Below the pieces are notes generated by a model, which saw only the letters and a program-made list of their open reading frames with translations, made no database searches and had not been told where the DNA came from. Below, in pieces: positions 1 to 64,000 of a stretch of DNA of 64,000 nt. The stretch is from an uncultured Phycisphaerales bacterium. GTDB taxonomy: Bacteria > Planctomycetota > Phycisphaerae > Tepidisphaerales > Tepidisphaeraceae. The number at the start of each line of letters is the position of its first letter. The first letter of the stretch is position 1. The stretch is taken from positions 800,001-864,000 of the forward strand of contig CAVWLP010000003.1 in NCBI GenBank assembly GCA_963755915.1, in the 5' to 3' direction. The translations under genes were made by a program, and so were the position numbers.

Positions 1-939
1 ATCCAACGTCATCGTCCCCAGCCCCTGTGCCTTGGTGAGATCGTTTTCAATCAGCGGCTTCTGCGCCGCCGCCGCCTCCCCAAACGTCTGCAAATCCATG
101 TCCTGGTTCAGCCCATGCATCACCGAATTCACCGGGTCCGGATTCCCCAGATAATCCTTCCACCCCTCCCGGCAAGCCGCCGCCATCGCCTTCACTTCCT
201 GCGGGTGCGATCGCCACAGCTCCCCTTTGCAGATCAGCAATGTCGCATAAGGATTAAACCCCTCATCCGCGATCAAAAACACCTGCGGATCGCCCCCCTG
301 GTGCCGCGCCAATATCGGCTCGCTCGTCACATAACACTGCTGCGAATAATCCTTGCTCGCCATAAACTGTGCGATGCCCCCATCATAATTCGCCACCTTC
401 ACCCTCACCGGCGCGAACCGCTTCTCCAGCAGCGTCAGCCACGCGTTCGGCTCGGCCAGCAGATACCCGTCGCTGTTAAACACATCCGCGATCGAAGTAA
501 ACCCGCGCGACTCATGCACCATGATCCCCTGCGGAAACGTCTGATACACCGCAAAAATGCCGATCACATCCGCATTCTGCCGGCGGGCGATCAGTACCTG
601 GTCGGAGGTCGACGTCGCGAATTCCGTCTTTCCCGTCGCCACGAGCTGCCACGTATCCGCCCCTTCCCCGGCCGGCGTGATCGTCACATTCAACCCGTGC
701 TTGGCAAAAGCCCCATCCTGGCTCGCCGCGTAAAACCCCCCAAACTCCGGCTCCGGTTTCCAGTCGAGCGTCAACTGCACCGCCGTCGCACTGGGAGGCG
801 TCGCGCTGGGCCGCGTCGCGCTCGACGCGTTTGCATTTGGCCCCGGCGCCGATGAGTCACTCGACGGCGCACTGCTTTTCGCGCACCCGCCGATCAGCAA
901 CCCGCAGAAAACCACGCCCACCGTCAATCGCCAGATCAT
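1..939 (-). CDS. ABC transporter substrate-binding lipoprotein, NMT1/THI5/SsuA-like (3' end runs off the window)
   Basis: Translated by hand from the ATG at 939: MIWRLTVGVVFCGLLIGGC (lipobox), then VQLTLDWKPEPEFGGFYAA, typical of NMT1-family binding proteins. Lies downstream of the permease and ATPase. Confidence 0.85.
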   Translation of the reverse strand, partial: MIWRLTVGVVFCGLLIGGCAKSSAPSSDSSAPGPNANASSATRPSATPPSATAVQLTLDWKPEPEFGGFYAASQDGAFAKHGLNVTITPAGEGADTWQLVATGKTEFATSTSDQVLIARRQNADVIGIFAVYQTFPQGIMVHESRGFTSIADVFNSDGYLLAEPNAWLTLLEKRFAPVRVKVANYDGGIAQFMASKDYSQQCYVTSEPILARHQGGDPQVFLIADEGFNPYATLLICKGELWRSHPQEVKAMAAACREGWKDYLGNPDPVNSVMHGLNQDMDLQTFGEAAAAQKPLIENDLTKAQGLGTMTLD

Positions 940-994
940 TCTCAGCCTTTCCGTCTACCGCACCGCAGTTTATCACGTCGATCGCCAGCGAATT

Positions 995-1023
995 GTTTAG
1001 CCGCGACCCGAAGGGAAGCGCGT
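995..1023. repeat. REP-like dispersed repeat GTTTAGCCGCGACCCGAAGGGAAGCGCGT
   Basis: Intergenic. A second copy with 1 mismatch in 29 lies at 11357-11385. Confidence 0.75.
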
Positions 1024-1066
1024 CTTACGTTCGCACTCCCATACGCGCCACACGATTCGCAACTGT

Positions 1067-1852
1067 TCATTCATCCAGCTCCGAAGCATGCCAATGGCGA
1101 AGCAGCAGTTTAGCCGCCGCATTTATCGCCGCAAACATCGCCAGCCCCAGCAGCGACGCAATCAGCACCGCCGCGAAAACCAAATCCGTCCGTCCCTGCT
1201 TTTTCGCCGAAACGATCCTCACCCCCAGCCCCTCCCCCGGCCCAAACAGCCCCACCAGAAATTCCCCCACCACCGTCCCAATCACCGCCAGCCCCGCCGC
1301 CACCCGCAGCCCCGTAAAAATGCTCGGCAGGGCGGATGGCAGCTTCAATTTCCATAGCCGCGCCCACCTCCCCGCCCCATACAGCCGAAACAAATCCTCC
1401 AGCGCAGGATCGGTCGACATCATCCCCGCCAGCGTATTGGCGATCACCGGAAACACCGAAACGATAAACGCCGACAGCGCCACCGCCCCCAGCCCCGGCC
1501 CGCACCAGATCATCAGCAGCGGCGCGATCGCCACGATCGGCACCGTCTGAAAAAAAACTGTGTACGGATAAATCGCCCGCCGAACCAGCGGCCACGCCGA
1601 CAAAATCATCCCCGCCCCAACCCCCAAAACCCCGCTCGCGAAAAATCCCATCAGCGCCGCCTCCGTCGTCGTCCAAAGCGACGCCGCCAAATCCCCCCGG
1701 CGCAATATCATCACCCTCGCCACCGCCCCCGGCGTCGGCAGCAAAAATGGCTCGTTCAATGCACTCGCCCCAACATGCAGCGCAATCACCGCGGCGATAA
1801 ACACCACCACCGGCGGCCAAATCGCGCCGAAAATCGATCCCGTTCCCTTCAA
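1067..1852 (-). CDS. ABC transporter permease, SsuC/TauC type
   Basis: Several TM segments; QTVPIVAIAPLL, LPSALPSIFTGLRVA and VVGEF motifs. Confidence 0.9.
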   Translation of the reverse strand: MKGTGSIFGAIWPPVVVFIAAVIALHVGASALNEPFLLPTPGAVARVMILRRGDLAASLWTTTEAALMGFFASGVLGVGAGMILSAWPLVRRAIYPYTVFFQTVPIVAIAPLLMIWCGPGLGAVALSAFIVSVFPVIANTLAGMMSTDPALEDLFRLYGAGRWARLWKLKLPSALPSIFTGLRVAAGLAVIGTVVGEFLVGLFGPGEGLGVRIVSAKKQGRTDLVFAAVLIASLLGLAMFAAINAAAKLLLRHWHASELDE

Positions 1853-2598
1853 GCCTTCCCCCCAGATTCCCCTTTCGCCAGCGCTTCATAAATCTTCCGC
1901 GTAATCCCCCCGAATTCCCCTGACGACCGCACCCCCGCCTCCCGCTTCTCCCCCAGCCCAATCTCAATATCCGCCGCAATCCGCGCCGGCCGGCTCGTCA
2001 GCACCACCGCACGATTCGCCAGAAACGTCGCCTCCGCCGTCGAGTGCGTGACGAAAATCACCGTCATCCGGTGCCGCACCCAAAGATCCCGAAGCTGCTC
2101 ATCCAGCCGCTGCCGCGTGATCTCATCCAGCGCCGCGAACGGCTCATCCAAAAGCAAAATATCCGGCCGCGTCACCAGTGCCCGCGCCAGCGAAACCCGC
2201 ATCTTCATCCCCCCCGAAAGCTGATTCGGAAATCTCTCCAGCGCCTCCTCCAGCCCCACCTGCCCCAGCGCCTCCCGCGCCGACCCAATTCTTTCCGCCT
2301 TCCCCACCCCCATCAATTCCAGCGGCAGCGCCGCATTCCCCACCACGTTCCTCCACGGCAGCAGATGCGCATCCTGAAAAACATAAGCAATCTTCCCCGC
2401 CCCCTTCTCCACGGCCCCATGACTCGCCCGCTCCAGCCCCGCGATAATTCTCAGCAGCGTAGACTTCCCACACCCCGACGGCCCCAGCACCGCCACAAAT
2501 TCCCCATCCCCAATCCCCAGCGACAAATCCTCTATCGCCACCACCCCGTTCTCAAAAACCTTCCGCAAATGATCAATTCGCATCGCCCCGGCGATCAT
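1849..2598 (-). CDS. ABC transporter ATP-binding protein, SsuB/TauB type
   Basis: Walker A GPSGCGKS, signature LSGGM, Walker B LLLDEPF. Confidence 0.95.
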   Translation of the reverse strand: MIAGAMRIDHLRKVFENGVVAIEDLSLGIGDGEFVAVLGPSGCGKSTLLRIIAGLERASHGAVEKGAGKIAYVFQDAHLLPWRNVVGNAALPLELMGVGKAERIGSAREALGQVGLEEALERFPNQLSGGMKMRVSLARALVTRPDILLLDEPFAALDEITRQRLDEQLRDLWVRHRMTVIFVTHSTAEATFLANRAVVLTSRPARIAADIEIGLGEKREAGVRSSGEFGGITRKIYEALAKGESGGKA

Positions 2599-2603
2599 AT
2601 CGT

Positions 2604-2626
2604 GTAGCCGCCGAGCTTGCTCGGCG
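2604..2626 (+). repeat. GTAG-type REP hairpin
   Basis: GTAG followed by the palindrome CGCCGAGC-TT-GCTCGGCG. A related copy with compensatory changes lies at 5575-5621. Confidence 0.7.
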
Positions 2627-2800
2627 CTCTCCGCACTTTTTCCCCTGTCTTTCCCTGAGCTCGAAACTCCTCAGCGCCTGTCACGGGGCGCGCCAAAACC
2701 AGCCAGGGCGGGGCGCTTCAAAACCGGCCAATGTGCTGACGTATTCTATACCGCATCCGTTCTATCCGACGCAACTGTTCCTTGAGTTATTGGTCCCCGT

Positions 2801-3691
2801 TCACGCCGTCTGGCCGGCGGATACCCCCACATCAGAAGACAACGGCGGCTCTGTCACGGTGTCTTCCGGGGGGGAGCACCCTTCATCGCCGGCGGTACTC
2901 CGCCGTCCTTTTGGATTTGTCTTTTCCGGTGTCCCGGATTGGCCTGCCGTGAGCGAAGTCGAATGGCCCCCATGCCGAAGGCGGTAGCTCTTGCCGGTGA
3001 TGTTGATGATCGTGGCGTGCTGCAGGAACCGATCCAGAATGGCCGTGGCCGCCGGCACGTCGCCGATCAGCTTGGCCCAGTCCTCCAGTGGACGGTTGCT
3101 GGTCATCATCGTCGAGCGGTTCTCGTGCCGGCGCATGACGATCTCCAGCAGGCATTCGCCGCTGCGCCGCGGAAGCTGCTTCATTCCCATGTCGTCGATG
3201 ATAAGCAGATCAGGCTTGAGATACCGGGCCAGCGTCTTGTCCTGGGCTCCCAGATCCTCGTCGCCTAAAAAGTCGCGGGCCAGGTCGAAGATGGATCGGT
3301 ACAGGACCACCAAGCCGCTCTTGATCGCCTGGTGTCCGATGGCCTGGGCCAAAAACGATTTGCCCACGCCGGGCGGACCCAGCAAGAGCACGTCACGTTT
3401 GTCACGAATGAACTGGCCGGCGGCCAGATCGTGAATCTGTTTGCGTTTGATGGAGGTGTTGAAGGAGAAGTCGAACTCGTCGAGGTTTTTGGTGTCGCGG
3501 AACATCGCCGCCTTGACGCGCCGGCCGATCTGCCGGCTGGATCGGACGTTCAGTTCATCCTGAAGGATCAGTTCCAAAAACTCACTGTGGTCGAGCCGAT
3601 TGCCGGCCGCCTCGCTCAGGCGAACTTCAAGGCTGCTCGCCAGACCTGAAAGCCGAAGTTGCTTGAGCGTCTGCATCAACGAAGGTCTCAT
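2801..3691 (-). CDS. istB: IS21 helper ATPase IstB
   Basis: LDEFDFSF, Walker A GPPGVGKS, Walker B LLIIDD, TSN, AILDR and GKSYRLR motifs. Overlaps the istA stop. Confidence 0.95.
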   Translation of the reverse strand: MRPSLMQTLKQLRLSGLASSLEVRLSEAAGNRLDHSEFLELILQDELNVRSSRQIGRRVKAAMFRDTKNLDEFDFSFNTSIKRKQIHDLAAGQFIRDKRDVLLLGPPGVGKSFLAQAIGHQAIKSGLVVLYRSIFDLARDFLGDEDLGAQDKTLARYLKPDLLIIDDMGMKQLPRRSGECLLEIVMRRHENRSTMMTSNRPLEDWAKLIGDVPAATAILDRFLQHATIINITGKSYRLRHGGHSTSLTAGQSGTPEKTNPKGRRSTAGDEGCSPPEDTVTEPPLSSDVGVSAGQTA

Positions 3692-5373
3692 GGGGTGGAC
3701 TCCCTTCGGCTCTGCTCAGGGCAGGCCTGTAAAGGTTGTGCGGCAGGCAAAGCCTCCGCTTGGGTGATTGCGTCGCGTACGAACTGTCCGTAATCGGCCA
3801 GTCCGCGGATGATTGGATGTTCCTGAACAAACTCGAAGTGTTGTTGAACCGGCGCGCCGTTTTGGTGTTCGATGAGCTGCCGCAGGGAGCGCAGGTGATA
3901 CGCGCCATGCCCCAGAGCAATCTCGCAGGCTCGTTCCACGGCCGGTCGCGGCTGCTGATTGGCCAGCGACAGCAGCCCCATCAACACGCGCACGCCTTCG
4001 ATGCCGCGATGCTGAAGCATTGACTGCGCCCACTGCGTGGCGTGCGGCCCGATGCATTCGATCCGCTGGAGAAGCCAGGTCGTTCCACGCTCGATGCCGC
4101 TGATCTTCTCCGGCAGGATATGGGCGTCTTGCGTCGAGAACCTGCCCGGCGGACGCTGCGCGTGCAGAGCGATCGCACGCATCTTCTGATCGAACAGCCG
4201 GACCGTGCGCCCGTCCCACCGCGCCCAGACCCGCTGGCCCAAAAACTCCGGCGGGACCGAATAGTACGCCCCCTTGATCTCCACGTGCCCGTCGCGGTGA
4301 ACACTGCGCAACGCCTCGGTGAAAAGATCGAATCGCACCGGCGGCAGAGCCAACAGTGCCGGCTTCTCTACCTGCTCGAAGACTTCCTTCACCTGCCGCC
4401 GCGTCGTGCCGTGGATGCGCGTGTCGGCCACGCTCTTCTCCCACGTCAGCAGATGCGCGTTCTGATCCGAGAGCGAGGCGAATTGCCGGCCTTTGAGAGC
4501 ATTGCTCTTCACATAGCCGATGCCCCGCTCGATCTTCCCCTTGTGCCGCGGCGTGTACGGCTTGGTGGGCAGAATGGCGATTCCATAATGTTCGGCGAAC
4601 GACCGGACCTTGGGACACAACTCCGCCTCGAACCAGTCCGCCCGCGTCACCGCCGCGCGAAGATTGTCGATCACCAGCGCTGACGGCATCCCGCCGAAGT
4701 GCGTAAAGGCATTTTCCAGACAACGCAGAAAATCATCGGTCGTCTGCCGCTCCACCGCCTCGGCGTACCCCTTGCGGCTGTGGCTCAGCACAATGCGGAA
4801 GACCCAGGTTGCTTTGCGTTTGCCGTCAGGACCGACCAGGGGCGCACCCCGGCCGAAGTCCACCTGCCCTCGGCTCCCGGCTCGCATTCCATCCGGCGCA
4901 CGCTGTAATAGCTGCCGGCATAGCCGTGATCGCTGGAGATGTCTTGATAAATCCGCTGGGCCGTCAGCCCGGCTTCCAACTTCTGAACAATGACCTCACG
5001 CCAGGGCGATGCCGTACTGACCGACCCGATGGGCGCGCCGGATAACCCGGTGGGCGCGCTCTCCGAGCCGCCTGCGGCGAGCACCGTCGAGCCGCCTGCG
5101 GCGAGCACCGTCGAGCCGCCTGCGGCGAGCACCGTCGAGCCGCCTGCGGCGAGCACCGTCGAGCCGCCTGCGGCGAGCACCGTCGAGCCGAGGGGCGCGC
5201 TGGCCGGTTTTGAATCCGATCCGGGCACCGCAGGATCGCCGCCCGACAACCGGATGTGGCGTCCAACGGTCTCCCGGTGAACGCCGAGTTGGCGGGCGAT
5301 GTTCCGATTGGACCAGCCGCTGCGCAAGTGCCAAAATTGCTTGTACTTCCGCCATCTTGAGTTGATTGGCCAT
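3688..5373 (-). CDS. istA: IS21 transposase IstA (two frameshifts, ~5320 and ~4870)
   Basis: N-terminal HTH (MANQLKMAEVQAILAL..GWSNRNIARQLGVHRETV), DDE motifs QVDFG, VIDN and KGKIERG, C-terminal YYSVP. Split over three frames. Confidence 0.85.
5065..5190. repeat. 24-bp tandem repeat, 5.25 copies, inside istA
   Basis: GAGCCGCCTGCGGCGAGCACCGTC x5 plus GAGCCG. Encodes (STVLAAGG)n in frame. Confidence 0.95.
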
Positions 5374-5574
5374 CCCACCATTGGCTTGCGGCAACCGCCG
5401 AAAGCCAAGGTCGATAACCCAATCTCCTGTGCCTCAAAATGGCCGGTTTTGGCGCGCCCTCAATTGGCCGGTTTTGCGCCCCATGACACAGCGCCCCGCC
5501 GCCGAAAGCACCGGAGGTGCTTGGGCGGTACTCCGCGAAACGTGGGCCGGAGGCCGTCCCTAACTTCTCCCCGT

Positions 5575-5621
5575 GTAGCCGCCGTGCTTGACTTCGGTGA
5601 GCTGTCTCGAACCGCACGGCG
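5575..5621 (+). repeat. GTAG-type REP with a 24-bp element inserted in its loop
   Basis: GTAGCCGCCGTGCTT-[GACTTCGGTGAGCTGTCTCGAACC]-GCACGGCG, compared with the uninterrupted copy at 2604. Confidence 0.7.
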
Positions 5622-5864
5622 CTTTCCCGCCAAATACCTCAAGGCCGCCCCCGACCGTCACAAGGCCAGCCAAGTGCCACCGCGGCGGAACCGCGTTTTA
5701 TATTCGAGTCAACGCCTCTTCTCGTCCCCCAAACCATAACCGAAAATACTCTTCCTTCTTTTTACGATGTAAATCCGACCGCTTCGCTCCAATAAATGTG
5801 GGGAATCCCACTCATAAATTCTTCCTCTTTCTTGGCATCTTGGCGTCTTCTATGAGCCGAGCCT

Positions 5865-5870
5865 TGTCAA
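5865..5870 (-). promoter_or_regulatory. Outward-facing -35 box TTGACA at the IS110 3' end
   Basis: Perfect TTGACA on the minus strand next to the inverted repeat. In the circular junction GAAACT, a weak -10, would lie 17 nt downstream. Confidence 0.5.
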
Positions 5871-5879
5871 GGGGCGTTG

Positions 5880-6175
5880 ATCGCTCATGCGGTCGATTGG
5901 GTGAGCCTTCTATTCAGTGCTCTCGCCTGGCGGCGGGCCTATTCAACTGTACAAATGGCCAGCCCTATTCTTAGCGGCAAGCTTTGAAGCTTAAGACGCC
6001 AACCGGGGTCTGGCCTTGCTCATTCAACCTGCACGAACGCGTCAATTCCACTTCACTTCAACTCTACTCAATCCCCTGCACAGAAGACAACGGCTTTCTG
6101 ACACGGTGTCTTCCGGAGGGGAGATACTCCATCGCCTGTACCGACTTGTCGGGACAGTCATCGCCTTTTCGATTT
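5880..6175 (-). ncRNA. Putative bridge/seek RNA of the IS110 element (boundaries approximate)
   Basis: Stem GGCCAG..CCC/GGG.CUGGCC (5957-6015) encloses two guides matching the insertion site, separated by an AAGCU-UCAA-AGCUU hairpin. Confidence 0.8.
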
Positions 6176-7219
6176 TCAAGTGGCCGCCGTCAGCGATCGC
6201 TGGGGTTCTCTCCATCGGGTTCCGTCCCGCAGCATCGCCCACAGCTTCACCAGTAATCTCCTGGCTACCGCAACAATCGCGATCTTCTTGCGCTTCTCGC
6301 TGTCACGTAGAACCCTCTCGTACACGTCCTTCATCCACGTATTGCGATGAACCCCCAGCCACGCCACCTCCACCAGCAACTCCCGCAGCAGCGCGTTGCC
6401 TGCCTTGCTGATCCGCCCCTGGCGATCGCTGTCGCCGCTCTGCCAGCGCCGCGGCGTCAGACCCACGTAACATCCCACCTGACGTGCATTCTTGAATCGC
6501 CTGGGATCATCAATGATCACCGCCACCGCCTCGCTCAGCCGCGGACCAACGCCGGGCACCTCCTGCAATCGTTTCACCGCTTTGTTGGCCTGGCCCAACT
6601 CCTGAAGCTTGCTTTCGACAGTTTCGATCTGCTTCTCCAGGTGCTCCAGTTGCGCCACCTCACAACCGATCTGAAACAGCCACAGATCTTCCGCCGATGC
6701 GGCCGCTGCTTCCTTCCTCATTTCCTCCAGTCGCGCTTTCGTCCACGCCTTGGTCGCCGAGGGCAAATACAAACCCTGCCGCTCGTAGATTGATCGGATC
6801 GAGTTCTTGAGCGCCGTGCGGCGATCCACCAGGCCGTGTCTGTATTCAATCAATGAACGCCACTGCCGAACCGATGCCTTGGGCACGTGCACCGTCGGCA
6901 GCGAATCCATCTCCGACATCGCCGCCATCTTCAGCGCGTCTTTACGATCACTCTTCTCCTTCACCGTCTTCCAGCGCCAGCGTTCATCGTTGCCATTGGC
7001 CACCTGGACGGGAACATTGTTCCGCTCCGCCAGATCACAAACCCATCCTGCCGCCGGACCGGCCTCGATGACCAGTCGATCCGGACGCACCCGCTCGAGT
7101 AGTTTTTGCACCTCGTGGGCATTGGTGCCGATCTTGCCGAACGTTCTTTCTCCACCGCCGGTGACATAATCCACAAAAACGCTCTTGTTCTTTCCCAGGT
7201 CCAAAGCGAGAATTCGCAT
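6176..7219 (-). CDS. IS110-family DEDD transposase/recombinase
   Basis: ALDLG, VIEAG and KSDRKDA (DEDD tetrad); VPGVGP, YVGLTP..QSG (catalytic Ser region), ISKAGN, AVARRL. AAGGA RBS before the ATG at 7219. Confidence 0.95.
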   Translation of the reverse strand: MRILALDLGKNKSVFVDYVTGGGERTFGKIGTNAHEVQKLLERVRPDRLVIEAGPAAGWVCDLAERNNVPVQVANGNDERWRWKTVKEKSDRKDALKMAAMSEMDSLPTVHVPKASVRQWRSLIEYRHGLVDRRTALKNSIRSIYERQGLYLPSATKAWTKARLEEMRKEAAAASAEDLWLFQIGCEVAQLEHLEKQIETVESKLQELGQANKAVKRLQEVPGVGPRLSEAVAVIIDDPRRFKNARQVGCYVGLTPRRWQSGDSDRQGRISKAGNALLRELLVEVAWLGVHRNTWMKDVYERVLRDSEKRKKIAIVAVARRLLVKLWAMLRDGTRWREPQRSLTAAT

Positions 7220-7330
7220 TGCCGAGTCCTTTCTCAAAAAAGACGTTTGAGCGACCTACGCGGTACGCTCGTTCATACTTGGGGCATTTTGACCCCGTTC
7301 ACGTCCCGAGAAAGGCTCGGCTTCATAGTT

Positions 7331-7371
7331 TCTTGGCGGTTATAAGATTTTTAACCGCCAAGACGCCAAGA
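7331..7371. repeat. Remainder of the palindromic target of the IS110
   Basis: The rebuilt empty site TCTTGGCGTCTTGGCGGTTA is the exact reverse complement of 7352-7371 TAACCGCCAAGACGCCAAGA. Confidence 0.85.
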
Positions 7372-7404
7372 GCGCAAGAAAGAAGCAGATAAAAAGAAAT
7401 TTAT

Positions 7405-8516
7405 TTAGAGCGTGCGCTTAAACAGCAACGTCGCAAACCCCAACGCCAGCAGCGAAAAAATCGTCAGAAACGCCAGATCCTGCCAGATCGCTATGAGCCC
7501 TGTGTTCTTGAGGATCAGCTCCTTAAACCCATGCACGGCATACGTAAACGGATCGACCACCGCAATGCACTTCATCCAGGTCGGAAACGACTCCTGCGGA
7601 TAAACCGCCCCGCTCGGAAAATACAAAACCGTATTCAGCATCCCGAAAATCGCCCGCGGCACCAGCGGATCGTTCACCCGCACCATGATCAAAAACATCA
7701 TGCTGATCAGCGCCATCGACGTGGCAACCACCAGAATCATCAATTTCAACATGCGGACCGGATTAAGCGGGTCCGGTATACCCGCGATGAGCGAACCGAT
7801 GGTAACCAGAACCAGCCCCGCGATGATCGCCTTGGCAGCCCCCGCAAAGGTGAAACCAAGGATCAGCTCAACCTTGCGGATTGGCGTCACGAGATATCCT
7901 TCGTGCAGCCCGCGCGCCTTATCGTCGATGAAGATGATCCCACCGCCGATCATCGCCGAGACGAAGATCGACAGCGTGATGATCCCCGGCAAAAGGAACT
8001 GGATATACGGCACATACGGATAGACCTCCACGACGTTCAGCGTCGCATCCGCTGTCGTGCGCCAGGCACTTGCGGACCATTGTACGTCTGAAGCATCGAC
8101 CCAATACTCGCTTCCAGGGCATCGGATGAGAACTGGTCCGTGTTATCGACCACCACCGCGATCTGCGGATTGGCGCCCGCCAGGACTTTCCGCGAAAAAT
8201 TGGGCGGAATGTTCAGCACGCCCTGGATCTTCCCATCCCGCAAATCGCGCACCGCCACCGCATTGTCGGAGTAAGGGATGGTGTCGAAAGTCCGGGCATT
8301 CGCCGCGATCGCCTGGCACATCTCCTTGATCTTGATCGCCGGAACCCCGTGGTCCTGGTCCACGACCCCCACCTTCATGTTCTTGATCTTCCCCCCGAAC
8401 GCATACCCCAGCACGATGAGCTGCACCAGCGGCATGATCATCGAGACGATCATCAGCACCGGGCTGGCCTTAAATCGCCGAAGGTCGCGCTCGATGATGG
8501 CCCAGATTCGATGCAT
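7405..8516 (-). CDS. ABC-2 type exporter permease (frameshift ~8050)
   Basis: ORFs 8037-8516 and 7405-8031 are the two halves: VGVVDQD extracellular domain, then FLLPGII, YFPSGAVYP and DPFTYAV. Confidence 0.88.
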
Positions 8517-8521
8517 GCTCG

Positions 8522-9509
8522 TTATCCTCGGCGAAGTATGAACGGACTGTTCGCCGCGTCCGCCGTCTGCAGGGCGTCGCGAAGCTGGTGCCCCGTGTAA
8601 TAAACGAAAACGTCGTCCAGCGTCGTGCTCTGCACCGACAGAGAATTGATCCCCACCTTGTTGTCCCGCGCCGTCTCCAAAAGTGCCACCGTCGTTCGCG
8701 GACCGTTATTGGAAGAGATTCGGTAAATATTTTCCTCCTGTTTCACTTCCGCCACTTCCGGAAGCCCCTGGAGAATCCCCAGCCAGTTCGCCGGCGCCGG
8801 AGCAACTGACCTCAAGAATATTTTTCCCAGGGATCGAGGCCTTGAGCTTCAGCGGCGAATCGAGCGCGACCAGCTTGCCGTGATCGACGATGGCAATCCG
8901 ATCGCAAAGCTTGTCCGCTTCATCCATGTAATGGGTGGTGACGAGAATCGTCAAATCCCGCTGGCTTTTCAGCCGCGTGAGCATCTCCCACACCGACACG
9001 CGCGACACCGGATCGAGCCCCGTCGTCGGCTCGTCGAGGAAAAACAGCCGCGGCTCGTGCACCAGCCCGCGGGCGATTTCCAGCCGCCGCCGCATGCCAC
9101 CGGAGAAATTTTTCACCGGCTTGTCCGCCCACTTTTCCAGGTCCACGTCCTTGAGCAGTTCCTCGATCGTTTGTTGCCGTTTCTCGCGGGGAATCCCGTA
9201 AAGTTTCGCGAAGATGCTCATGTTTTCCCTGGCGCTGAGGTCCTGGTCGGACGTCATCGCCTGCGGAATCACCCCGATCGACTGCCGCACGTCGTTCGCC
9301 TGCTGAACGATGTCGAACCCGTTGACCCGCGCCTTCCCCGAGGTTGGCGGGACCAGCGTCGTCAGCATTCGGATGAGAGTCGATTTACCGGCGCCGTTGG
9401 GCCCAAGCAGCCCGAATACTTCCCCCTGCTCCACGGAGAAATTGATCGCATCGACGGCGGTGAAGTCGCCGAAGCGCTTGGTGAGGTTTTCAACTTCAAT
9501 CGCCAGCAT
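8522..9509 (-). CDS. ABC exporter ATP-binding protein, DrrA-like (frameshift ~8795)
   Basis: GPNGAGKS, FSGGMRRRL and LDEPTTGLDP. The C-terminal TLDDVF segment is in the second frame. Confidence 0.9.
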
Positions 9510-9512
9510 GGA

Positions 9513-10376
9513 TCAGGGCTTCGCGAGAGGGACGGTCACGTACGCCGTCATGCCGACGGCAAGGGCGCGGTCGGAATTGTCGCACCGAATGCGGACTTCA
9601 AACGTGCGGATATCCCGCTTGGTCCGGCTCACGTCGCGCTGGGTGGCAAAGTCGGCGTCGACTCCCCGGTAAAAAACCGTCCCCTCACGCGTGGCCCCCG
9701 AAGGGAGCGTAACCATAAGCTTGTCCCCGAGCCGAATCCGGTCGATATACGTCTCTTCGACGTCCGCCCGCACCCAAAGGTCGTCCTGGTTGATCAGCGT
9801 AACGATCGCCTGCCCCGGATTGACGACTTCCCCCTCAAGCGCCGCCCGCGTGTCCACGATCGCATCCATCGGCGCGGTGATATCGGTGTAACTGAGCATC
9901 ACCTCCGCCTTTTTCTTTTGCGCCGCCGCCCCCTCCACCTGCTTCTTCAGCGATTCCACCCGCGCCACTGCCGCATCGTAGTTCGACTTCGCCTGCTCGA
10001 AATCCTGCGTCGAAACCGCCTGCTGCTTGTACAGCGGCTCATCGCGCTCGTAGGTGGCCTTGGCAAATTCCAGGTCGGCCTGCGCCTCCTTCACCTGCGA
10101 CGAGATCTGCTGCTGCGCCATGTCGTAATAAGCCAGATCGGCCTCCTGCGTAAGCGGCAGGATGACCGCCAGCGTCTGGCCCTTTTTAACCGTGTCCCCT
10201 TCCTGAACCAGCAGTTTCTGAATCTGCCCCTGAATTTGCGCACTGACGATGACTTCATCGGTAGTAACGATCCCGGTCAGGTTAATTTCGCTCGGCTCCC
10301 GTGTCGCGAAATAGTAGATCACCCACGCAGCGAGCGCAGCCAGCACAATCAACAGAGGAACTTTGCGCTTTTTCAT
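9513..10376 (-). CDS. HlyD-family periplasmic adaptor
   Basis: N-terminal TM, lipoyl-like LVQEGDTVKKGQ, coiled coil, ITAP..GEVVNPG. Confidence 0.9.
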   Translation of the reverse strand: MKKRKVPLLIVLAALAAWVIYYFATREPSEINLTGIVTTDEVIVSAQIQGQIQKLLVQEGDTVKKGQTLAVILPLTQEADLAYYDMAQQQISSQVKEAQADLEFAKATYERDEPLYKQQAVSTQDFEQAKSNYDAAVARVESLKKQVEGAAAQKKKAEVMLSYTDITAPMDAIVDTRAALEGEVVNPGQAIVTLINQDDLWVRADVEETYIDRIRLGDKLMVTLPSGATREGTVFYRGVDADFATQRDVSRTKRDIRTFEVRIRCDNSDRALAVGMTAYVTVPLAKP

Positions 10377-10391
10377 GCCCTTCTTAAATCG

Positions 10392-11338
10392 TCATTTCGC
10401 CAGCTCGGCTAGAAGCCGGAATTTCAATTCGTTGTGCTCGTAGGCCACCTCGTGCCCGTGAAACGGATAAACCTCCATCTGTTTCTCCGCCGTGATGTGA
10501 TTGTAGACACCGTAGATGGAGCTTGGCGGGCAGATATTATCCCACAAGCCATTGGAAATGACGGTTTTGCAGGCAATCCACGGGGCAAGATTCAGGCAAT
10601 CAAAATAACTCAGCGTCCGCAGCGCCTCTTCATATAGATGGGGAAACGAACGTAGAAAGCCGGTGATTTCCGGATACGGCCCCGCCGCCGCGATATTAAT
10701 CGACCGGCGGAAGTCGCACAGAAATGGAATGTCCGAAAGCGCCAGCACCGGCTTTCGCGACAGCGCCGCCACCGCCAGCGTAAGGCCCCCACCCTGGCTG
10801 ACACCCGCAATCGCGATCCGCGCCGAATCGGTTTCATCCCGCCGCGCCAGCACTTCCAGTGCCCGCACCGCATCCGCGTAAACATTGCGGTAGTAATAGG
10901 TCCGCGGATCGCGAATCCCCGCGGTCATCCACCCCATGTGATGCCCCTCGGGATAGACGGCCGTGTCCTGCGACTGCCCGTTCTGTCCCCGGCAATCCAT
11001 GCTCAGCACGCACATTCCCTGGGCGGCAAACGGAATCAGATCCAGCGGCCGCGGCGCCCGCCCGCTATACCCGTGATAGACGCACAGCCCCGGAAATTTC
11101 CCCCGCGAATCCGGCCGCAGAAACCACCCCGCCAGCCGCCCGCCCCCAAACCCCTCAAACCGCACCGCAAAACATTCGATCCCCCGCGCCGCAGATCGTA
11201 AGGAATCAGCTCCGCATTCAGCGGCTGCTTGTCCGACTGCGAAAGAGTCGCCTCCCAAAACGTCTGAAAATCTTCCGCACGGTACAGCGCGGGCTTATAC
11301 ACCCGAAGCTGCTCAAGAGGCATGTCGATAGAAGGCAT
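10392..11338 (-). CDS. Acetyl xylan esterase / cephalosporin-C deacetylase, CE7 (frameshift ~11190)
   Basis: N-terminus IDMPLEQLRVY..DFQTFW; HGY, RGQ, nucleophile motif GVSQGG, D..CPP, GHE. Confidence 0.9.
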
Positions 11339-11356
11339 AGGATGGAAATTCTTCCC

Positions 11357-11385
11357 GTTTAGCCGCGACCCGAAGGGGAGCGCGT
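11357..11385. repeat. REP-like repeat, copy of 995-1023
   Basis: GTTTAGCCGCGACCCGAAGGGGAGCGCGT, intergenic. Confidence 0.75.
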
Positions 11386-11429
11386 TATTCGTCCTTCGAG
11401 AAACGCTCCGCGATCATTCTGAAGCGATC

Positions 11430-13112
11430 TCAATTGAAAGTCAAAACCAGCAACGAAACACCCTGCCGCGGCAGATGAATTTGGAGGGAAACTGCACCGT
11501 GGTCAACGAGCACCACCCGCGGATCCCCCATCGTCTGCAACCTTCCCGCCGATTGCAGCGCCGCGTATTGCTCCCGCGTCGGAGGTTGCGGCGACCCCAT
11601 CTGAATCCACGCCGCGTATGCGTTGCTGTGCGACGGATCGATTCGATATTCCGTCACGTGCGCCATCGAAGCCGTCGCCGGAAGATTTGCCAGCGTCATC
11701 TGAACCTCCGCCGCCGGCCCGGGAAGATCGTCATCATGATAGTTCCACGTCAGTACCTCCATCCGATCCCCCGAAATCGTTGCAATCGAGCTCACATCCG
11801 GAGAAGTACGCACTCCGGACTTTTCGACAAACGCCAGCGGCTGCGCCGACGAGCTCTCCACAGCCACCCGGTTGCCATCCATCTTCGCCAGCATCCGAAA
11901 CACATTGAGCACGGGAAGATCGATACCATTCGTCGAAAGAACGCGGTAACCGGCGAAATAAAGTTTGCCTTCAAATTCGAATGCCCAAGTAAGCGCCCCC
12001 AGCAGATTAATCCCGCGCTTGTCGGCAATCATCAGCGTGTGGGCAACCGCCGCCGCCGTATACGAAGCGTAAAGCGTCGAGTTCCGATAGTTAAGCTGCG
12101 GCCCCGTGCAGGCCGCACACCCGTCCGGATCCGATTCCCCGATCACGATCGGCGTATTCTTGAACTGCGGAAACGAGGCAACGGTGGAAAACCCCGACTC
12201 AATATTGTTGAGCTGATTCGACAGCCCCATTCGCACGTGCCCGTCGAGAAACCGCGGCGACCCCTTGGCATGAAACGAAATGAAATCCAGCGGCGCGCCA
12301 TTTTTTCCCGTCGCCTCGTTCGCCCCATCCACGCAGTGTTGTAAAAACGCATGAAGATATTTCCCCCCACCCCCCGCCTGTTCCGGACCGCCCACCCGCG
12401 CCGTCGGCAGCGCCCGCCTCACCCCATCGACCGCATAATCATACAGCTTGAAATACTCCTCCGCCGTCCCGTTCCAGTAGCTGATGTTGGGCTCGTTCCA
12501 CACTTCCCAATACCAGCTCTGCACCTCCGATTTTCCATACCGCGCGATGCAATGGCTCACCCACTGATAAACCAGCTCCCGCCACTTGTTGAAATCCTTC
12601 GGCGGATACGCCTGCCCCCCCGCAACCGGCGTCGGCTTGTTCGGATCGAACGATGTCGGATAAAGATCCGGCCGAACCGTTAGATCCTTCGGCATGAATC
12701 CAATCTGCGCATAAGGCTTCAGCCCGCGCTGCACATACGTGTCAAAAATCCGATCCAGAATCGTCCAGTTGTAAACCGGATTCCCCTGAGCATCCTCCGT
12801 ATACGCGTTCGTCGAGCTCCACTTCAGCGCCGGAATCCCGTCGCCCGAAGTCAGCAGATGATGGCACCGAACATAAACCTGCGGCGGCTGAAGCTCCGAA
12901 AGCTCCGACAGAAGCTGCTGCCCGCCCGGCATAAACGTGAAGTCCGCCTCGTCATATCCGAAAAATCGCCAGATCGGTTTCCACGGGCCAAGAGTTCGCG
13001 AAGCGTTGATGTGAATCGAAACCGGCAAATCCGCCTGGGTGGCAGGCGCATCCGCGCGAACGACGCGGCAAATCACCACAAGCAGCAGCGCAATGGAAGC
13101 CCGTTTGGTCAT
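11430..13112 (-). CDS. Secreted beta-xylosidase, GH39
   Basis: Signal peptide; YVRCHHLL, WEVWNEPN (acid/base), DFISFH, GESDP (nucleophile). Confidence 0.88.
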   Translation of the reverse strand: MTKRASIALLLVVICRVVRADAPATQADLPVSIHINASRTLGPWKPIWRFFGYDEADFTFMPGGQQLLSELSELQPPQVYVRCHHLLTSGDGIPALKWSSTNAYTEDAQGNPVYNWTILDRIFDTYVQRGLKPYAQIGFMPKDLTVRPDLYPTSFDPNKPTPVAGGQAYPPKDFNKWRELVYQWVSHCIARYGKSEVQSWYWEVWNEPNISYWNGTAEEYFKLYDYAVDGVRRALPTARVGGPEQAGGGGKYLHAFLQHCVDGANEATGKNGAPLDFISFHAKGSPRFLDGHVRMGLSNQLNNIESGFSTVASFPQFKNTPIVIGESDPDGCAACTGPQLNYRNSTLYASYTAAAVAHTLMIADKRGINLLGALTWAFEFEGKLYFAGYRVLSTNGIDLPVLNVFRMLAKMDGNRVAVESSSAQPLAFVEKSGVRTSPDVSSIATISGDRMEVLTWNYHDDDLPGPAAEVQMTLANLPATASMAHVTEYRIDPSHSNAYAAWIQMGSPQPPTREQYAALQSAGRLQTMGDPRVVLVDHGAVSLQIHLPRQGVSLLVLTFN

Positions 13113-13151
13113 ATCGGCTGGTCGATGGAAATGATAACCGCAATCGCGGCG

Positions 13152-13541
13152 TCAGGCGCGATGGGCGTTGGCTGTCCGCATTTTCTTCGGATCCACGATC
13201 TGAACAAAATCCGCCGCCAGCGCGAATTCCCCGTGTTTTCCCCGCATGCACCGCGTCACCCGGCATCGAATGAAAAGGTCCGGCCCTTCGCGCACGGGGA
13301 TGCTAAGCAGAAAACTCGAGAACGGCATCAGCGCCTGCGGCGCCGACATCCCGGCCGTCTCCGCGGAAATGTCCTTAAGCGTGACATGAATTCCAGTTCC
13401 GATCAGCTCGTCCTCGATCGGAAAAATCATTGCCGGGGTTTGCAGCTCGATCCGCCCCAGCGCGCGCTTATGCCCCGACCCGGAAAATCGCGCCACCGGA
13501 CGGTCGATGATCTGCAGGAGGATTTTCACGGGCAAACGCAT
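13152..13541 (-). CDS. PilZ-like domain protein
   Basis: RxxxR (RALGR), a degenerate DIS motif (DISAETAG), CRVTRC. Size fits a single PilZ domain. Confidence 0.55.
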   Translation of the reverse strand: MRLPVKILLQIIDRPVARFSGSGHKRALGRIELQTPAMIFPIEDELIGTGIHVTLKDISAETAGMSAPQALMPFSSFLLSIPVREGPDLFIRCRVTRCMRGKHGEFALAADFVQIVDPKKMRTANAHRA

Positions 13542-13617
13542 AAAGCCGTACAGGAGTTATCGGCTGGAAACCGCCCGACTGAAAAAGCCTTCTCGCCAAT
13601 TCCAAATTTCCCGCTAA

Positions 13618-14367
13618 TTACCGGAACAAGCGCTCCGGCGGGCTGATCCGCACGTCCTTCAACCCTGCCGAATATTGAGCGCAGCACGGATTGCAGAGCG
13701 GCAAATTCCCCAGCAAATCGCGGCACAGAATCGAAATCTCCGCGCCAATCTGCCGCCACGGCTCATGCGAAATCCGAAACCGCCGCAGCGTCCCCTTGCG
13801 AAACGTAAACGCACAATATCGCTCGATCAGAAATTCCGTCTCCGACCCCGCCTCCGCTCGCGATGCGCACTCCTCAGTATTCCATCTCGCCATGCAGGAA
13901 AATTCCCCGTCCCCCACCACCCGCCGAATCCCCCAACCCGCCGCCGTCTCATACGCCATCTCCGCCAGCTTATACGGCAGCCCATACAGCCGCGGCCCCA
14001 GAAAAACCGCCAGCGGATTCGGAATCCACTCCGCAAGAAAATAAATCCCCGGCTCACCCTCATGCATGACATACGTCCGCAGATTGAGAAACTCGTGCGT
14101 CGCCAGCGGCCGGCTCAGAAATTCGGGCACCCCAATCGCCGGCCGAAGCCGACGCTGCGTGAAAGCGACAAGACTTACATATGCGCAACCGTTGTACAGA
14201 TCGAGCCGCACCGGCATCATCGCTTCCAGCACGGCAGGATCAAGCCGAAAATGAATAAACAACGCATCCCGCCAATCCGCCACAAACAGCGCCCTATTAT
14301 TGTTACTCTTGTCATTTCCCCTCCCCTGGTACGCCGGGGGAGGGTATGGGTGGGGGCTGGTTCTCAT
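13618..14367 (-). CDS. DUF2071 / YqjF-family protein
   Basis: WRDALFIHF, YVSLVAF, LNLRTYV, PGIYFL, FLIERY and HEPW motifs. Confidence 0.8.
   Translation of the reverse strand: MRTSPHPYPPPAYQGRGNDKSNNNRALFVADWRDALFIHFRLDPAVLEAMMPVRLDLYNGCAYVSLVAFTQRRLRPAIGVPEFLSRPLATHEFLNLRTYVMHEGEPGIYFLAEWIPNPLAVFLGPRLYGLPYKLAEMAYETAAGWGIRRVVGDGEFSCMARWNTEECASRAEAGSETEFLIERYCAFTFRKGTLRRFRISHEPWRQIGAEISILCRDLLGNLPLCNPCCAQYSAGLKDVRISPPERLFR
14318..14356 (-). repeat. C/G-rich REP-like hairpin (same family as 53162 and 54237)
   Basis: Reverse complement CCCCCACCCATACCCTCCCCCGGCGTACCAGGGGAGGGG resembles the copies at 53162-53200 and 54237-54278. Confidence 0.65.
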
Positions 14368-14492
14368 GTGAGACTCTCGACTGCATATTCAGATTCACTC
14401 CCGCCCAGTTCAAGCGCCGCTGCATTCTTTCAAAACTTTCATCCGTAGAATCAAACCGTGAAAGTTCCCCGCCCGGCAGTACAATCGCCCCC

Positions 14493-15974
14493 ATGAACCA
14501 CCGGCACGTGCTCAGAGGGTTTCTCGTTCTCACTATTTTTTTTTCAGCATGCACCAGCAAACCCGCCCCCAAGGCCATCAAACCATCCGAGCCTGCGATG
14601 AGCACACCACCCGCCCCACTGCCCTACGTCGTCGTCCAATCCCCAACGACCAAACCAATTCTTGAGCGCAACGAAACCCCCGACCAGCACAACGCCCGCA
14701 TGGCCTGGTGGCGCGCCGCTCGATTCGGAATGTTCATCCACTGGGGAATCTATTCCGTCCCCGCCGGCACCTATCACGGCCAGCGCGTCGCCGGCATCGG
14801 CGAATGGATCATGAACAACGCCTCCATCCCCGTGGCCGAATACGCCTCCTACGCCAACGATTTCACCGCCTCCAATTTCGACGCGGATGAATGGGTCTCC
14901 ATCGCCAAAAACGCCGGCATGAAATACATCGTCATCACTTCCAAGCACCACGACGGCTTCGCGATGTTCCACACCAAGGTCGACAGCTTCAACGTCTACG
15001 ACGCCACCCCCTTCCATCGCGACCCCCTCGCCGAACTCGCCGCCGCCTGCCAGCGCCAGGGAATCAAGCTCGGCTTCTACTACTCCCAGTGCCAGGACTG
15101 GCACCACCCCGGTGGTTACGCCATCAAAACCCACAACCGCACCGCCGAACACTGGGATCCCGCCCAGGAAGGCGACTACGACGCCTACCTCAACAACGTC
15201 GCCGTCCCCCAGGTCCGCGAAATCCTCTCCAACTACGGCCCCATCGCCGTCCTCTGGTTCGACACCGCCCGCGACATGACCCCCGACCGCGCCGAACGAT
15301 TCCTCTCCCTCCTCAGCCTCCAGCCCGACATCATCGTCAACAACCGCCTCGGCGGCGGATTCCGCGGCGACACCGAAACCCCCGAACAGCACATCCCCCC
15401 GCAAGGCTACCCCGGCCGCGACTGGGAAACCTGCATGACCATCAACGACACCTGGGGATATAAATCCTACGATACCGATTTCAAATCCACCGAAACCCTC
15501 CTCCACAACCTCGTCGACATCGCCAGCAAAGGGGGCAACTACCTCCTCAACGTCGGCCCCACCAGCCAGGGCGTCATCCCCCAACCCGAAGTCGATCGCC
15601 TCAAAGCCATCGGCGCGTGGCTGCAGATCAACGGCGAATCCATCTATGGAACCCAGGGCACCCCCTTCGGCGCCGAGGCCGGTCACTTTGACCCCGAGAA
15701 AAAAGACAAGCACGGCAAACCCATCTACGTCACCACCTGGGACTGGCGCTGCACCACCAAACCCGGCAAGCTCTTCATTCACCTGCTACGCTGGCCAAGC
15801 CCCACCTTCCAGCTCACCGGCGTCAAAGGAAAAATCACCCGCGCCTATCTCCTCGCCGATCCCCAGCAAACCAGTCTCGACGTTCTGCAGAATGCCGATT
15901 ACGTTTCGGTCGGTTTACCCCCCGCGCCGCCGGATAATCTGGATTCCGTACTCGTCCTGGAAACCCAGGACTGA
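14493..15974 (+). CDS. Alpha-L-fucosidase GH29, probable lipoprotein
   Basis: RFGMFIHWG, TSKHHDGF, VLWFD, WETCMTIN and GGNYLLNVGP. FFSAC lipobox after the ATG at 14493. Confidence 0.93.
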   Translation: MNHRHVLRGFLVLTIFFSACTSKPAPKAIKPSEPAMSTPPAPLPYVVVQSPTTKPILERNETPDQHNARMAWWRAARFGMFIHWGIYSVPAGTYHGQRVAGIGEWIMNNASIPVAEYASYANDFTASNFDADEWVSIAKNAGMKYIVITSKHHDGFAMFHTKVDSFNVYDATPFHRDPLAELAAACQRQGIKLGFYYSQCQDWHHPGGYAIKTHNRTAEHWDPAQEGDYDAYLNNVAVPQVREILSNYGPIAVLWFDTARDMTPDRAERFLSLLSLQPDIIVNNRLGGGFRGDTETPEQHIPPQGYPGRDWETCMTINDTWGYKSYDTDFKSTETLLHNLVDIASKGGNYLLNVGPTSQGVIPQPEVDRLKAIGAWLQINGESIYGTQGTPFGAEAGHFDPEKKDKHGKPIYVTTWDWRCTTKPGKLFIHLLRWPSPTFQLTGVKGKITRAYLLADPQQTSLDVLQNADYVSVGLPPAPPDNLDSVLVLETQD

Positions 15975-16129
15975 ATGTCGCAATACCTCCTCCACCCGTC
16001 GCATTCCGACTACGAAAATTCCAAAGAAATCCCACAAAGCCCACGCAATTCTGTTGCGATTCTGCACCGCTACAACTTATATATCCTGTTGTCGAATTGA
16101 ACAAAACTGCTCATTCGGGAGGGCCTCGT

Positions 16130-18391
16130 ATGTTGCGAAAGATCACCGTCCCGGCGCTTTCCCCAGCGATCTCCATTGCCACCCTGTTCATCAGCCGCGC
16201 ATTTGCCACTGACTGGTCCTACCTTTCCCAGGGGTCCTTGGCGACCGAACTCACCGGCGGATACGGCGCCGTCGCCGACCCCTCCGACGGAAGCGTCTAT
16301 AACGATGGCGAAGGCGACTACAGCTATCCCGTCATCCTCGATTCCGGGTCCAGCGGCTTCCTCATGAGCCAAACCGTCACCGACGAATTCAACGTCCCGC
16401 TCCAGAGCGGACAAACCTACACCGAAACCGGCATCGGCGGCTCCGAAGTCGAAAACGTCACCGAGCCCCTCATCTCTTATTACGCCCCCGCCAGCGATAC
16501 GAACCCCGATGAAACGTCCACCATGACCGCCTACGGCACCTACACCTTCGAGTCGCGTCAGAGCGATCCCTTCGAGGGGTTCATCTACTTCGACATCATC
16601 GGTACGCCCGTCATTCAAAAGCAGGTGATGGTCGCCAACCCCAACCAGTCATACAACATCGTCCAGGACACCCTCGGCTTCCTCACCGCCGAAACCACCT
16701 TGCAGGCCTCCGATCCGGTTTTGCCTTCCAAGGGCCTCTATCACGTCCCCATCACCTGGACCAACTTCGTCACCGGACCCACCGTTCCCAGCGAAGCCGC
16801 CAATCCCGTCGTCAACGGCGTCACTGCCCGCGGCCCCAGCGATACCGACGTCGCCAACAACTGGCTTTTCGACTCCGGCGCCCAGTTCACCATCATCAGC
16901 CCAACCTACGCCGCTCAGTTGGGCATTAACATGAACGACCCCACCACAACCATTCAGGGCCAGGGCGTCGGTGGATCCACCGTCACTTTCGACGGATTCC
17001 AGATCACCGACATCGCCCTTCCCCTCAGCAACGGCGATCGCCTCGTGTTTAAGGATCCCACCGTCTACGTTCCCGTCGACACGACACTCCCGGCCGGGCT
17101 TACCGGTGTTCTCGGTGAAAACCTCTTTATGCAGGCCACCGATGGGATCGACCCCTACACCGGTGAACCGACGGACACCTACAATCCGCTCTTCTCTGAG
17201 TGGTACCTCGACGGCCCGGGCAGCCAACTCGTCCTTTACGATCCCAACAGCACCTACAACGCCCTCGGCGCTGTCAGCACCACGATCGTCTGGAACAACG
17301 CCGGCGGCCCCGGTGATGGCCATACCTGGGACATCGCCCTCAGCGAAAACTGGAACGCCTCCTCCGCCCTCGCGGTCTACTCCGACGGCGACAGTGTCAT
17401 TTTCAACGACAGCAACAGCGGTAATTATGCCGTCACCCTCAGCACCACCGTCAGCCCCGCCTCCGTGATGGTCAACAACAGCAACGGCAATTACATCTTC
17501 AGCGGCTCCGGCAGCATCGCCGGCACCGGCTCCCTCACCAAAACGGGCACCGGCAACCTCACCCTCGCCACCGCAAACACTTACAGCGGTGGAACCACCG
17601 TCAGCGCCGGAACCCTCTTCGTCGCCGTCAACAACGCCCTTCCCAGCGGCGGAAAAATCTCCGTCAACGGCGGAAACGTCATCCTCGCCGCTGCCCTCAG
17701 CGCCGGCGCCACCGCCATCACCGCCGGCGAAATCCAACTCACCCCCGGTTTAACCCTCGGCAGCGGCGCAACCGCCAGCAACGTCAATTTCGCCTCCCTC
17801 TCCATCACCGGCAATGGCGTCCTGGACCTGACCAACAATCACATCATCATCAGCTACCAGGGTGGTTCCGATCCAATCGCAACCATCGCCTCGTATATTG
17901 CCTCCGGCTACAACAAAGGCCACTGGAACGGACCCGGGATCATCTCCTCGACCGCACGAACGCCAACCAACGGCCTTCTTTACGGCCTCGGCTATGCCGA
18001 CGGCAACGACTTCGTCGTCAAAGGCCTGGCATCCGGATATATCGAAATCAAATACACCCTCTTAGGCGACGCCAACCTCGACGGCGTCGTCAACGGCGCC
18101 GACTTCTCCATCCTCGCCGCCAACTTCGGCCTTGGCGCAACCAACTGGGACCAGGGCAATTTCCTCTACGGCCCCTCCGTCAACGGCGCCGACTTCGCCG
18201 CCCTCGCCGCCAACTTCGGCCAGGGCGACAGCGGCGCCGACCTCACCGGCGATCTCGCCGCCCTCCAGGCCTTCGCCGCCGCCAACGGCCTGCTCGCCGA
18301 TCTCCCCGAACCAGGCTGCTTAAGCATCCTCGCCTTCGCCGGCGCCCTGACGCTTCGCCGAACCAGGGCCAGAGCCGCGCATTTCCAGTAA
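16130..18391 (+). CDS. Secreted two-lobe aspartyl protease with beta-strand repeat, dockerin-like pair and PEP-CTERM signal
   Basis: ILDSGS and LFDSGA with downstream DIIG and GVLG; LTKTGTGNLTLATANTYSGGTTV; GDANLDGVVNGADF repeat; LPEP-TM-RRTR. GGAGG RBS. Confidence 0.8.
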   Translation: MLRKITVPALSPAISIATLFISRAFATDWSYLSQGSLATELTGGYGAVADPSDGSVYNDGEGDYSYPVILDSGSSGFLMSQTVTDEFNVPLQSGQTYTETGIGGSEVENVTEPLISYYAPASDTNPDETSTMTAYGTYTFESRQSDPFEGFIYFDIIGTPVIQKQVMVANPNQSYNIVQDTLGFLTAETTLQASDPVLPSKGLYHVPITWTNFVTGPTVPSEAANPVVNGVTARGPSDTDVANNWLFDSGAQFTIISPTYAAQLGINMNDPTTTIQGQGVGGSTVTFDGFQITDIALPLSNGDRLVFKDPTVYVPVDTTLPAGLTGVLGENLFMQATDGIDPYTGEPTDTYNPLFSEWYLDGPGSQLVLYDPNSTYNALGAVSTTIVWNNAGGPGDGHTWDIALSENWNASSALAVYSDGDSVIFNDSNSGNYAVTLSTTVSPASVMVNNSNGNYIFSGSGSIAGTGSLTKTGTGNLTLATANTYSGGTTVSAGTLFVAVNNALPSGGKISVNGGNVILAAALSAGATAITAGEIQLTPGLTLGSGATASNVNFASLSITGNGVLDLTNNHIIISYQGGSDPIATIASYIASGYNKGHWNGPGIISSTARTPTNGLLYGLGYADGNDFVVKGLASGYIEIKYTLLGDANLDGVVNGADFSILAANFGLGATNWDQGNFLYGPSVNGADFAALAANFGQGDSGADLTGDLAALQAFAAANGLLADLPEPGCLSILAFAGALTLRRTRARAAHFQ

Positions 18392-18400
18392 TATCCACGA

Positions 18401-18988
18401 ATGCCCAAACCCAACCCCAGGCTCGACCCCTTCTTCAAAAACGCCAAAAAATGGCGCGAAGAACAACAGCGGCTGCGAAAAATCGTCCTCGCCTGCCCCC
18501 TTAACGAAGACATGAAATGGGGCCAACCCTGCTACACGAGTGAAGACAAAAACATCGTCATCATCCACGCCTTCAAGGAATACTGCGCCCTCCTCTTCTT
18601 CAAAGGCGTCCTGTTAAAAGACCCCAAGCGCATCCTCATCCAGCAAACCGAAAACGTCCAATCCGGACGGCAGATCCGTTTCACCAACCTCGATCAAATC
18701 GTCAAACTCGCGTCCACTTTAAAGGCCTATGTTCTCGAAGCCATCGAAGTAGAAAAATCCGGCTTGAAAGTGAAGAAAAAACAGACCTCCGATTTCAAAG
18801 TCCCCGAAGAATTCCAGGCCAGGTTGGACGAACTCCCCGCCCTGAAAGCCGCCTTCAACGCCCTCACCCCCGGCCGCCAGAGAGGCTACCTCCATTTTTT
18901 TTCCAGCGCCAAACAATCCCAAACCCGCGCCGCGAGGGTCGAAAAATATCTGAAGCAAATCCTCAGCGGAAAAGGTTTGGACGATTAG
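18401..18988 (+). CDS. YdeI-like protein (DUF1801 + OmdA)
   Basis: KWGQPCY, FKEYCALLFFKGVLLKDP and AFNALTPGRQRGY. Confidence 0.9.
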   Translation: MPKPNPRLDPFFKNAKKWREEQQRLRKIVLACPLNEDMKWGQPCYTSEDKNIVIIHAFKEYCALLFFKGVLLKDPKRILIQQTENVQSGRQIRFTNLDQIVKLASTLKAYVLEAIEVEKSGLKVKKKQTSDFKVPEEFQARLDELPALKAAFNALTPGRQRGYLHFFSSAKQSQTRAARVEKYLKQILSGKGLDD

Positions 18989-18995
18989 CGCAGTG

Positions 18996-19071
18996 CCGCC
19001 GGACTTCGGCGAGCTCTCTTCGAGCCTGAGCCTCAGAGCCGAAGGCAGTCGTGCCGTGTCCTCACCGGCGG
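18996..19071. repeat. Triple-nested palindromic repeats between convergent genes
   Basis: Host hairpin CCGCCGGTG-TCCT-CACCGGCGG is interrupted by a 24-bp element, itself interrupted by a 30-bp hairpin. Confidence 0.65.
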
Positions 19072-19077
19072 ATTCCT

Positions 19078-19563
19078 CTACCGATTAATTTCAATCAGCA
19101 GCACCCATGCATTGGCCATCGCCAACAGAAAAGTGAGCAGAATTCCCACCGGCTGCAGATAAAGCCCCACGCCCCCGCGCCACATCATCACCAAACCGCT
19201 CACCGCGAGGATGCCCACCGACGCCTGGTTGCACATCGAAGCCCGCATATTGACCCGTCTGTACTGTGGCGAAATATGACGCAGATACGAGCGCTCCAGG
19301 GCGAACATCCCGATCATCGCCAGCGCAGCCACGAGAAAAATCTCCGCACCCAGCAGCCAAAGCGGCTGCCCCGGGACCAGCCCCAGCGATGCGATCACCA
19401 GCACCAGTAACAACATCATCAGCGCTTCGAGCCCTCGGTCGGCCATCCGCCCCAGTTGCAGAATCCGCGACTGGTTCACCGAAATAGACACAAACAGCAA
19501 TCCCGCCAGCGCCGCCGCCGCCCCCAGCTCCCCAATAAAAAAATTACTCCAATCGCTCAGCAC
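19078..19563 (-). CDS. Integral membrane protein of unknown function
   Basis: WSNFF..GAAAALAGLLFVSISVN and NAWVLLIEINR; about 5 TM segments. GTG start inferred from the overlap with the upstream gene. Confidence 0.75.
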   Translation of the reverse strand: MLSDWSNFFIGELGAAAALAGLLFVSISVNQSRILQLGRMADRGLEALMMLLLVLVIASLGLVPGQPLWLLGAEIFLVAALAMIGMFALERSYLRHISPQYRRVNMRASMCNQASVGILAVSGLVMMWRGGVGLYLQPVGILLTFLLAMANAWVLLIEINR

Positions 19564-19895
19564 GAATCTCCTTCCCCCTCCTCCCATTCCTCATCATCCT
19601 CAATCCACTGAAATCGCCCGTCCTCGTATTCCGGATCGACGGGGAAAATGTCGAATCCGAATCCTTTCCCATCACATCCCTCGATGGGGCAACACCAAAA
19701 CCCGTGCCGCTTCCCACCGGCATCCGTCTCGATTCTCCATTCAATCCGGTAACTCTCATACTCCTCCCCGCAGTGAACGCACGCCACCAGGATCGATGTG
19801 GCCGGAGGCCCAAAGGGGTCATTCGCCGGATCCGTAAAATCGTATTCGTCCACGGATTCTCCCTGTGATCCCAATTGTACCTTCAATGCTCGCAA
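19557..19895 (-). CDS. Small Cys-rich, acidic putative metal-binding protein
   Basis: CVHC...WCCPIEGCDGKGFGFDIFP. Start codon uncertain. Confidence 0.65.
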   Translation of the reverse strand: MRALKVQLGSQGESVDEYDFTDPANDPFGPPATSILVACVHCGEEYESYRIEWRIETDAGGKRHGFWCCPIEGCDGKGFGFDIFPVDPEYEDGRFQWIEDDEEWEEGEGDSC

Positions 19896-20001
19896 AAATT
19901 GAAGGTGACAAAGCTCTAAAAGACACTAGACGCTACATACGCAGCCGATCAGCACAAGTCCAAAAAGGCAGCCATTTCGACCCCGAGAGCAATATCCCGT
20001 C

Positions 20002-20153
20002 AAACTGAACACTTTTTCCCGACTCCCGCGCCACCGTCCCAATAAAATCGCCCCAACGACTTTCTCCACCAACAATTATGTCACTCCAATAAAGCTAGCA
20101 TCCACAAACCAAATTCTCAAAAGTGTTCAGTTTTGTTCAGTTCTGTTCAGTCC
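20002..20153. repeat. 15-bp inverted repeat pair plus three 10-bp tandem units
   Basis: AAACTGAACACTTTT (20002-20016) and AAAAGTGTTCAGTTT (20119-20133); TGTTCAGT at 20124, 20134 and 20144. Confidence 0.75.
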
Positions 20154-20156
20154 CCC

Positions 20157-21809
20157 CTAAGCCTTACTTTTCCTCAGCCGCGCCAACTCCCCGCTCATCG
20201 TCGTAAGCTGCGGGCTCATATCATCCCGCGGCACGCGCACATCGATCACCGACAATTCATTGCTCCCCAATGCCTTGCGAATTGCCCCATCCAGCTCCCC
20301 CTTGGTCCGCGCCACCGACGCGCTCCCCCCGCCGATCAGATCGCATATCCTCCCATAATCCCAACGGGAGATGACGTTGAACCTTCCATCCCGGATTTTC
20401 CGCATCGTGCCATACCCGTCGTTGTTCAGCACCAGCACGATCGGCCGCAGCCCCAGCCGCGCCGCGGTGGAGAGCTCGTTGCCCGTCATCTGAAACGCCC
20501 CATCCCCCACCAGCACAAACGGGCGCAGCTTCGGATTGGCCATGCTCACACCGATCGACGCCGGCACCGCGAACCCCATCGACAGGTAATACGCCGGCGC
20601 GATGAATTCCGCCCGCCGGCTCGTGCGAATCCCGATCGCCCCGAACAGCCCGTCCCCCACATCCGAAACCACGCAGCAGTTCTCATCCAGTTGCAGCGAA
20701 ACGATCCGGATGATCTGCCGCATGTCCAGCGGGTCCGTCAGCTCCGATTTCGCCAGCGGCTTCGGCTCCGCGTGCGGACTGGGATGCACAAACTTCTTCC
20801 GCTTGATCCGCGCCCCGGAAAGCGATCGCAGATAATCCTCGAACCGCACGTCTTCATAGCGATGGAAGCGCACGTCGATCTTCTCCGTCGTGGCCAGAAT
20901 CGTGTGGCTGCGGTCAAGCTTCGCCGTGTAGATCCCCATGCTCATGTCCGTGATAAACGTCCCCAGCATCAGCACGCAGTCGGAGGATTCGACGTATTGC
21001 CGCACGGCCGGGTCGCTGCTCATCGCCCCGCCATAAACCCCCAGATAAAGCGGATGATTCTCCGCCACGGCGCTTTTGCTCAGCAGGTCGCTGGCGATGG
21101 GAATGTTCGCCCTCTTCGCCAGCTTCAGCGCCAGGTCGGTCACGCCAAACCGGTGCAGCTCCACGCCCGCAAGTATGACCGGCTTCCTCGCCTCCGCGAT
21201 CATCTCCAGCGTTTCGTCCAGCGCCGCCCGCAGCGATCGCGGCTCAGATTTCGGCGGCTGCGGTGCGCTGATTTCCGGAATTTCGATCACGCGATCGACC
21301 ATGTCATGGGGAACTTCGATATAAACCGGCCGTTTGTGCCGCAGGCACGCCTGCACGCACCGGACGATCTCCTCCGCGGCTCGGTCCTCATCCAGCAGCA
21401 CCGTACTCGCGACGGTCACCTCGTCATACACCCGGCGCTGGGTGTCGAACGTCTTCACCTTATGGTGCAGCAGCGGATCCTTCTCCCGATCCTTTCTTCC
21501 CGGCGCCCCGCTGATGACGACGACCGGCGATTTCTCCGCATAAGCCCCGGCGATGGCGTTCAAGACGTTGAGTCCGCCGACACAGTAGGTCACGCACACC
21601 AGTCCGATCCCGTTGATCCGGCTGTAAGCGTCCGCCGCAAACCCGGCCCCCGGCTCGTGGCACATGGTGATCGACTCAATAGGCGATTTATCCAGCCAGG
21701 CGAAGGTCGGAAGCGCGAAATCGCCCGGCACCCCAAAGGAGTGGCGAACGCCGCATTTGTGCAGATAATCGAATAGAAACTTGCCAAGGGGAGCGTTGCG
21801 AGTCGGCAT
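20157..21809 (-). CDS. ThDP-dependent alpha-keto acid decarboxylase (indolepyruvate/phenylpyruvate decarboxylase-like)
   Basis: FGVPGDF, FAADAYSR, LLHH, ThDP motif GDGAFQMTG...LNNDGY. Confidence 0.9.
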   Translation of the reverse strand: MPTRNAPLGKFLFDYLHKCGVRHSFGVPGDFALPTFAWLDKSPIESITMCHEPGAGFAADAYSRINGIGLVCVTYCVGGLNVLNAIAGAYAEKSPVVVISGAPGRKDREKDPLLHHKVKTFDTQRRVYDEVTVASTVLLDEDRAAEEIVRCVQACLRHKRPVYIEVPHDMVDRVIEIPEISAPQPPKSEPRSLRAALDETLEMIAEARKPVILAGVELHRFGVTDLALKLAKRANIPIASDLLSKSAVAENHPLYLGVYGGAMSSDPAVRQYVESSDCVLMLGTFITDMSMGIYTAKLDRSHTILATTEKIDVRFHRYEDVRFEDYLRSLSGARIKRKKFVHPSPHAEPKPLAKSELTDPLDMRQIIRIVSLQLDENCCVVSDVGDGLFGAIGIRTSRRAEFIAPAYYLSMGFAVPASIGVSMANPKLRPFVLVGDGAFQMTGNELSTAARLGLRPIVLVLNNDGYGTMRKIRDGRFNVISRWDYGRICDLIGGGSASVARTKGELDGAIRKALGSNELSVIDVRVPRDDMSPQLTTMSGELARLRKSKA

Positions 21810-22015
21810 TATTGGAACTCCTTGCCCACAGTATCGTAGAAATAGAACGTACCGGACAAGTGCCCCCAACGCCCGCCATGCCCGAAAACACGCATAGAAC
21901 GCAAATTTCTTGACCTGAAGGCAAGCGGGTCGTTAAATTACGGGCCAGTCCATGCGACGGCGGAAAACCCTGCCTTTCCCCTGACCGTTAGACTGTTTTC
22001 TGTGGAGGTTTTTGT

Positions 22016-23459
22016 ATGCCTGCCGTTGGCTCCCAAGGCTCGCGCGGCGGTCTTCTGACCGCAGTCGTCGTCTTCACAATTCTGTTCGTCACCGCGACAG
22101 TCGTCGCGATCTATTTCGGCGTCGACGACAGCAAGAAGACCGACGAACTCCAGACACAGGCCGAACGCACCAAGACCATCTACGGGCCGCAGGATCTGAG
22201 CAATCTCCGCTACCAGGAGATCGCCTCGCACCTGACACCGGGCCAGACGATTCTGTCGGTTGCGCTACAGGACTGCGCAGCTCCTGGCGCAATCGATCAA
22301 CGGACGATCGGCCGTGAATGCCAAGACTCCCGGCGCCGCCGCCGATCAGGCGCGCTTAGCACTGGCAGACGCGGCGCAGAAGCTGCCGAACCTCAATCTC
22401 ACCCCGACGATGAACCTGGTTTCGGTGATCAACAAGCTGGTGGCTTACGCCTCCGACCAGCAATACCAGATCACCCTCCTTCAGCGTGCCCAGGACGTGG
22501 CGGCGGGAGACGCGGCCAAGCAGATCGCCCTGATGCAAACGGAAGTGCAAAAGGCCCAGGACGATGAAGCCGCCGATGACAAGGTAAAGAACGACGCGCT
22601 GGACCGGGCCCAAAAAGCGGAAAACGATTCGCAGACGCGCATCCGGCAAATGTCGCAGTCGATGGACGGCGAACGCCGCCAGATGAACGAAAAACTGCTC
22701 GAAGAACAGCAGACGACCGCGGCAAAGGTCAAGGAACTCGATACCGCGACCAAGCTGGCGCAGGCGCTGACCGACAAGCTCGGCAACCACCGCGTTTCCC
22801 CCATCGACCCCATCCTGCGGCAGCCGGATGGGCAGATCATGTCCGTGGCTTCCGAAGACACGGTTTACATCAATCTGGGCCTCGGCGACCACCTGGTTCC
22901 GGGGATGACCTTTGAGGTCTACAGCCGGCGCGATGGAATCCCCAAGCAGACGGACCTGATGAGCGCTGACGATATGCCGTCGGGGCTGGCCTCTATTGAG
23001 GTGGAAGAGGTCCTGGCGTCGGTGAGCCGGTGCCGGGTGATCCACATGGAAGTCGGCCAGCACATCACTGAAGGCGATCTGATCGCCAACCTGGTTTACG
23101 ACCGGAACACCAAATACAACCTCGTGGTTTACGGCGATTTCGACCTTGGTCAGACCGGCAAGCCAAAGGATTCAGACGGCGACAAGATCAAAGCTCTGGT
23201 CACCGAATGGGGCGGTCGCGTTCAGAAGAACATCGACGTTGATACCGACTTTGTGGTAATGGGCGCGGAGCCGACGATCGACCAGTTCACCCCCGAAGAC
23301 CTGGAAGACCCGCTTAACCGCCAGAAGCAGGAAGATGAAAAGGCGGCGTATGATGCATACCAGGCCCAGCTTGATAAAGCCGAGAAGCTTGGAATTCCCA
23401 TCATGAACCAGAACCGATTCCTTTATTTCTGCGGATACTACGATAACGCGCAGCGATAA
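22016..23459 (+). CDS. Membrane-anchored coiled-coil protein with C-terminal BRCT-like domain (frameshift ~22275)
   Basis: N-terminal TM, coiled coil, VYINLG..GMTFEVY beta domain, EWGGRV..DTDFVVMG..KAEKLGIPIM. Confidence 0.7.
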
Positions 23460-23481
23460 GGGTTTACGTTAATATCGGACC

Positions 23482-23513
23482 AAAGCCCACGGAGATTTCC
23501 GTGGGCTTTTTTT
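23482..23513 (+). terminator. Rho-independent terminator
   Basis: AAAGCCCACGGA-GATT-TCCGTGGGCTTTTTTT, ~20 nt after the stop. Confidence 0.9.
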
Positions 23514-23708
23514 GCGCGCTGCGGAAATTGCGTGGTAGGTCCAACATTGCCCGAATGATAGGCAGAAGGGAAGTTCTCACGTATCGTCTGTGAAAAGACG
23601 ATGTTGCGACTGGAGTTGACGCAGGTCTCGGTGCCGATAGTATGCGCCGGGGCGGCCAGAAGGCCGATATTACTGGACCTTAACGGAATTTAAGGGAAGC
23701 ACGGATCG

Positions 23709-24626
23709 ATGAGTTTGACAGCCCCGCCCATGCCTCAGGAACCACCGACCCCGATGACACCGGACCCACTTCCGCCTGAGGCGGAGATTCCGGAATTCGA
23801 GATTCGTCCGCGGAGCGGATGGGTCGCCATCGATTTCAAGGAGCTCATCCACTACCGGGAGCTGCTCTACTTCCTCACCTGGCGGGATGTGAAGGTTCGG
23901 TACAAGCAGACCGTGCTGGGGTTCGCCTGGGCGATCCTTCAGCCGCTGATGATGGTGGTGATCCAGACGGTGATTTTCGGAAAAGTGGCGGGATTCGCCG
24001 ACAAGATTCCGCAGGAGCTTCGTGACCGGCATATCCCGTACTCGCTGTTCAATTATGCAGGCGTGCTGGCCTGGACGCTGTTCGCGACCGGCGTCAGCGG
24101 CGGCGGAACGTCGCTCATGAACCAGCAGAACCTGCTCACCAAAATTTATTTCCCCCGCTTGTTCGTCCCCACCTCGGTGGTGGCGGCGGCGATGGTGGAT
24201 ACCGTGATTTCACTGGGAATGTTTTTCGTGCTGATGGCGTGCTACCGCGTCGTGCCGCCGTCAACCATCATTCTGATCCCCTTCCTGCTGCTGCTGACGG
24301 CGCTGGCATCGGTGGGGTTCGCCTTCACGCTGGCGTCGTTGACGGTGACGTATCGCGACTTCCGGTTTCTCCTGCCGTTTATGGTGCAGGCCTGGCAGTT
24401 TGTCAGCCCGGTGGGCTATCCGCTGGACCCCAGGCGCCAGTGGATCCGCTGGTTGCTGCGGCTGAATCCCATGTACGGGATCATCAACGCCTATCGCTCG
24501 GCGCTGCTCCGGCAGCACTGGGATTTCCCGGGCCTGTTTATGTCGATCGGTGAAGTGGCGGTGATCCTGGTATTCGGGGTCTACTACTTCAAGAAGACCG
24601 AGCGGCGTTTTGCGGATATCGCATAG
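23709..24626 (+). CDS. wzm: Polysaccharide ABC exporter permease
   Basis: RDVKVRYKQTVLGFAWAILQPL, NLLTKIYFPR, LNPM, ERRFADI. Confidence 0.92.
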   Translation: MSLTAPPMPQEPPTPMTPDPLPPEAEIPEFEIRPRSGWVAIDFKELIHYRELLYFLTWRDVKVRYKQTVLGFAWAILQPLMMVVIQTVIFGKVAGFADKIPQELRDRHIPYSLFNYAGVLAWTLFATGVSGGGTSLMNQQNLLTKIYFPRLFVPTSVVAAAMVDTVISLGMFFVLMACYRVVPPSTIILIPFLLLLTALASVGFAFTLASLTVTYRDFRFLLPFMVQAWQFVSPVGYPLDPRRQWIRWLLRLNPMYGIINAYRSALLRQHWDFPGLFMSIGEVAVILVFGVYYFKKTERRFADIA

Positions 24627-24634
24627 GGTGGGAC

Positions 24635-25879
24635 ATGAGCAGCGCTGCAATCTCCATCAATGGCATCAGCAAGAGTTACCAGATCGGCCTGAAGGCCGAG
24701 AAGTATCTCACCCTGCGCGACACGATCATGTCGGTGATTAAAAGCCCGTTCGAGCGTCTCGCCGGCCTGCGCGGCGATGGCCCGGAGGAGGGAAAGTTCT
24801 GGGCGCTGAAGGACGTCAGCTTTGACGTGAAGCGCGGGGAAGTGATCGGGATCATCGGCCGCAACGGGGCGGGGAAATCGACGCTTCTGAAAATCCTCAG
24901 CCGGATTACCGAGCCGACCGACGGCAGCGCGAAGCTGAAAGGCCGCGTGGCATCGCTTCTGGAAGTGGGGACGGGATTTCATCCGGAACTGACGGGGCGG
25001 GAAAATATTTATCTCAACGGCGCGATCCTGGGGATGCGCAAGGCGGAGATCGACCGAAAATTCGATGAGATCGTGGCATTCGCGGAGACGGAAAAATTCC
25101 TCGACACGCCGGTAAAGCGGTATTCGAGCGGGATGTACGTCCGCCTGGCGTTCGCGGTGGCGGCGCACCTGGAGCCGGAGATTCTGATTGTGGATGAAGT
25201 GCTGGCGGTGGGAGACCAGGAATTTCAGAAGAAATGCCTGGGCCGGATTCAGCAGGTGGCGCAGGGCGACGGACGGACGGTGCTGTTTGTCAGCCACAAC
25301 ATGGGGGCGGTGCGAAACTTGTGCGATCGCGCGGTTTATCTGCGCAACGGGCTGGTGGAAACGATCGGGGATGCGGATCCTGTTGTGGAGGAATATCTCA
25401 ACAGCACGATCAGCACCGAGGAATCGGATCTGCTCAAGCGCCCGCGGTTTCCGGGATTTCTTCACACGCTGGCGAGGTTTGTGATGATCCCCCCGCCGGG
25501 GAAGGCGCGGGTGGTTTCCGGCGGCGAGGCGACGTTTGAATTCGAGCTGGATGTGAAGGAGAAGGTGCAGAACGCCTGCCTGGGATTCATGTTTAATTCA
25601 GACAAGGGGTACCGGGTTCTGGGGTACAACAGCCGGCTGGAACTGCGCGGCGTGACGCTGGAGCCTGGCCGGCAGGTGGTGCGGTGCAAAGTGGATTCGC
25701 TGCCGCTGAAACCGGGACGATATGTCATGGACATCGAGATTCGCAGCAACGCGCGGCCCTATGATTACGTCGAGCACGCGACCGTCGTCGATGTCGAGTT
25801 CGAAGATTTTTACGGCACCGGCGAAATGCTCTGGAGCTATGAAGGCAGCGTCCTGCACCGGTCGCAATGGGAGTTTTAA
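24635..25879 (+). CDS. wzt: Polysaccharide ABC exporter ATPase with Wzt_C-like domain
   Basis: GRNGAGKS, GFHPELTGREN, YSSGMYVRLAF, DEVLAVGD, C-terminal Ig-like extension. Confidence 0.93.
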   Translation: MSSAAISINGISKSYQIGLKAEKYLTLRDTIMSVIKSPFERLAGLRGDGPEEGKFWALKDVSFDVKRGEVIGIIGRNGAGKSTLLKILSRITEPTDGSAKLKGRVASLLEVGTGFHPELTGRENIYLNGAILGMRKAEIDRKFDEIVAFAETEKFLDTPVKRYSSGMYVRLAFAVAAHLEPEILIVDEVLAVGDQEFQKKCLGRIQQVAQGDGRTVLFVSHNMGAVRNLCDRAVYLRNGLVETIGDADPVVEEYLNSTISTEESDLLKRPRFPGFLHTLARFVMIPPPGKARVVSGGEATFEFELDVKEKVQNACLGFMFNSDKGYRVLGYNSRLELRGVTLEPGRQVVRCKVDSLPLKPGRYVMDIEIRSNARPYDYVEHATVVDVEFEDFYGTGEMLWSYEGSVLHRSQWEF

Positions 25880-25892
25880 AAACGGAGTTCCC

Positions 25893-26843
25893 ATGACAGT
25901 CGTACAGGAACAACCGAAAACCGCAAAACCTTTGCTGACGAAGGAAGAGGTGCTGAAGCAGATTTCGATGACGGCGGCGAATATCGGGAATTCGGCCGCG
26001 TTTGAGCCAGTGTTTGACGACTGGATCAAATTCCTGGGCGGAAGGCCGGGGGAAATCGCCATCATCGACGGCGGCAGCCAAGGACCGATGCACGATATTT
26101 ACTGGCGGATGTTCAAAGAGGGGAAGATCGACAAGCTCCAGGTGATCCGGCCGGAACATATCGAAAACGACCGCGAGAAATGCTACTACCAGGAGCACAT
26201 GGCCGGGGCGTTTGTGGCCAATCCGTACATCCTGTTTTTCAAATCGGACACGCTCCCCTACCGCGAAGGGCACGACGACTGGCTCGTGGAGGCGATGGGA
26301 TATCTGGATCGCGAAGACACGTTTGCCGTCGGCGGGAGCTTCAATATTCCCAGCAAGCATCACGAGGCCTGGCCGGGGTGGTACTTCAGCAATAAGTGCA
26401 GCTTGAATTTCGCGCTGATGAAACGGATCACCTACATAAAGACAATGGAGGAATTCGCGGGGGAATATATTTCCAGCGGCTTCCGCGGCCGCAGCCCGAT
26501 GGGGCCTAATGGCGGGCGGTATGTGATGGAGACGGCGTTTGAGCGCTACATGGCGAATCACAAGCTCTTCACGCTCGCGAAGGTAGAGGACCCGACCTGG
26601 ACGGTGTTCCACACCAACGTGCAGGGGAAAAAGCTGGTGGAAGTGCGCGAAAATTATCTGGCGCGCGTCGATGTAGACCGGTACATGAACGCGGCGATCA
26701 ACAACCGCGTTTTGGGCGGGTGTTTTTATGGCCAGCCGCGGCAGCGCTGGGTGAACTTCAAGTGGAAGTTGAGCGAAGCAGTGGTTCAGCCGGTGAAGAA
26801 TTGGGTCAGCGCACTGGCGGGTAAAAAAGCGGCGGCGAACTGA
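25893..26843 (+). CDS. Putative GT-A-fold glycosyltransferase-like protein
   Basis: IAIIDGGS and YILFFKSD resemble GT2 motifs. GGAG RBS; sits in the glycan operon. Confidence 0.55.
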   Translation: MTVVQEQPKTAKPLLTKEEVLKQISMTAANIGNSAAFEPVFDDWIKFLGGRPGEIAIIDGGSQGPMHDIYWRMFKEGKIDKLQVIRPEHIENDREKCYYQEHMAGAFVANPYILFFKSDTLPYREGHDDWLVEAMGYLDREDTFAVGGSFNIPSKHHEAWPGWYFSNKCSLNFALMKRITYIKTMEEFAGEYISSGFRGRSPMGPNGGRYVMETAFERYMANHKLFTLAKVEDPTWTVFHTNVQGKKLVEVRENYLARVDVDRYMNAAINNRVLGGCFYGQPRQRWVNFKWKLSEAVVQPVKNWVSALAGKKAAAN

Positions 26844-26853
26844 ATCTATTGCG

Positions 26854-27959
26854 ATGAAAATCAATTTCATCCTGACCAACGCGAGCATGTCGGGAGGAAC
26901 GCGCGTGATCGTGGCGCAGGCCCGCGAGTTGATGGCGCGGGGGCACGAGGTGCAGGCGTTTTCAACCCCGCCACCGCCGCCGGGGTTTCGCAAGACGGTC
27001 AGGACGCTCATCAAGCATCGGCGATTTCCCAGGACGTACAAGCTTGGCGCCTCGTTCTTCGACGGGAGCGGGGTTCCGCATACGGTGATTCCCAAATTCC
27101 GGCCGATTTCCAACAATGATCTGCCGGATGCGGACGCGGTGGTGGCGACCTGGTGGCAGACGGCGCCGTGGGTTTCGCGGCTCGCGCCATCAAAAGGGGC
27201 CAAGGCGTTTTTCATTCAGCATTACGAAATCTGGAGCGGGTATCCGAAACAAGTCGATGCGGCGTGGCGATTGCCGCTGCATAAGATCGTGATTTCGCGG
27301 TGGCTGAAGGACCTGGCGCGGGACAAATTCGCCGATCCGGATGTGTCGCTGGTGCCAAACAGTGTGGATATGACGCTCTTCAAGGCGCTGCCGCGGCGAA
27401 GCGCGAGAAGCCGACGGTCGGGCTGCTCTACAATTCGACCTGGTTCAAGGGATGCGAGATCGCGCTGAAGGCGCTGGAAATTGCCCGCCAGGCGATTCCC
27501 GATCTGGAGCTGGTTGTGTTCGGTCAGGAGCCAATCCGGCGGTGGATGCCGCTGCCGGCGGGCGTGCAATATTTGATCAATCCACCGCAGGAATCGATCC
27601 GGGATATTTACGGGAAATGCGACGTCTGGCTGTGCGGAAGCCGCTCGGAAGGCTTTCACCTGCCACCGCTGGAGGCGATGGCGTGCCGCTGCCCGGTAGT
27701 TTCGGCGCGGGTGGGCGGGCCGATGGATATTATTGAGGAGGGGAAAAACGGGTTTCTGGTGGATGTGGAGGACCCCGAAGCGCTGGCCGATCGGCTGGTG
27801 AGAGTGCTGAAATTATCGGACCAGCAGTGGCGGGAGATGTCGGATGCCGCATATGCTACGGCCTGCCGATATAGTTGGCAGGACGCGGCTGCGCTGATGG
27901 AATCGGCGCTTCAGAAAGCGGTAGAGCGGTCCCGGATGGCGCACGCCATCGGGGCCTGA
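26854..27959 (+). CDS. Glycosyltransferase family 4 (frameshift ~27395)
   Basis: SGGTRV, VATWWQT, VPNSVD; EGFHLPPLEAMA (EX7E) is in the second frame. Confidence 0.88.
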
Positions 27960-28022
27960 TCGCAATTTTTTGACGCCGCGCGGCCGGAAAAGGTCGTTGA
28001 GAAAGTCGTTGGGAAAGCGCGA

Positions 28023-29434
28023 ATGTTCGGAATCCAAGGCAATATCTTCGCCTCAATCGCGCTGTTTGGGTACATCCCCTTCATCTTTGTCCTCTTTTCG
28101 CTTGTGCCCCCCCGCAAGGCGGTCATCTACAGCTTTCTGATCGCCTGGCTCTTTCTGCCCATGTCGCACCTGGCGCTGCATGGGTTTACCGATTTCAACA
28201 AAATGTCGGCGGCGTGCGTGGGAACGCTTCTGGCGGCGTTTATCTTCGATGTGGACACGCTGCTGAAGTTCCGGCCGAAGATCTGGGATTTCCCAATGTT
28301 CGTCTGGTGCGTGTGCCCGTATCTCTCTTCGTACTTCAACGGGCACACGATGTATGACGGGATGTCGGCGCTGGTCTATCAGACGATGGACTGGGGCGTG
28401 CCTTATTTCATCGGCCGCGTGTATTTCAACGATCTCCAGGGATTGCGCGAGCTGGCCATCGGGATTGTGGTCGGCGGCGTGGTCTATCTTCCCTTCGTCT
28501 GGTTTGAGCTGCGCATGAGCCCGCAGCTTCACCGGATCGTTTACGGGTACATGCAGTATGAATTCGCCCAGGCCACGCGCTACGGCGGGTATCGGCCGAT
28601 GGTCTTCATGCAGCACGGGCTGGCGGTCGCGATGTGGATGACCGTTTCGTCGATGACGGCCTTCTGGCTATGGCGATGCAAGGTAATCACCAAGCTGTTC
28701 GGGATTCCAATGGGTTGGGTTTGCCTGGTGATGATCGTGACCGCGGCGTGGGACCATTCGGTCGGCGCGATCGCGCTGATGGCCGGGGGGCTGGCGGTTC
28801 TTTGGTTGTCGGGCGTCACGCGCTCGAGCATCTGGATCATCGCGCTGACGCTGGTGCCACCAACCTGGATGATTCTTCGCGGTACCGACACCTGGACCGG
28901 GCACGACCTGGACCAGTGGCTCGCGCAATATGATCCTCGGGCGGCGCAGTCGCTGGGGGTGCGATTGAGAAGCGAACACGTCCTGGTCGACCGGGCGATG
29001 GAGCATCCGGTGTATGGCTGGACCGGATGGCACCTTTACGAGGGGCGCGAAGAGGAAATGCTCCGCGGCGTGCCGGACCAGTTGTGGGTGATTTCCTTCG
29101 GAAAATACGGACTGATCGGGCTGATATCGCTGACGACGACGCTCCTGCTGCCGGTGCTTCTGCTGGCGTGGAGAATTCCGGTGAAATACTGGCGTCATCC
29201 CGGCGCGGCGCCAGCGGCGGCGCTGGCCATGCTGCTGACACTGCACATGTGCGACAACCTTTTCAACGCGATGGTGAATCCGATATTCATCCTCTGCTGT
29301 GGTGGCATAACGGGGCTGGCCTTTACGCTGCACAACCAGCAGCCGGCGCCGGTAAGACCGATGGTGATGCAGCCCGCGCCGCGGCGCTGCCGATGCCGGC
29401 CGGGCGGGCGGGCGCGTCGGGCCTGCCGGCGTAG
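28023..29434 (+). CDS. O-antigen ligase/polymerase-like (Wzy_C) membrane protein
   Basis: About 12 TM segments; ELRMSPQLH, RYGGYRPMVFMQHGL, HPVYGW. End inferred via a probable frameshift at ~29380, since the long ORF runs into the next gene. Confidence 0.75.
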
Positions 29435-29452
29435 ACGCCACGGAATTCACCC

Positions 29453-30722
29453 GTGTATCTCGTTCCTATTCAAGTTCCGATTTACCTGGACGGCGACCGC
29501 AAACTGGTCACCACCGAGTGGCATCGCTCGCTTTTGCTGCTGCGCGATAGTTTTGGCGGGCGGTTTGGGGACATTGCCGTGGCCGCGCCGAGCCTGCCGG
29601 CGGGGAGCGTGGCGGCGGAACAGGCGCTGGTGGCGGTTCCGGAAAACGCCGACGGCCTGAAACTTTTCCCCAGCTTCGACAAGCGCTGCCGGGCCCGGGG
29701 ATTCTGGATGCGGGAGCGCACCAAGTGGCAGGCCGATCTGGCATCGCTGATGGACCGCGCCAATGTGGTTCACGCGGGGGTGGACGACGTTTACCGGCCG
29801 ATCGCGTTTGAGGGGTTCCGGATGGGGCTGCGGCATGGGAAGCCGACGGTATTCGTGCAGGACACGGACAACGTGGTGCAGCAGCGGGAATTGGTTGCGG
29901 ATAGCGGCCCGGCGCTGCGGGCGAAAGTCGGGGCCTACAATTGGTTTTACGAGCGGATGTGCCGCTGGGGCGTGGCGCGGGCGGACCTTTCGCTGCTGAA
30001 AGGCTCGGCTGTGATGCGGCGTTATGGACCCTACGCCAAAAACGCTAAGGAGTTTCACGATACGTCCTATTCGATTCAGGATGTGGTCAGCGAGGAAGAG
30101 CTGGAGCGCCGACTCGCCAGCCTTTCAGAGCATCGGCCTCTGCGGCTGGTTTACTGCGGAAGACTCACGGCGCAAAGGCGTGGATCGGAGTCTTAAGATT
30201 GTCGCCACGACCTTCAGGCAGGGAGCGGCGATTGAGTTTGACATCATCGGAGACGGCGCGGAACGTATTAAGCTGGAAACAATCGTCAAATCTGAAGGCC
30301 TGGAAAAGAGTGTGCGATTTATCGGATCGCTGCCATATGGCCCGATGCTCATGAAGCGGCTCTCTCAATATGATGGCTTGTTTTTTACGCCCACTGCCGA
30401 GGATACGCCTCGTATGATCTTCGATGGATATGCGGCTGGTTTGCCGCTGGTGGCGTTCGATATCGGCTATGTGAGGGAGCGGCTTGAGCAGGAGCATGCG
30501 GCTTTTCTGCTGCCGCGCGACCAGATCGAGCAATCGGCGGTTTGTTTATCAGGCCTGTGCCGGAATCGCGAGCAAATGGCCGGTTTGTCGCGCTCGGCGC
30601 GGGTGGCGGCGCAATATCATGCAGCCGAAAATTGGTATCGCAGGCGTGCCGAATGGACGATTGAAGCAGTGGAACAGCACGGCCGTGCGAAACGCGGGGC
30701 CAGTGTAGGAAAAGCCGCATGA
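29453..30722 (+). CDS. Glycosyltransferase, GT4/GT-B (frameshift ~30170)
   Basis: LVYCGRL(TAR)KGV, IIGDG, EDTPRMIFD, AAGLP. Confidence 0.8.
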
Positions 30723-31711
30723 ACCTGCTGGTTATCATCGTCAATTATCGGACGCCGGACCTCACCTTGAATTGTCTGTCGTCCCTCGCGCCGCAGATCG
30801 GCGACGTGCCGGAAACGGAAGTCATCATCGTCGACAACGCGTCCGGTGACGAATCGGTCCCCTATCTCACGGCCGCGATCAAGAAAAATAAGTGGGAAAG
30901 CTGGATCACGCTCCTGGCGTCGAAGCAGAATCTGGGATTTGCCGGCGGCAACAACCGCGCTATGGACAAACTCCTCGATCATCCCGAATGCAAATACCTT
31001 TTGATGCTTAACAGCGACACGATCGTCCGTCCCGGCGTTTTGAAGCATTGCTACGAGAAGATGAACGACGACACCCGCATCGGGATCATGAGTTGCATGC
31101 TGCTGAATTCCGATGAGACGGTGCAGAACACCGCGCGGCGGTTGCCCACGCCCTGGCGGATGGCGGCGATCAGCTTCGGGCTGCCATGGGTCTGGCCCAA
31201 GGCGTTCGCCTGGGCGGAACTGGACGACCTGGGCTGGGACCGGCGCAAAGAGTCGCGCGAAGTGGAATGGGTCGGCGGCGCGTTCATGTTTGTGCGGCGG
31301 AAAGTGATCGACAAGCTCGGCGGGCTGGACACCCGATTTTTCTTCTACGGCGAAGACGTGGAATTCTGCCGGCGGGCGCGAAAGCACGAATGGATCGTCT
31401 GGTATGACCCTGCCGTTGCGGTGGTACATCTGGCCGGGCAATCGAGCGATCCCACGCGTCTGGCCCCCAAGGACCGCGACGCCATGAAATGGCAGGCGCG
31501 ATATCTCATCCAGCGGAGCTGCTACGGTCTAGCGGCGGAGATTTTCCTGCGGACAGCGGACATTGCCAGCTCGGGCTTGCGGTTTCTCAAGCTGCTGTTT
31601 CTGCGGCGAAGCGATTCACCGGAATACGCGGCGCAAAAAGGGATCCTGACGATGCTGCTGCACTGGCCCTCCACGTCTGATCGGGAAGCACTGCCCGCGG
31701 GCAGAAGGTAA
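30719..31711 (+). CDS. Glycosyltransferase family 2
   Basis: IIVNY, VDNASGD, NLGFAGGNN, LNSD, FFYGEDVE. Confidence 0.92.
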   Translation: MNLLVIIVNYRTPDLTLNCLSSLAPQIGDVPETEVIIVDNASGDESVPYLTAAIKKNKWESWITLLASKQNLGFAGGNNRAMDKLLDHPECKYLLMLNSDTIVRPGVLKHCYEKMNDDTRIGIMSCMLLNSDETVQNTARRLPTPWRMAAISFGLPWVWPKAFAWAELDDLGWDRRKESREVEWVGGAFMFVRRKVIDKLGGLDTRFFFYGEDVEFCRRARKHEWIVWYDPAVAVVHLAGQSSDPTRLAPKDRDAMKWQARYLIQRSCYGLAAEIFLRTADIASSGLRFLKLLFLRRSDSPEYAAQKGILTMLLHWPSTSDREALPAGRR

Positions 31712-31720
31712 GGCACGCCT

Positions 31721-32838
31721 ATGCCGCGCCGACTTCGCATCGCCTTCGCGCTGCCGGGGATGCACAAGGTAGTGCGCGGAGCGGAAACCGCGTTTGAAGA
31801 GATCGCCCGCCGGCTCGGGGCGATGGGGCACGAGGTTACCGTATTCGGATGCGGGGAAGAGGCGCGGGGGAGCCGTATCAGTTCAATCACGTCAATTGCG
31901 TTGCGCGGGAACGGTTCGAAGGCTGGCCGAGGCTGCCGCTGGTTCGCACGAATTATGCCTGGGAGGAGCTGACGTTTGCGGCGGGATTGGCGCGGCAGTT
32001 TCGTCCGGGAGAGTTCGACATCACCGTCGCGTGTTCCTATCCGTACTGCAACTGGGTGATGCGCCGGGGCCGCGGACACAATGGATTAAAGCATTCCCTT
32101 CGGCACGTCTTCGTCACGCAAAACGGCGACTGGATGGTGCAGGCGCGGAGGGCGGAATACCGATTCTTTGATTGCGACGGATTGGTCTGCACCAACCCGC
32201 AATTTCTTGAGCGGCACCAGGACCGGTTCCGCTGTGCGCTGATTCCCAACGGGGTTGAGCCGCGGAAATTTTCGCCGGGGCCGGGGAATCGCGCGGAATT
32301 TGGAATTGAAAGCGAAGGGCCGGTGGCGCTGATGGTCAGCGCGCTGATCCCTTCGAAGCGGGTTGTGGAAGGGATTCGCGCGGCTTCGAAAGTGCCGGGC
32401 CTGTATCTGGTAATTGCCGGCGACGGCGAATGCCGCGACGATGTGGACAGCGCCGGAAACCGGCTCATGAACGGCCGCTACCGGCGGCTCCAGCTTCCGC
32501 GGGAAAAAATGCCGGAGCTTTACCGGTGCGCGGATGTTGTTTTGCACATGAGCCTGGACGAGCCATCGGCGAACGTCTATCTGGAAGCGCTGGCCAGCGG
32601 TTTGCCCGTGGTGGCGCACGACTGGGAAGTGACACGATGGACACTTGACGGCACCGGTGTGCTGGTCGACGCCAATGACCTCGGCGCCGTCGCCAACGGC
32701 ATCTGGCGGGCCATCCCCCGGCGCAAGGAGGAGGACGTTCGGGCCAGGCGCTCGCTCGTCGAGCAGCGCTTCGACTGGAGCGTTCTGGCGCCCAGGTATG
32801 CCGAGTTCTTCTTTGAACTGCTCAACGGTCGAGCCTAG
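31721..32838 (+). CDS. Glycosyltransferase family 4 (frameshift ~31865)
   Basis: RGAE, IPNGV, IAGDG, EPSANVYLEALASGLP. Confidence 0.88.
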
Positions 32839-32853
32839 ATTTCTATAAGGCAT

Positions 32854-35813
32854 ATGCAGATTTTGGAATCGCAATGGCTGGGAGCGCGGCTGGCGGAGAT
32901 CGCCGACGGGGATCTGTTTCCGCTGCTGAACGTGGGCTCTTCCACGGCGGAGTTTCGCACGAAGGTACAGCCACATATCGACGCCAATATCTTCGCGCCC
33001 TGCGGCGCGCGGCGGGAAGGTTTTGAACCTGGACATCAAGGAAGCGGAGGGGGTCGACATCGTCGGCGATCTGCTCGATCCATCTTTCCTCGACCAGGTT
33101 GGGCAATTGCAGGTCAAATCGGTCATGGTGTCGAACCTGCTGGAGCACGTCTTTCAGCGGCAGGAAATCTGCGACGTGGTGATGAAGATGGTTCCGGATG
33201 GGGGATTTATTTTTGTTTCCGGTCCCCACCATTACCCCTATCACGCCGACCCGATCGATACGATGTTCCGGCCTTCCATTTCGGAGATGCACGCCTATTT
33301 TCCGGGGACAAAGATCGTGCACAGCGAGATCACGGATTCGGGTAACTGGCGGCAATGGAATCAATCGGAGCGCGGCGGCCGGACGCTGGGGCGCGCGGCG
33401 GCGCGACTGCTGCTGCCCATGTATCGACCCGGGAAATGGCTGGAGTTGGCGCGGCAATCGTCCTATTTCTTCCGGCACGTGCGCGCGTTTGCGATGGTGC
33501 TGCGGAAGGAGCCGGCGATTACTACAGCACATGGCGCGACGAAAGTCGCGGCGGTGGCCATCGGACGCAATGAAGGCGAGCGATTACGGTCCTGCCTGGA
33601 ATCGCTGCGCGGGCGGGTGCGGGATGTCGTCTACGTGGATTCGGGCTCAAGCGATGGCAGCGTGGCGCTGGCGAAATCGCTGGGGGCGGATGTGGTCGAG
33701 CTCGACCGCTCGATGCCCTTCACCGCGGCGCACGGTCGGGATGCGGGGATGGAGCGGGTGCTCAAAAAATATTCCGATGTCTCCTACGTGCAGTTCGTGG
33801 ACGGCGACTGCACCGTGGCCCAGGGATGGATCGAACGGGCGTGTGCTCACCTCGACTCCTCGCCTGCGATCGCGGTGGTCAGCGGCCGGCGCCGCGAGCG
33901 GTATCCCGAGCGGTCGATTTACAACCGCATGCTCGACCTGGAATGGGATTCGCCCGTCGGAATCGCACGCTGGTGCGGCGGTGATTCGATGATCCGCATG
34001 GAAGTGCTTCGCCAGGAGGGATTCAATCCGCAGCTTATCGCGCGAGAGGAGCCTGAGCTTTGCCTGCGCCTCGGCCGGCGGGGCTGGAAAATCGAGCGCA
34101 TCGACGCGGAAATGACCTGGCACGATGCGGCGCTCACGCATTTCAGCGCCTGGTGGCGGAGAACGAAACGCAACGCGATCGGCTACGCACAGAACGTCGA
34201 GCTGCATGGGGATGAGCCTGAGAGATTTTGCGTGCGCGAAGTGCGGAGCTTCGTGTTTTGGGGAGAAGTGTTGCCGGCCTTCATCGCCATTTGTGCGGTG
34301 GCCGGAATATTCAGCCACAGGATGTGGCTGGGGCTTGCGCTCGCGGGCGCATACGGGGTGCTGGGTTGGCGCGTGTTTCAATATCAACGCCGGCGCGGCG
34401 TGGAGGCCGGGCAGGCGCGGGTTTATTCCCTGCTGACCATCCTCGGCAAATTCGCCAGCGCGGTAGGCGTAATCAAATACTGGATGGATCGACGCAGCGG
34501 CCGGCAGAACGTGATGGTGGAATACAAGATGCCGCCGCTGGATTCGCCGGGAGTCAGGAAGAAGGAAACATCCGGGCCGATCGAGAAATTTCCCATCGCC
34601 TATATCGCCGGAGAATTCCCGCGGCTCAGCGAGACGTTTGTTTACCGCGAAGTGCGCGGGCTGAGAAACCGGGGATGGAACGTCACCGCCGTAACCCTCA
34701 ATCCGGTGGAAAAAAGCGGCGCTGAACTGGACGACCTGTTCGCGGACCGGATCACTCTATACGGCGTAAGGATGCGCGACACGCTTCAATCCGCGGCACG
34801 CGAAGCAGCGCGGCATCCGATTCAATTCGCAACAACCCTGTGTACGGCAATTCGTGATGCCATTGATCCCAAGGAGCGTTTTGCCGCTAAAGCGCGGGTG
34901 AAGCTCCCGATGCAGGCCCTGGCGGCCATCGGCCTCGCCGGACAACTCCGCGAGCGGAAGATCCGCCACATCCACTGCCATTTCGCTCACGCGCCAACGA
35001 CGATCGGCATGTACGCCGCGATGCAGCTTAAAATCCCCTTCAGCTTCACCGGCCATGCGAACGACATTTTCCAGCGGCGGGCGATCTTGAAACTCAAACT
35101 TCGCCGCAGCGCGTTCGTCTCGTGCATCAGCAAATGGCATCAGAGCTTTTTTAACTCCAAATACCCGGACCGCACTGGGAAATATGAGGTCATCCGCTGC
35201 GGCGTGGAGCCCGGGGAAGCGCGAATTTTCGCGCAACGGCGAGGCGCTGCGAATCCTCACGGTCTGCCGGCTGGTGGAGAAGAAGGGGATCGACACGCTG
35301 ATCACCGCCGCCGCGGAGCTCAAGGGCCGCGGCGTGCCGATCCGGCTCACCATCGCCGGCGACGGCGAAGACCGCGAGCGGCTCAAAAAAGCCGCCGGCG
35401 AACTGCACTGCGGCGACTGGCTCGTCTGGCTGGGAGAAGTCAGCAACAGCCGGGTTCCGGCGCTCATGAAGCAGGCTGATGTCTTCGCGCTTCCCTGCCG
35501 GCAGGATTCCAACGGGGACCGCGATGGAATTCCCGTGGCCCTCATGGAAGCAATGGCCGCCGGAACCCCAGTGGTCGCGGGCGATCTGCCCGCCATCGGT
35601 GAGCTCGTCAGCGACGGCGTCAGCGGAATGCTTGTCGAAAGCGGCAACGCCCAGCAATTGGCCCTTACTCTGGCGACCCTCAAAGAAAACACTGCGCTTC
35701 GCCGAAAGCTCGCTGCCGGCGGGCGAAAGAAAATCGAAACCGAGTTTTCGCTTGAGACGACGCTCGATCGACTTGAGCGGCGATTTGCCGATTCAGCGGG
35801 TAGACGACGATGA
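32854..35813 (+). CDS. Methyltransferase-like + GT2 + GT4 fusion (frameshifts ~33005 and ~35215)
   Basis: LLNVGS..DIK..GD..NLLEHV..PYH; IGRNEGERL..YVDSGSSD..FVDGD..EEPELC; FPRLSETF..HCHFA..DGIPVALMEA. Confidence 0.78.
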
Positions 35814-36769
35814 GCGCCGGCCAGCGATATTGCCTGATAACCCCCTGCCGCGACGAAGCGAAATTCGCCCGCCGCACGCTCGACAGCGTAGCGGCGCAAT
35901 CTGTTCCGCCGGCGCTCTGGATCATCGTCGATGACGGCTCGACCGATCAGACGCCCGCGATTCTGGCGGAATATGCGGCGAAATATCCGTTCATCCGCAT
36001 CCTGCGCCGCGACGACCGCGGATTCCGCAAGCTCGGCGGCGGCGTCATCGACGCGTTTTATCACGGCTATGAAACGATCGACCCCGGCGATTTCGATTAC
36101 GTGTGCAAGCTCGATCTCGATCTCGATCTGCCTGCGAAATATTTCGAAACGCTGATGAAGCGCATGGATCAGGAGCTGCGCATCGGCACCGCCAGCGGCA
36201 AACCCTTTTTCATCGACCCCAAATCCGCTCAGCAAGTCATGGAAACGTGCGGCGATGAAAACTCAGTCGGCATGGTGAAATTTTATCGGACCCAGTGTTT
36301 CACGCAGATCGGCGGGTTCGTTCGCGAGTTGATGTGGGACGGCATCGATTGCCACCGCTGCCGGATGCTGGGATGGATCGCGGTATCCTGGAACGACCCG
36401 GCATTGAACTTCGAGCATCTGCGTCCGATGGGGACAAGCCACAAGAACTGGTGGACCGGCCGGGTTCGCCACGGGGTCGGGCAATATTTCATGGGCACCG
36501 GAGTTTGTTACATCGTCGCCAGCGCCGCGTTTCGAATATTGCATCCGCCGGTTTTGATTGGATCGATTGCCATGCTTTGGGGCTATTTCAAAAGCATGTT
36601 TGCCGGTCGTCCGAGGTATGGAGACGCCGCATTCCGGCAATTTTTGCGCGATTATCAATGGGCATGTCTCTTTAAGGGGAAAACGGTAGCGACAGCAGCG
36701 CTGAACGCCCGGCAGGCCGCAGCGTGGCACGCGAGGGCGACTGCCGTGACTGATATTTCAGCACAATAA
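35810..36769 (+). CDS. Glycosyltransferase family 2
   Basis: ITPCRDE, VDDGSTD, KLDLD, WDGID. Confidence 0.9.
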   Translation: MSAGQRYCLITPCRDEAKFARRTLDSVAAQSVPPALWIIVDDGSTDQTPAILAEYAAKYPFIRILRRDDRGFRKLGGGVIDAFYHGYETIDPGDFDYVCKLDLDLDLPAKYFETLMKRMDQELRIGTASGKPFFIDPKSAQQVMETCGDENSVGMVKFYRTQCFTQIGGFVRELMWDGIDCHRCRMLGWIAVSWNDPALNFEHLRPMGTSHKNWWTGRVRHGVGQYFMGTGVCYIVASAAFRILHPPVLIGSIAMLWGYFKSMFAGRPRYGDAAFRQFLRDYQWACLFKGKTVATAALNARQAAAWHARATAVTDISAQ

Positions 36770-37045
36770 GCCGCTCGAAGGTCAAAGATTGCGCGGCAAA
36801 TAGGGTTTGATGACCGGGAAGGGTTGTGTCGATAAAGGAAATGCCCGGCGTAAGTTAACGGACGCGCACCCGAAAAAAGTTAACCGGGAGCTAAAAAAGC
36901 ACCGGTAGTTCTGTCGCGGTCTTATAATTCCCGTTGCATTTGACCACGGGGATCGCGATATTTAAGCGACCAACCGTGGGTACGGACCGTTAATTGAATA
37001 TTGCTTAGTCGTTAGCGGCAAAGAAGTTCTGTTGCTCGCATAGCC

Positions 37046-39055
37046 ATGCAGGTCAAAGAGGGAGAATTTCGCTGGAGCGATTCGGCCGTTGGGGCGGCCG
37101 CATTGGTTCCACCAGCCCCATCCCGTCTGATTCCGGCAACCAAGCCCAGGGGGATGCCGACCATCTCCCTTGAAGGCGTAAGAATCCATCAAATCGACGA
37201 GCGAACCTGCATCGAGCACATCCTCAAGGAACTGGCCGCCGGTCGCGGCGGATTCGTGGTGACCCCCAACCTCGATCATCTGCGCCGCTGCCGCCGAAAC
37301 GTCAGCTTTTCTGTCCTCGTTGCCGAGGCAAGCCTGGTGGTTGCCGACGGCATGCCCCTGGTCTGGGCCAGCCGCCTCCAGGGAACGCCGCTTCCGCAAC
37401 GGGTTGCCGGTTCCGACCTGATTTCAACCCTCAGCGCCGCCGCCGCCGGACAGGGGCGATCGATATTTCTGCTCGGAGGCGCCGACGGCACCGCCGTCCA
37501 GGCGGCCAAGATTTTGCAGAGTCAATATCCGCAATTAAAGGTGATGGGAACCTTATGTCCACGGGTCGGTTTCGAGAACGACGAAAAATCGATGCGGGAG
37601 CTCATCACCACCCTCCAGGCGGCCCGCCCCGACATTGTCTATGTTGCGCTCGGATCGCCCAAGCAGGAGCAGGTGATCGACCGCATCCGCCGGGCGATGC
37701 CGCAGACGTGGTGGCTCGGCGTCGGCGTCAGCTTCAGCTTTTTGTGCGGCGACGTAAAACGCGCCCCCAACTGGATGCGCCGCTGGGGACTCGAGTGGAT
37801 TCACCGCCTGGCCCAGGAGCCGCGCCGGTTGTTTAAACGCTATGTGGTCGTGGGGATTCCTTTCGGTATCAAAATGCTCGGGATGTCCAGCCTTCGAGGG
37901 GTTCGAAATCGGCTCCTGCCGAGATATTCCGAAGAATCGGGGAGTTACGACGACGTGCAGGCGATTCTTTCGCAAAGCACGACCTATCCAGAGTCGCCCG
38001 CGCCTCAAGCGCCGTCCGTCAGCGAAATCACGTCGCGCTTATCCTCCGCCGGCCCCGGAGATTCAACGGCGGAGCTTGGGCCCATCCAACTGAAAGAAAA
38101 CGCCCACATCGGCTCATCAGGCGGTGGCCAGCTTCGCGGTCTGGTGCTGCTTGGCGGAACCGTCCGCCCAACCCCGCTGGGGATGTCGCTGGGCCGAAGC
38201 CTGCTCGATATGCCCGTTGGCAACGGCAACACGGTTCTGACCCGCTGGCTCGACGAAGCCGCTGCGGTCGCCCAGATGCTCGAGACCGATTTTCTTCCCG
38301 TCCGGCTGCTGCTCGATCGCAACGCCCTTGAGCCCTTGAGCGCCGCCCAGCGCAGCGCCGAGCAGGGGCATGGCAACGCGGATTACTACCGAATGGAGCG
38401 GGATACATCCGAATTTCGGGGCACCGGCGGCCTGCTGGCCAATATCGCGGTCGATTATGACGACGACGACACGATCCTGGTCGGAAACGCAGCCCAGGTG
38501 CTGCTGGACCCCCTTCCAGCTCTTCTGACTTCTCTGAAGAAGACCCGGGGGATGGTCGGCCTGATCGGCCACCGCGACGGCGAGCCCAGCGGCCTGATGC
38601 TGATAACTTGCCGCGCCCTGCGGCTCATTCCCAGCGTGGGATTCGTCGATATGAAGGAACAGGCGCTGCCCATCATCGCGTCGACGTACGACGTGCGCGT
38701 GGTTCAGTGCCGAAGGCCCACGGGTCTTTCGATCCGCACGTTATCGGACTTTATCGCCGCCTTGCGCACGATTCACCAGCCGATCCGTGCGACCGCGACC
38801 GATCCCTGGGCGGAAGACTGGAAATCAACGTTCGCCATCGTGGAGAGCGGCGCGGTGGTGGCGCCGAGTGCGCGCATTCACGATTCGGTGGTGCTCTCCG
38901 GCGGTATGGTTGAAGCCGGCGCTGCCGTGGTCCGCTCGGTGGTTGCCGGCGCGGTTCGCCGCGACCACAACGCCGTCGACGTCTGCGTCGAGCCCTCCCG
39001 CAAACGCGGGTTTGAGGTTGGCCCAGTTGGCCCCGTTGCTAGGAAGCAGGCATGA
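37046..39055 (+). CDS. WecB/TagA/CpsF glycosyltransferase fused to a degenerate nucleotidyltransferase-like + beta-helix domain
   Basis: VTPN, ADGMP, RVAGSDL, LGSPKQE, RAP, GLEWIHRLAQEPRRL; then LVLLGG..RSLLDMP..RGTGG and hexapeptide-like repeats. Confidence 0.85.
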   Translation: MQVKEGEFRWSDSAVGAAALVPPAPSRLIPATKPRGMPTISLEGVRIHQIDERTCIEHILKELAAGRGGFVVTPNLDHLRRCRRNVSFSVLVAEASLVVADGMPLVWASRLQGTPLPQRVAGSDLISTLSAAAAGQGRSIFLLGGADGTAVQAAKILQSQYPQLKVMGTLCPRVGFENDEKSMRELITTLQAARPDIVYVALGSPKQEQVIDRIRRAMPQTWWLGVGVSFSFLCGDVKRAPNWMRRWGLEWIHRLAQEPRRLFKRYVVVGIPFGIKMLGMSSLRGVRNRLLPRYSEESGSYDDVQAILSQSTTYPESPAPQAPSVSEITSRLSSAGPGDSTAELGPIQLKENAHIGSSGGGQLRGLVLLGGTVRPTPLGMSLGRSLLDMPVGNGNTVLTRWLDEAAAVAQMLETDFLPVRLLLDRNALEPLSAAQRSAEQGHGNADYYRMERDTSEFRGTGGLLANIAVDYDDDDTILVGNAAQVLLDPLPALLTSLKKTRGMVGLIGHRDGEPSGLMLITCRALRLIPSVGFVDMKEQALPIIASTYDVRVVQCRRPTGLSIRTLSDFIAALRTIHQPIRATATDPWAEDWKSTFAIVESGAVVAPSARIHDSVVLSGGMVEAGAAVVRSVVAGAVRRDHNAVDVCVEPSRKRGFEVGPVGPVARKQA

Positions 39056-39930
39056 AGCTGCCGGTGCTCAGAGACGACCGCCTGACAATGGCCCACGTGG
39101 CGCTCGCCGCCGCGATGGGAACGCTGGGGGTGCTGGCAACGCTGCCCGCATGGAAGGATATCTATCTGATCGCCTGGATGGACGAGGAATACAGCCATAT
39201 CTTCGTCGTCCCCTTCGTGGCAATTTTTTTGGTTTGGGTGCGGAGAATGCGGTTGCGGCATTGCAAACCATCCGGAAGAATCATTGGTCCGGTCGTCGTC
39301 GCCCTGGGATGGATTTTGAATTCCTGGGGTTTTTACAGCGGCATTCAGAGCTTCTGGCATGGAGGAGCGGTTCTGGTCGTCGTCGGATGCATTCTCTCGG
39401 TGCTGGGCAAGGGCGTGATCTTCCGCTTCTTCCCGGCGTTTCTGCTTTTAGTCTTCCTAGTCCCAGCGCCGGGACGTTTGCGCCTCGCCATTGCCGGGCC
39501 GCTGCAGAATTGGACGGCTTCCATCACCCAACGCCTTCTCGAGGCCGGCGGCGTCATTAACACGGAGGTCAACGGCAACGCCCTGACCATCAACGGTCAC
39601 GCCGTTCTCGTCGCCGAAGCATGCAACGGACTTCGCATGGTCTTCTCCCTGATTATGGTGGGCTTCGCATTCTGCTTCGCGATGCCGCTGCGGAATTACA
39701 TCCGGGCGCTGATCCTGTTGATCAGCCCCCTGGCGGCGATTTTCTGCAACGTGGTGCGCATCATCCCCACGATCTGGATGTACGGCTTTATGCCCGATTA
39801 CGCACCCAAATTTCACGAATTCGCCGGGTGGGCAATGCTGCCCCTGGCCTTCCTAATGTTGTACGGACTGATTCGGACGCTTCAGTGGGCCGTGATTCCG
39901 GTGAACGAATATACGCTGGCGTCGCAGTAG
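39052..39930 (+). CDS. Exosortase (EpsH/XrtA-like)
   Basis: YSH motif; catalytic triad AEACNGLR (Cys), NVVR (Arg), FHEFAG (His); about 8 TM segments. Confidence 0.92.
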   Translation: MKLPVLRDDRLTMAHVALAAAMGTLGVLATLPAWKDIYLIAWMDEEYSHIFVVPFVAIFLVWVRRMRLRHCKPSGRIIGPVVVALGWILNSWGFYSGIQSFWHGGAVLVVVGCILSVLGKGVIFRFFPAFLLLVFLVPAPGRLRLAIAGPLQNWTASITQRLLEAGGVINTEVNGNALTINGHAVLVAEACNGLRMVFSLIMVGFAFCFAMPLRNYIRALILLISPLAAIFCNVVRIIPTIWMYGFMPDYAPKFHEFAGWAMLPLAFLMLYGLIRTLQWAVIPVNEYTLASQ

Positions 39931-39940
39931 ATTTGAAGGA

Positions 39941-40702
39941 GTGTCGCTGTTGAAAGCAGGCGGTCGTAACTTGCGCCGGGGCATTTGGCTCTGGCCGGTG
40001 GTTTCAGTCCTGATGCTTATCGGGATGCTGGCCGAAGCGCGCACCCACGTTCAGCCGACCGAAGCCGCGCCGCATCTTCAGCGCTGTGCCAACGCCGTGG
40101 CGGCCTTCCCCTACGTGATCGACACCAACAACGGCTCCTGGACCGGCAAGGATACGGAAATGCCCACGCCGGCGATCCAGCTTCTGCATCCTAACGCGAT
40201 CCTCAGCCGCGAATACAGGAATGACCGGCGCAATGAAGTTGTCGAATTCCTGATCGTCGATTGCAAAGACGCCCGCGATTTGCAGGGGCACTATCCCCCC
40301 AATTGCTATCCGGCGCTGGGCGAAAGCGAATTTATGGACCAACGCAAGACGCGAATCTGGCATTTGCCTCACATGGACGTAACGGGAATGGAGTATCACT
40401 TCGCCCCCAAGAGCCTGACTGAGGGCGAACAGGTTGTCTATAACTTTTTCGTGATGCCGCTCGTTCCGGCTTTGACCGTTTCCCACAAGGAACTGGATGG
40501 GAAGATCTGCCCGGACATCAGCAGCGTTTACACAAGCGGCGAGGATTACCAGAGGCGATATTACGGCGCGGCCGAGTTTCAGCTCGTGACCGGCCCCCAG
40601 ATGAAGCCGCAGGACAGGGACGAGGCTTTGATCGACTTATTGAGTTCCGATGAGAGTTTGCTGAGGACGCTGGAAAACCGGCCAGATGCCGGAGGTAAGT
40701 AG
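39941..40702 (+). CDS. epsI: Exosortase-associated EpsI-family protein
   Basis: WTGKD, SREY, GHYPPNCYPALG. Immediately follows the exosortase. Confidence 0.8.
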   Translation: MSLLKAGGRNLRRGIWLWPVVSVLMLIGMLAEARTHVQPTEAAPHLQRCANAVAAFPYVIDTNNGSWTGKDTEMPTPAIQLLHPNAILSREYRNDRRNEVVEFLIVDCKDARDLQGHYPPNCYPALGESEFMDQRKTRIWHLPHMDVTGMEYHFAPKSLTEGEQVVYNFFVMPLVPALTVSHKELDGKICPDISSVYTSGEDYQRRYYGAAEFQLVTGPQMKPQDRDEALIDLLSSDESLLRTLENRPDAGGK

Positions 40703-40709
40703 GTAGGCT

Positions 40710-42968
40710 ATGACAAACGAAATGCAATTAGCGCAGGCCGCGGGTCTGCCGGTTGTGAGCCAGGACGCAATGAACGGTCAGGGCCAGAACCAGCACGGCA
40801 AGCCCATGGGGCTCAAGAAGGTTCACCGTCTGTTGCGCGGACGGTATCCCCTGGTTATTACCCTGGGGCTCCTCTTCGGTGTCGCCGGCGCTTTGATGGG
40901 GTTCCTCAGCCAGAAACCTATTTACACCAGCAGCTTCACTGTCGAACTGGTCCCCAAGATTCAAAGCCTTAACAGCGTCGACGGCGAAATGATGCAGGGC
41001 TATTCGATGTGGCTCCAGTCACAGGTGGCAATCATCAAGAGCTACGAGCTGGTGCAGCTTGCCCTCGACCAGGATGAATGGAAAGCCACGGGCGCTGCTC
41101 GCGGCGATGAAGCCGCCATCAGCGCTTTTGCCTCAGGCGTCGAAGCGGAAAATTATCCGCCTGACAGCTCGATGCTGAAAATCAGCTTTTCCGACCCCGA
41201 CAAGGAACTCGCCCTTGCGGGATCGCAGTCGGTTCTCAAGGCTTACGAAAAGTTCTTCGATGAATCCGACCCCATGATGTACACCGAGCGAATGCAGGTG
41301 CTCCAGAAGCTCCAGACGAAATATTCCAACGATCTGGCCTCCTATCAGCAGTCGCTGAACGAATTGCAGTCCCAGTACAACACCGACGACCTTGCCTCTT
41401 ACCTCGCACAGCAGATGCAGGAGCTTGGCTGGCTGGCCAACCAACTCGACAACGCGAATACCGCGCTGGATATCGACAAGCAGATGATTGGCAGCATCGC
41501 CCCCGGCGCTGACGCGCAGGGCAATCCCTCGACGCAGCCGTCGGCATTGACGGAAGATCAGATCGCTGCGTTCGACAATGGCCGGCTCAACAGCATGCGC
41601 GACCGGCGCGAGCAGATCGCCGCGGAAATTCAGTTGATGAAGGCCAACGGCTACGGCGACAACAACCCCCGCGTCCAAAACCTTGCGGCCGCCCTGCAGG
41701 TCGAAGACCAGGAAATCCAGGCCTACGTGCAGAGCTTTAACCAGGGCTACCGCATCGATTCAGAGAACGGCCGATCGGGAATCACCAGCATCCGGGCGGA
41801 TATCGTCGCCAAGCAGGTGACGATCAAGGATCTCACCGCCCAGTATGACCATCAAAAAGCCGTCTGCGCCGACGTTGGGAAATACTCGCAGTTCATCCGC
41901 GACGTGAAGGCGAACATCGCCCACGCCCAATCGGGCCTGGACGGCGCGAACGCGGATTATGAGCGGCTTCAGTCGATGCGTGACCTGAATGGCAACAACC
42001 AGATGCTCGTGATGAGCAAGCCGCTGCCGCCCGGCGAGCCTTCCACCGACCGCCGGCGGGTGATGGGCGCACTCGGCTTCATCGGAGGCGCGCTGCTTCC
42101 GATGTGCGTCGTCATGCTCATCGGGGTCCTCGACGGCCGCTTCCGATACAGCGATGAGGCCAACACCGATCTCGGCGGCATCCCGCTCCTGGGAATCCTC
42201 CCGAACCTGCCCGACCTCCTCACCGACCCCACGCAGGCCGCCACCGCGGCGCACTGCGTCCACCAGATCCGAACCATCCTTCAGATCACCGGCCACAGCT
42301 CCGAGCGCCGCGTCTTCACCGTCACCAGCGCCTCGCCCGGCGACGGCAAAACCAGCCTGACGCTTGCCCTGGGCCTTAGCTTTGCCGCCAGCGGCTCCCG
42401 AACCCTGCTCGTCGACGGCGACCTGATCGGCGGGGGCCTCACCGCCCGCCTCAACGTCAACGCCGAGCACGGCGTCCTTGAAGCCATGGCCGCCCGCGAT
42501 ATCAGCACCTTCATTCGCACCACCGACGTCGCCGACCTCTCCTTCCTCCCCGTCGGCAAGGCGATGGGCGGATACACCGGAACGATCTCCCCCGCGGCGG
42601 TTCGCCGCCTCGTGGACGAAGCACGAAAGCAATTCGACGTGATCCTGATCGACACCGGCCCCATCCTCGGCAGCATCGAGGCCTCTCCGGTGGCGGTCGC
42701 CTGTGACGGCGTCGTCCTGTGCGTCTCCCGCGGGCAGCAGCGCACGCTCGTCGACCGCGCCTTGGCCCACCTGCATGCCATCGGCGCTACCCTGGCCGGC
42801 GTGGTCTTCAACCGCGCTCAGGCTCACGACTTCGAGCGATCGACGAATCGGCTGGGCCTCGGCTCAGCTCCCGCCGGCACGGACGGCCGGCGCAGTGAGG
42901 CGATCGGACCCGTGGCCCGCGCTGTGGCCTCGTCGGTTCGCTCCGCGGCTTCGGGGCATGACCGTTAA
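40710..42968 (+). CDS. wzc: Polysaccharide co-polymerase / BY-kinase-like protein
   Basis: Two TM segments around a periplasmic coiled coil; TSASPGDGKTS, LLVDGD, ILIDTGP, GVVFN. Confidence 0.85.
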   Translation: MTNEMQLAQAAGLPVVSQDAMNGQGQNQHGKPMGLKKVHRLLRGRYPLVITLGLLFGVAGALMGFLSQKPIYTSSFTVELVPKIQSLNSVDGEMMQGYSMWLQSQVAIIKSYELVQLALDQDEWKATGAARGDEAAISAFASGVEAENYPPDSSMLKISFSDPDKELALAGSQSVLKAYEKFFDESDPMMYTERMQVLQKLQTKYSNDLASYQQSLNELQSQYNTDDLASYLAQQMQELGWLANQLDNANTALDIDKQMIGSIAPGADAQGNPSTQPSALTEDQIAAFDNGRLNSMRDRREQIAAEIQLMKANGYGDNNPRVQNLAAALQVEDQEIQAYVQSFNQGYRIDSENGRSGITSIRADIVAKQVTIKDLTAQYDHQKAVCADVGKYSQFIRDVKANIAHAQSGLDGANADYERLQSMRDLNGNNQMLVMSKPLPPGEPSTDRRRVMGALGFIGGALLPMCVVMLIGVLDGRFRYSDEANTDLGGIPLLGILPNLPDLLTDPTQAATAAHCVHQIRTILQITGHSSERRVFTVTSASPGDGKTSLTLALGLSFAASGSRTLLVDGDLIGGGLTARLNVNAEHGVLEAMAARDISTFIRTTDVADLSFLPVGKAMGGYTGTISPAAVRRLVDEARKQFDVILIDTGPILGSIEASPVAVACDGVVLCVSRGQQRTLVDRALAHLHAIGATLAGVVFNRAQAHDFERSTNRLGLGSAPAGTDGRRSEAIGPVARAVASSVRSAASGHDR

Positions 42969-42980
42969 TGGTCGGCTGTT

Positions 42981-44438
42981 ATGACGGTATTGGATACGAT
43001 CGCCGACCCGCACACGGCGGCCCAAGAAAGGCCGTCCTTCGGCGGACCCCGTACCATCTGGGGGCTCGACCCCGTCGCTCTGCATCACCGCTTCTGGGCC
43101 GCTCATGGCGTCCAGGTCGTCCGCCAGGGCGAACCTTCCGAAATCGTCGAACACGCCGAGCTTTATCTACTCACCGATCCGCGCTCCCTCATGCTCTTCC
43201 GTATGAGTAGCGTCATCGACACGCTTAACTGGCTCAAGCCGCAGGTGCTGTTTCTTCGCCTGCACGACCACCGCGAACGGGGCTACCGCGAAAAAGTAAT
43301 CACTGACGGCCAGAGCCGGTTCCTCGGTTTCCAGCGCCTCTACGACGGCTCGGAAGATTTGCGCCTCGCCCGCGCCGTCCTCACGCCCGAGCGCGAAATC
43401 GCCCGCCTCTGGCAAGGTTCGCCCGACCCGCTCACCGGCTGGCGGCGATTGCGTCGCTACACCCCCCAGCGCGACCGCTGCACGCGATCCATCGAGGGAA
43501 GCGTCTTCGACCGCAGCGTCGACCGCGAAGTCACCTCATTCCTGCGAAACCTCACCGCCGAGTGGCTTCATCCTGATTCCACGATCGGCCGCGCCAAACC
43601 CTTCGGACCCCAGGTCTGGAAAGACCCGCAGAGCGAAATCGACCGCGAAGCGCGGTTCATCGGCCCCGTCTGGGTCGGCGCCGGCCGGCGAATTGACGGT
43701 GGAAACACGATCGTCGGCCCGGCGATCATCTGGGACGACCCCCAGAGCCGCCCCCCCACCGAGGAAATCCAGTGGCTCACCATCGAGCCGCGCGACATCA
43801 CCCCCGAAGCCAGGGTCAAAGACCTCACCGCCGTCAGCCGCGCCCTCAAACGCACATTCGACGTCGCCTTCAGCCTTGCCGTGCTCTTCTGCACCATCTG
43901 GATGTATCCGATCATCATGCTCGCCATCTGGCTCGAGGACGGCCGCCCGTTTTACTTCACCCACAAGCGCGAGAAGTTCGGCGGCGAGGAATTCCCCTGC
44001 ATCAAGTTCCGCTCCATGCAGAAAAACGCCGAGCAGCAGAAGACGCAGCTCAAATTGCAAAACCAGGCCGACGGACCGCAGTTCTACATGGAAAAAGATC
44101 CCCGCCTCACGCGGGTGGGCCGATTCCTCCGCAAATACAACCTCGACGAGCTCCCGCAGTTCATCAACGTCCTGCTCGGACACATGTCTGTTGTCGGGCC
44201 TCGGCCCAGCCCCAGGGGAGAAAACCAGTATTGCCCGCCATGGCGCAACGCGCGCCTCAGCGTGCGGCCCGGTATTACCGGGTTGTGGCAGATTCACCGC
44301 ACCCGAAGATCCGGATCAGACTTCCAGGAGTGGATTAAGTACGACATCGAATACGTCGAAAATCGTTCCTGGGGTCTTGATCTCTGGATCATTTGGAAGA
44401 CCGTTACTCAGGTCTTCCGCAAGGTATCTCGCTCATGA
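42981..44438 (+). CDS. Priming sugar transferase (polyprenyl phosphate phosphoglycosyl transferase) with extended N-terminus
   Basis: [45 protein letters not shown]. Confidence 0.92.
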
Positions 44439-47400
44439 TTATCCGACCAAAAACCAAGCGTCGCGTGCTGATTCTCATAATCGGCGTTGGCATCTTTTCT
44501 CTTGCCGCCGCGTGGCTCTACAGCTATCGCATGGACATCGCCGAGCAGCGCCTCCAGCATGACAAGGACCTGGGGCTCCAGGCCTACAAAAGCGGTGACT
44601 ACCAGACCGCCCTTTCCAAGCTGGCCGAATACATCAACCACGAGGAAAAACGCGATCCCACCAAGATCGACCCCCAGGCCCTGCTGGCATTCTCAGTCTC
44701 GCGGGCGCAGATCCCGTCGGCCAACGAAGACTACCTGATCGAGGCGATTAAAACCCTTCAGTGGTATTGCACCCTGGTTCCCACTGACGCCGACGCCAAG
44801 GAACGTCTCATCGAACTGGAACTGCCGCACGCAACCTACGCGCCCGATGTCCTGGCCCGCTCCAACGACGCCCTCCAGAGCAATCCCGACGACCTCGCCG
44901 CCCTTAAGGCCATTGCCATCCTGAACTACCGCCAGCGCGACTTCAGGGACGCCGCCCCGGCCTCCCAGCATTACGTTTCCCTCGCCCCCACCGACCTGGA
45001 AATGCAATGGCTGAATTTCCAGGTCATGGCCCAACTGAACGATCCGCCCTCGGCCATGCAGCAGCAGGCCGATGCGCTGATCGCCAAATACCCAACCGAC
45101 CCGCGCTTCAAGATCGTCAAGGCGTACGTCTATCGTGCAAATCGCAACCGGCTGACGCCCGTCCTTCAGACGCAGGCGGACTTCGACCAGTATCACGCGC
45201 TGGTTCTCGCCGCCGCCAAGGCCGATCCCCCCAGCCCCCAGTTCGTCAACACGGCCATCGGTTTGCTCGACGAGATGGGCGAATTCGGCGCTGCCGAAGA
45301 TCTGCTCAATCGCGCCGCGCCGAAGTTCGGCGACCCGGCGCTCAGCCGGCAACTCATCGAGCGTCTCTGGGCGTTTCGTCAGTTCTCGGAAATAGTCGAT
45401 CGGCTCAAGGACCTGGACCCCAATTCATCGGCAGTCGACGCCAATCTCGTCGCCTACAAGGCTCTCTCGCTCTATAAGCTTGGCAAGGCCGCCGACGCCG
45501 CGGCGCTTGTGGAGATTCTCGACGGCCGCGATCCCGCCGACACCCAGGCGCACGCCTGGGCGATCGCCCTCAAAGCCCGCTATGGAAATGCCCAGGAAGA
45601 TTTGAAAACGCGCGTCGCCGATTACAAGAACGCCGAATCCCAGGCCCCCGACAACGGATACGTCGCCTTCCTGCTGGGTCAGGCCTATGCCCAGATGGGC
45701 GAAAACGATTTGGCATTGGAAGCCTTCCGCCAGGCCTGCCATTGGATGCCGAGCTGGTCCGAACCCCATTCGCAGCTGGCGTTGATGCTCGTTCGCCTCG
45801 GCCGCGGAACCAGCGACGAAGCCGTCAGCGCCTCGCAGGACGCCCGCATGGCTGGCACCGACTCCGCGGGACGCACCGACCTCCAGGCGGCCATCGCCAA
45901 CATCCGCGTCAGCTACGCGCGCCTGCTCGCCTCGCCCAACCAGGCCGATGCCGCCTCCCTCCTTGCCGCCGTCAAGCAGATTCAGACGCAACTTCCCAAT
46001 GAACCCGAAACGCTTCCCATGTATGTCGCCCTGCTTGCCCAGACCGGCCAGCGCGACGACGCCATCAATGCGATCAAGGCCGCCTGTGCCAACCCCGGCG
46101 ACGACGGCCAGGACCTCCTCTCAGACCTTGTCGAAACCAGCCGTGCCGCGCACCTCGGCATGGAAGACACCATCTACGCCGCCATCTTCCAGAAATACGG
46201 CCAGACGCCCCGGCTCGCATACTCCCGGGCCATGGGCCTTCTCGAAGCAGGTCGTCCCGATGACGGCCTGAAGCTCCTTCTCGACGCCAAACCAAAAACC
46301 CAGACGGCCGATGCCGCCTTCTGGGACCGTGCCATCTGCGAATATCGCGAAAATGCCCATGATCCCTCCGCCGCCGACGAGTGGGAAAAGCTCGGCAACG
46401 CTTATCCCAACGACATCGAGGTGCAGTCAACCATCCTCAGCGCCGCCACTTCCGCCTGGAACGCAAAGCACGATTTCATGCGCCAGACCATCGACCGCGT
46501 GAAGACGCTGACCGGCAGCGACGCCAACGCCTGGAAAACCGCCTACGCACGCTGGATGCTCACCGGACCTGATGCCACCGCCAACGCTCCCGAAGCCGTC
46601 ACGCTTCTTACAAGCGTCACCAATGCGGATGCGGATGAATACATGCCGCACGTTCTGCTCGCGATGGCGTACGACGATGTGAACAACTCTGCCGCCGGCC
46701 TCGACGAATGGCGCAAGGCCGCCGCCATCGAGCCCCAGTCTCCTGAAGCCCAGTTCTCGCTCCTCCAGGCACTACACAATCTGGGCAAAAAGGAAGAGAC
46801 CGACGTCGTCTTCCAGAAGCTCGCTGCCCTTCCGAACATCCCGCCCGACCTTGCCCTTGCCGCCGCGACCATTGTCGCCGCCGAGGGGGACATGCCCCAC
46901 GCCGAGGCCATGCTCCTGGCCTATCCCAAATGTTCCAACCAGGTGCTGCACGACGCCACGCTGGCCAAGGTTTACCGCGTCGAAAATCGCCCCAATGACG
47001 CCGCCCAGGTTTATTTCGGACTCGCCAGCGTAAAAGGCCTCGACGCCAACACCATCCACGAAGCCGCCGATTTCTTTGGTTCACAGGGCCAGAAGGACGA
47101 GGCCCAGAAATTTCTCGATCGCCTTTCCGATCCGGGCATTCCCGTCTGGCAAAGCCGCCTCGTTCAGGCCGAATATGAGGAAGAGCACGGCAGCCCGGGC
47201 GCCGCCGCCACTCTTTACGACCAGGCCGTCCAGGCCGCCGGAAACAATCCGGACCTGGCGATCCAGCAGATCGGCTTCCTGATCCGCCAGCACGATTGGA
47301 TCCGGGCCGAGCACGCCATCAGCGACGCCTCCACGCGCTGGCCTTCCAATACTTCGATCGCCAACCTCGGCAAAGCCGAATCGGCCCTGGCCGCTTATCC

Positions 47401-48730
47401 GCATCTCGATGAAGTGTCGACGCTGATCGAAGCCCTCACTGCCGATCCCAATAACGCCGCCGCCAACGACGTCATCGCCGTCGCTACCAATCCCGCCACC
47501 ACCGCCGCGCAGGTCAGGGCAATGCTCGACAAATATCCCGGCTTCGAGCCCCTCTACGAGCTGGCCAGCCGCCGGCTGATGAACGCCGGCGACCGCGCCC
47601 AGGCCGTCACCATCGCCAGCCAGGCCATGACGCGCTTCCCCCACTCCGTCGACGCCGCCCGCACCACCGCGGAAGTGAACGCCGCCGGTGGCAATTGGAA
47701 CGACGCCCTTATCGCCGCCCACGAGTGGCGACGGCGCCTCACCGACAACCCCCAGCCCGCCGACGAATTCACCGCCATCGCCGACCTCGCCGTCGGTCAG
47801 CCGCAGGACGCCACTGATTGCCTCTCCCCCTACATCGCCCAGGCCTCCGCCCATCCGGACGACAACCAATCCCTGCTAACCACCTATTGCCAGGCCCTGA
47901 TCCGCGCCGGCCGCCAGTCCGACGCCCAGGCCCTCCTCCTCCCTCTGGCAAAAAATGAGGTCCAGTGGCGGCTCGCCTGGCTCAACCTCGCCCCCGTTTC
48001 CTTCACCGACGGACAAAGCTCCGCCCAGTGGATCCAAATCATCAAGCCCCTGCTCACCCCCGATTCCATCGAAGAGCAGGAAGCTCTCGCCGAGGCCTAC
48101 GTCGCCTGCGCCGACCGCGCGGGATATCCCCCCGATTACGCACTCGCTCGCGACGTTCTGAAACCCTTCATCGGCACAAGCAAAATGGGCGCGCGCCAGT
48201 GGCTCACCTACGCGGGCGCCGCCGCCGGCGCCGACGACAACAGCGGCGCCGCCCAGGCCTATCGCGAGGTCCTCAAGCTCGACCCCGACAACGCCATCGC
48301 CGAAAACAACCTTGCTGATCTCCTCCGTCAAACCGGCGGCCCCAATTCGCTCAATGAAGCCGAGGGGCTCATCGAACACGCCATCGCCAATCACGCCACC
48401 GAGCCCGATGCCTTTAACTTCTACGACACCCAGGCGCGCATCCTCATGAAGCAAGGCCGCAACGACGACGCCATCGCGGCCTTCGAAAAAGGTTACGCCA
48501 TCAATCCCACCAGCCTCGATATCCTTATCGGACTCGCCACCGTCTACGCCGGCACCAACCGCACCGGCGAAGCCTCACACTATCTCTCGCAAGTCGACGA
48601 TCTCATGGCCTCCGGACCGCAGCTCAGCCCCGAACTCAAGTCCGAACTCGACGCCACCCGCAAGACCGTCCTCAATGCCAACATGCACAACTCCGTGAGT
48701 GGAACCGACTACACGCCCGGCGGCAAATAA
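44435..48730 (+). CDS. Large membrane-anchored TPR protein (PrsT-like context)
   Basis: N-terminal TM; many TPR-like helices including AENNLA and YDTQA. ATGA overlap with the upstream gene. Confidence 0.85.
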   Translation: MIIRPKTKRRVLILIIGVGIFSLAAAWLYSYRMDIAEQRLQHDKDLGLQAYKSGDYQTALSKLAEYINHEEKRDPTKIDPQALLAFSVSRAQIPSANEDYLIEAIKTLQWYCTLVPTDADAKERLIELELPHATYAPDVLARSNDALQSNPDDLAALKAIAILNYRQRDFRDAAPASQHYVSLAPTDLEMQWLNFQVMAQLNDPPSAMQQQADALIAKYPTDPRFKIVKAYVYRANRNRLTPVLQTQADFDQYHALVLAAAKADPPSPQFVNTAIGLLDEMGEFGAAEDLLNRAAPKFGDPALSRQLIERLWAFRQFSEIVDRLKDLDPNSSAVDANLVAYKALSLYKLGKAADAAALVEILDGRDPADTQAHAWAIALKARYGNAQEDLKTRVADYKNAESQAPDNGYVAFLLGQAYAQMGENDLALEAFRQACHWMPSWSEPHSQLALMLVRLGRGTSDEAVSASQDARMAGTDSAGRTDLQAAIANIRVSYARLLASPNQADAASLLAAVKQIQTQLPNEPETLPMYVALLAQTGQRDDAINAIKAACANPGDDGQDLLSDLVETSRAAHLGMEDTIYAAIFQKYGQTPRLAYSRAMGLLEAGRPDDGLKLLLDAKPKTQTADAAFWDRAICEYRENAHDPSAADEWEKLGNAYPNDIEVQSTILSAATSAWNAKHDFMRQTIDRVKTLTGSDANAWKTAYARWMLTGPDATANAPEAVTLLTSVTNADADEYMPHVLLAMAYDDVNNSAAGLDEWRKAAAIEPQSPEAQFSLLQALHNLGKKEETDVVFQKLAALPNIPPDLALAAATIVAAEGDMPHAEAMLLAYPKCSNQVLHDATLAKVYRVENRPNDAAQVYFGLASVKGLDANTIHEAADFFGSQGQKDEAQKFLDRLSDPGIPVWQSRLVQAEYEEEHGSPGAAATLYDQAVQAAGNNPDLAIQQIGFLIRQHDWIRAEHAISDASTRWPSNTSIANLGKAESALAAYPHLDEVSTLIEALTADPNNAAANDVIAVATNPATTAAQVRAMLDKYPGFEPLYELASRRLMNAGDRAQAVTIASQAMTRFPHSVDAARTTAEVNAAGGNWNDALIAAHEWRRRLTDNPQPADEFTAIADLAVGQPQDATDCLSPYIAQASAHPDDNQSLLTTYCQALIRAGRQSDAQALLLPLAKNEVQWRLAWLNLAPVSFTDGQSSAQWIQIIKPLLTPDSIEEQEALAEAYVACADRAGYPPDYALARDVLKPFIGTSKMGARQWLTYAGAAAGADDNSGAAQAYREVLKLDPDNAIAENNLADLLRQTGGPNSLNEAEGLIEHAIANHATEPDAFNFYDTQARILMKQGRNDDAIAAFEKGYAINPTSLDILIGLATVYAGTNRTGEASHYLSQVDDLMASGPQLSPELKSELDATRKTVLNANMHNSVSGTDYTPGGK

Positions 48731-49038
48731 CCCCCCACTCAAACGCATCGTTTCCAATCCTTGCGTCCGGATATTCCGTTTATCTGGGATATTCCGGTAA
48801 ACCGGGAAACGACTGCGGTATGCGGGCAATTTAATCGTTGTACTGAAAACTCCAGCGGTATATATTGCGACCACTCGGCCCTTACCAGGGGTCGGCTGTT
48901 GTTAGGCATGTTAAATGTCACAAGCTGGGTGGCTTGCGGCCAATGCGAGCGGTAAGAGACATCCCCGACGCGAATGCCACATCGTAACGCCTGACGTTTC
49001 TGAATGTTTGGTGTCCTGGTAGTTATAGGAGTTGAACG

Positions 49039-49532
49039 ATGAACGGCTTGTTCAAGGCGTGGGTGGCGGCTGCGCTGCCACTTATCTTGAACGCGGAAAT
49101 TGCGCCTGCCCCGCGGCCGCGATTCAGGTGATCGCCCAGGATAGTCCGACTGTTGATGGAGCGACCGCCAGGGAATCGAATCCGCGCGAGCCGCTGCTGA
49201 CGAAGTTTAAATCCGATTGGGATTACCTGAACGTCCTCGACTCCACTCCGCGCTCTCTCGCTGCGCCGGACTCTCGAAGCGCCCGTTCCCTTCACTCGAA
49301 TGCCGACCCCGCCGGCGCTAATTGGAGCACCGTGGCCATAGAAAATGCCGCCGATCCCGCGGCGGCATCCAACGATTCAACGGTAAGCACTAACTCAAAT
49401 CCTCAATCTGCGCCAAACGTCGTCCCCGCTATCGTTCGCGCACCCAGCGACGGCTGGCAAACCCTCGTCGCCCTGACGCTGGTCATCGCCTTCACAGCAA
49501 TCAAACGCAGAAGTTCCGCAAAATCGCTTTGA
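49039..49532 (+). CDS. Small secreted protein with a variant PEP-CTERM-like sorting tail (frameshift ~49112)
   Basis: AGGAG RBS and signal peptide MNGLFKAWVAAALPLIL in one frame; low-complexity body and VRAPSDGW-TM-KRR tail in the other. Confidence 0.6.
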
Positions 49533-49557
49533 GCAGTATTAAACGAAATTCCATCAA

Positions 49558-49959
49558 TCAGTTTTGCCGGTTCATCTCTTCCTCTGTCATGCCTTGCTGT
49601 CGCGTTTGCTCGCCTTCCCCTGAGTCGTATTGACGGACTCCCCCTGCTGAGTCCGGTTCACTCTGAACCTGCGGTGCTTCGACTTCGGCATCCACTACCA
49701 CCGGATTGACCGCGTTCGCGGCTCGATGCCGCCGCCTTTCTGCAGACCGTTTTCCTCCCAGCCGCCCAATCTCAATCATGTGATTCCGATTGGTGGCGAC
49801 ACGCTGACCCCCTTTGCGGCCCGCAAAGCGCGCCTCCTCGGCCGTAAATTCATGTGCCGTACCTTTTCGATGCGCGGCACGACCCCCTTTACGCGCTATT
49901 TCACGCTGTTTTTCCTGGTCCATCGACGCAAATCCACCGACTCTTGTTTTCTGTTCCAT
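49558..49959 (-). CDS. KGG-repeat general stress protein
   Basis: GFASMDQEKQREIARKGG, AHEFTAEEARFAGRKGG, HMIEIGRLGG. Confidence 0.88.
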   Translation of the reverse strand: MEQKTRVGGFASMDQEKQREIARKGGRAAHRKGTAHEFTAEEARFAGRKGGQRVATNRNHMIEIGRLGGKRSAERRRHRAANAVNPVVVDAEVEAPQVQSEPDSAGGVRQYDSGEGEQTRQQGMTEEEMNRQN

Positions 49960-50085
49960 GGCAAACGACCTTTCGATGTTACGTCCAACCAACTGCAAGC
50001 GACGTACCACCGGCCCCACCGGCCGGAACCACCATTTTCCCCTAAAACCGTGCATTTTATCTTAGGCCCCGTCCCACCGCTGAGG

Positions 50086-51766
50086 CTACTTCAAAGTCAA
50101 TTTTCTATAGGTAATCCTGTGCGGCCGATGGGCGTCAATCCCCAACCGCTTTTTCCGATCCGCTTCGTATTCGCTGTAATTCCCGTCGAAAAATCGCACC
50201 TGGCTCTCCCCCTCAAACGCCAGGATGTGCGTCGCGATTCGATCGAGGAACCAGCGGTCGTGGCTGATAATCACCGCGCACCCCGCGAAATTTTCCAGCG
50301 CCTCTTCCAGCGCGCGCATGGTGTTCACGTCCAGATCGTTCGTCGGCTCATCGAGTAGCAAAACATTCGCCCCCTGCTTGAGCATCCGCGCTAGGTGAAC
50401 GCGATTGCGCTCGCCGCCGGAGAGCGTGCCGACGATGCGCTGCTGATCCGTCCCGCCGAAGCCGAAACGCGAGACATACGCCCGCGAATTCACCGACGCC
50501 GATCCCAGGCGGATGTTGTCCTGCTTTTCAGAGATTGCCTCCCACACGTTCACGCCGGCGTCGAGCGACTCGCGGCTCTGCTCGACGTATGCCAGCTTCA
50601 CGCTTTCGCCAAGCTGGATCTTTCCCGCGTCCGGCTTCTCCGCGCCGGTAATCAAACGGAACAGCGTCGTCTTGCCGGCGCCGTTGGGGCCGATCACGCC
50701 GATGATGGCGTTTGGCGGAAGCACGAAGCTCATCTCCTGGAAAAGCACATTGTCGCCGTAGGCTTTGGTAACGCCGATTGATTCGATCACCTTTGCGCCG
50801 AGGCGCGGACCGGGCGGAATAAAGATTTCGATCTCGGTCGCGCGCTTCTGCGTGTCTTCGTTGAGCATCGCCTCGTAAGCGGCCAGGCGGGCCTTTGATT
50901 TCGCCCGGCGGGCGCTGGGGGATTTGCGCACCCATTCCAGCTCGTGCGCCAGCGCGCTGGCGGCTGCTCTCGGACTTTTCTTCCTGCTCCAGCCGGGCTT
51001 TTTTCTGCTCCAGCCATGAGGAATAATTGCCTTTCCACGGGATCCCCTGGCCGCGATCGAGCTCGAGGATCCAGCCGGCGACGTTATCGAGGAAATAGCG
51101 GTCGTGGGTGACGGCGATCACGGTGCCTTCGTAGCGGGCGAGGTGCTGCTCGAGCCAGCCGACGGATTCGGCGTCGAGATGGTTGGTCGGCTCGTCGAAC
51201 AGGAGAATGTCCGGCTTCTTCAGAAGTAATCGACACAGCGCCACGCGCCGGCGCTCGCCGCCGGAGAGGACTTTTATCTGCGCATTGCGCGGCGGACAGC
51301 GCAGGGCGTCCATCGCCATCTCGATCTGCGAATCCAAATCCCACGCGTTGGCGGCATCGAGCTTCTCCTGAAGGTCGCCCTGCTTTTCAAGGAGCTTGGT
51401 CATCTCCTCATCGCTGAGGGGCTCGGCGAGGCGGTTGTTGATCCGATCGAACTCGGCCAGCAGGTCGATGGTCGATTGCAATCCCTGCTCCACGACCTGC
51501 CCGGCCGTCAGCGACTCATCAAGCTGCGGCTCCTGCTCGAGAAACCCGATGGAGTAATTCCCCTGAAGCGAGATCTGCCCCTCATATTTTTTGTCGACAC
51601 CACCCAGGATGCGCAGCAGGGAGCTTTTGCCAGAACCGTTGAGTCCGAGGACGCCGATCTTGGCGCCGTAGAAATAGGAGAGGTAGATGTCCTTGAGAAT
51701 GACTTTTTTCTCGTGCGACTTACTGACGCCGATCATGGAATAGATGATTTTGTTGGCTTCGGCCAC
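50086..51766 (-). CDS. ettA: Energy-dependent translational throttle ABC-F ATPase (frameshift ~50955)
   Basis: [48 protein letters not shown], second [11 protein letters not shown]. Confidence 0.93.
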
Positions 51767-52136
51767 GTATTTCTCCAAAGAAGATTGGGGACGGTATGGG
51801 CATCCTGCTTTTGCTTCAAGAGGAAGCGATTAATACCTTGCCGCCGGCGATTGAATTCGTGCGATCGGAATTGTTTTGTGGCGCCGGGACTACGGTACAA
51901 AAGGTAACAGTCCGCAACAAACTGGGCAAGATGGGCAATTTGGATAAGGCAATCTCGCGATTTTTGGCATTGTTCGTATACCGTTGCGCCTTTTAGTGGC
52001 TCCAAGGCCTGATTGTGGGCAGCGCCCACTACGGCCGGTAAATTGAGTGGCGCATGCAGGATCAATCGCGCCGATCTGGCCGAGGCCTGCGTGCGTAAGC
52101 CGCGGAGGCGAAAGGAATCCCTTTAGTGGAGCGCCC

Positions 52137-52619
52137 ATGCAGTACCTCATCGAAGGTGCGGACAAATCGACCGGAGAGGATCGCTCGGTCATCGTAAGTG
52201 CCGACAATCCGAGGGATGCGCAAAAACAGGCGGAGGAAATGAATGTGCTGATTAGTAGTGTGGTCCCCCACGCCGCGGGCATTCCGAACGCCAAACCGGT
52301 TGATTATGCGTCTTCGCGGACGGTTGCACCGCATCCGACTTCAGCCCTGGCGAACGGGCCGCCGCGATACCTCGGGCTGCAAATTGCCTCTGTTGTGTTG
52401 GGAATCTCCTGCGTCATCTTTTACGGTTTGGCAGGATTATTCGCGATCATGGCCTTTGCCGCGGGGGCCGTGGCGACCCGTCCGCAGACGCCATTTGGAC
52501 CACCGTCTGCCTTTGTCTTTATAAGCAGTTTCACGACGGCCTTGGGGCTTTTCGCCGCTGGGGCGGTTCAACACGCATTGTCGGCGGCTTGCAGCGCGCT
52601 TTGCGACATTGCGCAATAG
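52137..52619 (+). CDS. Hypothetical membrane protein
   Basis: GGAG RBS; short soluble N-domain (YLIEGADKSTGEDR) and two TM segments. Confidence 0.7.
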   Translation: MQYLIEGADKSTGEDRSVIVSADNPRDAQKQAEEMNVLISSVVPHAAGIPNAKPVDYASSRTVAPHPTSALANGPPRYLGLQIASVVLGISCVIFYGLAGLFAIMAFAAGAVATRPQTPFGPPSAFVFISSFTTALGLFAAGAVQHALSAACSALCDIAQ

Positions 52620-52646
52620 CTTTGCCGGTTAGGCGCAAGGCAGGTG

Positions 52647-52670
52647 GAAGCGGCGAGACGCCGCTTCTAC
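52647..52670 (-). repeat. GTAG-type REP hairpin
   Basis: Minus strand reads GTAGAAGCGGCG-TCT-CGCCGCTTC. Confidence 0.7.
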
Positions 52671-52806
52671 TTGGAGAAGAAAGGGTGACAGGAATTATTT
52701 TGGAAAGGGATCCTGCCACTTTTCCGAGTGTCAACGAAAGCCGCTCCCGTCCCGGTTTCGGCTCCCTGTGTTAAACTATTGCAGTGGCGGTAAAGATCGG
52801 AAGGTC

Positions 52807-53097
52807 ATGGGAAAGAACATATTGAATTACGGTCGCGCCGAGCCGAAGCCTCGGTTGTCGGCAGTAATTGCGGGGTGGATTTCGTTGGCAATGGCTGCGT
52901 GCGTGCCGTTTATGGATTCATTAGTCGATACTAATTTCGGTCGGTATATAGAATTTGTCGGGTGCTGGTGGCCGATTGTGGCGTTTGCGTTGAGTCTGTA
53001 TGCAACGATAAGAACCGATGGACGGACGGTTCCGGGGTGGGGCGCCCTGGCGATATTAATCGCCTGCTTCATAAGAAACGCGCTTATGATGCCGTAG
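52807..53097 (+). CDS. Small 3-TM hypothetical protein
   Basis: Three hydrophobic segments; lower GC than the flanks. Confidence 0.55.
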   Translation: MGKNILNYGRAEPKPRLSAVIAGWISLAMAACVPFMDSLVDTNFGRYIEFVGCWWPIVAFALSLYATIRTDGRTVPGWGALAILIACFIRNALMMP

Positions 53098-53161
53098 GGG
53101 AGAAGCGGGAGAGTTATCGGTCCCGAATAAACTGCAAAACATTGGCCGCTCGGCAGAACGT

Positions 53162-53200
53162 CCCCCTCCCCTGCCCTCCGCCGGGGTCCCGGGGGCGGGG
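53162..53200 (+). repeat. C/G-rich REP-like hairpin
   Basis: CCCCTCCCCTGCCCTCCGCCGGGGTCCCGGGGGCGGGG, same family as 14318 and 54237. Confidence 0.6.
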
Positions 53201-53246
53201 AAAACTGGGCTGTCGATTGCAAAGCTATGGGTTGCGAGACAGGAAA

Positions 53247-53894
53247 CTACCCCCGCTTGCGCAGGAAGACGTGCATGGCGCGTTCGCCGGGGACGTGGTT
53301 TGTCGGCTCGTAGCCGAGGGCATTCAGGTCGAGGCCGGCAAAGAGATTTTCGCCGGAGCCGAGAAGGATGGGTCGGACGGCCAGGTGAATTTCGTCGATG
53401 AGACGGGCCTGCAGGAACTGGCGGATGGTGGCGACGCCGCCGCCGATGCGGATGTCGCGGCCATTGGCGGCGTCCTTGGCGCGCTGGAGGGCGGCGTGGA
53501 TGCCTTCGGCGACGAAATGAAATTCCGTGCCGCCCTTCATCGGCAGCGAGGGACGGCCATGATGCGTGAGAACGAAGACCGGCGTGTGATAAGGCGGCTC
53601 TTCGCCCCACCAGCCTTTCCAACTCTGGTCCGGCCATGGGCCGCGGATGGGGCCGAACATGTTGCGGCCTAAAATCCAGGCGCCGAGGTTCTGGAAGCCC
53701 TGCTCGGCGATTTTGTTGTCGGTTCCGGTTTCGCCGCCGGGCTGGCCGTGCATCGCTCGAAACGTTCGCGTGTGGAAAAACCAGTCCATCAGCTCGGGGC
53801 CTCTGACGCCCAGAGGGTTGCTCTGATCCTGGTTTGGGGCGGCGCTATAGCCGTCGATGGAAACCGCGAATGTTTGCACGCGAACTTTAGACAT
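53247..53894 (-). CDS. Dihydrofolate reductase / RibD C-terminal family protein
   Basis: VSIDGY, ILGRNMF, PVFVLTH, IGGG, PILLGSG. Confidence 0.9.
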   Translation of the reverse strand: MSKVRVQTFAVSIDGYSAAPNQDQSNPLGVRGPELMDWFFHTRTFRAMHGQPGGETGTDNKIAEQGFQNLGAWILGRNMFGPIRGPWPDQSWKGWWGEEPPYHTPVFVLTHHGRPSLPMKGGTEFHFVAEGIHAALQRAKDAANGRDIRIGGGVATIRQFLQARLIDEIHLAVRPILLGSGENLFAGLDLNALGYEPTNHVPGERAMHVFLRKRG

Positions 53895-53983
53895 AGGAGG
53901 CTTAGGATGGCTTACGGAAAGCCTTCGAGCAAGTTGATCCACCTCCGGGCGGGTTTTTTATGCGCCGAGGACAGGATGTCGCG

Positions 53984-54097
53984 ATGAATTCGCAGCCTGG
54001 CTTGTGGAGATTGGTTGTGCCGTTGCTCCCCTGGGCAGCGATTGTTTTGCTCATCGCGCTAATCATCTGGATTGTTCGACGATTTGTGGGGCACTAG
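53984..54097 (+). CDS. 37-aa single-pass membrane peptide, absent from the ORF track
   Basis: MNSQPGLWRLVVPLLPWAAIVLLIALIIWIVRRFVGH*; GAGGACAGG upstream. Confidence 0.5.
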   Translation: MNSQPGLWRLVVPLLPWAAIVLLIALIIWIVRRFVGH

Positions 54098-54151
54098 AAA
54101 CGTCAAATCGGGACATTGCCGTCAGCGTCGCAAAAAACGTGTCAAGAAAAG

Positions 54152-54278
54152 CGGGACAGCTCTGACTTTCCGTGGACGGCAATAATTCAGAGCTGTCCCG
54201 GTTTTTGTGTCTGTCCCGGTTTTTGTGTCCCGTCCGCCCCCCTCCCTAACCCTCCCCCGGAGTACCGGGGGCGGGGAA
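54152..54278. repeat. Intergenic repeat cluster: 14-bp inverted repeat, 18-bp tandem duplication, C/G-rich hairpin
   Basis: CGGGACAGCTCTGA / TCAGAGCTGTCCCG; CTGTCCCGGTTTTTGTGT x2 (54193-54228); hairpin at 54237-54278. Confidence 0.75.
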
Positions 54279-54380
54279 AAAAGGGCGCAGGGCCCCGCCG
54301 TAAGATCGGCGGGCACCCTGCTTTTTCCGGCACATCGCGGGGCATGGTAAAGTGCGTAACGCACTCCAATGGAAACACGC

Positions 54381-55761
54381 ATGGCATCGACTTCCCGGTT
54401 TGACTTGCGCTTGCCGCTGTGGTTCTGCGTTGTCGCAATCCTCGCAGGCAGCGGGTTTGTGTTTGTCAATCCGCCGTTCAAAACTCCCGATGAGTTGGCG
54501 CACTTCGCGCGGGCGTGGTGCGTTTCCCGGGGACAACTCGAAGCACAGTCGCGCGGGGGCACTCTTGGGGGCGATGTCCCTCGCGCATTAGGCCGGCTGG
54601 CGAGCGATTTTCACATGATCTCGTTCGATGGCGCGTCTGCGCATCGGCTCCTGGCCGCCCGCGCCATCCCGCTCGAGCCGCAAAAGACGGAGTTTCACGA
54701 CTTCGCCAACGTCGCGCCTTATCCTTTTTTTCCTTACGTTTCGCAGGCGCTGGGAATTGCCGTGGCGAGATCGTTTTCGGACTCGGTGCTGGTGGTCATG
54801 TACTGGGGGCGCGAATTCAATCTTCTCGCCTACGTTTTACTGGTGTATTTGGCTTTGAGACTTGTGGGCGATGCGCGGGCTCGCCTGGTTCTGGCTCTGA
54901 TCGCGCTGCTGCCGATGTCGCTTTATGAGGCCGCGTCCTTCTCGGCCGACGGATTTACCATCGCGGCCGCGATTCTGACGGCCGCGACCTTTTATCGGAT
55001 CACTTTCCGGCAGGGCGCTGCTACCAGATTCGACGAATGGCTGGTGATTGTGTGCAGCGGGGCGCTGTCGTTGTCGAAACTGGTTTATTGCCCGTTTGTT
55101 CTGCTGGCGATGATGATTCCCGCGGCCCGGTTCGGCGGCAGACGCCGTTATGCGCGGTTCTTCGCGGCAGCCCTGTGCGCAAACGCCGCGGCTCTGGGAA
55201 TTTGGATGTGGCAATTCCACGGCCTCCCGCGGATCAATCCGAATCCCGACATCAACGCGCATCTCCAGATGCAATTTATTCTGGAGCATCCAGCCCGTTG
55301 GATTCCCATACTCATTTCCAGCGCGCACCTTTCGGGCTACGGAATCTTTCAGGGCATTGTGGGCATCTTCGGCTGGTATGAATATCCGCTGCCGCTGCCA
55401 GTGATCGTCGTCAGCTATGTACTGTTGCTCGCGGCGATCGGAATCGAAATGCCAAGGCTGCGACGCGCCGTTGGCGTGTCAATGCTTGTTGTGGTTCTGG
55501 GCGTGCTGGCAATCGCGGCGGGCGACTATCTTGAGTGGACGGCTGTTGGAGAAGGCTCCATCTGGGGGCTGGAAGGACGGTATTTCATTCCGCTGCTGCC
55601 GCTGCTGATTTTCCTTTGCGCCGGCAAATCCGCCGAAACGCGGCCGGGCGATTTTTCTAGTTTCCGCGCTGATCGCGGCGTTCTCGGTGGTCTTTTTTGC
55701 ACAGACGATTTATCCCGGGTTTCCCGGCGGGCGATACAACTATCGTTTTTCGGGACGGTAG
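54381..55761 (+). CDS. DUF2142-family multi-TM protein (GT-C-like), copy 1 (frameshift ~55620)
   Basis: PPFKTPDELAHFARA, SFSAD, SKLVY, GIFGW, EGRYFIP. End set by comparison with the paralogue. Confidence 0.8.
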
Positions 55762-55901
55762 GCGGGCATTTGTGGATGCGGTGAGGCAAAATGAAGAGGA
55801 CGCGATCTGTTTTGGATTTCCCGTGGAATTGAATTGCGTACGACTTTAAACTCGCCCCAAGCAAATTTATTCGTACACCCTAACCTTAACGCGCAGCAAC
55901 A

Positions 55902-56270
55902 TCAGGAGCCCAGCGGCAGGCGGCGTACACGATGGCGCGCATCCTCGACGACGACAATTGCTCCGTCATTCAGCGCATCAATGGCATCCGTCAATACTGT
56001 TTCAAGTCGCGCGATGACAAACGGTGTGGTCGTATTGTTCAAACGAAAGAGAATCACGCTCACTTTGCTTTCTCCCGACAGGGCTACGATCTCGCCGAAA
56101 TCGAGGTCAAAAGTGAGAATGGTTCGATTTTCGGCGGCGGCCTTGACGAAAATTTTGCCGTTGGGAAGTCTCTGGAGACCTTCATCGCGTAAATGAAGGG
56201 CGTCATGGCCTCGGCTTCTGAGCCATGACACGACGCCGCCGGCGATGCCCATATCAGCAAGAAATTTCAT
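55902..56270 (-). CDS. DUF5615 PIN-like toxin (VapC45-like)
   Basis: MKFLADMGI, GHDALH, RTILTFDLDFG, RVRRLP. Confidence 0.85.
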   Translation of the reverse strand: MKFLADMGIAGGVVSWLRSRGHDALHLRDEGLQRLPNGKIFVKAAAENRTILTFDLDFGEIVALSGESKVSVILFRLNNTTTPFVIARLETVLTDAIDALNDGAIVVVEDARHRVRRLPLGS

Positions 56271-56273
56271 CGT

Positions 56274-56504
56274 TCAGGCTGAGCGCACTTCCTCGCTAGT
56301 CAGCCACGCGGCGTACTCCAGGGCCTGCTGAATATCCGGCAATTCGAGGTCCGGATAGTCCGCCAGGACCTGGGGGATCGTAGCCCCATGGGCGATCTGC
56401 TTGACGATCACCGAGACGGGGATTCGCATGCCGCGGATGCAAGCCCGGCCGCCAAGGATGGCCGGATCAAAAGTGATTCGATCGAACGTGCTGGCCGCTT
56501 CCAT
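56274..56504 (-). CDS. DUF433 antitoxin (VapB45-like)
   Basis: RITFDPAILGGRACIRGMRIPV, ADYPDL, ALEYAA. Confidence 0.9.
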   Translation of the reverse strand: MEAASTFDRITFDPAILGGRACIRGMRIPVSVIVKQIAHGATIPQVLADYPDLELPDIQQALEYAAWLTSEEVRSA

Positions 56505-56654
56505 GTTGGTTGATCATTGTACCTGTTGCCTGGGACCACAGTCCATCTGGTCACGATCACAATAGGTCCTAAGGAAGAGGGTTGGGTTGGGAAAACCGGC
56601 GCCATCCCGTTAAAGTAATATTTTCGTTGTGTTAAACACAAACCTTCTAGAGAA

Positions 56655-58594
56655 ATGTGCGATGCCAAAAAGCCGGCGGACAGAAGGACCTTTCTGAAAC
56701 CGGCCCATAAAAAACTTCGTTTCAGTTCCGCTCTGTGGCCGGGTCTCGGGCTGTGTCTGGTGCTGGTCCTCTACAAGGCGATGCTTCTGCGTGACATCGG
56801 CGGGGTGGGATTCGGGTTTTTACTCACCCATCCGGCTCAACTGCAAATTCCGACGTATCAGGACACCGCGTTTGCATTTGCCGTGACGGTGCTGGGCGCG
56901 CTGGCGGTGCTGGCGACAGCACATTGGCCGCGGGTTCAGCGCGGGGTGTGGATTTGCTTCGTGGCGTTTTGCGTGCTGTGCGTTTTTTTTTCGGTTTGCA
57001 GCTATCCGGTTTTTGAATATTTGCGCACGCCGCTGTCGATCAGCCTGATTCGCGCGGGCGGGGATTTGAGCGGAATCAGGACTTCCGTTTCGGGATACGT
57101 TTCGAATTGGGAAATCGCGATGCTCGTATTGGTGCCGGCGGTGTATCTCGTCGGCGTCATCCTGTTCAATCGTTATCTGCCGGTTCGCTCGCCGGTGGTT
57201 TTTTCGATCGTTTTGCTGGCGCTTGGCGGAGCGCTGACGGCGCAGTGGCTCCTGTCGGCGCGGCGAATAGCCAGCGACAAGTGGACGCTCAACGACAGCC
57301 AGACGATCGTGATGAATCCGCAGTGGATCATGCTGTCGTCGAGCTATGACGACGCGACCAACCGGCGATCGGTGAGCCTCTCCAGCGATTTTCCGCCCGA
57401 TTTCATGGGGGATTTCCGGCCGGGGCCGCACCAGGCGCATCATGCGTTTTCCGCGAAGCCGCGAAATGTGATCCTCATCGTGCTGGAATCGACCAGCACG
57501 CGATATCTGGGAATTTATGGAAGTCCCTATGACACGACGCCGGTGCTCGATTCGGAGCGCGGGCATTGCCTGGTCTTCGATAATTTCTACGCGCACGTGG
57601 GACAGACGGCGCTATCGCTGGTGGCGCTGACGACGTCGCGGTATCCGAACTTCCGGTACGCACACTCGCCGATGGCCGATCGCGCGGCGACGGACGACAA
57701 CGACATCGGCCGGATGCTGAAGGGCAACAGCTACCGGACCGGATTTTTCAGCTCCTCCAGCCTGGCATTTCAGTTGCAACGGCAGTTTCTGACGACGCAG
57801 GGGTTTGACCAGGTGGGAGACCCGGACAACTTCGGTGCGCCCAAGCTATTTTCATGGGGCGTGTCGGATTCTTGCATGATGGATCATCTGATTGACTGGA
57901 TTCGGCAGGAGCCGGGCAAACCATTTTACGCGGTGGCGTGGACGATTCAGACGCATGCCCCCTACGCGCTCACGCCGAACAAACCGGTGATTGATTTTCT
58001 GGATCCGCAGGGATCGCAGGAGCGGGCGTCGCTGAACCGGTATCTCAACGCCGAGCGCGAGGCGGACTTTCAGATCGGCCGGCTGTTTGCGGCGCTGCGC
58101 AAAGCGCATCTCGACCGCAGCACGGTGGTGATGATCACCGGCGATCATGGCGAAGCGTTCGGCGATCTGCACGACAGCCATTTCCACGGGCTGAATCTTT
58201 TCGAGGAGGACATCCATGTGCCGCTGATCATGTGGAGCCCGGCGTTGTTCAGCGGGGAATCGCACAGCAAGACGGTCGGGGGGCATATCGACATCGGGCC
58301 GACGGCTCTGGACCTGATGGGGCTGAATATTCCCGCGGCGGTGCAGGGGCGGAGTTTGTTTGATCCAACGCGCGAGCCGCGGGTTTATTTTTTCCAGAAC
58401 AAGTCGTACCTGCTGTTTGGGCTGAGGTCGGAGAATTGGAAATACATCTACAACAGCGTGACGGGGAAAGAGCAGATGTTTGATTTGGAGCACGACCCGC
58501 ACGAGCAGGCGAACGTGGCGGGGCAAAATCCGAATCTGCGCATGAGTTCCGGCAGAGGATCGCGGCGTGGGTGCAGACGCAGACGCGAAGGTGA
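56655..58594 (+). CDS. Membrane-anchored sulfatase-fold enzyme, LTA synthase-like (probable frameshift ~58540)
   Basis: About 5 N-terminal TM segments; NVILIVLES, AHVGQT, QTHAPY, TGDHGE, HVPL, FDLEHDPHE. Confidence 0.8.
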
Positions 58595-58671
58595 GCGGTT
58601 TGAGTTTTTGATTGGAGACGAGGGCGCACTTGCTTGCACGAATCGAGCCCATCGAAGTTAATGGGATTCGC

Positions 58672-60052
58672 ATGGCATCGACTCCCCGTTTTGACCGGCG
58701 ACTGCCAATGTGGTTCTGTATCGTCGCGACTTTCGCCGGCGGTGGGTTTGCGTTTGTGAATCCGCCCTTCAATACCCCCGATGAGTTGTCGCACTTCGCG
58801 CGGGCATGGTGCGTTTCTGTCGGTCAGCTCGGAGCTGAGCCGCGCGGGGCAAGTCTTGGCGGCGATATTCCTCGCTCGATCGTGCGGCTTGAGCGCGATT
58901 TTCGGATGATTTCCTTTGACGGCGCGTCGATTCGCCGTCTCGCGGCGGCGCACAATTCCGCTTGAGCCTCAGAAGACGGAGTTTCACGCCTTCGCCAATG
59001 TTGCGCCCTATCCTTTTTTTCCGTACGTTCCGCAGGCATTGGGAATCGGCCTGGCGAGGTTATTCTCTGACTCCGTGCTGGTCGTCATGTTCTGCGGGCG
59101 CGAATGCAATCTTCTCGCGTACGTTTTGATCGTGTGGGTGGCGCTGAAGGTTGTGGTCGAGGCGCGAGCGCGGCTGGTTTTGGCTCTGGTCGCGCTTTTG
59201 CCAATGTCGCTCTATGAGGCGGCCTCTTTGTCCGCCGACGGATTTACCATCGCGACTGCGATTCTCACCGCTGCCGCGTTTTACCGGATTACTTTCCGCC
59301 AAGGCGTTGGGTCCCGGCTGGAACAATGTCTGGTGATTTTTTCCAGTCTGCTCTTGTCGCTATCAAAGCTGGTGTATTGTCCGTTTGTTTTGCTGACATT
59401 GATGATTCCCCCCTCACGCTTCGGCACCGTCCGGCGTTATGCAGGCTTTTTCGCGGCCGCTCTCGGCGCAAACGGCGTGGCTCTGGTTCTTTGGATGTGG
59501 CAATTCCATGGCCTTCCGCGGATTAATTCCGATCCGGCCGTCAACGGGGGTTTGCAGATACGATTTATCCTCCAGCATCCAGGACATTTGGTTCCACTGC
59601 TCATTACTTCGGCGCATGCCTGGTGGTACGGAATCTTTCGAGGGATGGTGGGGATATTTGGGTGGAATGAATATCCGCTGCCGCTGGCGATTATCGTCGT
59701 CAGCTATTTATTGCTGCTGGCAGCCATCGGAATCGAACGACCCCGGTTGCGACGTGCGGTTGGTGTATCCCTGGCTGTGGCCGCCCTCGGTGTGCTGGCG
59801 ATCGGGGCGGGCGACTATATTGAATGGACTCCCGTTGGCGACAGCCGCATCTGGGGAATACAGGGAAGGTATTTCATTCCACTGCTGCCATTGCTTATTT
59901 TCCTTTGTGCGCCTGACAACCGGCCGAAACACGGCCGGGCCATTTTTCTCGTTTCTGCGCTGATCGCGACGTTCTCTGTGATCTTTCTGGCTCAAACGAT
60001 TTATCCCGGTTTTCCTGGCGGGCGGTATTATTATCGATATTCAGGACGGTAA
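58672..60052 (+). CDS. DUF2142-family multi-TM protein, copy 2 (frameshift ~58948)
   Basis: Colinear, highly similar paralogue of 54381-55761. Confidence 0.8.
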
Positions 60053-60057
60053 AACGT

Positions 60058-61116
60058 ATGGACCTGGGCGCAAGTGCATTTCGCCGAATCTTCGCAGTGA
60101 TGGCCGTCACGCTCGGCCTCGTTGTTGCCGCGCTTGCGCAGACGACGACGCGGCCGGCGCACATGCCGCTCACGACGCAGACGGCCGGGGATGTTTCGTT
60201 TGTCGTTCACGATCCTTCCACCATCATTCGCTGCAACAATCAATATTGGATTTATTACACCGCTGATGGCGTTGGGTTTGCGCATTCACCGGATTTGATT
60301 CACTGGGAGCGCGGGACGCCCGATGGGCTGTTTAAGACGCCGGCATGGGTGAAGACGACGGTGCCGAGGAATCGGTGGGGTAATTTCTGGGCGCCGGAGG
60401 TGGCGCGGGTGGGCGAGCGCTACCTGGTTTATTATTCGGTTTCGACATTCGCGAGCAATGTTTCGGCGATTGGGCTGCAGAGCAGTCCCACGCTCGACCC
60501 AAGCCAGGCGAATTACAAATGGACCGACCAGGGAATCGTGGTGCACTCGAAGCGCGGGGACAATTTCAACGCGATTGACCCGGCGGTTTGCTCCGACGCC
60601 GATGGAGGAATGTGGCTCAGCTTCGGGTCGTTCTGGAGCGGGATCAAGTTGGTGCAGCTCGACCCGGCCACGGGGCTGCGCATCTCGCCCGATTCGAAAA
60701 TCTATTCGCTGGCGTGGCATTCGACGATCGAGGCGTCGTACCTTTATCGCCATGGGGGATTTTATTATCTGTTCGTGAACTGGGGACTCTGCTGCAGGGG
60801 GATTTACAGCACGTACAACGTGCGCGTGGGGAGAAGCGAGAAGATCACTGGGCCGTATTTGGACAAGAGCGGAAAAGATATGCTGCACGATGCAGGGTCG
60901 CCGGTGCTTCAGAGTGAGGACAAATTCATCGGGCCGGGGCAGGTGGGGATTTTCACCACGGGGGGACGGGAGTGGATCAGCTTTCATTATGAGTCCGATC
61001 CGATGCGGCGGCCGACGCTGGCGATTCGGCCGCTGGATTGGGATGGGGAGGGTTGGCCGGTGGTGGGGCGGAAGCCGGAGATATCGCAGCTTGCGGCAAG
61101 CACGCGGCCGGGGTAA
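60058..61116 (+). CDS. Secreted GH43 arabinan endo-1,5-alpha-L-arabinosidase-like hydrolase
   Basis: VHDP, WAPEV, NAIDP, SFGSFWSGI, IEAS, WGLCCRG. Confidence 0.9.
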   Translation: MDLGASAFRRIFAVMAVTLGLVVAALAQTTTRPAHMPLTTQTAGDVSFVVHDPSTIIRCNNQYWIYYTADGVGFAHSPDLIHWERGTPDGLFKTPAWVKTTVPRNRWGNFWAPEVARVGERYLVYYSVSTFASNVSAIGLQSSPTLDPSQANYKWTDQGIVVHSKRGDNFNAIDPAVCSDADGGMWLSFGSFWSGIKLVQLDPATGLRISPDSKIYSLAWHSTIEASYLYRHGGFYYLFVNWGLCCRGIYSTYNVRVGRSEKITGPYLDKSGKDMLHDAGSPVLQSEDKFIGPGQVGIFTTGGREWISFHYESDPMRRPTLAIRPLDWDGEGWPVVGRKPEISQLAASTRPG

Positions 61117-61233
61117 CGGGGGCTCGTTTTAGCGGTGGAATAAGCCACCGCAAACAGGCCATACATTCACCGGCATTTTTCTTCCCGGCGTGCTTGACGA
61201 GCAGGAATCAAAGCGTTCTCTTTCCCGCTTGGC

Positions 61234-61563
61234 ATGCGTATTCCTGGGGACGCCATCATCGCGCCTGAGAAACTGACGCGCTATCTCCTGGCGCCGCGGT
61301 CGAAGAACGATAAGAGCCGGTATCTTGCCCGTGCGAGCTTCTCGCTCAAGAATCCAGAGGAACTTGAGGCGGCGATCCGTGGCCTTGCGGCATCAGTCGA
61401 TGCGGTCGAGGAGGATACCCATCGGTGGGGAACAGATTATACTGTAACGGGTAGTTTGCTCGGACCGGGCGGATCGGCGCTTGCGGTTAAGGTGGTCTGG
61501 ATTCGCCGGGTTGATGGGCAGTTCCACCTGGTAACGCTCACGCCGAGCAAGGAGAAGCGATGA
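61234..61563 (+). CDS. DUF6883-like protein
   Basis: IAPEKLTRYLL..NDKSRYL..WGTDY..VVWI..LVTLTP. Confidence 0.7.
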   Translation: MRIPGDAIIAPEKLTRYLLAPRSKNDKSRYLARASFSLKNPEELEAAIRGLAASVDAVEEDTHRWGTDYTVTGSLLGPGGSALAVKVVWIRRVDGQFHLVTLTPSKEKR

Positions 61564-61811
61564 CGAATATCGAGTTGTACAAAGAGATGGCGCTGAAGCG
61601 TGACATTCCGCAGCATCGACTGCGGGCGGGGGATGTGGGGACAGTGGTCGAGCTACTTCCGCACGCGTCTGGCGGTCCGCGGGGCGTGATGCTCGAGATT
61701 TTTAACGCGGTGGGTGAGAGCATCAATGTGGTCACGGTGCCGGAAACGGACGTCGAGCCGCTGCGAGCGGATGAGATTTTTCATGTCCGATCGCTTTCGA
61801 AAGCGGGTTGA
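61560..61811 (+). CDS. DUF4926-like protein
   Basis: ALKRDIPQHRLRAGDVGTVVE..LEIFNAVGES. ATGA overlap with the upstream gene. Confidence 0.8.
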   Translation: MTNIELYKEMALKRDIPQHRLRAGDVGTVVELLPHASGGPRGVMLEIFNAVGESINVVTVPETDVEPLRADEIFHVRSLSKAG

Positions 61812-61850
61812 ACCGCGACCAAAATCTCATTTTGGCGTATAACCTTCGGC

Positions 61851-62934
61851 ATGGAAGCGCGAAAGCGAATACTCACCGGCGACACGCCAACCGGGCGGCT
61901 GCATCTTGGCCATTACGTGGGAAGCATCGAAACCCGGCTGGCGCTGCAAAACGAATATGAGTGCTATTTCATCATCGCCAACAAGCATGCGTTCACCACG
62001 CGCGGATAAGCCGGAGGATATTCGGCAATCGGTGATCGATATCGCCACCGATTACCTGGCGGTGGGGATCGATCCGAACAAGAGCACGCTGTTTATTCAG
62101 AGCGAGATACCGGCGATTGATGAGCTGACATTTTTCTTTGCGATGCTGCTGCCGTTTAACCGGGTGATGCGGAACCCGACGCTGAAGGACGAGATTCGGG
62201 ACAAGGGGCTGGGGGATGAATATTCGTTCGGGTTTCCGCTGTATGCAGTGGGGCAGTGTGCGGACATTCTGGCGTTTCGGCCGGCGCTGGTGCCGGTGGG
62301 CGAAGACCAGCTTCCGCACCTGGAGCTTTCGCGCGAGGTGGCGCGGAGGTTTGACCAGATTTACTGCGGCGTGGACCCGCATACGGAAGACAAGGATTAT
62401 GTGGCCCGCGGGGGGATTTTTCCGATTATCGAGCCGAAGCTGGGGAGGGTTAAGCGGCTCGTCGGGACGGGCGGGCCGGGGCCGAGCGGAGAATTGCTGA
62501 AGATGAGCAAATCGCTGAACAATGCGATTTTTCTTTCGGATGATGCGGATACCGTGCAGAAAAAAGTGATGGGGATGTATACCGATCCGAAACGGATTCG
62601 GGCGACCGATCCGGGCACGGTGGAGAACAATCCGCTGTGGATTTTTCATGAGACGTTTAATCCGGATCAGGCGTGGATCGCCGAGCAGCAGGAGGCGTAT
62701 CGCGCGGGGAAGGTGGGGGATGTGGTGATCAAGCGCAAGCTGGTGGAGGTGCTGAATACGCTGATCGAGCCGATACGGACCCGGCGGAAGCAACATGAAT
62801 CGCGGCCGAGCGACGTGATGGACGCGCTGCGATTGGGCGTCCGGCGGGCAAATCAAGTGGCGGAAGAGACGCTGGCGCTGGCGAAGCGTGCGATGAAGCA
62901 GGATTACTTTTCGCGCTCGCTCAAGATTGATTGA
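61851..62934 (+). CDS. trpS: Tryptophanyl-tRNA synthetase (frameshift ~62000)
   Basis: [39 protein letters not shown]. Confidence 0.95.
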
Positions 62935-63425
62935 CTGGCGGGCATGAGAATGTCGAAGCCCCGGCGGCGAGCGCCGGTGGAGTTGGGGTCGAGCATGGCG
63001 CGGCGGGCGCGATAGGCCAGATAGGCGAGGATGGCCTGGCCGGCGACGATGGCGAGGGCGAGGAGGTAATACCACTGATAGACGCTGAAATCGGCCTGGC
63101 GATCGAGAAGGGGCGCCGCCAGCGTGGGGATGATGAAGACGAGGGCGACGGCGGCGATCCAATTGCAGAGGATGCCGCGCAGCCTGGTGAGGAAAAATGA
63201 CAGAATCAGATAAACCGGCGCGGGGGCGGCCCAGATGACGGCAACATAGAGTTGGACGGGAAACGGCGACACATTCCAGTCGGCGGGGAGAAGAATGGCG
63301 CCGCCGGCGAAAATGCTGAGCACGCCCAGGGCCTTGGCCCAGAAAGCAGCCTGGGCAATCCATTGATCGCCGCGCGGGAGGGCGGGGATAGGGCGCAGCC
63401 ACTGAGATTGCTGCGAAGCCGGCAT
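62904..63425 (-). CDS. Hypothetical 4-TM membrane protein
   Basis: Four hydrophobic segments; the 3' end overlaps the end of trpS. Confidence 0.65.
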   Translation of the reverse strand: MPASQQSQWLRPIPALPRGDQWIAQAAFWAKALGVLSIFAGGAILLPADWNVSPFPVQLYVAVIWAAPAPVYLILSFFLTRLRGILCNWIAAVALVFIIPTLAAPLLDRQADFSVYQWYYLLALAIVAGQAILAYLAYRARRAMLDPNSTGARRRGFDILMPASQSILSEREK

Positions 63426-63436
63426 AACGATGGGGA

Positions 63437-64000
63437 TTATACTTCACCCTCCGGGCTGGAAGGAGGGGGAATTTGCGGAGGGGGCGGGGCTTGTTGCGGT
63501 TGCGGAGGGGGCGGTGGTGGAGGCGCTTGAGGGGTGGGATTCTGGCCGTAGCCATAGCCATATCCGTAGCCATAGCCTGCCGGGCCCTGGCCGTATCCGG
63601 CGCCGGCCTGTTGTTGCTGCTGCATCCAGTAGTAGGCCTGCTGCATGGCCTGTGCCTGGGCGCTGCCGCTGGATCGCATGGCTTTTACCAAGTTGAGAAT
63701 CGTGATGACGTTGAGGGCGAGGATCGCCAGGAACATGAGGACCGGCAGGAATGTCATGGGATTGGAAAGATTCGAGACAGCGGAGAGGAAATTGGTGAGC
63801 ATGAAGGACCCGAAGAGGCCGGCGATGACAATCGAAGCGATGATCGCGCCGCGGCTCTCGCGGCGGACGAAAATCGCCAGGACAAGCAGAAGCACTCCGA
63901 CGGAAAAGAAGACGACGGAGCTGGCCATGAACATCAGGCGGATGGCGTGCAGCGAGGTATTTCCGATTTCAGGAAGGCTCGACTGCTGCTGGTGCATCAC
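63437..64000 (-). CDS. Membrane protein with Gln/Gly-Tyr/Pro-rich tail (5' end outside the window)
   Basis: Three TM segments, then QQQQQ, GYGYGYGYG and poly-Pro. Confidence 0.7.
   Translation of the reverse strand: MMHQQQSSLPEIGNTSLHAIRLMFMASSVVFFSVGVLLLVLAIFVRRESRGAIIASIVIAGLFGSFMLTNFLSAVSNLSNPMTFLPVLMFLAILALNVITILNLVKAMRSSGSAQAQAMQQAYYWMQQQQQAGAGYGQGPAGYGYGYGYGYGQNPTPQAPPPPPPPQPQQAPPPPQIPPPSSPEGEV

Follow-up and report, generated by a model that had tools for sequence, protein, structure and literature searches.

Insertion sequences (ISs) of three unrelated families, IS21, IS110 and IS3, carry a structured module that, judged by sequence comparison, is a derived copy (paralogue) of a conserved host small-RNA gene. 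Two copies lie in the window, the whole stretch of 64,000 nucleotides of DNA that was analysed, where the original prediction had noted a shared motif at the 3' ends of two unrelated ISs. The module is homologous to the host sRNA, is restricted to ISs, occupies a fixed position and orientation within them, has a covarying secondary structure and stands as an island of conservation between diverged elements. With about even confidence, its role is most likely exerted at the 3' end of transposase transcripts, as an RNA element that may mimic the host sRNA in masked form.

Two Copies of the Motif and the Elements That Carry Them

The expected likeness of two sites in the window was borne out by three comparisons. 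Pairwise alignment showed positions 2833-2890 and 6081-6136 to be near-identical, BLAST-type scoring gave 84% identity over 56 query bases, and a gapped stem-loop pattern found 2835-2866 and 6083-6113 as its sole matches in the 64 kb, while matching none of 100 dinucleotide shuffles. Both sites possess the predicted GAAGACA/UGUCUUC stem and the outer pairing of a C-run with a G-run. The orientation of the motif relative to the transposase genes is also alike, since istB (2801-3691) and the IS110 transposase gene (6176-7237) are both encoded on the minus strand. The adjoining hairpins (2890-2905 and 6136-6157) are indeed of unlike sequence; the further statement that they precede the motif holds in the sense of the genes only, as they follow it on the plus strand.

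The first site belongs to an IS21-family element, IS21A (2679-5488, minus strand), which is delimited by terminal inverted repeats and by the BLAST breakpoints of its copies at 2679 and 5488/5489, and which is present in 31 copies in the genome. Its istB open frame (minus strand; IstB_IS21, E 4.9e-66) holds the IstB domain in residues 8-240 of 296 and continues through the module, and the conservation profile of istB falls past this domain and climbs again at the module. The istA gene (3688-5408, minus strand; Pfam domains rve, Mu-transpos_C_2 and HTH) consists in the window copy of two overlapping frames (3688-4887 and 4785-5408), and most other IS21A copies are unlike the window copy at 4893-4898. 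The module, placed at 2824-2909 (minus strand) by structure, alignment and a covariance-model match, is composed in gene sense of GGAC (2909-2906), hairpin 1 (2905-2890), a purine-rich linker (2889-2877), the C-rich stretch (2876-2867), the stem-loop (2866-2835) and a G-run tail (2828-2824).

The second site lies in an IS110/IS1111-like element (about 5850-7328, minus strand), whose limits were drawn from a junction comparison of its nine copies. This element has subterminal inverted repeats at 5855-5865 and 7312-7322 and is inserted in a REP-like palindrome. Its transposase gene matches Transposase_20 (E 2.1e-24) and DEDD_Tnp_IS110 in Pfam, and the motif begins 40 nt past the stop codon. The same three kinds of evidence place the module at 6073-6160 (minus strand), with hairpin 1 at 6157-6136 in gene sense, followed by a linker, the C-rich stretch (6123-6114), the stem-loop (6113-6083) and a G-run tail (6076-6073). 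The 3' noncoding region past the module (5850-6072, minus strand) contains blocks that are also kept in module-less relatives (L160, L161 and L163). It is presumed to be the guide (bridge/seek) RNA region, by analogy with the location of the IS1111-group bridge RNA given in PMC12288879.

Architecture and Conservation of the Module

The motif forms the core of a module of ~90-105 nt in which a variable hairpin is followed by a C-rich stretch, then an invariant stem-loop and finally a G-rich tail. Among 127 distinct variants, 55 distinct hairpin-1 stems occur at one shared position, in agreement with the suggestion of a structured RNA element with covariation, and the C-rich stretch is nearly invariant among the IS copies. 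In 104 of 118 cases the G-rich tail pairs better with the C-rich stretch than does control DNA taken 24-40 nt downstream, with mean energies of -9.1 kcal/mol for the tail and -4.4 for the downstream control window. This control replaced one with shuffled tails, which was dropped because shuffling keeps the G content and makes the comparison weak. Between IS21 types, identity is 0.80-0.93 at the module as against 0.23-0.53 just upstream and about 0.5 downstream; the module is an island of conservation between these diverged elements.

The GAAGACA/UGUCUUC stem is lengthened by further pairs into a GC-rich stem-loop of the intrinsic terminator type. On the sense strand of the IS copies no U-tract follows directly after the stem, which is succeeded by UG and then a G-rich run, so that canonical intrinsic termination is not expected for these copies; a scan also found no minus-strand terminator at either window module. 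Two protein-coding explanations were rejected. A C-terminal extension of the preceding protein is incompatible with the location of the module past the stop codon in IS110 and with one-base length differences that shift the frame among IS21 variants, and across variants the position of the stop codon varies between -98 and +80 with respect to the stem end. For a small ORF starting in the linker, neither frame nor start codon is conserved. The proposed comparison with Rfam, whose families include self-cleaving ribozymes and known IS-associated motifs, revealed no matching family: a search of window positions 1-10000 with Rfam 15 gave a chance match only, to sR28 (18.7 bits against a threshold of 39) and off the motif, and none was found at the stand-alone host gene or at 16 distant homologues.

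Distribution among Insertion Sequences

All 51 modules of the window genome reside in ISs or an IS remnant (31 in IS21A, 9 in IS21B, 1 in IS21C, 9 in IS110 and 1 in an IS3 right-end remnant), and a module lies downstream of 9 of 9 IS110 transposase matches and 41 of 42 IstB matches. The lone stand-alone copy of this genome is a conserved sRNA gene. Metagenomes contributed 116 loci that were kept, 104 of them with an upstream sense ORF, and 92 of these ORFs are of the IstB (33), IS110 (32) or IS3-type rve (27) kind. The module is positioned between the end of the last transposition gene and the IS right end, always sense to that gene. The predicted tie to unrelated IS families is thus upheld and gains IS3 as a third family. 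A common dispersed repeat of the REP/BIME-like type without IS enrichment is ruled out by the 51 of 51 copies in ISs or the IS3 right-end remnant. The motif is therefore neither an IS-independent repeat, nor devoid of covariation, nor a member of an Rfam family, the three outcomes to which the original prediction had been exposed.

The module is not found in IS110 relatives with 73% and 67-68% identical transposases, which retain the conserved 3' blocks, nor in one IS3-type and two other IS110-type families of the window genome; because these relatives and families are without it, the module is dispensable. One genome holds six copies that consist of the module and an IS1111-like right end with variable 5' limits, and the order 3' blocks, module, right end is seen in a genome other than that of the window. 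Identity of the module with the IS110/IS1111 bridge (seek) RNA was considered and rejected, as it also occurs after IstB and IS3 OrfB and is missing in the IS110 relatives just mentioned.

A Conserved, Putative Host Small-RNA Gene and Its Relationship to the Module

The stand-alone gene putatively defines an undescribed small-RNA family. Its alignment reveals a 5' hairpin, promoter-like boxes, an unpaired C-rich stretch and a terminator hairpin with a U-tract downstream. The boxes resemble TTGAC-N17-TAAGAT and lie upstream of the gene, where they are visible by alignment; a simple promoter scan flagged no promoter at the window genome's own stand-alone copy. The C-rich stretch is invariant, unpaired and anti-Shine-Dalgarno-like, and ends in CUCCCCUCCGG. 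A covariance model matches the gene in 125 of 141 family genomes, nearly always as a single copy, and a strict pattern finds exactly one copy in 60 of the 141. Other Phycisphaerae families hold diverged forms with strong stem covariation. Class-wide, compensatory changes affect 9 of 13 pairs of the stem and 99.6% of cells are paired, a level reached by 0 of 500 shuffles, and the C-rich stretch is invariant.

A leader or attenuator of a neighbouring gene was rejected on the grounds that the stand-alone gene keeps its neighbours only in part. Its upstream position is occupied in many genomes by an ORF with acyltransferase-like motifs, recognized by eye, which is absent there in the window genus. 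Sites with 11-mer complementarity to the C-rich seed number ~80 and are scattered through the genome, compared with a rough chance estimate of ~50, and include no multi-copy or IS target. A literature search returned no paper on such an sRNA in the phylum Planctomycetota. The stand-alone sRNA is a candidate translational regulator.

The C-rich stretch and stem-loop are common to the stand-alone and IS-borne forms when these are aligned. With a covariance model built from 41 stand-alone genes only, the IS copies reach 27-45 bits, in every case on the sense strand; in the window, the host-sRNA model gives 34.1 bits at 2834-2876 for the IS21A module and 43 bits at 6082-6124 for the IS110-like module (45.2 bits for a wider region). 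The IS copies keep the hairpin position, C-rich stretch, family-specific stem and AGGAC leader of the host sRNA, and capture is read as having proceeded from host to IS because they carry the family-specific stem sequence. They differ from the host sRNA in having no promoter-like site and in the exchange of the U-tract for a G-rich tail able to pair with the C-rich stretch. This link to a host gene had been overlooked in the original prediction.

Transcription, Strand and Translation

Scanning both strands around the two window modules revealed no promoter-like site. Two metatranscriptome runs, available as contigs, contain 6-7% of the sampled words; the contigs are only 85-95% alike over 2680-7330 and hence derive from relatives. 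One of 976 nt spans 2680-3583, module included, and another of 548 nt ends at 2832, the stem base. Since the contigs show neither strand nor true ends, they provide no evidence of module expression.

Folding energy was uninformative as to strand, the sense fold having the lower energy for 8 of 18 IS variants and for 4 of 41 host genes. Several stem substitutions produce C.A mismatches in sense RNA and G.U pairs in antisense RNA, and inferring the strand from them was abandoned as circular, since in the search patterns one arm was constant and the other could vary by purine changes alone; an unbiased count in hairpin 1 yielded 7 C.A/A.C and 2 U.G cases, too few for significance. In IS21 the istB frame crosses the whole module, and in 25 of 33 cases its stop falls 29-32 nt past the stem; several IS3 frames likewise cross the module. 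Ribosomes would thus melt the structure.

Proposed Role and Alternative Explanations

In the preferred explanation, the module would form the 3' end of the transposase transcript, in which the G-rich tail and C-rich stretch would pair to form one long imperfect hairpin. Located ahead of the IS right end, this hairpin could serve as a 3'-end-forming, exonuclease-blocking or insulating element, and the module might also be set free as an RNA that resembles the host sRNA but has its seed masked. Counted against this explanation were the missing sense U-tract, the frames that cross the module, the antisense-compatible substitutions, the plus-strand terminator-like score in IS21A and the dispensability of the module.

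A more active function, considered rather unlikely, is that the module, once excised from the transposase transcript, functions in trans as the host sRNA would, or competes for its targets or a protein partner; the IS would then be coupled to, or interfere with, the host translational control network, and the G-rich tail would be a mask lost by 3' trimming. Such mimicry is consistent with retention of the whole host-sRNA body (AGGAC leader, hairpin position and C-rich stretch) instead of the terminator stem alone, with the near invariance of the C-rich stretch, and with the 51 IS copies facing a single host gene in the window genome. However, predicted folds of most variants have the seed paired, the IS copies possess neither a promoter-like site nor a U-tract, and the complementary 11-mer sites are close to the chance estimate, with no multi-copy or IS target among them. 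It is improbable that the antisense product is the functional one, with the long hairpin, hairpin 1 and a U-rich run of the plus strand stopping transcription that enters at the IS right end, or with the host sRNA being sponged by an RNA of complementary sequence. Although hairpin 1 followed by TCCTTTTGGA scores as a plus-strand terminator in IS21A, the scan found no such site in the IS110 copy, and many variants show only a weak U-rich run or one that is shifted. An antisense RNA would be unaffected by ribosomes that cross the module in translating istB or OrfB, but no promoter-like site lies between the IS end and the module, and only in sense RNA does the stem have its invariant G.U closing pair. 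The G.U-compatible substitutions that favour the plus strand are biased by the search patterns, and the count of 7 versus 2 is not significant.

A small chance is assigned to the view that the module is useless to the ISs and spreads selfishly, by recombination between them or within MITE-like derivatives. The same position and orientation in three families with different transposition machineries argue against this, as does the conservation island between diverged IS21 types, whereas patchy presence among related ISs and the six copies joined to an IS1111-like right end, with their variable 5' limits, would be expected of a hitch-hiker; a precedent is MITEPpu9, as proposed for ssr9 with ISPpu9 (PMC12288879). 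The tiny mobile unit of the original prediction is a loose fit only: the module is not bordered by copies of the IS ends, neither terminal repeats nor duplications were found, and flanks like those of a MITE or MITEPpu9 are absent from the IS110-like element, where the only IS-end inverted repeat is 5855-5865/7312-7322 and nothing borders the module. The companion suggestion, that the module is a processing signal setting the 5' end of the IS110 guide RNA, is most implausible. It suits the IS110-like module, which is preceded by the transposase stop and followed by the conserved 3' blocks, yet fails as a general role, given that the module also occurs in IS21 and IS3, families without guide RNA, that the module-less IS110 relatives keep the 3' blocks, and that in one other genome these blocks come before the module.

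Implications

The stand-alone gene would add an undescribed sRNA family that occurs almost throughout one Phycisphaerae family, nearly always once per genome, and has diverged forms in other families of the class, and a derivative of this host regulatory RNA is carried at one shared position by mobile elements with different transposition machineries. An IS-borne sRNA module was already known for one IS (ISPpu9/ssr9). The sharing of a host-derived module by IS21, IS110 and IS3, families for which circular intermediates and junction promoters are described in PMC12288879, suggests selection at the 3' end of transposase transcripts. A bolder and rather doubtful proposal is that the three families took up, and passed among themselves, a seed-masked copy of a conserved anti-Shine-Dalgarno-type host sRNA that may be global in reach, thereby tying transposase expression to the sRNA network or tapping it. 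If this were true, an unmasked copy could compete for the partner protein or targets of the host sRNA, and dozens of IS copies might jointly alter host translational control.

Comparison with Known Systems

REP/BIME-type 3' hairpins stabilise upstream mRNA, and in lambda sib retroregulation an extended hairpin forms on read-through transcripts only. The module resembles both in placing a long GC-rich hairpin 3' of a coding region; they, unlike the module, are not known to be sRNA-derived or IS-restricted. Among base-pairing sRNAs, RoxS/RsaE and 6C have C-rich seeds and Shine-Dalgarno targets (compare PMC5419742, PMC6486639). The host gene is similar in that an invariant unpaired C-rich stretch adjoins a terminator hairpin of freely covarying sequence, and differs in showing no sequence relationship to these sRNAs and no Rfam match, while in the IS copies the C-rich stretch is paired to the G-rich tail. 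Regulatory RNAs derived from the IS200 transposase, namely a 5'UTR-derived sRNA and art200, are likewise encoded within an IS and can act beyond the element; these originate at the 5' end of a single IS family and are not known to be host-sRNA copies (PMC5435999, PMC4513863).

A further known system compared is ISPpu9 with ssr9 (MITEPpu9) of Pseudomonas putida KT2440, in which an IS110-family element inserted in REP palindromes is accompanied by a small-RNA unit downstream of the transposase. In both systems the unit lies 3' of an IS110-family transposase with a REP palindrome as target, is optional in related ISs and unneeded for transposition, and also has copies away from the transposase (PMC12288879). 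That study describes ssr9 as lying between copies of the IS end boxes and as moving with that one transposase; the unit possesses a promoter of its own and is complementary in sequence to an IS-encoded antisense RNA (PMC12288879). The module, by contrast, is without such boxes or a promoter-like site, occurs in three unrelated IS families, and has as its stand-alone relative a conserved, single-copy host gene.

The Module and Its Host Elements

The original prediction held that one structured motif of ~58 nt lies both in the istB 3' tail and just behind an IS110 transposase gene, and closer comparison bears this out. The motif is the core of a unit of ~90–105 nt, here called the module, which consists of a hairpin (hairpin 1), a C-rich stretch, a stem-loop, and a G-rich tail. 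Pairwise alignment places the similarity at ~2833 to 2890 and 6081 to 6136, and genome-wide comparison gave 84% identity between the two copies. The stem-loop pattern matched twice in the window (2835–2866 and 6083–6113) and in none of 100 dinucleotide shuffles. The first copy adjoins an IstB_IS21 open frame (2801–3691) and the second an IS110-family transposase gene (6176–7237), both on the minus strand. As had also been proposed, the predicted fold of both copies sets a GAAGACA/UGUCUUC stem within C-run/G-run pairing, and a hairpin lies beside each, the two hairpins being unrelated in sequence. The motif matched no Rfam family. The module is real, structured, restricted to insertion sequences (ISs), and absent from Rfam.

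The first copy lies inside an IS21-family element (2679–5488, type A or IS21A), delimited by terminal repeats and the breakpoints of its copies, and the second belongs to a ~1.48-kb IS110/IS1111-like element (~5850–7328), delimited by comparison of its nine copies. In each case the motif comes after the last gene and before the IS right end. The IS110-like element has subterminal inverted repeats, and all nine copies (L001–L009) occupy one identical point of a REP-like palindrome (window 5831–5849 and 7329–7380), in which TTCTTGGCGCTCTTGGCGTCTT and its complement flank an A/T-rich centre. This shared insertion point implies sequence-specific targeting of a host repeat, putatively of the guide-RNA type. 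Within the 3' noncoding region of the element (5850–6072), which had no match in Rfam, blocks such as GTACAGTTGAATAGGCCCGC, CTGAATAGAAGG, and the right end CTTGACAAGGCTCGGCTCATAG are kept in relatives with 67–90% identical transposases; the region probably encodes an IS1111-type guide RNA.

The 5' part of istA in the IS21 element contains a 24-nt tandem repeat of about five units (5064–5190), and BLAST breakpoints suggest that unit number varies among the 31 IS21A copies. In the window, istA is divided into two overlapping frames (4785–4898), and most other IS21A copies, together with metatranscriptome contigs of relatives, have extra sequence at 4893–4898 (39 nt in one contig). Because of the split gene and the extra sequence elsewhere, the window's copy is probably defective.

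Association With Three IS Families

In the source genome, a covariance model and a regular expression both gave 52 copies: 31 in IS21A, nine in a second IS21 type with ~60% identical IstB, one in a third IS21 type, nine in the IS110-like element, one beside a BrkB/YihY-like gene, and one stand-alone copy on contig 3 (786203–786286), 14 kb before the window. The copy beside the BrkB/YihY-like gene was assigned to an IS3 remnant on the basis of its alignment to the IS3 right end of a relative. The module follows 9/9 IS110 transposase matches and 41/42 IstB matches. The source genome is rich in mobile elements, and the module was absent from its other repeat families (loci L352–L358); the types without it include an IS4/IS5-type element (43 copies), a group II intron (13), an IS3-type element (7), two further IS110-type elements (6 and 4), an IS481-type element (5), and two of IS630 type.

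Across 141 Tepidisphaeraceae genomes (the family), the strict pattern found the IS-type form in nine, with 1–7 copies each outside the source genome. In the species collection, 25 of 26 matching stretches were the IS-type form, the other being a chance match in Paenibacillus. Metagenome contigs yielded at least 120 matching stretches, of which four were dropped as coding look-alikes, leaving 116 among the matches listed. An open frame of ≥90 residues ended near the module on the sense strand, i.e., in the direction of transposase genes, in 104 of these 116; the frames encode IstB (33), IS110 transposase (32), IS3-type integrase-fold proteins (27), or products with no Pfam match (12). The IS share of 88% among the matches listed also measures constancy of orientation, as sense-strand frames were the ones examined.

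A module copy of diverged sequence lies downstream of an IS110 transposase with only 46% identity. The module is not essential: it is missing from IS110 relatives that have 73% and 67–68% identical transposases and still possess the conserved 3' blocks. Among the three IS21 types, identity is 0.80–0.93 at the module vs. 0.23–0.53 just upstream and about 0.5 downstream, a peak that indicates selective constraint or exchange between elements. One genome (G042) has six short units (L123, L132, L137, L142, L147, and L150) in which the module is joined to an IS1111-like right end. Their 5' limits vary, and in the longest of them the module comes after guide-RNA-like blocks; such units may represent non-autonomous derivatives.

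A Conserved Stand-Alone Gene for a Putative Small RNA

A pattern search of one genome per species found the stand-alone version in many Tepidisphaeraceae and Phycisphaerales assemblies. On the strand equivalent to transposase sense, 42 stand-alone loci have in common TTGAC-N17-TAAGAT-like boxes, a short leader and 5' hairpin, the invariant stretch GGCGCAUUUUCUCCCCUCCGGAAGACA, and a 10-bp stem-loop followed by a U-tract. The gene occurs exactly once in 60/141 family genomes by the strict pattern, including 12/12 of the genus, and in 125/141 by the covariance model, nearly always as one strong match; these counts include the unpublished genome G062, without which they are 59/140 and 124/140. In a sample of the class Phycisphaerae, 66/151 genomes had a homologue match, some families being complete (8/8, 14/14, and 6/6) and others having none. 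The C-rich stretch UCCCCUCCGG is invariant in distant class homologues, and the terminator stem varies with compensation: in an alignment of 21 rows, two of them partial antisense self-matches, both-sided changes occur at 9/13 pairs and 99.6% of cells are paired, values reached in 0/500 shuffles. The U-rich tail was kept in 15/15 further matches examined outside the family. No Rfam family matched the gene or its distant homologues, and a literature search found no report of such an sRNA in Planctomycetota. By its sequence features, the stand-alone copy is a conserved, predicted small RNA gene representing a new candidate host sRNA family, a by-product of this analysis.

Synteny is only partial. 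In many family genomes the gene lies downstream of an open frame with acyltransferase-like motifs (identified by eye), and in the source genome (L033, L189) between genes for a 2-oxoacid:ferredoxin oxidoreductase beta-like protein and a GspE/PilB-like ATPase, judged by eye from translations. In 18/39 stand-alone loci a conserved GCCGATGGG box precedes the sRNA hairpin by ~100 nt and lies ahead of the -35-like box; it may be bound by a regulator or mark where an upstream element ends. In other Phycisphaerae families (L217–L231), several genomes contain two or three paralogous copies each, all with U-tracts, and many of these lie 150–400 nt downstream of a large same-strand open frame of 600–790 residues.

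The IS copies retain a short AGGAC-type leader, a hairpin in the equivalent place, the C-rich stretch, and the family-specific stem sequence. They depart from the stand-alone gene in having a linker rich in purines, a stem with a conserved mismatch, and a UG-plus-G-rich tail instead of the U-tract; a scan of the window modules found no promoter-like site. The host family is old, its stem is family-specific, and the IS copies bear this family's stem, which together mark the IS-borne form as a derived version of the stand-alone gene and the direction of capture as host to IS. In 104/118 distinct variants the C-rich stretch pairs more strongly with the G-rich tail than with DNA 24–40 nt further downstream (mean -9.1 vs. 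-4.4 kcal/mol), a test on related sequences whose significance is therefore overstated. Across 127 distinct variants, hairpin 1 shows 55 different stem sequences; by the criteria used, 25 of the variants have no clear hairpin.

Possible Modes of Action

The module would make up the 3' portion of the transposase transcript. We infer this from its covarying RNA-type structure, its constant placement and orientation behind the last IS gene, its homology to an sRNA whose direction is marked by a terminator as well as promoter-like boxes, and its lack of a promoter-like site of its own. The long hairpin formed by C-rich stretch, stem-loop, and G-rich tail may form or protect the transcript 3' end, or shield the IS right end from read-through. 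Circular or tandem junctions of IS3, IS21, and IS110 elements create a promoter from abutted ends, according to PMC12288879, and such promoters could make insulation at the module site useful. As a second possibility, the transposase transcript might release an RNA that resembles the host sRNA but has its seed masked.

Several findings count against a sense-transcript role. The IS copies have no U-tract in the sense direction, and the istB frame and several IS3 frames continue through the module. Hairpin 1 and a U-rich run on the IS21A plus strand resemble a terminator, and a few substitutions are compatible with G·U pairing on the plus strand only (the stem part of this signal being a search-pattern artefact). 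The module could therefore instead act in antisense, as a terminator against inward transcription or as an RNA complementary to the host sRNA.

Relation to Known Systems

By analogy, the host sRNA may work like the C-rich-seed sRNAs of Gram-positive bacteria. The nearest known case to the module is ISPpu9, an IS110-family element in which the sRNA unit ssr9 lies downstream of the transposase; ssr9 is dispensable for transposition and has copies elsewhere in the genome (PMC12288879). Compared with ssr9, the present module has neither flanking IS end boxes nor a promoter-like site, is common to three IS families, and derives from a conserved host gene. It belongs among the IS-associated sRNA modules, a known class.

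Follow-up and report, generated by a model that had tools for sequence, protein, structure and literature searches.

Results

The window analyzed here is a 64,000-nt stretch of one contig from an uncultured Phycisphaerales bacterium, whose assembly (G000) comprises 6.6 Mb and is 81% complete. It contains an insertion sequence of the IS110 family lying in one arm of an inverted repeat next to the end of an efflux operon. Element ends were fixed by comparison with relatives. The features of the locus are as follows.

5830..5846 (−): tail half of the interrupted arm, probably derived from the partner site of a 45-kb inversion
5847..5848 (−): right core copy (AG), 2 bp
5849..7331 (−): IS1111-group IS110 element, core to core; 1,483 bp, or 1,485 bp when one core is counted
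5849..6175 (−): downstream noncoding end encoding a predicted bridge/seek RNA (folding, covariation)
5850..5865: right sub-terminal inverted repeat (sequence)
5865..5870 (−): TTGACA hexamer, pointing outward from the right end (sequence)
5907..5913 (−): predicted left-donor guide ATAGAAG; matches the element right end plus core
5945..5950 (−): putative right-donor guide, imperfect; conserved column block in alignment A1
5970..5977 (−): predicted left-target guide CCGCTAAG; corresponds to target CCGCCAAG, a single G-U pair being predicted
5993..6002 (−): predicted right-target guide TTGGCGTCTT; pairs with the top strand of the target right half
6176..7219 (−): DEDD recombinase gene, 347 amino acids (PF01548 and PF02371; NF033542 above cutoff)
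7312..7328: left sub-terminal inverted repeat (sequence)
7332..7333 (−): left core copy (AG), 2 bp
7334..7342 (−): head half of the interrupted arm (sequence)
7343..7351: AT-rich spacer; conserved in the head-to-head doublets of G000
7352..7380 (+): second arm, unoccupied; perfect target for the guides, core at 7361–7362
7405..8516 (−): ABC-2 permease, last gene of the HlyD/ABC operon (Pfam); ends 34 nt from the hairpin

Removal of positions 5850–7330 together with one TCTT restores, exactly as the original prediction had it, two 20-bp arms, one the exact reverse complement of the other, separated by a 9-nt loop; the element lies in the left arm. The position downstream of the efflux operon also proved correct, with the hairpin 34 nt past the stop codon of the HlyD/ABC-2 operon, and the target is indeed present a second time, intact and inverted, in the other arm (7352–7371). 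Terminator prediction called no terminator-like site at the hairpin. Within the permease gene, a one-base difference from the related genome G001 at window position 8041 produces two open reading frames (ORFs) of 159 and 208 amino acids; the orthologs are one protein of about 370 amino acids, and the split is possibly a sequencing error.

On the other side of the element, an IS21-family element and repeats at 5495–5757 make the spacer a heap of mobile DNA. The IS21-family element (istA/istB; window about 2701–5489) carries a 24-nt tandem array close to its start and is present in about 26 copies in G000. Another dispersed repeat, ~117 nt long, occupies 5641–5757 and contains conserved boxes at intervals. 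It gave 40 nhmmer matches in G000, in spacers between predicted genes, and no match in an Rfam search; the same repeat is targeted by the element of a more distant relative, G011.

The recombinase combines an N-terminal DEDD RuvC-like domain with a C-terminal domain carrying the catalytic serine, the architecture of IS110 recombinases (D7, E52, D91, and D94; GLTP....SG with S261), and scores 216.6 bits with NF033542 against a cutoff of 140. The two sub-terminal inverted repeats share an 11-bp perfect match with a bulged extension, within the 7 to 17 bp expected of the IS1111 group, and the noncoding end downstream of the gene is long (327 nt, compared to 112 nt upstream). The element therefore belongs to the IS1111 group as delimited in the description by Siddiquee et al. 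2024 (PMC11187229). G000 contains nine full-length copies, seven of them identical and two at 99.93%, with junctions alike in all nine. The explanation of the locus that we find very likely as a whole includes an element that is intact and recently active. The TTGACA hexamer would stand 17 nt ahead of a weak −10-like hexamer only in a circle junction; no promoter was called on the linear element sequence, and the circle-junction motif is absent from the G000 assembly.

All nine G000 copies are inserted at a single base of the repeat arm. Two orthologous sites in G001 have the exact predicted empty form, in which the flanks are joined over one core, so that insertion takes place at a short core without target-site duplication, as in other IS110 elements. 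Exact empties were found at only two of the seven collinear orthologous sites; at the other five, the arm is missing, shortened, or otherwise altered, which points to a fast turnover of the repeats. TCTT, first taken for the core, turned out to be a 4-nt microhomology: in a relative from G011 with 73% identity and the same ends, flanks and element ends have only AG in common, and the true core is therefore the 2-nt AG (transposase strand).

Empty sites had been suggested as something to look for in related genomes or in raw reads. The G001 sites provided the former; in the four short-read DNA runs, which were examined as contigs, neither element joints nor an empty allele was seen. Depth over the element in run X1 was 32 compared to 3 to 5 in its flanks. 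One contig from run X4 joins the left flank of this copy to a flank of another copy; we took it as a collapse of a multicopy repeat and set it aside as evidence of rearrangement. The single RNA run contained 0.09 of the words.

The interrupted repeat is dispersed in the genome. The exact 18-mer AACCGCCAAGACGCCAAG has 19 empty occurrences in G000, compared to none for the 15-mer target read backwards, so the target sequence in the second arm is not a chance match. The genome-wide count and the mapping of all copies, nine of nine of which lie in the repeat, exclude the case of a unique motif with other copies in unrelated sequence. Looser patterns recovered 61 arms; perfect guide targets number 31, of which 9 are filled and 22 empty. 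Most arms (38) are paired head to head, giving 19 doublets in which the AT-rich spacer is conserved and perfect arms reach 31 bp. Hairpins of this kind are the normal form of the repeat in G000, and a second target left intact beside an insertion is thus the usual state. Hairpins are formed by doublets only, not by single arms. Second arms are a usable class of targets: in the doublet at C2:4754189, the G000 element occupies one arm and the element of G001 the opposite arm.

As had been proposed, the target is a repeat found between genes, at least for the most part. With ORFs taken from a crude gene caller, 28 of 30 empty arms fall outside them at a coding density of ~77%; filled arms do so in nine of nine cases, a count that insertion itself would bias. 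The two arms inside an ORF belong to the same doublet, which is in frame with an ORF of weak score. A weakly predicted ORF of 212 amino acids at C2:4361489–4362128 includes, in frame, a head-to-head doublet together with a second palindrome. The element would land mostly between genes and, because G000 arms come as head-to-head doublets, usually next to a second arm.

Several arms are modified. One variant has lost its first-unit target to a 9-nt insert; it has 8 copies in G000 and 44 in G001, and was not found in G003, G010, and G011. The locus L083 and the flank at C2:2525162 of G000 carry a roughly 24-nt insert within the arm tails.

The noncoding downstream end is predicted to fold stably (z = −6.0), and 15 of 23 consensus pairs show two-sided changes in an alignment of 11 homologous sequences. 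An Rfam search of this end returned nothing at the gathering score and one sub-threshold chance match. In the predicted fold, TTGGCGTCTT (6002–5993) and CCGCTAAG (5977–5970) form the two sides of one internal loop. Across homologs, the right-target guide changes together with the right flank, and in several of them the left-donor guide follows the variable base of the right end. The predicted guides are arranged so that the top-strand match lies 5′ of the bottom-strand match in the RNA, which is the order described for IS1111 seekRNAs (PMC11187229).

Guide-flank agreement was compared across 40 homolog loci, of which 17 were dropped (7 without a right end and 10 without the anchor motif); the 23 kept represent 18 distinct loops. 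For the left guides, which were anchored by position, cognate agreement was 4.9 of 6 compared to 3.0 when permuted (16 loops); for the right guides, it was 6.5 of 7 compared to 5.5 (17 loops). On either side, none of 10,000 permutations scored as high, a frequency that is not a true probability, since related elements share targets and the permutation rows are not independent. The right guides of L005, L068, and L102 need a one-base bulge, having an extra base beside the core relative to the observed flank, which suggests that such a bulge may be tolerated; that of L099 matches poorly.

We propose that the recombinase works with an RNA encoded in the downstream end, a loop of which would pair with both halves of the target. 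The target would be a 15-bp site, CCGCCA-AG-ACGCCAA, in the first unit of the dispersed repeat arm, and it would be recombined with the joined ends of the element at the 2-bp AG core with no target duplication. Taken as a whole, RNA-guided, IS1111-type targeting of this arm site is very likely to be the best explanation of the locus. The copies, their site, the guides and their covariation, the identity of the arm, and the exchanged flanks described below can be read from the genomes compared; expression of the RNA, a circular intermediate, and catalysis would follow by analogy with the IS110 family as presented for IS621 (PMC11208160).

Relatives of the element differ in guides and in targets. 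The recombinase of G001 is 90% identical in amino acid sequence to that of G000, and its right guide differs by three bases. All four G001 copies lie one unit further along the same arm, three of them at the second unit of arms with the 9-nt insert, and 47 first-unit sites are free; in G000, insertions at second-unit sites number 0 of 22. The G011 element (73% amino acid identity) has other guides, and 15 of its 15 right flanks lie in another repeat, leaving 45 perfect G000-type sites empty. Of the elements that share the right end, L067 uses the G000 site, that of G009, with guides TCCGCGCCT and CGCAGAG, lies in a CGCAGAG-type arm, and those of L068 and G002, and probably G049, have arm-like right flanks; G011, L099, G006, G828, G854, and the more distant homologs have different targets. 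Judged by eye, L107 is presumably aimed at a tRNA gene, L103/L116 at the coding region of another insertion sequence (IS), and L069 at a tandem repeat.

When similarity of the relatives’ flanks to arms was measured over 16 nt, it exceeded all shuffles for L026, L008, L067, and L134; for L068, L010, and L135 it only equaled the highest shuffle, as it also did for L144, a non-arm locus. In a post hoc heptamer count, at least two words occurred in 5 of 36 flanks (L008, L067, L068, L134, and L135) and a single word in a further five, among them this copy and L010; the background was 0.4%. A tree of the homologs found here, built with no named reference and with G002 and G009 left out, does not resolve L068, L099, L112, and the G000 clade, so that a single origin of arm targeting has no support from the tree.

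The arm was originally thought to be lineage specific. It is patchily distributed instead: the exact 18-mer occurs in 19 of 301 genomes of the phylum, in 17 genera, and the arm at up to one mismatch occurs in 21 of 61 relatives (a tally that includes the unpublished G014). In G003, G008, G010, and G017, the same arm, as inverted copies, frames GxxExxY nuclease genes of the TIGR04256 family. More generally, an inverted match of at least 11 bases spans the gene at 20 of 29 GxxExxY loci, compared to 4% of noncognate pairs; the exact arm variant is carried by 2 of the 29 top-scoring loci. A GxxExxY gene is present in 47 of the 61 genomes searched, and the G000 assembly (81% complete) gave no match at E ≤ 0.001. 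Judged by this framing, the G000 arm is an arm type of GxxExxY cassettes, and it is very likely the gene-less form of the arms that frame these nuclease genes. Since arms are oriented heads-out around GxxExxY genes and heads-in in the G000 doublets, the latter would be a derived unit.

The flanks of the present copy point to a larger event. In G001, the permease end is joined via one arm to DNA upstream of xseA; in G000, the xseA flank belongs to an inverted element copy at C3:759409–760889. An 80-kb alignment with G001 shows the 45 kb between these two G000 copies reversed, both breakpoints falling in intervals that contain the element copies. Compared with G001, this copy and C3:759409 have swapped flanks, and near flanks are collinear at the other seven of nine copies. 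After insertion, this copy and the identical inverted copy 45 kb away probably recombined and flipped the DNA between them. Inversions between homologous inverted IS copies are known in kind, and here, too, the reversed segment lies between two inverted identical copies. By parsimony, the inversion probably took place in the G000 line and through recombination between the copies. If it is real, the reconstructed hairpin joins halves of two original sites, the left half of its arm probably coming from a different one, and exchanging the flanks back gives a perfect arm of 24 bp as the ancestral state. The as-assembled tail also pairs in part with the second arm, which counts against the inversion.

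It remains to weigh other readings of the targeting. That the recombinase reads the hairpin or cruciform of a doublet, or a sequence recognized by protein, with the guide-like matches being incidental, is extremely unlikely. Head-to-head doublets do hold six of the nine copies, and the leftover 12-bp hairpin still folds (z = −6.5); however, the arms that hold the other three copies have no partner within 60 nt, the units used in G000 and G001 differ in step with the three-base guide change, the G011 element ignores perfect sites, and guides covary with flanks. The palindrome is thus dispensable and is not the targeting signal; the predicted guide RNA would explain the targeting. Local rearrangement between neighboring inverted arms, also envisaged at first, found no support: although the second arm is a perfect target and both spacer orientations are found among doublets, it is very unlikely that neighboring arms serve as a local invertible switch or a preferred re-insertion site. 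Arm-arm inversion would flip the short spacer only; target-target recombination is reported not to have been seen with IS621 (PMC11208158); and no joints appear in contigs of the four runs, which drop rare forms. Among the 19 doublets, 6 have one arm filled, 13 have none, and 0 have both, as random placement would give (P = 0.44). The same figure led us to reject exclusion between the arms of a doublet, and there was no sign of second-arm protection or arm-side bias, filled arms being found on both sides of the spacer. Rearrangement is instead seen at another scale, between the two element copies 45 kb apart.

The remaining alternative keeps RNA-guided targeting as described and ascribes the 45-kb inversion to an assembly error or to recombination between arms in the sister lineage. 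We consider it unlikely, although with an appreciable chance of being correct. Both G000 breakpoints are at identical repeats (inverted 1.5-kb copies) that short-read contigs cannot phase, and the inversion rests on the single comparison of G000 with G001, outgroup synteny being absent in G004, G006, G007, G011, and G012 (G011 is too rearranged), so that no usable outgroup exists among the genomes compared. Against this alternative, the other seven of nine copies were phased collinearly with G001, and the G001 junction consists of a single uninterrupted arm and includes no long repeat. Had the event happened in G001, the location of both breakpoints on filled arms would be a coincidence, since 9 of 61 arms are filled. 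Recombination between the two element copies in the G000 line remains our preferred reading.

Discussion

Repeats of the REP/REPIN type, which are associated with RAYT genes, are dispersed, mostly intergenic, often arranged as inverted doublets, variable between sister species, and used as targets by ISs. The G000 arms resemble them in being dispersed and mostly extragenic. They differ in structure, since each REP unit is a short palindrome whereas the G000 arm consists of tandem direct 8- to 9-nt units, and in the associated gene, which here is a PD-(D/E)XK nuclease of the GxxExxY family. A link to RAYT was looked for and not found: the two Y1_Tnp matches at C3:576500 and C3:1125127 have no arm (at up to two mismatches) nearby in this 81% complete genome.

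The mechanism itself is already known, and as first framed, namely as an RNA-guided IS1111 element at a dispersed repeat, the element is ordinary. Its closest counterparts are ISEc11, ISPa11, and ISKpn4, which are described as IS1111-family seekRNA elements by Siddiquee et al. 2024 (PMC11187229) and share with it a DEDD recombinase of 330 to 350 amino acids, a GL-P----SG motif, sub-terminal inverted repeats, a long downstream noncoding region, and the top-then-bottom order of target matches. ISPa11 is reported to target REPs (PMC1525189). In contrast to these systems, the host here is a planctomycete, the RNA is predicted from sequence alone, and the target is a tandem-unit arm of a GxxExxY cassette that is not itself a palindrome. 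The bridge RNA system of IS621, as presented by Durrant et al. 2024 (PMC11208160) and Hiraizumi et al. 2024 (PMC11208158), likewise has a 2-nt core common to target and donor, carries the guides for both on a single structured RNA, inserts into dispersed repeats, and shows natural covariation of guide and target among orthologs; it differs in having the RNA upstream of the gene and no long sub-terminal repeats, whereas here the predicted RNA lies downstream and has the IS1111 order of guides.

What sets the present case apart is its landing site, an arm of GxxExxY nuclease cassettes, a little-studied family. We found no literature on such arms or on ISs targeting them in the sources consulted; published IS110 target tables (supplements of PMC11208160 and PMC11187229) could list similar targets. 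The target class is apparently undescribed. The likely 45-kb inversion by two copies would mean that the chromosome is reshaped even when the target is a “safe” intergenic one. A literature search found no report of natural guide retargeting; natural guide variation is known for IS621 (PMC11208160).

The series formed by G000/L067, G001, G009, L068, and probably G002 and G049 raises the possibility, which we put forward tentatively, that one sub-clade of IS1111 elements in planctomycetes has long lived as a parasite of GxxExxY-cassette arms, re-tuning its guides to arm variants and units and seeding large inversions. If so, a minimal guide change would have opened arms whose first site a 9-nt insert had destroyed, the series would provide natural guide-target pairs on near-identical recombinases, and RNA-guided transposition would be tied to an undescribed repeat-nuclease system. 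The G000/G001 pair is a natural case, ready to hand, in which guide register and core position of IS1111-type RNAs can be tested. G000 also contains two further multicopy IS110-family elements, with 6 and 4 copies (C2:149417 and nine more places).

Follow-up and report, generated by a model that had tools for sequence, protein, structure and literature searches.

Nine copies of one insertion sequence occupy the same point of a palindromic repeat in the genome of an uncultured Phycisphaerales bacterium, which raises the question of how the element recognizes this point. An earlier note on this DNA had proposed that a loop in the non-coding end of the element is the target-binding part of a guide RNA, programmed for the element's own insertion site. 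We analysed this proposal for the window, i.e. the whole stretch of 64,000 nucleotides from contig CAVWLP010000003.1 (positions 800,001 to 864,000), together with the remaining genome and related elements from other genomes and metagenomes. All coordinates below refer to the window. We consider it highly probable that ~5849-7334 is an intact, recently active element of the IS1111 type, the 3' end of which encodes a guide RNA with its target loop at 5957-6015.

The insertion sequence and its target repeat

The element and the adjoining target halves comprise the following features (left and right ends in transposase direction):

5849..7334, minus strand: IS1111-type insertion sequence (nine copies 99-100% identical, identical junctions, empty sites CTTGGCGTCTTGGCGGTTA)
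6176..7219, minus strand: transposase/recombinase gene, 347 aa, ATG at 7219, stop codon 6176-6178 (Pfam, PDB alignment)
5850..5865, minus strand: subterminal inverted repeat, right end (CTATG-AGCCGAGCCTT versus CTATGAAGCCGAGCCTT)
7312..7328, minus strand: subterminal inverted repeat, left end (comparison of the two ends)
5840..5849, plus strand: target half TTGGCG+TCTT in the flanking REP-like repeat (junction and empty-site comparison)
7331..7381, plus strand: other target half TCTT+GGCGG and the remaining REP-like palindrome, GGCGGTTA..loop..TAACCGCCAAGACGCCAAG (empty-site comparison)

The 347-aa frame matches PF01548 (DEDD_Tnp_IS110, the RuvC-like N-terminal domain, E 2.9e-10) and PF02371 (Transposase_20, the C-terminal domain, E 2e-24). 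Its C-terminal half aligns to the transposases of IS621 (E 1.3e-16) and ISCro4 (E 3e-18) in the PDB, with the motif GLTPRRWQSG opposite GLTPRRYESG of IS621 and ISCro4. For the C-terminal domain of the IS1111 group the motif GL-P----S(t)G is given in the excerpted text of PMC11187229, and GLTPRRWQSG agrees with it. The subterminal inverted repeats begin a few nt inside each end and match at 16/17 positions with one gap, a length within the 7-17 bp used as the IS1111 criterion. The non-coding DNA measures 326 nt downstream of the gene (5850-6175) versus ~110 nt upstream (7220-7330). Subterminal inverted repeats and a long non-coding region 3' of the gene are described as marks of the IS1111 group in parts of two studies (PMC11187229; PMC11208160). 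Assignment to the IS1111 subgroup is supported by the 3' non-coding end, the subterminal inverted repeats and the position of the top-strand match 5' of the bottom-strand match in the predicted RNA (see below).

The genome holds nine copies of the element at 99-100% identity. All nine are full-length matches with open frames, without internal stops and with the same ends. The claim that the element is intact is thus borne out by nine nearly identical copies, every one of which lies in the same site. An Rfam scan of 5000-8000 returned no family for the guide-RNA region; a snoRNA match inside the transposase gene stayed below threshold and was taken as chance.

In all nine copies the plus-strand left flank ends with ...CTTGGCGTCTT and the right flank starts with TTCTTGGCGGTTA..., while the element itself starts with CTATGAGCCGAGCC and finishes with GGCTCGGCTTCATAGT (plus strand). 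The 50-nt flanking repeat has many further copies around the genome. Element-free copies read ...CTTGGCGCTCTTGGCGTCTTGGCGGTTA-loop-TAACCGCCAAGACGCCAAGAGCGCCAAG... (13 loci listed, three of which are the same site on the other strand). Compared to empty sites, occupied ones contain the element and one additional TCTT. Since the empty sites carry a single TCTT, insertion adds ~1485 bp including an extra TCTT, and the ends of the inserted DNA are ambiguous within these 4 nt. Specificity for one site is seen in 9/9 copies, which lie at the same point of the REP-like palindrome. In its unoccupied form the 15-mer TTGGCGTCTTGGCGG is present 22 times in the genome (6.63 Mb), compared to 0.024 occurrences expected from base composition.

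The target (5820-5849 and 7331-7395) belongs to a genome-wide REP-like palindrome of tandem CTTGGCG units (TTTCTTGGCGCTCTTGGCGTCTTGGCGGTTA-loop-inverse). The unit CTTGGCG itself occurs 2025 times in the genome, and some copies of the repeat contain an insertion, GAGCGAAGCGGGCGG, in the left arm (loci L010-L022 examined).

The putative target-binding loop

The non-coding end between the stop codon and the right end of the element contains the following features:

5957..6015, minus strand: target-binding loop of a putative seek/bridge RNA with outer stem, two guides and central hairpin (sequence; consensus structure and covariation in 42 relatives)
5993..6002, minus strand: guide 1, UUGGCGUCUU, top-strand match, 5' in the RNA (complementary to AAGACGCCAA; changes with the flank in relatives)
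5978..5992, minus strand: central hairpin between the guides, AAGCTTCAAAGCTTG (5 pairs and a 4-nt loop)
5969..5977, minus strand: guide 2, CCGCUAAGA, bottom-strand match, 3' in the RNA (varies along with the flank among relatives)
6081..6136, minus strand: strong hairpin module, 3' of the transposase stop codon and 5' of the guide RNA, outside the guide loop (fold and genome copies)

On the minus strand 5957-6015 reads GGCCAGACCCCGG-UUGGCGUCUU-AAGCUUCAAAGCUUG-CCGCUAAGA-AUAGGGCUGGCC. The 5' part of the loop, GGCCAGACCCCGG, is the reverse complement of 6003-6015, and the 3' part, ATAGGGCTGGCC, is that of 5957-5968; every string that the earlier note had given for the loop is present at its coordinates. 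Guide 1, as DNA the reverse complement of 5993-6002 (TTGGCGTCTT), is identical at 10/10 positions to the plus strand at 5840-5849. Its complement AAGACGCCAA is the flank that adjoins the right end of the element in transposase direction. Guide 2, as DNA the reverse complement of 5969-5977 (CCGCTAAGA), pairs with plus-strand TCTTGGCGG at 7331-7339 at 8/9 positions; at the ninth position a U stands opposite G, i.e. a G-U wobble. In sense it corresponds to the flank CCGCCAAGA, which adjoins the left end in transposase direction. Both matches are the ones previously noted, down to the wobble, while the names "left" and "right" then given to the flanks swap once the element is read in transposase direction. 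Also in agreement with the original description, each segment addresses a different strand, and their overlap is TCTT. These letters are the 4-nt junction ambiguity found by comparing occupied with empty sites, such that the ambiguous letters are the letters covered by both guides. The 59-nt loop is identical in all nine element copies and occurs nine times in the genome.

Matches of this length could be a chance likeness, or the loop segments could be a captured remnant of the REP-like repeat in the element end; in either case they would have no guide function. The plus-strand loop TCTTAGCGG...AAGACGCCAA does resemble the repeat's own TCTTGGCGG..loop..AAGACGCCAA, and with a palindromic target such a likeness could come from recombination. 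In mononucleotide shuffles of the non-coding end the exact 10-mer was found in 25 of 200,000 cases, while the 10-mer together with the 9-mer (at most one mismatch) 8-30 nt downstream was found in 0/200,000, which speaks against chance. Among the relatives described below are elements with quite different, non-palindromic targets, and in these, too, the two equivalent positions of the scaffold are occupied by segments that match; the stems of this scaffold covary. Given these observations we regard a captured remnant or a chance likeness as extremely unlikely and retain the guide reading.

Folding of the whole 326-nt end resulted in -129.1 kcal/mol versus -104.1 kcal/mol in shuffles (z = -4.39). 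The minimum-free-energy fold retains the outer stem and the central hairpin that had been proposed. The two segments, which had been described as unpaired, are not fully so in this fold: UUGGCG of segment 1 pairs with CGCUAA of segment 2, such that the two guides are partly paired with each other. This self-pairing arises because the target is repetitive and palindromic, being built from repeated units. In the free RNA the target loop may according to this model be partly closed.

A strong structure would also be seen if the region were the structured 3' untranslated end of the transposase mRNA, acting as terminator or in stability or processing, with the protein alone reading the repeat. The z-score is compatible with such a role, as is the hairpin module at 6081..6136, which is common to unrelated IS21-like elements. 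A protein-only reader leaves unexplained, however, that the unpaired segments and not the stems track the flanks of each element, and that transposases which are 73-90% identical use different sites matching their own RNA (see below). We therefore consider this alternative very unlikely compared to a guide RNA.

The hairpin module reads CCGGAAGACA...TGTCTTCTG, is flanked by CCCC/GGGG and is also present near position 2830 of the window (loci L023-L030 examined). Its 49 copies in the genome fall into three variants that differ by compensatory changes near the loop. Nine copies lie in the copies of the IS1111-type element; two IS21-like elements account for nine and 31, which are located within the 3' end of their istB frame. 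Among relatives of the IS1111-type element the module is found in the non-coding end of 9/62, and it is absent from the elements of the congeneric genome G011. It looks like a 3'-end RNA module common to unrelated IS families. An IS21-like element (~2600-5410, minus strand) directly adjoins the IS1111-type element and holds one of the 31 hairpin copies in its istB end. It has an istA-like frame at 3688-4887 and an upstream frame at 4785-5408 with five tandem GGSTVLAA repeats.

Guides, flanks and stems in related elements

If the two segments are guides, they should change along with the flanks of related elements. The earlier note had itself suggested this test, and such a change is what was observed. 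Genome G001, from the same genus, contains four copies with a transposase 90% identical to that of the window, guide 1 UUGGCGCUCU and right-end flank AAGAGCGCCAA. Insertion is shifted outward here by one CTTGGCG unit within a repeat of the same kind, and guide 2, which is unchanged, still fits at 7/9 positions plus a wobble. Genome G011, also from the same genus, provided 15 matches with a transposase 73% identical. The 12 copies that were read carry UUGGCUU and AAGGCCAGA as guides, with ...CAGGCCAGA before and AAGCCA... after the element. A search for an empty G011 site for fixing the core gave a single exact match, CAGGCCAGAAGCCA, in unrelated context. Distant single copies (L065, L067, L034) have the same guide-flank pattern by eye; the guides of L074 are UUCGCGCCUU and CCGCGAAGA.

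A search of the contigs of the species genomes with the single protein yielded only 6 relative loci. In a metagenome search with an alignment a relative was encoded in 500 of 599 candidate stretches, of which the best 80 of 500 were kept. From 101 loci, both ends could be placed by end motifs in 82, and 77 had 12-nt flanks on both sides; removal of identical non-coding tails left 62 non-redundant elements. Relatives of at least E 1e-40 quality are present in 7/61 related genomes, and relatives at E 1e-70 or better in 3/401 sampled genomes of the phylum, the window's own genome being counted in both cases. The metagenome contigs with relatives come mostly from soil, peat and sediment.

Each RNA was scored by the longest exact match to the reverse complement of the right flank plus the longest exact match to the left flank, where the second match was required to lie 8-30 nt downstream of the first. 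As foreign flanks we used those of elements with targets differing at 6/16 positions or more, which provided 3182 pairings. Own flanks scored 14.0 nt on average (median 14) against the element's own RNA, foreign flanks 8.9 nt (62 elements). As the 62 elements are interrelated, these score figures are descriptive and are not probabilities. For 39/62 elements the own score was unreached by any foreign flank. In the other 23/62 it was not above every foreign flank, and some of these have mismatches or wobbles that break exact matches; five (L100, L117, L131, L138, L147) had own scores at background. In most elements the matches are 20-28 nt apart, in the order top strand then bottom strand, ~110-190 nt before the right end.

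To see whether the framing stems are conserved as well, we aligned loops whose own score was at least 13. There were 43 of them, and 42 were used, as L057 is a copy of the element of L033. Choosing loops by guide score is independent of the stems. The consensus from RNAalifold consists of the outer stem, an extension by two pairs and the central hairpin, with both guide regions unpaired. In 11 of the 13 consensus pairs changes on both sides were seen. Over the 13 pairs 90.3% of the cells were paired versus 76.1% in shuffles, and 90 cells were changed on both sides versus 25.2 in shuffles; in each case 0/500 shuffles were as high. Slid controls, in which the partners were moved by 1-3 columns, were paired at 29-52%. 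For the central hairpin, 93.3% of the cells were paired and 4 pairs were changed on both sides (42 sequences). The framing stems thus covary, with an excess of both-side changes over shuffles.

Second loop, expression and relation to known systems

The target loop is, judged from the relatives, only the target half of a longer predicted RNA of ~120 nt that has a second loop:

5898..5950, minus strand: second conserved loop, putative donor side (right-end tip match, stem covariation)
5938-5949, minus strand: 5' segment of the second loop, CAGUUGAAUAGG
~5918-5937, minus strand: GC-rich stem of the second loop, 86.8% paired
5906-5917, minus strand: 3' segment of the second loop, CUGAAUAGAAGG (RAUAG and 3 nt)
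5865..5870, minus strand: outward-facing TTGACA, possible -35 box (TTGAC[AGT] in relatives)

Downstream of the target loop all relatives read ...AGUUGAAU(A/G)GG, followed by a GC-rich stem with variable tip and by (C/U)G(A/G)AUAG NNN G.... The RAUAG motif of the second loop was not found in one of the 62 elements (L091). The 3' segment equals the right-end tip CATAG together with the next 3 nt, which agree by position in 61/61, 60/61 and 61/61 elements; permutation of the partners gave 0.74, 0.89 and 0.97 at these three positions. Among elements with three letters other than AAG, 11/12 match their second loop at all three. The GC-rich stem was paired at 86.8% with five pairs changed on both sides (40 sequences; L057 and the long L071 left out), a count that favours this reading since the stem was picked by eye. 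RNAalifold on a 157-column alignment returned only the central hairpin, without the second-loop stem, since this alignment is disturbed by gaps and by the variable hairpin. We assign the second loop tentatively to the donor side of an RNA with two loops, where it would read the tip of the right end. For a left-end guide in the second loop we found only likenesses of 4-6 nt (AGUU versus AACT), which were unconvincing.

According to the family data the core may be a dinucleotide, and the single nucleotide before it, which is encoded by the element, would be read by the second loop. From the aligned junctions we infer that the core is mostly AG in transposase direction, with GG or AA in some lineages, and that it lies one letter after CATAG, directly before AAACTATG. 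Under this scheme the core of the window element is probably CT at 5847-5848 and 7332-7333. The simple scheme does not fit L068 and L111. In L111 and L112 CATAG is followed by GGGGGG, yet the second loop reads AUAGGAGG. L068 has TCG after CATAG, in agreement with its own second loop but not with its own left junction.

Expression of the RNA was considered next to these structural data. A scan for sigma-70-like promoters in 5700-7500 of the integrated copy found 0, with 0.6 expected. The outward-facing TTGACA is conserved: 61/62 relatives have TTGAC[AGT] in the terminal 30 nt of the right end, and in 50 of them it is 15 nt from the tip. It is probably the -35 box of a promoter that becomes complete only at the junction of the excised circle. 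Circle-junction promoters are reported for the family in parts of two papers (PMC12288879; PMC13604230), and together with the outward TTGAC[AGT] they make transcription from the excised circle a reasonable inference. Two contigs from two RNA libraries overlap the region; such contigs can show neither transcription nor strand nor ends, DNA carry-over is possible, and stretches of the element that they leave uncovered carry no information. The first (208 nt) covers 5846-6044 and, having 9 differences, comes from a relative; the second (205 nt) is identical over 6012-6216.

The missing promoter-like site in the integrated copy (5700-7500) would also be in line with a real RNA belonging to an element that is now inactive in this genome, as a domesticated or decaying set of copies. 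Against such decay stand the nine copies with 99-100% identity, open frames and identical ends, and the 22 unoccupied targets that remain. An inactive set is thus exceedingly improbable, and an active element with a guide RNA remains our preferred reading.

For this element the following mechanism is proposed, in analogy to ISEc11 and IS621. The 3' non-coding end would give rise to a guide RNA (seekRNA/bridge RNA) of ~120 nt, which we infer to be transcribed, processed and bound by the transposase. The 5' guide UUGGCGUCUU would pair with one target strand and the 3' guide CCGCUAAGA with the other. Overlapping on the core, both guides would jointly specify TTGGCG-TCTT-GGCGG inside the REP-like palindrome, while the downstream second loop with AUAGAAG would read the right-end tip and the core. 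The DEDD recombinase and the RNA would then bring together excised circle and target and exchange strands at the core, with cleavage probably at CT within TCTT.

The closest described systems are the IS1111 seekRNA elements ISEc11, ISPa11, ISKpn4 and ISPst6 (Siddiquee et al. 2024, PMC11187229). As far as the excerpts of the literature describe them, these elements share with the window element a DEDD transposase of 330-350 aa, subterminal inverted repeats and a long non-coding region 3' of the gene. They also share two short matches to opposite target strands that overlap at the insertion point, the order with the top-strand match 5' of the bottom-strand match (PMC11187229; PMC11208160), and close relatives that were retargeted naturally through changes of the matches only. 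The window element differs in being only distantly related in sequence, in its planctomycete host and in its target, a REP-like palindrome of tandem CTTGGCG units. Among 72,556 plasmid records the best relative of its transposase is 40% identical, and no named IS was among the matches. RNA co-purification and reprogramming were demonstrated for IS1111 seekRNA elements (PMC11187229); for the window element RNA binding is predicted, and changed guides were seen as natural variants (G001, G011). A bridge RNA in the right end is predicted for 93% of IS1111 elements in the excerpted part of PMC11208160.

The bridge RNA of IS621 from the IS110 group (Durrant et al. 2024, PMC11208160; 8WT6 and related), as described in part of that work, likewise has two internal loops and a pair of target guides that reads both strands and overlaps a short core, and its target lies in a REP. 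In the window element, by contrast, the RNA is encoded at the other element end and the guide order is reversed. The inverted repeats of the window element are long, which is a further difference to IS621, and its second loop is recognisable only on the right-end-tip side. The catalytic C-terminal domains are homologous (E 1.3e-16). The plus-strand core TCTT of the window contains CT, which is also the reported core of IS621. ISPpu9 of Pseudomonas putida (IS110 family) inserts at one REP position and recombines at an AG dinucleotide, which is also contained in the window core in transposase direction, AAGA. ISPpu9 differs in that it belongs to the IS110 group, is without inverted repeats and has a bridge RNA thought to lie in the 5' leader; REP targeting was already reported for both IS621 and ISPpu9 (all according to the excerpted text of PMC12288879).

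A wider joint reading can be put forward tentatively, and we consider it rather unlikely to hold as a whole. In this reading the clade would be a natural allelic series, in which one ~120-nt scaffold and one ~345-aa recombinase are combined with dozens of guide pairs. The window element would retarget by slippage of one CTTGGCG unit (G000 versus G001). Its guides would pair with each other, and the RNA may stay closed until protein or target opens it; the RNA could address both arms of the palindrome, and the core would be a dinucleotide as suggested above.

The current picture of how such elements work is unchanged by these data. They add a compact IS1111-type element, a predicted RNA-guided recombinase, from the planctomycete phylum. 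To our knowledge, such elements are unstudied in this phylum. The 62 related elements constitute a natural guide-target table on one scaffold, which is useful for the pairing rules of a less-studied branch of IS1111 and for engineering candidates. For the host genome, a guide RNA of the predicted kind would account for the presence of nine identical elements in a single REP-like repeat; 22 further sites of insertion are predicted.
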